A DNA stretch of 16,069 nt, from positions 527,277-543,345 of the forward strand of contig NW_008806279.1 in assembly GCF_000400465.1 (NCBI RefSeq). Reading direction: 5' to 3'. This document shows positions 1 through 16,069 of the stretch, in pieces. A model generated the notes under the pieces. It was given only the letters and a program-made list of their open reading frames with translations, had not been told where the DNA came from and made no database searches. Source of the DNA: Wallemia ichthyophaga EXF-994. Lineage: Eukaryota > Fungi > Basidiomycota. A program made the position numbers and the translations under genes. Numbering within the stretch: the stretch's first letter is position 1; each line of letters starts with the position of its first letter.

Positions 1-434
1 CCACCCCCACTATACCGGTCACGCTCTCTCTCCCTCTCCTTCTGCTTGGACTGCTTGGGGTCATCTGGGGCAAGATCGACACGCAGCGGCCGACCACCGA
101 CAGGATTATCGTGGAGATTGCGCACAGCAGAAGCGGCCGTGTCGCCGTCTGCGGAGGGAGAGTGGGTGAGTAAGGAGACAGTGAGTCGACAGGATCGAAC
201 ACACCGTAATACTCAACAAATCCATATCCTTTAGGCTTGCCGGTGTGCCTGTCAAAATTCATACGGAAGTCCTTCACGGGGCCAACTTCCTGAAATATCC
301 TGACAACTTCCTCCTCATTGATATCGTACGGGAGATTCCCAACTGCGCACAAATTAAATTAAGCAGACATGACTCGTGTATTCCCCACCAAATACAATCT
401 TTGATCCTAACAGCTGAGCGTTGGGAGTTCCCAT
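1..434 (-). CDS. RNA15: RNA15/CstF-64-like polyadenylation factor, N-terminal RRM (5' part only; gene continues beyond position 1). Exons 434-389, 342-205, 148-<1
   Basis: Manual splicing (introns 388-343 GTGGGG..CAG, 46 nt; 204-149 GTGTGT..CTCAC..CAG, 56 nt) gives [91 protein letters not shown]. This has RNP2 (VFVGNL), RNP1 (KGYGFVEY) and the [12 protein letters not shown] / TAxSAVRNL / GRxLRVD signature I recognise from CstF-64/Rna15. Not in the supplied ORF track. Confidence 0.88.
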
Positions 435-576
435 TGGTGGGCGTTGGAGATAGACGAGCAAGTCAAGTAATTTCAAGTAAATTAAATCAATTTCAAGCAT
501 CCTTGTATTTCTCTTTTCCTTCAATTTAATAGTCAATACTCTCGACTCCCCTTATCAACCAACTACCGTCACTAAA
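435..576. promoter_or_regulatory. Very short putative bidirectional promoter (RNA15 and the 103-aa ORF)
   Basis: 142-bp AT- and pyrimidine-rich spacer between divergent ATGs. The bidirectional reading depends on the 577-888 ORF being real. Confidence 0.4.
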
Positions 577-888
577 ATGGCTTACAAGCACTGGTACAGC
601 CATAGAACCGCCAATCACGTAAATGAAGCGTCTGATAATGACAAGCCACCTACAAATACCCCTAAAACCCCCAAAAATCACGCTTCCTACGTCATAGCAC
701 ACTCCATAGACAGCGAGAAGCATCTTATAAGCTCAGAACACTACTCCATTGCAGAGAAGGGATCAATTGCTACCCCACTCCGCCAGTCTCCCACCAGCTT
801 CCAGGCAGTGTCTGTTGTCGTGGCAATAGCCCTACTTATAGCATCTTCAGAGATTTCTATTCTAATTCTCTTCGCTATCAGGAGATGA
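577..888 (+). CDS. Putative 103-aa hypothetical protein with a C-terminal hydrophobic segment (tail-anchored-like)
   Basis: Uninterrupted ORF with AAAATGG start context. Polar N-terminus, then AVSVVVAIALLIASSEISILILFAIRR-stop. Starts 142 bp from the RNA15 ATG, head-to-head. No recognisable family. Confidence 0.45.
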   Translation: MAYKHWYSHRTANHVNEASDNDKPPTNTPKTPKNHASYVIAHSIDSEKHLISSEHYSIAEKGSIATPLRQSPTSFQAVSVVVAIALLIASSEISILILFAIRR

Positions 889-1431
889 GCGACGAGCGCG
901 AATATCCAAACACACAAACAATCTCAGCGGAACTTGTACTTTTGATTCAATATGCATGTGTATTACTTTTTAGGTGCTTTTTCATGGTATTAAATGAAGA
1001 CGTGGTTTTTTATATATCAACTTGGACAGCACAAAATCGCTCAGTGAATTTGGCGCACAGTCAATACAATCACTTTATTGCAAAATCTTCACATTACATC
1101 ATCTTGGAGCTAAAGCAGGCAGCGAAACAAGTCAAAACATGAATGCATCCATCTTTATAAGCGTTGTTTAAAAACAATTCAGGGTTCTTCGAAATGTCTT
1201 GACTTTTAGCGTGGTTGATTCACTAGGTTTCACCTCAGGCTTCATTGATCTCCACCTCAACCATATAATCACATAACGTGAAATTGAACATGATTCTGAA
1301 CATGATCGCAGATTCACAGATTCATCCTAAGTAGCCTACATCGACAGCGACAGTCTCGGACATCAACAGAAGTGTCAGAAGTATAATTTGACGGCATTCA
1401 TTAAGTCGAGCATTCTTCAATCAGTTCAACA

Positions 1432-3203
1432 ATGATCAAATCATCATTTAAAGACATAGAAATACCAAAGACAAGCATCTTTGACTTTATTTTACCGGAA
1501 CATCAGCAATCCAATGACAAGACTGTTTTCATTGACTCAACCAACGATAATTCTCTTACAATTTCTCAGCTTCGTAAATACTCCTTACAGCTAGCGTATG
1601 GGCTTAGAAAATACCACAACATTGGTAAAAGTGACAAAGTACTCATCTACAGTCCAAACTCGATCGCCTACCCCATTCTCCTTCTCGGCACGTCGGCTGC
1701 AGGAGCTTGCGTATCGCCGGCAAATCATGCATACAATGAATTCGAGTTATCCCACCAGATCGAGGATAGCGAGGCGTCGTTCATCTTCGCGCATCCAGAC
1801 AACATGGACCTTGCAATCAAAACTTTGAAAGAGATCGGCTGGCCAGAGAGCAAAATAAATGAGAGGGTGGTGTCAGCGACTGAGGAAAGCTTTGGTAACC
1901 ACGTCCCATACACTCAACTGCTATGTGATGACATTCAGCGCGGTATACCTGAAAAATTCGATGGAGATTCAGCTCACGATGTTGCTTTAATATGTTACAG
2001 TAGCGGTACAACTGGTGCAAGCAAAGGGGTAATGACAACACACCGGAACTTCGTGGCGAATCTGTGTCAATCAGACAACACGCGCGCCTTCGCGCTTCAA
2101 GTAAATGACGTAACGCTGACGTTCTTACCCTTTTGCCATATTTTTGGAATTCTAGGCCTTCTCTACACTTTAGGCAAGCAGAATGTAACTCAGGTACTTT
2201 TACCCCGCTTTTCTCTTGACGCATTTGGCGCTGTGATTGAAAAATATGGCATTACTGCTACATGGGCCGTCCCGCCAATTCTCAATTCAATCTTGAAAAC
2301 TGACATTGAAAAGAAATTCGACTTTAGCTCACTAAGGGTAGTGCACGTCGGCGCTACTCCACTAGGAGCTGATCTCACAAACAGCTTCAGTGACAAGTTA
2401 GAGGGCGTGGTCGCGGTTTCAAATGGATATGGCAAGTCGGGATAGTGACTGTCAAACACCTTTTAGCTGACTCACAAAAAGGTCTCACGGAAACGAGCCC
2501 TTTGGTATGCAAATTACCTTTAGAATATACCAAAACCCACCCATCGTATATTGGAAAGTTGGTTTGTAACACTACAGCGCGTCTTGTCGACGAGAATGGC
2601 CAGGATGTTCCAGGCGACAACAAATCGAGTGGAGAGTGAGTATCAGCTTGCTCATGAGTGCCCTCTAACACTCTCAGACTCTGGGTTAAAGGTCCGCAAG
2701 TCATGAAAGGCTATCTCAACAGACCAGATGCCACAGCCGAGAGTATGACGTCAGATGGATTCTTCAAGACTGGCGATATAGCAATATATGATAGCAAAAC
2801 ACGCCTATTCAAGGTGGTAGATAGAATGAAGGTAGGAGGTGGACTTTTGTTGTTTCAAGTCTTGCTGACGCCCTCACAGGAACTTATCAAGTACAAAGGG
2901 TTCCAAGTTACACCAGCACCTCTTGAAGCATTGATCATGTCGAATACTGAAGTAATGGATGCGGCTGTGATTGGTGTGTATGACGATAAGCAGGCAACGG
3001 AACTGCCTAGAGCCTATGTCGTGCCTCAGCACGCGTCTAACTTCAACAATGCAGCTTGGTGTGCGGAGATAGGAGCTTGGGTAGCCGATACGGTTGCAAA
3101 TCATTCAAAGCTGCGTGGTGGTGTGTGCACAATCGATGTCATCCCCAAAACGGCTTCAGGAAAGATTCTTAGAAAGAACTTACGTACTTTGGCAGCACAA
3201 TAA
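1432..3203 (+). CDS. 4-coumarate-CoA-ligase-like acyl/aryl-CoA ligase (ANL superfamily), copy 1, 543 aa, no PTS1. Exons 1432-2431, 2482-2635, 2678-2831, 2880-3203
   Basis: Motifs YSSGTTGASKGV, LPFCHIFG, GYG|LTETSP, GELWVKGPQVMKGYLNRP, GFFKTGD, DRMK|ELIKYKGFQV and PKTASGKILRK. Introns 2432-2481 (GC-AG), 2636-2677 and 2832-2879 restore one frame of 1632 nt. Ends LRTLAAQ-stop. Confidence 0.93.
1447..1604 (+). repeat. Near-identical tract A shared by the two ligase genes (partner 3588-3745)
   Basis: 158 nt with 2 mismatches (1566, 1569) by manual alignment. Confidence 0.9.
2583..3080 (+). repeat. Near-identical tract B shared by the two ligase genes (partner 4725-5222), spanning introns 2 and 3
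   Basis: 498 nt with 5 mismatches by manual alignment. The 42-nt intron 2 is 100% identical. Confidence 0.9.
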
Positions 3204-3572
3204 TATAAACCTTATTCTAACCGTTAATCGGTGTGCTTGTGATAACAATTACGATCTCATGAAATATTGTAATTATGCAAATGGCATAGAATGTTTAACA
3301 TCAGAGTCTTTATAAGGAATCCCAGCAGCACAAACTAAACTTCCGGGCCGTTTAACCTATTAATTAATAGCCATTCACCTTGAAATTTTCCTTGTTTCAG
3401 TTGTTGAATACCAAGGAAACAGGTCATTGGGGCGGCAATGTTTATATGCGTTCATAATCCATTATAAAGCATACATTTTGATCGCCTGATTATGCCAGAT
3501 GATAATTGCAGCTGACATCAACAACCGGTTATCTTTCTGAAACAACCGGGCGCATCTTGAACCACTCCCACA

Positions 3573-5369
3573 ATGATTGTATCGCCTTTTAAAGACATAG
3601 AAATACCAAAGACAAGCATCTTTGACTTTATTTTACCGGAACATCAGCAATCCAATGACAAGACTGTTTTCATTGACTCAACCAACGATAATTCTCTTAC
3701 AATTTCCCAACTTCGTAAATACTCCTTACAGCTAGCGTATGGGCTGCGAAAACACCAAAACGTAGGCAAGGGCGATAGAGTACTCATCCTTACACCAAAC
3801 TCGCTCGTCTATCCTATCCTCTTCATGGGCACACAAGCTGCGGGAGCATGTGTGTCACTTGCCAACCCTGCATACAACTACTTGGAACTATCCCACCAGA
3901 TCAAAGATAGCGAGGTCTCGTTCATTTTCGCACATCCAGACAACATCGATCTGACCAACAAGATACTGAAGGAGATAGGGTGGTCAGAAAGCAAGATACG
4001 TGAGAGGGTAGTATCAGCGACCGAGAAAAGCTTCAGGAACCACGTATCATACGCTCATCTCCTCTGTCAGGAAAGGCAAAGGGGCATACCTGAAAATTTT
4101 GACGGCGAAAGTGCACACGATGTCGCTATCACTTGCTATAGCAGCGGAACGACAGGTGTAAGCAAGGGTGTTATGACAACGCATTATAACATGGTTTCGA
4201 ATATTTGCCAGTCAAACAACACTCACTCTTCAGCTTCACAACTCACAGATGTCGTCCTTTCTTTTCTGCCCTTATACCACATTTTTGGACTAGGAAGCAC
4301 TCTATACACCCTTTCACAGCAACAAGTACCACAAGTGCTGCTTTTCCGCTACTCTCTTGACGAATTTGCTGCTGCAATTGAAAAATATCGTGTCACAGTA
4401 TCGGCAGTAATACCTCCGATTCTCAACAATATTCTCAAAAGCGATATTGAAAAAAAGTATGATCTTAGTTCACTGAGACAATTGGGTATCGGCGCAACTC
4501 CATTGGGAGAAGATCTCGTACACAGCGTCAGTGAAAAGCTGGGAGGTGTCGTAGTGATCACGAATGGATACGGCAAGTTATGAAGGTGGCTTTCCAGACA
4601 CTTTATAGCTGACACACCAAAAGGTCTCACGGAAACGAGCCCTTTGGAATGCAAATTACCTTTAGAGTATACCAAAACCCACCCCTCGTACGTCGGAAGG
4701 TTGGTGTGCAACACTACAGCGCGCCTTGTCGACGAGAATGGCCAGGATGTTCCAGGCGACAACAAATCGAGTGGAGAGTGAGTATCAGCTTGCTCATGAG
4801 TGCCCTCTAACACTCTCAGACTCTGGGTTAAAGGTCCGCAAGTCATGAAAGGTTATCTCAACAGACCAGATGCCACAGCCGAGAGTATGACGTCAGATGG
4901 ATTCTTCAAGACTGGCGATATAGCAATATATGATAGCAAAACACGCCTATTCAAGGTGGTAGATAGAATGAAGGTAGGAGATGGTCTTTTGTTGTTTCAA
5001 GTTTTGCTGACGCCCTCACAGGAACTTATCAAGTACAAAGGGTTCCAAGTTACACCAGCACCTCTTGAAGCATTGATCATGTCGAATACTGAAGTAATGG
5101 ATGCGGCTGTGATTGGTGTGTATGACGATAAGCAGGCAACGGAACTGCCTAGAGCCTATGTCGTGCCTCAGCACGCGTCTAACTTCAACAATGAAGCTTG
5201 GTGTGCGGAGATAGGAGCTTGGATAGCAGGAAAAGTCGCCAATCATTCAAAGCTGCGTGGTGGTGTGCGCACAATTGATTCTATTCCCAAAACACCGGCT
5301 GGCAAAATACTAAGGAGACATTTACGTACTATGGCAGCACAGGAAAATGGTGCGCTTGCTAAACTTTAA
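3573..5369 (+). CDS. 4-coumarate-CoA-ligase-like acyl/aryl-CoA ligase, copy 2, 551 aa, C-terminal PTS1 (-AKL), predicted peroxisomal. Exons 3573-4572, 4624-4777, 4820-4973, 5022-5369
   Basis: Same motifs and intron positions as copy 1 (introns 4573-4623 GC-AG, 4778-4819, 4974-5021); 1656-nt frame. Ends ENGALAKL-stop, and AKL fits the canonical [SAC][KRH][LM] PTS1. Confidence 0.93.
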
Positions 5370-5455
5370 GCCCTGAACATAATGAATCAACTTCGAAATT
5401 GTTGTACTTTGGACAAAGAATAATACATAAGGTTTACCATAACTAAAATTCCAAA

Positions 5456-8400
5456 CTAATTTGATGGCCGATGTAGACGGAGTAAAAGGCTGGAAATTAC
5501 GACACTCACGCTTGAAAGCGCCATCGCTAATGCGGAATATACCGGTGGCAGCTTCACTCCCAGCGGGTAAAAGACACCGGCAGCAACAGGAACAAGAGTG
5601 ACGTTGAAAACAATCGCCCATATGAAATTGATGATGATGCGTGTCTTGACTAACTTCGATAGCTTGAATATTTTGATGAGCGAGCGTAGTGATGAGTTGA
5701 GAAGAATGAAGTGTGCAGAAGATATGGTAATCTGACTACCAGAACCCTGCGACGTGCCCACATCAGCTGCTATAATTGCCCCACTATCATTGAGTCCATC
5801 ACCGACAAACATAACAAGCGGGGTTACTTCCCTTTTGTCTGGCTTTCCAATCCACCTCTTCATGCGCGAGAGCATTGTAGGCGAAAGCGGCTTACAATTA
5901 GCTTCATTCCTTAATTTCTCGATATACTTCACTTTATCATCAGGCATTGCACCCGCCATCACATTCTCCTCAGCGATACCGACATCCCTAGCTATAGCCC
6001 TCGCCGTTAATTCCTCATCACCCGTCAGCATGAAAATTTGCTTGCCTGCATTGTGTAGTTGCTGTACTACCTCTCTCGACTCTTCCCTAGGCGAGTCAGC
6101 GATAGCTAGTGCATATGTGATCGTCAAAGCTTCATCATCTGCACCAGCCTCTTTTAGCGCCACAAACACAATACTATTACCGTTATTTCTCCAACGGTCG
6201 ACTGTCGATGAAGGTTGGCTGCCAGCACCGACAAACTTGCCACTCCCAATGCGCATCTCCAGCATTTTATCGTCGCAACTGAACACACCCTTAACTCCAC
6301 GACCACTAACCTCTTCATACGAGGATAAGTCAGGTAACAGTGAGTGGGATTTCGCGGAGGCATGGCTCTTTACTGCCTTGGCTATGGGATGCGAAGACTG
6401 CTCTTCCATAGATGAAACCATACCCCAAAGTACGTCTTCATCGAGCAAACCATCCTCCTTCTTAGAGAGACGTTCTTCCGAAACAATCGAGATCTTGCCT
6501 TCTGTGAGCGTTCCGGTCTTGTCGAGCACCACGATCTGGACCTTGTTGGCGAGCTCGAAAGATTCGCTACCAGACTGAACAAGAACACCATGATTGGCGA
6601 GTACACCCGATCCCACTGCAATGGCTGTAGGTGTAGCTAGACCAATGCCGCAAGGACAAGCGACGACTAACGTAGCAACGCTGAACTGTATCGCAAAAAA
6701 TATCTTGCCACCTTGATCCATCTTGCCGCCGAGCTCTGCTGCATTTGCAGCAACGACGAGCCACACTATGAGCGTGATAATTGAGAGTAAAACTATCACA
6801 GGAACAAACACCGCAGTCACTGCATCTGCAATCTTCTCTATTGGAGCTTTTTTGGATTGAGCATCGTTCACTACCCGTATGATCCTGTCAATCAACGTCT
6901 CCGACGAGGTGCTCGTCACCTTCATAAACACCGCCTTCAGGCAGGTAGTTCCAGTCATTACCTCATCACCCTCGTGGAGAGTGACCGGAAGACTCTCGCC
7001 TGTGACGCTGCTCATGTCGAACGGGTAGTTACCCCGGCTGCTAATAAGACCGTCGATAGGCACAACTTCGCCCGCCTGCACTAGCAGCGTATCGCCGATC
7101 TCGATAAGTGTGAGCGAAGTCTCCTTTATACTACCTCTGCTGCTGCGTGCCGGAACATTATTACCATTAGGAAGTAACCGCGTTGTTTCGCTGCTTGAGC
7201 TATTCTCGTGGTCATAATCACTGTCTGTTTTGGTCTTTGCTTCAGAGAAGGACAGGTCGTTGTCCCCGACAAGCAGCGCTTTGCTTGGTTTCAGCTTGCC
7301 GAGTGCACTTATAGCATCACCTGTCTAGAATTCTGTAAGATGACAAATATTGCTTAAATCCTCCCCACCTTCGCTTTCATGTAGCTCTCTAGAGTCCTCC
7401 CGATCGAGATAAAAAATATCAAGAAGATGGGCATTTCAAAGTATCCCATCATTCTATCGTCGGGTGTCTTTAAGTGGATATCGATAATAAGCATCGCGAT
7501 ACTCGCAAAGTATGCTACTGTCGTACCGAGAGAGACGAGCAAATCCATACTACCCCACGTGACTAACGCTATCCATGGAAACCTATCACTCTTGCTGACA
7601 GCTTTGTAAGAAGCCTTGAGAGAAAGATACGACTTTTTGTGGAAATTCCAACCCACGATGAGGTAAACAGGAGAGGAAAGAAGAAACATCACTACAATAC
7701 CAACCGTTGCCTGTCCCCAGATGGGTCTTTCAAGCTCACGTCTGACAGGGTGATCTTCGTTGAGTAATTCCATTCCAATAACATTGATTACCAACGCTGC
7801 GAAACTGAACACAGCGGATACTGCCACTCTGACCAGCCATGCCTTTGATTCCGCTAAGTGAATTGCGGTGGAACGCGAAGAATTCGCCGAATTGTTTTCT
7901 ACCGCTGTTATAGTGAATTTCGGATGGGCGTGATGAATATCCCTAATGATACTACGCACAGTGAGTAAAGGAGAATTGGGAGTGTACGTGACTGTTACGA
8001 AAGGATGATCGAGCGTAATGTCATTTGTGTGCGCAATTAGAGGCAGGGAGTTCAGTGTGTCTAGCAGGTGTGAAGGACAATGACCGCAAAACATTCCATC
8101 TACTTTAAACTCCACGTTGCGTTCGTTGCTCCTAGCCTCATTTCGGCTCACAGTTGATACAGCAGTAGCACCATAACCGATATCTTCAATAGTATCGACA
8201 AGGTGGGCGACATCAACGGCTTTGTTATGTTCAACGATAGCAGTAGCACTAGTAAGCGATACGTCTACGGTGAGGACACCTTCTTCTAGTTTTAAGGCGG
8301 AACTGATAGTTTGCGAGCAGCTTGCGCATGTCATACCTTTAAACTCAAACTTTGTTATGACAGTGTCTTGGTCTTCTTCCTTCTTTAGAGGTGATGATTC

Positions 8401-8978
8401 GATAATTTTGCTTTCGTAGCCAATTGTATCGATCTCATTCTGCACGGATTCCAGGGAGAGTTGCTCGTGGATGAATTCTGCTTCTGCAGACATCAAGCTA
8501 ACTCGAACGCTGTCTGGATCAACACCAGTCATTCCTCGCAGGGTTGAAGAGAGTGTTTGTGTGCAACTAGCACAAGTCATGCCCTCCACTGAGAGCTTTG
8601 TAAAGTAGAATAATTTACCAGTCTTTGTTGCGTTTTCGCCCTTCTCTCTGCACTCCTGGCAGCTTTCGAGGTGGCGGGTATTGAGCGTTTCATGAGATTT
8701 TCCTTTGTCTTTTGACCTCAAGAATGAATTCTCCTGATCGACCGAATAACCAATTTCGTGCAGAGCCCCAACGACTTCTCGCTTCGCAGCATTTTTATCA
8801 TCACATTCGAAAGAAACAGATTTATTGAGAAGGTTTACTGAGACGTTTTTGGCTGCTGAATTTTTGAGTGCGCTCTGAATAGCATAGACGCAGCTAGGGC
8901 AGTGGATGGTTGGCACTGAGTAGGTATGAGTGGGTCTGTAGAGAAAGCTGCTGATAGCGCACCTATCATGCTTTCCAT
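5456..8978 (-). CDS. P1B-type heavy-metal (copper-type) transporting ATPase, 1143 aa. Exons 8978-8963, 8915-7369, 7324-5456
   Basis: N-terminal CxxC HMA motifs (IHCPSC, GMTCASC x2, GMFCGHC), YFE..GRTLE, TGES, CPC (6650-6658), DKTGT (6509-6523), SSHP, TGD, GDGLND and MALSS (5510-5524). Introns 8962-8916 (GTGCGC..CAG) and 7368-7325 (GTGGGG..TAG) join ESYMKAK|TGDAISAL in frame. The first mini-exon (MESMI) is inferred because the frame upstream of 8916 has no ATG. Confidence 0.93.
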
Positions 8979-9095
8979 TTTTATTTATTCTAATCGCCTT
9001 ACTGATAAGATGGATTGCGTAATTTGTTGATCGTCGTCTGCGGCCTGTCTCGTCTTGGTGGTTGAGGTCAGAGAGACGAAGTCGGCTAATTACAT

Positions 9096-9385
9096 TTAAA
9101 GCTGTCGATGCATTCAGTTGGTATTTATGCTGACTTTGGTTATCGAGTACTCTCGTTCCTAGTCACGTGGCTATCGAAGGTTATAAACAAAACAAATATT
9201 CAAATCAATGCTGATTATACTTTTTGTATAATTGGAGACTTTAATTCCTAAATTCACGCTTTTAATAAACGCGTAATGCTGTATTGTTTGCCGTAAAAAG
9301 AATTTCCTGGCCCGACCTCAGCGTCTTCTAGTGAACATGAGTAAATCGTAGACGCTGGGCCGCTCCTATTCAAACTCAGCTCTTA
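9096..9385. promoter_or_regulatory. Cluster of Cuf1/Ace1-type copper-response-like elements upstream of the ATPase
   Basis: Six matches to D(T/A)DDHGCTGD: 9096-9105(+), 9124-9133(+), 9273-9282(+), 9318-9327(-), 9349-9358(+), 9376-9385(-). One more with a single mismatch at 9205-9214. They lie 118-407 bp upstream of the ATPase ATG. Confidence 0.6.
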
Positions 9386-9419
9386 CTCTGTATCTCTCTC
9401 ATATTCTCTTTGATTGCAG

Positions 9420-10043
9420 TATCTACCTGAACAAATCGTCCAATGTATTGTTCCGCGCTTTCCCAAAGATAAGATTAGGAGTATCTCGCGCACGCCAAAT
9501 GTGGAAATAAGATTGTAAAGCACCGATATAATGCGACGTTATCACCAAGTTCCTGTCAAAGCACTTACAAATCACCTGTATCTTGTTACCAAACAGCCAA
9601 ACCATGTTGAACGTGTGAATTATAAGTCGAGTGACTCACAATAAGCTAGGTACCATTGCACAGGAATATAAGGGGTCCGTATTCAAACAAAGCAGACCTC
9701 CCCAAACAAAGACAAAGTTATAAAATACTGAAGGCAACTTATGACTCTTGTGAAATACCTTTTGTGAAATTGAGTGATAGTGCTTGAGTGTTTTAGAGGA
9801 TGCTGGACTTGGTAAGAGTTCCCCTTTAATTTCGGGGTCGCTGAGAAAAAGGTGTTGTACCTGTTTTATCCTTTGAAAGACGAATTCATACACAACGGAG
9901 GAACAAAATACGTTCAAAGTGATCTAGTCTACTTCACACACTTTGCATCCACGAATATACACAACTACAAACGCACAGATGCCGAAATGATTATCGGAGA
10001 TGAGGTGCCGAACTGCAAAATGAGATCATCTGGTCCTGGGTAA
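9420..10043 (+). other. Possible cryptic multi-exon gene or pseudogene with an F-box-like N-terminal pattern
   Basis: After a pyrimidine tract and CAG at 9419 the frame reads YLPEQIVQCIVPRFPKDKIRSISRT. A good candidate intron at 9812-9851 (GTAAGA..GCTGAG..AAAAAG) precedes a 63-codon open frame ending TAA 10043. No start codon and no unique exon chain could be fixed. Confidence 0.3.
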
Positions 10044-10216
10044 AATTATAAGCGCACTAAGCTACCGTATTCCGCCGATTTATTGCATTGTAAAGTTGAC
10101 CGTTGTACCAGCCTTCTTTTAAAACATATACAGAAGTACAACGAGAATAATTTAAATTAATTGCTTTCTGTCAAGCTGTCTGATCCATTTAGACAGCCTT
10201 AATCTAGAATGCTCGC

Positions 10217-11838
10217 TCACTCCAGAGATTTTCCAGCTTCACGAGCAGCATGAGGATCCGGCGATCTGCGTATTTCAACCTCCTCGATTATTTTGTTGAT
10301 CAGAGCAAGTAAAACTCCGGCTGCCGAAAGTCCTACTCCGAGATAGCAAGCACCTCTGATACCAGCTTCTGGATCTTTACCGCCGTTATTCACATGGTTT
10401 TCAACCGTCGCGGCGATACCCAACGCGATCGCGATGGAATAGTTGACGAGTGTGTTGATAAGCGATCCAGCCAGTCCTTGATGTTCACGCGGCAGGTGAT
10501 CGGAGATGATAACCGAAGCAGCTGGGAAGCTCATATCCACACCGAGTGTAGCAATAATATAGCTCACAAAATGCATCGCCCAGTAGGTGAGCTTCACAGG
10601 CTCGAAAGCCACTAGACATATTGCGATCAAGAACGAAAACATGGCACCGATGGTCACCCAGCTGCCGCCGAATTTGATGATTAAGATAGGTGAAATCGCT
10701 GCTCCTAACCAACCCACTACGCAAAATGGCACTATCTGAGAGACTGTCTCAAGCGCATCAACACCTCGTAGGTCTTGGATGTATCTGATAGAGAAGAGCA
10801 GCCAGATGCCAAAGGTGGACCATCCCGTCGCAACGCATCCGAGCATAAGGTTGTTGTGTACGTTCTTGAAAATTGTCAGTGGTAGTAGCGGCTGCGCTAC
10901 TCGAGTCTCAACCCAAGCAAATACACCGAGTAAGATTACGCCAACTGCGAGTAGAGCACAGACGTAACCATTCTTCCATGTCACAATGGCTGCCTGATTC
11001 CAGGCGAAGTTAAGCAGAATTAAGCCGGGCACTGCCGTGAGAGCGCCCCAGTAGTCGAATCCTATTCCCTTCTGGTCGCTTCTGTCTCCATCTGGAGGGA
11101 TAATCCAGACCGCTAGACCGAACATGACAAGAAGGGCGATAGAAAGCACAAATGTCGACCACACCCATTCAGCTCCGCTAACTGGTGCTTTGACCGAGCT
11201 TTGAGCGAAAAGACTGCTGAACAAAGCACCAACCACGAATCCATTGGGGGCAGATGCAGCGAACAAGGCAAATGATATAGCCTTTTTTATGCCTGGCGGG
11301 AATGTCCGGCCTATTATTGCTACAGCGTTGGGAAGCATTAAGGCAGGTGCTATACCCTGCAGCGCTCTGCACACGTCGAAGAATATAATCGAGCGCGTGT
11401 ACACTGTTAAGCCAGTCACCATCGACCAGAGGCTGTACCATGCGAATCCAATGCACATGATCCGCTTATTTCCATATATATCACCCAATCTCCCACTGGG
11501 CAATACGAAGGTACCAACTGACAAGGAGAAAGCGGCTACTATCCTAAATCTAATTAAGCCAAGTCAATCACGTAAGTCTCTTGCGCCCACCATGATTGCT
11601 GTCCCGGCGACCCTTGCACGCCAAAAGTTTCCGCTATGAACTCTTTGGTGATTACCAAATACGCCCCAAGTCCCACCTGAGTGAACAACATACAACTAAC
11701 GCATATCACTATTGCCGCCCAGTCCTTGACAAAGTTGAGTGTACTGGATGATCGTTTAGCCGAAGGTTTTGATGAAGCAGCACTGTTAGACTTCTCCGTT
11801 GGTTCTTGCACTTGGTCGTCTTCTAAAGCCTCTCTCAT
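10217..11838 (-). CDS. MFS drug:H+ antiporter, DHA2 (14-TMS) family, ATR1/aminotriazole-resistance-like, 524 aa. Exons 11838-11591, 11543-10217
   Basis: Intron 11590-11544 (GTGGGC..TAG) gives PGQQSW|IVAAFSLSVGTFVLPSGRLGDIYGNKR (MFS motif A). Also RALQGIAPALMLPNA, APNGFVVGALFS, many hydrophobic segments and HQGLAGSLINTLVNYSIAIALG. ATG at 11838 has AATAAT context; the ORF-track start at 11850 is TTG. Confidence 0.92.
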
Positions 11839-12612
11839 ATTATTGAACAATGAAGGAGGAAGGGTTGTACGTATTTTATGTAATTACAACTTTTTTCTCC
11901 GAACCGGCGAGTGGTGTGAGATATTGAGCAATATAGAGTAAGTCATTAGTCCAAATAAATACTTATTTATGACCGGTCCTTTTTGAATATGTCAACCTTG
12001 CGTAACTGTGATTCCGCCAATGCGATCGTAATTTTAGGAGTTTCTTTGTGAAGAAGCAGCGAGTTGCCCTATTTTAATCACTTACTCGTAAAATAACAAA
12101 AAAAAAGTACAACCAAAAATTTGTGTTTCTTCAATTGCTCCCGCAACCTGAATAATACGGGTAAGGGACGACAAGGCGGGAAACTCTGTAACCTGATTCA
12201 CCTAATTTTGTAGTACCTGAACGAGATACTTTATTGGACAGCTTTCTTTCACGCCACCATGTCTTTAGAACTTTTTGACAGGCTCTTTGGAGTAGGGCTG
12301 ACGTTCGGTAAAATATTGAGGTAATATAACTCCGAGTATGTGTTTGATGGATATGCCACTTCTAAAATTCATCATCTCTTTACATGATCACGCTTAATAA
12401 TATATTTCTTTTTAACCCCAAGCCTTTCTTTAATTTAAACATTTTCTTAACATAAAAAAGTCATACCTATAATGATGTCATACGAAACAACTGTATCCGG
12501 AGGCACACTTTTTGGAGCGAATAAATTTTCATGGTCGCGATATGATTCTCCTGAGTGGTATATGACTAAGAATAGTATTTGTCATCCTTTAATTGATAGA
12601 GATTGATAGAGA
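11839..12612. promoter_or_regulatory. Shared divergent promoter region between the MFS exporter and the NRPS-like reductase
   Basis: 774-bp AT-rich non-coding interval between two head-to-head ATGs. Confidence 0.65.
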
Positions 12613-15600
12613 ATGAATTGCTTTGAAGCAGCTGTATGTGATATCGCATTCCATGATCGCTAACTGACTGTCATCCACTCGCTACAGCACAACACAAGAT
12701 GGACGGTACCATCTCTGGTGCGGTATCACCTCGATCAAAACACAAATCACACATTTTTTGAGGATGCCTGTGGTCAGAAATTCAACGGCAAAGACACTCA
12801 TCAAGCTGTTTACAGAGCCGCTGCTTACATCCAGCATCAACTTAATCACAACAATGACCAGGCAGTCGGGCTCTACTTGGAAAATGAGATATTAAGCTAT
12901 TCTTCGATAGCGAAAGGTGTCAATGTGTCGGGTAATAGATTCATTGCACTTTCCAACAGGAATTCAGTGGCGGCGTTGGCCTATCTTATCAAAAAGTCAG
13001 AGACTCACCACTTAGTATACGGCAATACATCTTTACAGCTCACCAAAAACGCCAAAGCAGTCAAAAATGAACTAGCCAAGGATGGCTACGCGCTTAATCT
13101 AATCGAAACACCTTCATTAGATATGCTGTTGCCAAAGTCGGGTGAGTTCAACGTCAACTTAGACCCACTTCCTCCACATTTCGAGGAAGACTCGAATGTA
13201 GTAATCATGCTCCACTCTTCGGGTTCTTCAGGTGACTTTCCAAAGCCTATCAAGCTTACAAACGAGTCTATTCGGGGCTGGATCCTTGCACAAAATCCTA
13301 CGGCCGACAACAATGTGATGGATTTATGGGGAAAGAAGCTTTACGCAGGTGCATTGCCAACGTTCCATGCGATGGGTATCTTGTTTCATGTTATAGGATC
13401 GCTATCCACGCCTTACATCAATACCATTCCCAAAATTGACATTCCACCTCCATTTCCTACTCCTCAAGGTATCCTCGATGGTGCCAGGCAAACGGAAAGC
13501 CACATCGTAGTCGCCGTTCCAGCCTTCATTGAAGAATGGGCCAAAGATCCGGAAAGTGTCGAATTTCTCAAGAAGTTAGATTTAGTGATGTTTGGTGGTG
13601 CTCCATTAGGTGAAATTGGGGCTACTTTAGCAAAAGAAGGTGTGCCACTACTTTCGAACTACGGCAACACAGAGTGCGGAGCTTCCAGCTCCATCTTCGA
13701 AATTAGGCCTCGAAGCAATGTGGACGACTGGGCTTTTGCGGTGCTCTCGTCGAATCACCACTACAGGCTGGCTGATCAGGGTGATGGTCTATTTGAACTC
13801 CAGTTCCTCCAAACCGATAAACACGTACCATCTGTTAATAACCTGGATGATGTCAAAGGATATGCCACTGGTGATCTTGTGGAGAGACACCCAACGAAAC
13901 CTAATTTGGTTAAGATTGTTGGCAGATCAGACAGCCAAATTATCCTGGCATCTGGTGAAAAGACAAATCCCGAGCCAATCGAGCGCATTATCAATGCAAA
14001 TCCTCTGATCTCAGGATCGGTGATGTTTGGAAGACAAAGAAGTGTTAACGGTATACTTATACAGCCTAATGATACCGTGGACAACGCTGAAAGCTTCATT
14101 GATGGCATTTGGCCGTCCGTCGAATCTGCAAATCAGCATGCACCACAACATTCCCGCTTGCAAAAGTCCTTGATTGTTGTTGTTGATTTAAGCAGGCCAC
14201 TTCCTGTTACTCCAAAAGGCAGTAGTGAGATTGCTATTCTGAGTGTCCGAGACACCCCACTGACACTCACCAGTCAAGCGTAAACCCGCGATCGAGCTCT
14301 ACAGGAAGGAGATCGACAGAGCTTACGACAGCGCGAATGATGTTGGCGTTGGTTTAGTTGCATTTGATAGTGCGAATGTCTTGGCATCTGTCTCAGCGAT
14401 TGTCAAGTCAGTGATCGGCAATACTGTCGAAGATGACGTTGACCTTGTCTCGCAAGGCATGGACTCTATGCAGGCGACAATAATCCGCAATAAGCTCGTC
14501 GCATCCCTGAAAGCCTTCAAAAATGTATCTTTAGCTGCAACAATCGCGTTTCAGCACCCGAAAATCACTCTTCTTTCCGATTTTGTTGGGCAGCTGCTAA
14601 ATGACGACAGCAAACATCTGTCAGAGGAGGAAATAATTGCTGCGAAGGCTGCCGAGATCGATGCAACGATTGCTTTGCACACGCGCGATCTTAAAAGCAA
14701 AAGCGCACAGGGATGGTCAAAGCCATCAGGCGAGGGTAGGAATGTGGTTGTTACTGGTACCACTGGCGGACTGGGTACCGAACTTCTCGTTACTCTCATC
14801 CATGACCCTAGCGTCAAACGCGTCTACGCTCTCAACCGCGCAAATCCTCGAAAGCGTAAGAGTATTAAAGAGCGTCAAGTGGACAGTCTAGCTAGGAAGG
14901 GCATTCCAGCTGCTGGAATTGTTGAATCACAGAAGCTGTCGCTCATCGAAGCCGACTTAGCAAAGCCAGATCTTGGATTGAGTACGACCATTTACTTGGA
15001 AATTAGTGCCAAAGTGGACGTGATCATTCATAACGCCTGGAGAGTCGATTTTAACGTCGCCTTGCAGTCATTTGAGCAGGACATTTCCGGTGTGGTCAAT
15101 CTTACCAACCTCGCGATCACATCAAGTCGAGGTGCTGCAGTCATCTTCACGTCATCAATCGGAAGTCTTGCGCGCTGGCCAGTCGGCAAAAAGACATTCG
15201 AGGAGCCGATCTCAGACCCCGCAATTGCAGTTGGAATGGGATATGGTGAGAGCAAGTTTGTTGGTGAGCGTATCTTGGCCACCGCCTCACAGAAGACGGG
15301 ACTACCAACGACTGTCCTTCGAATTGGACAGCTTTGCGGTGATAGAAAGTCTGGTTTCTGGAGTTCTTCGAATTGGGTACCAGCGATTATCAAGTCTAGT
15401 CTCGCCCTCAAATGTCTTCCAAATGGAAATGATTTAGTCGCGTGGATCCCGCTAGACAATGCTGCGCAAGCCATTGTAAACTTTTCGCACAACAGAAGAA
15501 GTCTAGGCAAAACACATGATCTTTTACACATCGTGCACCCACGCCCACCGAGCTGGAGCGCGGTCTTTAACGTGGTGGCTGAATATTTGAACAAGAGAGG

Positions 15601-15880
15601 CGCTGGCGTCACACTAGTGAGCTATAGTGACTGGCTGGAAAGGCTGCAAGCCGAGGATACCTCTAACATGTCCGACAACCCTGCTATCAAGCTGCTTCCG
15701 ATGTTCGAGTCCAGTGATATTGCTGCTCATCGTCGAGAGTTTGTTGAGGCTATGGGAAATCCGCTTCTGCTGACAGAGAGATCGCAGAAAGCGTCTGAGT
15801 CGCTTAGAAACTGTACCGAACTCAACCAAAGAGATGTTGAGAAGTGGATGAATCACTGGGTCAAGGAGGGACTCTTATAG
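12613..15880 (+). CDS. NRPS-like A-T-R carboxylic acid reductase (adenylation, thiolation and NAD(P)H-dependent terminal reductase domains), 1054 aa. Exons 12613-12633, 12688-14224, 14274-15880
   Basis: A domain: LHSSGSSGDFPKPI, LPTFHAMG, YGNTECG, YATGDL, GRSDSQIILASGEKTNPEPIE, TPKGS|IKRK. T domain: GMDS (Ser codon 14465-14467). R domain: TGTTGGLG, IIHNAWRVDFN, YGESK, LRIGQLCG. Introns 12634-12687 (GTATGT..GCTAAC..CAG) and 14225-14273 (GTGAGA..CTGAC..CAG) give a 3165-nt frame. Confidence 0.93.
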
Positions 15881-16069
15881 ACGATTATTTATTTATTGTA
15901 AAGATCATAATAAATTAGACAATTAACGCTTAATATGAATATCATGTAACCGCATCTATATCAACAATCCTAGTAATCTCGTCAATAGATTTGAAGTTTA
16001 GCAAGCGCACCATTTTCCTGTACTGCCAAAGTACGTAAATGTCTTCTGAGAATCTTTCCTGAAGCCGTT

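Follow-up and report, generated by a model that had tools for sequence, protein, structure and literature searches.

A probable relic of a peroxisomal targeting tail behind the stop codon of one of two tandem 4CL-like ligase genes in Wallemia ichthyophaga

Two ligase genes of Wallemia ichthyophaga EXF-994 lie in tandem, one of which (copy 2) encodes a protein with a C-terminal peroxisomal targeting signal (PTS1), while the other (copy 1) stops without it and is followed by an in-frame sequence resembling the missing tail. PTS1 directs Pex5-dependent import into peroxisomes. The question raised by this locus is whether the sequence behind the copy-1 stop is the remnant of a lost signal, and whether the duplicates now serve different compartments. 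The stretch of DNA that was analysed (16,069 nucleotides, referred to here as the window) matched KE007229.1 at 100%.

The tandem ligase pair and its homogenised regions

Copy 1 (EOR01855; positions 1432-3203, + strand) was modeled with exons 1432-2431, 2482-2635, 2678-2831 and 2880-3203, and its translation yielded a protein of 543 aa with the C-terminus ..LRTLAAQ, devoid of a PTS1. Copy 2 (EOR01856; 3573-5369, + strand; exons 3573-4572, 4624-4777, 4820-4973 and 5022-5369) has the same exon structure and encodes 551 aa ending in ..AAQENGALAKL. This shared structure, together with a clade formed at 97% bootstrap with the ligase of the closest relative (locus L008, Logan SRR25399871), identifies the two genes as paralogs that arose by duplication. 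The deposited models of both genes are wrong at the GC-AG intron 1, and part of motif A5 is lost in them; our model of copy 1 differs from the reference protein (P0134) solely at this mis-annotated intron. An exact look-up of the correctly spliced proteins in the protein collection returned no entry, because the deposited models mis-splice intron 1, and a cluster look-up gave the reference accessions.

The annotation on record for copy 1 is '4-coumarate--CoA ligase-like 7'. Judged by sequence, both genes encode 4CL-like acyl-CoA ligases of the ANL superfamily. Precomputed Pfam assignments placed PF00501 and PF13193 (the AMP-binding N- and C-domains) on both copies and on their homologs, and phmmer identified 4CLs, luciferases and Drosophila CG6178 as the best structural relatives, with matches over residues 3-540 (E 1e-80 to 1e-67). 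Translations with intron 1 spliced as GC-AG contained the core motifs SSGTTGxxKG (A3), GYGLTE (A5), TGD (A7) and PKTxSGKIxR with the catalytic Lys (A10) in both copies. The Wallemia clade is ~35-45% identical to characterised enzymes.

Gene conversion, a point that the earlier note did not raise, is homogenising extensive portions of both genes, which affects how the divergence between them should be read. In copy 1, tract A (1447-1604, + strand) differs from its partner in copy 2 (3588-3745) by 2 mismatches in 158 nt, and tract B (2583-3080, + strand) differs from its partner (4725-5222) by 5 mismatches in 498 nt. Within tract B, intron 2 is identical and intron 3 nearly identical between the copies. 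As a consequence of conversion, the C-terminal halves of the proteins are ~96% identical. Tract B falls short of the copy-1 stop by about 120 nt, and the C-terminal tails, which lie outside the homogenised stretch, stay different. Differences between strains that swap copy-specific bases show that conversion is still ongoing.

Predicted localisation and functional state of copy 1

The pattern [SAC][KRH][LM] is present at the very end of copy 2 (-AKL) and absent from that of copy 1 (-AAQ), and neither strict nor loose PTS2 patterns were found in either copy. With neither signal in its sequence, the copy-1 protein is most likely cytosolic, and the copy-2 protein is most likely peroxisomal, so that the duplicates are probably sent to different compartments.

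Copy 1 could still reach peroxisomes by piggy-backing on copy 2 or on another PTS1 protein, by low-level read-through of its stop codon, or by means of an unannotated 3' exon; we consider this unlikely. Proteins without a targeting signal can enter peroxisomes on a signal-bearing partner, and among the peroxisomal enzymes of fungi there are cases of piggy-back import, of read-through and of alternative splicing (PMC3798809). The extensive identity of copy 1 to copy 2 over the C-terminal halves also speaks in favour of such a route. However, a protein made by read-through of the copy-1 stop would terminate in -YKPYSNR; this is no PTS1, and the extension is not conserved as protein. No PTS2 is available as a substitute. 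An alternative 3' exon was assessed by pairing all GT/GC donors within 3000-3203 with AG acceptors located 35-400 nt further on: no consensus donor was present in this interval, and every enumerated splice would remove the catalytic A10 motif. On sequence grounds, therefore, no hidden terminal intron is apparent in copy 1, a possibility that the earlier note, made from the DNA letters of the window, had asked to exclude. ANL ligases are usually monomeric, which counts against piggy-back import, and a UAA stop followed by U is, to our knowledge, not among the known leaky contexts, which counts against read-through.

A second alternative is that copy 1 is a dying gene, in which the stop was the first step of pseudogenisation and the apparent constraint reflects the history before the stop or repair from copy 2. 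Conversion from copy 2 overwrites about 650 nt of copy 1, and the within-species differences of copy 1 (5 non-synonymous to 6 synonymous) are too few to inform. Copy 2, however, shows a similar ratio (4:4), and the unconverted 830 nt of copy 1 contain no stop and no frameshift. The dN/dS is 0.217/2.3 for the N-domain outside the conversion tracts and 0.118/1.17 over the final 37 codons (about 0.09-0.10), and Tajima tests of copy 1 against copy 2 were symmetric with four outgroups, without acceleration of copy 1. None of the three assemblies disrupts the reading frame, the core motifs are intact, and the sequence behind the stop is heavily decayed, with 3 of 9 former PTS1 bases changed and 11-16 of 27 bases differing from functional tails. 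Because of the low dN/dS, a rate equal to that of copy 2, the intact motifs and a stop shared by two strains, copy 1 is judged not to be a pseudogene, and both copies are judged to be under purifying selection; we regard gene death as very improbable.

The earlier note had further suggested neofunctionalisation of copy 1 by a change of substrate. We found nothing beyond ordinary divergence in this respect: the rates are equal, and private changes at otherwise invariant sites number 10 versus 7 between the two copies. With L008 as reference, an asymmetry of 41 vs 25 (P=0.049) was obtained, which more likely reflects L008 being closer to copy 2, and rate asymmetry as a mark of neofunctionalisation was rejected, since none was seen against the four true outgroups. 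One of the private changes of copy 1, Y235C, lies in motif A4 and may be taken only as a hint of a functional difference.

The sequence behind the copy-1 stop and the direction of change

The 3' end of copy 1 reads GCA GCA CAA TAA, followed by TAT AAA CCT TAT TCT AAC CGT TAA (3204-3227), and copy 2 ends (5340-5369) with CAG GAA AAT GGT GCG CTT GCT AAA CTT TAA, encoding ..QENGALAKL; in copy 2 the intact PTS1 codons GCT AAA CTT (Ala-Lys-Leu) occupy, together with the TAA stop, positions 5358-5369 on the + strand. These tails, which are exactly as quoted in the earlier note, were aligned at the constant 2142-nt offset that the alignment of the upstream coding sequence imposes. In this register 15 of 27 bases are equal without a gap, the second TAA of copy 1 falls exactly on the copy-2 stop, and TCT AAC CGT (3216-3224) corresponds to a decayed Ala-Lys-Leu triplet with one non-synonymous change per codon. 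The relic of the ancestral tail (3204-3227, + strand), with the ancestral stop TAA at 3225-3227, would now be part of the 3' UTR, as assumed from the genome.

The significance of this match was evaluated by scoring every 27-mer on either strand of the window, which gave a mean of 7.1 matches, with 0.10-0.12% of the 27-mers scoring at least 15. Omitting the shared stop left 12/24 matches (P about 0.01). The similarity continues beyond the old stop: positions 3228-3254 (+ strand) align ungapped to the copy-2 3' UTR with 13/27 matches (P about 0.01), bringing the combined interval 3201-3254 to 28/54 (P about 2e-4), and background level is reached by about 3282. This shows that the duplication took in the downstream flank and that the register has not been shifted by indels. 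We also built a tail profile from five PTS1-encoding tails, namely copy 2, two W. ichthyophaga paralogs, the W. mellicola ortholog and L008, on which the copy-1 sequence ranked in the top 0.06% of window 27-mers; its matches to the five tails individually were 15, 16, 12, 16 and 11 per 27.

We give very little credence to a chance resemblance between an ordinary AT-rich 3' UTR and the copy-2 tail. The stretch is short, its interior 21 nt (without the stop and the first codon) match at only 10 positions (P about 0.025), and linker codons vary even among functional tails. Yet the alignment had no free parameter, its register being fixed by the coding sequence; the 15/27 match alone corresponds to P about 0.001; and the copy-1 sequence fits the tails of paralog P0002 and of W. 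mellicola (16/27 each) at least as closely as that of copy 2. The stop and the sequence behind it are base-for-base equal in two other W. ichthyophaga assemblies (L002 and L003) and are therefore not a sequencing error; the strains that share them differ by 0.7%. The chance statistics, the five-tail profile and the continued register past the old stop thus support the proposal of the earlier note that a PTS1-encoding tail genuinely survives as a relic in these 27 nt. The stop is taken to be fixed, and it is judged to be old, because all three former PTS1 codons of copy 1 carry a non-synonymous change; the five functional tails show synonymous changes only.

That the PTS1 was the ancestral state, as had also been proposed, was checked on the C-termini of relatives, a test that the earlier note itself had suggested. 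A strict PTS1 ([SAC][KRH][LM]) was found at the C-terminus of 103/117 full-length homologs and a broader PTS1 pattern in 112/117, AKL being the commonest ending (73/117), and homologs with a PTS1-ending tail of the same length span Basidiomycota and Mucoromycota. The W. ichthyophaga paralogs P0002 and P0003 end in ..QQDKAPAKL and ..QQHIGLAKL, respectively, the W. mellicola ortholog in ..KQDKATAKL, and the ligase of the closest relative in ..QQHAVPAKL. The latter gene is partly syntenic, as it adjoins the ortholog of the NRPS-like reductase gene of the window (72% nucleotide identity over 3.3 kb); its contig shows no second ligase but ends 940 nt upstream of the ligase, so that a tandem copy farther away may exist. 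Since the large majority of homologs, all Wallemia paralogs and the closest relative end in a PTS1, we regard the direction of change as settled: the signal was ancestral and was lost from copy 1.

The premature stop TAA of copy 1 (3201-3203, + strand) occupies a position that encodes Gln (CAA/CAG) in P0002, P0003, W. mellicola and L008, and the Glu codon GAA is private to copy 2. As the four other tails of the Wallemia clade carry CAA or CAG, the stop most likely arose from CAA, and not by the GAA-to-TAA mutation put forward in the earlier note. The branching within the clade bears on this point: copy 2 grouped with L008 at 67% bootstrap, versus 33% for copy 1 with copy 2, and with the two copies as sisters, an ancestral GAA, or even TAA, would be no less parsimonious at this codon. 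The reverse course, in which the short end was ancestral and copy 2 gained its PTS1 by a TAA to GAA change into a fortuitous -AKL, costs no additional changes at that codon under such a sister relationship, but it is hardly credible given that the PTS1 tail of the same length is found in all remaining members of the Wallemia clade and in 103/117 homologs, and that the PTS1 codons GCT AAA CTT of copy 2 equal those of P0002.

Further outgroup tails were sought in two ways. A search for copy-1 orthologs in other species with the unconverted N-domain returned only L008 and a 2-kb metagenome fragment without the C-terminus (L009); this word-index protein search also missed the known paralogs P0002 and P0003, which makes its negatives weak. 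A synteny walk via the NRPS-like reductase located the W. hederae ortholog at a contig end (L010), found no 4CL-like ligase near this gene in more distant relatives (L011-L015), and gave no further outgroup tail.

Proposed history and comparison with known systems

Based on these results, we propose that the common ancestor of the tandem pair carried a PTS1 (-AKL) at its C-terminus, as do nearly all members of the fungal family. A single-base nonsense mutation in copy 1, most likely CAA (Gln) to TAA, would then have shortened the reading frame by eight codons. Since the new stop falls downstream of PKTxSGKIxR, the last catalytic motif, the loss would have been limited to the linker and the PTS1. 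The former tail of 24 nt and the old stop would have become 3' UTR and diverged about as far as saturated silent sites do, with the register preserved by the lack of any indel. Copy 1 would have been kept as a working gene under purifying selection, with a product that is most likely cytosolic, while the product of copy 2 most likely remained peroxisomal. We put the probability of this account as a whole (ancestral PTS1, nonsense loss in copy 1, a gene that still works and is likely relocalised) at roughly 85%.

Duplication is an established route by which isoenzymes come to lie both within peroxisomes and outside them (PMC3798809). In relocalised duplicates, including such peroxisomal/cytosolic pairs as yeast Mdh, Idp and Cit, one paralog likewise keeps the signal, the other is without it, and both are kept by selection (PMC2817416, PMC3879971, PMC4202327, PMC3798809). 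The Wallemia pair differs from these in that the causal nonsense codon, the decayed signal and the old stop can still be read, in that the genes are in tandem and partly homogenised by ongoing conversion, and in that the relocation is predicted from the targeting signals. Among fungal 4CL-like ligases with a PTS1, A. nidulans FatB has been found experimentally to be peroxisomal and A. niger HcsA carries AKL (PMC8140964); copy 2 shares the ANL fold, the motifs and the C-terminal PTS1 with HcsA and FatA/FatB, whereas copy 1 is without the signal. The comparison with cryptic PTS1 genes is also instructive, in which a conserved extension with a working PTS1 lies behind a leaky stop (Freitag et al. 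2012, reviewed in PMC3798809); such signals are reached by read-through or alternative splicing. Copy 1 resembles these fungal genes in having a PTS1-related in-frame extension behind its stop, but the extension has decayed to -SNR, is unconserved as protein and follows UAA-U, and it is read here as a fossil and not as a cryptic signal. PTS1-bearing ANL enzymes also include Penicillium phenylacetyl-CoA ligase and firefly luciferase (-SKL).

One could speculate that the C-terminal difference is actively protected by selection and that conversion tracts entering the tail are purged, as a tract crossing into it would either give copy 1 its PTS1 back or deprive copy 2 of the signal. We regard this idea as doubtful; if true, the pair would show how, in nature, selection can fix where a conversion tract ends so as to keep one enzyme cytosolic and one peroxisomal.

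In practical terms, the deposited models of both genes need correction at the GC-AG intron, and the conversion tracts disturb short-read assembly, the short-read assemblies of this locus being broken by them. As a biological case, relocalisation of a duplicate through loss of a targeting signal is a known process, of which the pair is a new, clean but ordinary example that brings no new mechanism. What it offers is a view of the exact event, in which one nonsense codon would have cost a duplicated peroxisomal enzyme its tag and the remnant is still legible in the 3' UTR. The pair may illustrate, in textbook style, how duplicates become relocalised, and may serve as a natural pair for comparing a probably cytosolic with a probably peroxisomal 4CL-like ligase in an extreme halophile.

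The ligase pair and its neighbourhood

The 16-kb window is identical to scaffold KE007229.1 of W. ichthyophaga EXF-994, a basidiomycete and obligate halophile. The tandem plus-strand genes EOR01855 (copy 1) and EOR01856 (copy 2) are both annotated as '4-coumarate--CoA ligase-like 7'. In our rebuilt models each gene has four exons (1432-2431, 2482-2635, 2678-2831 and 2880-3203 in copy 1, 543 aa; 3573-4572, 4624-4777, 4820-4973 and 5022-5369 in copy 2, 551 aa). Intron 1 of both ligases (2432-2481 and 4573-4623, respectively) is of the GC-AG type with the donor GCAAGT, and this splicing restores the universal GYGLTETS motif, part of which is lost in the deposited models (539 and 542 aa), where other splice sites are used. 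The C-termini, ..LRTLAAQ in copy 1 and ..MAAQENGALAKL in copy 2, are the same in both sets of models. The homologous intron has a normal GT donor in the paralog P0002 (contig L004), in W. mellicola (L006) and in L008, a 38-kb Logan contig (SRR25399871) with a related ligase. Copies 1 and 2 have a single long first exon, with PFCHI at 2134-2148 and PLYHI at 4275-4289; in L008, L009 and W. mellicola, two additional introns surround a 15-nt micro-exon (PFYHI, A4 motif; about 1640-1745 in L008 and about 9700-9900 in L006, boundaries placed by visual inspection of three-frame translations). Introns thus seem to have been lost in the lineage of copies 1 and 2, and probably in the paralog P0003 too.

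Between the ligases and an NRPS-like adenylation-thiolation-reductase gene of the carboxylic-acid-reductase type (12718-15880, plus strand) lie two minus-strand genes, for a copper P-type ATPase (5456-8916) and an MFS transporter (10217-11524). In L008 the ortholog of this reductase gene (3600-6851, minus strand; 72% nucleotide identity over 3.3 kb) directly adjoins the ligase, and a functional link between ligase and reductase is possible. The reductase protein is 76% identical to that of W. ichthyophaga in L008 and 67% in W. hederae, which we take to be the closest named relative; L008 may represent a Wallemia lineage not yet sampled. A protein search with the reductase, a method that can miss homologs, gave no match in W. 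mellicola or W. sebi. With the copy-1 N-domain as query, a word-index protein search gave only four matches and missed the known paralogs P0002 and P0003 (~55% identical), so its negatives are no proof of absence.

The tail behind the copy-1 stop and the lost signal

Copy 1 ends at TAA (3201-3203), behind which a relic (3204-3227) continues in frame; from the last Gln codon on, the sequence is CAA TAA TAT AAA CCT TAT TCT AAC CGT TAA (Q, stop, YKPYSNR, stop). Copy 2 ends CAG GAA AAT GGT GCG CTT GCT AAA CTT TAA (QENGALAKL), with a C-terminal peroxisomal targeting tripeptide (PTS1). At the offset of 2142 nt set by the upstream coding alignment, without a gap, 15 of 27 positions match the last nine copy-2 codons and the second TAA is in exact alignment with the stop of copy 2; the earlier note had described these codons, the match count and the stop alignment correctly to the base. 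Over all 27-mers of the window, the number of matches averages 7.1, and only ~0.1% reach 15. The next 27 nt of the 3′ UTR are also alike without gaps (13/27, P about 0.01; 28/54 combined, P about 2e-4), and background similarity is reached by about 3282. Since the similarity runs past the old stop in register, the duplication included the downstream flank, and no indel has occurred since.

The tail DNA of both copies was compared with that of P0002 (CAA CAA GAC AAA GCA CCT GCT AAA CTT TAG, QQDKAPAKL), P0003 (CAG CAG CAT ATA GGA CTG GCT AAG CTC TAG, QQHIGLAKL), the W. mellicola ortholog of P0002 (AAA CAA GAC AAA GCT ACA GCT AAA CTC TAA, KQDKATAKL) and the L008 ligase (CAG CAG CAT GCT GTA CCA GCT AAA CTC TAA, QQHAVPAKL). 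All six tails, the relic and five functional ones, are equal in length. The relic matches 15 of 27 nucleotides in copy 2, 16 in P0002, 12 in P0003, 16 in W. mellicola and 11 in L008, ranks within the best 0.06% of the window's 27-mers when scored with a profile of the functional tails, and still contains AAA, the Lys codon in the ..QDK.. linker of P0002 and W. mellicola. The PTS1 codons of the five functional tails differ by synonymous changes only. In the relic every former PTS1 codon carries one non-synonymous change (GCT to TCT, AAA to AAC and CTT to CGT), which argues that the copy-1 stop is old.

Among 117 full-length homologs (Basidiomycota and Mucoromycota), 103 have a strict [SAC][KRH][LM] terminus, 112 fit a broader PTS1 pattern and 73 end in AKL itself. 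Copies 1 and 2 form a clade with the L008 ligase (97% bootstrap, neighbour-joining on the unconverted N-domain), which ends in -AKL, the outcome of an outgroup comparison that the earlier note had proposed. No second ligase was found in the 940 nt upstream or elsewhere on that contig, and assembly of the L008 ligase in one piece speaks against a near-identical tandem gene in the same genome. The homolog termini, the tree and the L008 terminus thus bear out the claim that the PTS1 is ancestral and that copy 1 lost it. The mutation itself had been given as GAA to TAA. TAA does occupy a former sense codon, but GAA is not the favoured ancestor: the codon is CAA or CAG (Gln) in four of the four comparators besides copy 2, to which GAA is private. 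In the simplest and most likely history, a C-to-T transition turned CAA into TAA in copy 1, and CAA became GAA separately in copy 2. A GAA ancestor is possible, and would be equally parsimonious at this site if copies 1 and 2 were strict sisters; this branching has 33% bootstrap support and that of copy 2 with L008 has 67%.

Gene conversion and constraint on copy 1

The first reading of the divergence between the copies overlooked gene conversion, visible as mosaic identity. On the plus strand, identity is 98.7% in 1447-1604 (copy 2 3588-3745; 2 mismatches in 158 nt), about 69% in the unconverted N-domain (1605-2431), 99.0% in 2583-3080 (copy 2 4725-5222; 5 mismatches in 498 nt, intron 2 identical and intron 3 nearly so) and 77% in the final coding stretch before the copy-1 stop (3090-3200). 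The unconverted N-domains share 68% protein identity and the W. ichthyophaga and W. mellicola P0002 orthologs 67%; divergence at the level of an ortholog pair indicates that the duplication happened long ago and that the C-terminal halves became so similar secondarily. Copy-specific bases are swapped between strains (3052, C to A in copy 1, copy-2-like; 4648, A to T in copy 2, copy-1-like), indicating that conversion continues. In other strains, short-read contigs (L001-L003) break off within conversion tracts. The reference and the L002 and L003 contigs of two other strains show zero differences in 3053-3658 (606 nt, the whole inter-copy spacer; about 4 expected) and 13 in the remainder of the 1.9-kb contig; many of the strain differences outside 3053-3658 may be conversion events, not point mutations. 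The 3′ tract breaks off about 120 nt short of the copy-1 stop, which has left the tails different; we consider it unlikely that selection, instead of chance, keeps them so.

In the 279 N-domain codons spared by conversion, dN is 0.217 against a dS of 2.3, a ratio of about 0.09; the final 37 codons give 0.118 and 1.17. The catalytic motifs of copy 1 are intact and the protein can be aligned with the solved structures of 4CL, luciferase and CG6178 as far as residue 540, so the stop removed the linker and signal only. Stop and relic are unchanged in two other strains, where the locus differs by about 0.7% from the reference. The 830-nt unconverted part of copy 1 contains no stops or frameshifts, although the stop is old, which argues against long neutral drift, as this would leave many of both. 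On every available sequence test, copy 1 is still a working gene. The proposed substrate neofunctionalisation is not supported: Tajima relative-rate tests are symmetric against four outgroups (23:24, 26:21, 26:24 and 25:23), and private changes at sites invariant in other Wallemia sequences number 10 in copy 1 and 7 in copy 2. Codon 235 of copy 1 (2134-2136) encodes Cys, vs Tyr in every other Wallemia sequence and Tyr or Phe in outgroups. It immediately precedes the conserved His of the A4 motif, part of the acyl-pocket lining of ANL enzymes, and gives the one concrete indication, no more than a hint, of an altered substrate pocket.

Predicted localisation

Copy 1 most likely encodes a cytosolic enzyme and copy 2 a peroxisomal one. 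Upstream of the copy-1 stop there is no consensus splice donor, and all GT/GC-AG combinations enumerated delete the A10 motif. No PTS2, the other peroxisomal signal, was found in copy 1. Read-through would end in -SNR, which is not a PTS1; unlike cryptic PTS1s exposed by read-through, the copy-1 extension is decayed and non-functional. Piggy-back import (PMC3798809) is an improbable route into peroxisomes, though compatible with the sequence.

PTS1-bearing fungal 4CL-like ligases are known, some of them peroxisome-localised (PMC8140964: HcsA, ending -AKL, and FatB). It is well established that isoenzymes can come to occupy different compartments when a gene is duplicated and one copy then loses or gains a targeting signal (relevant papers: PMC2817416, PMC3879971 and PMC4202327), and for peroxisomes gene duplication heads a list of five strategies (PMC3798809). 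The evolutionary reading of the locus is supported with one correction, namely that the mutated codon was most probably CAA (Gln) in the ancestor, and copy 1 is a fresh, unusually legible example of an established process.
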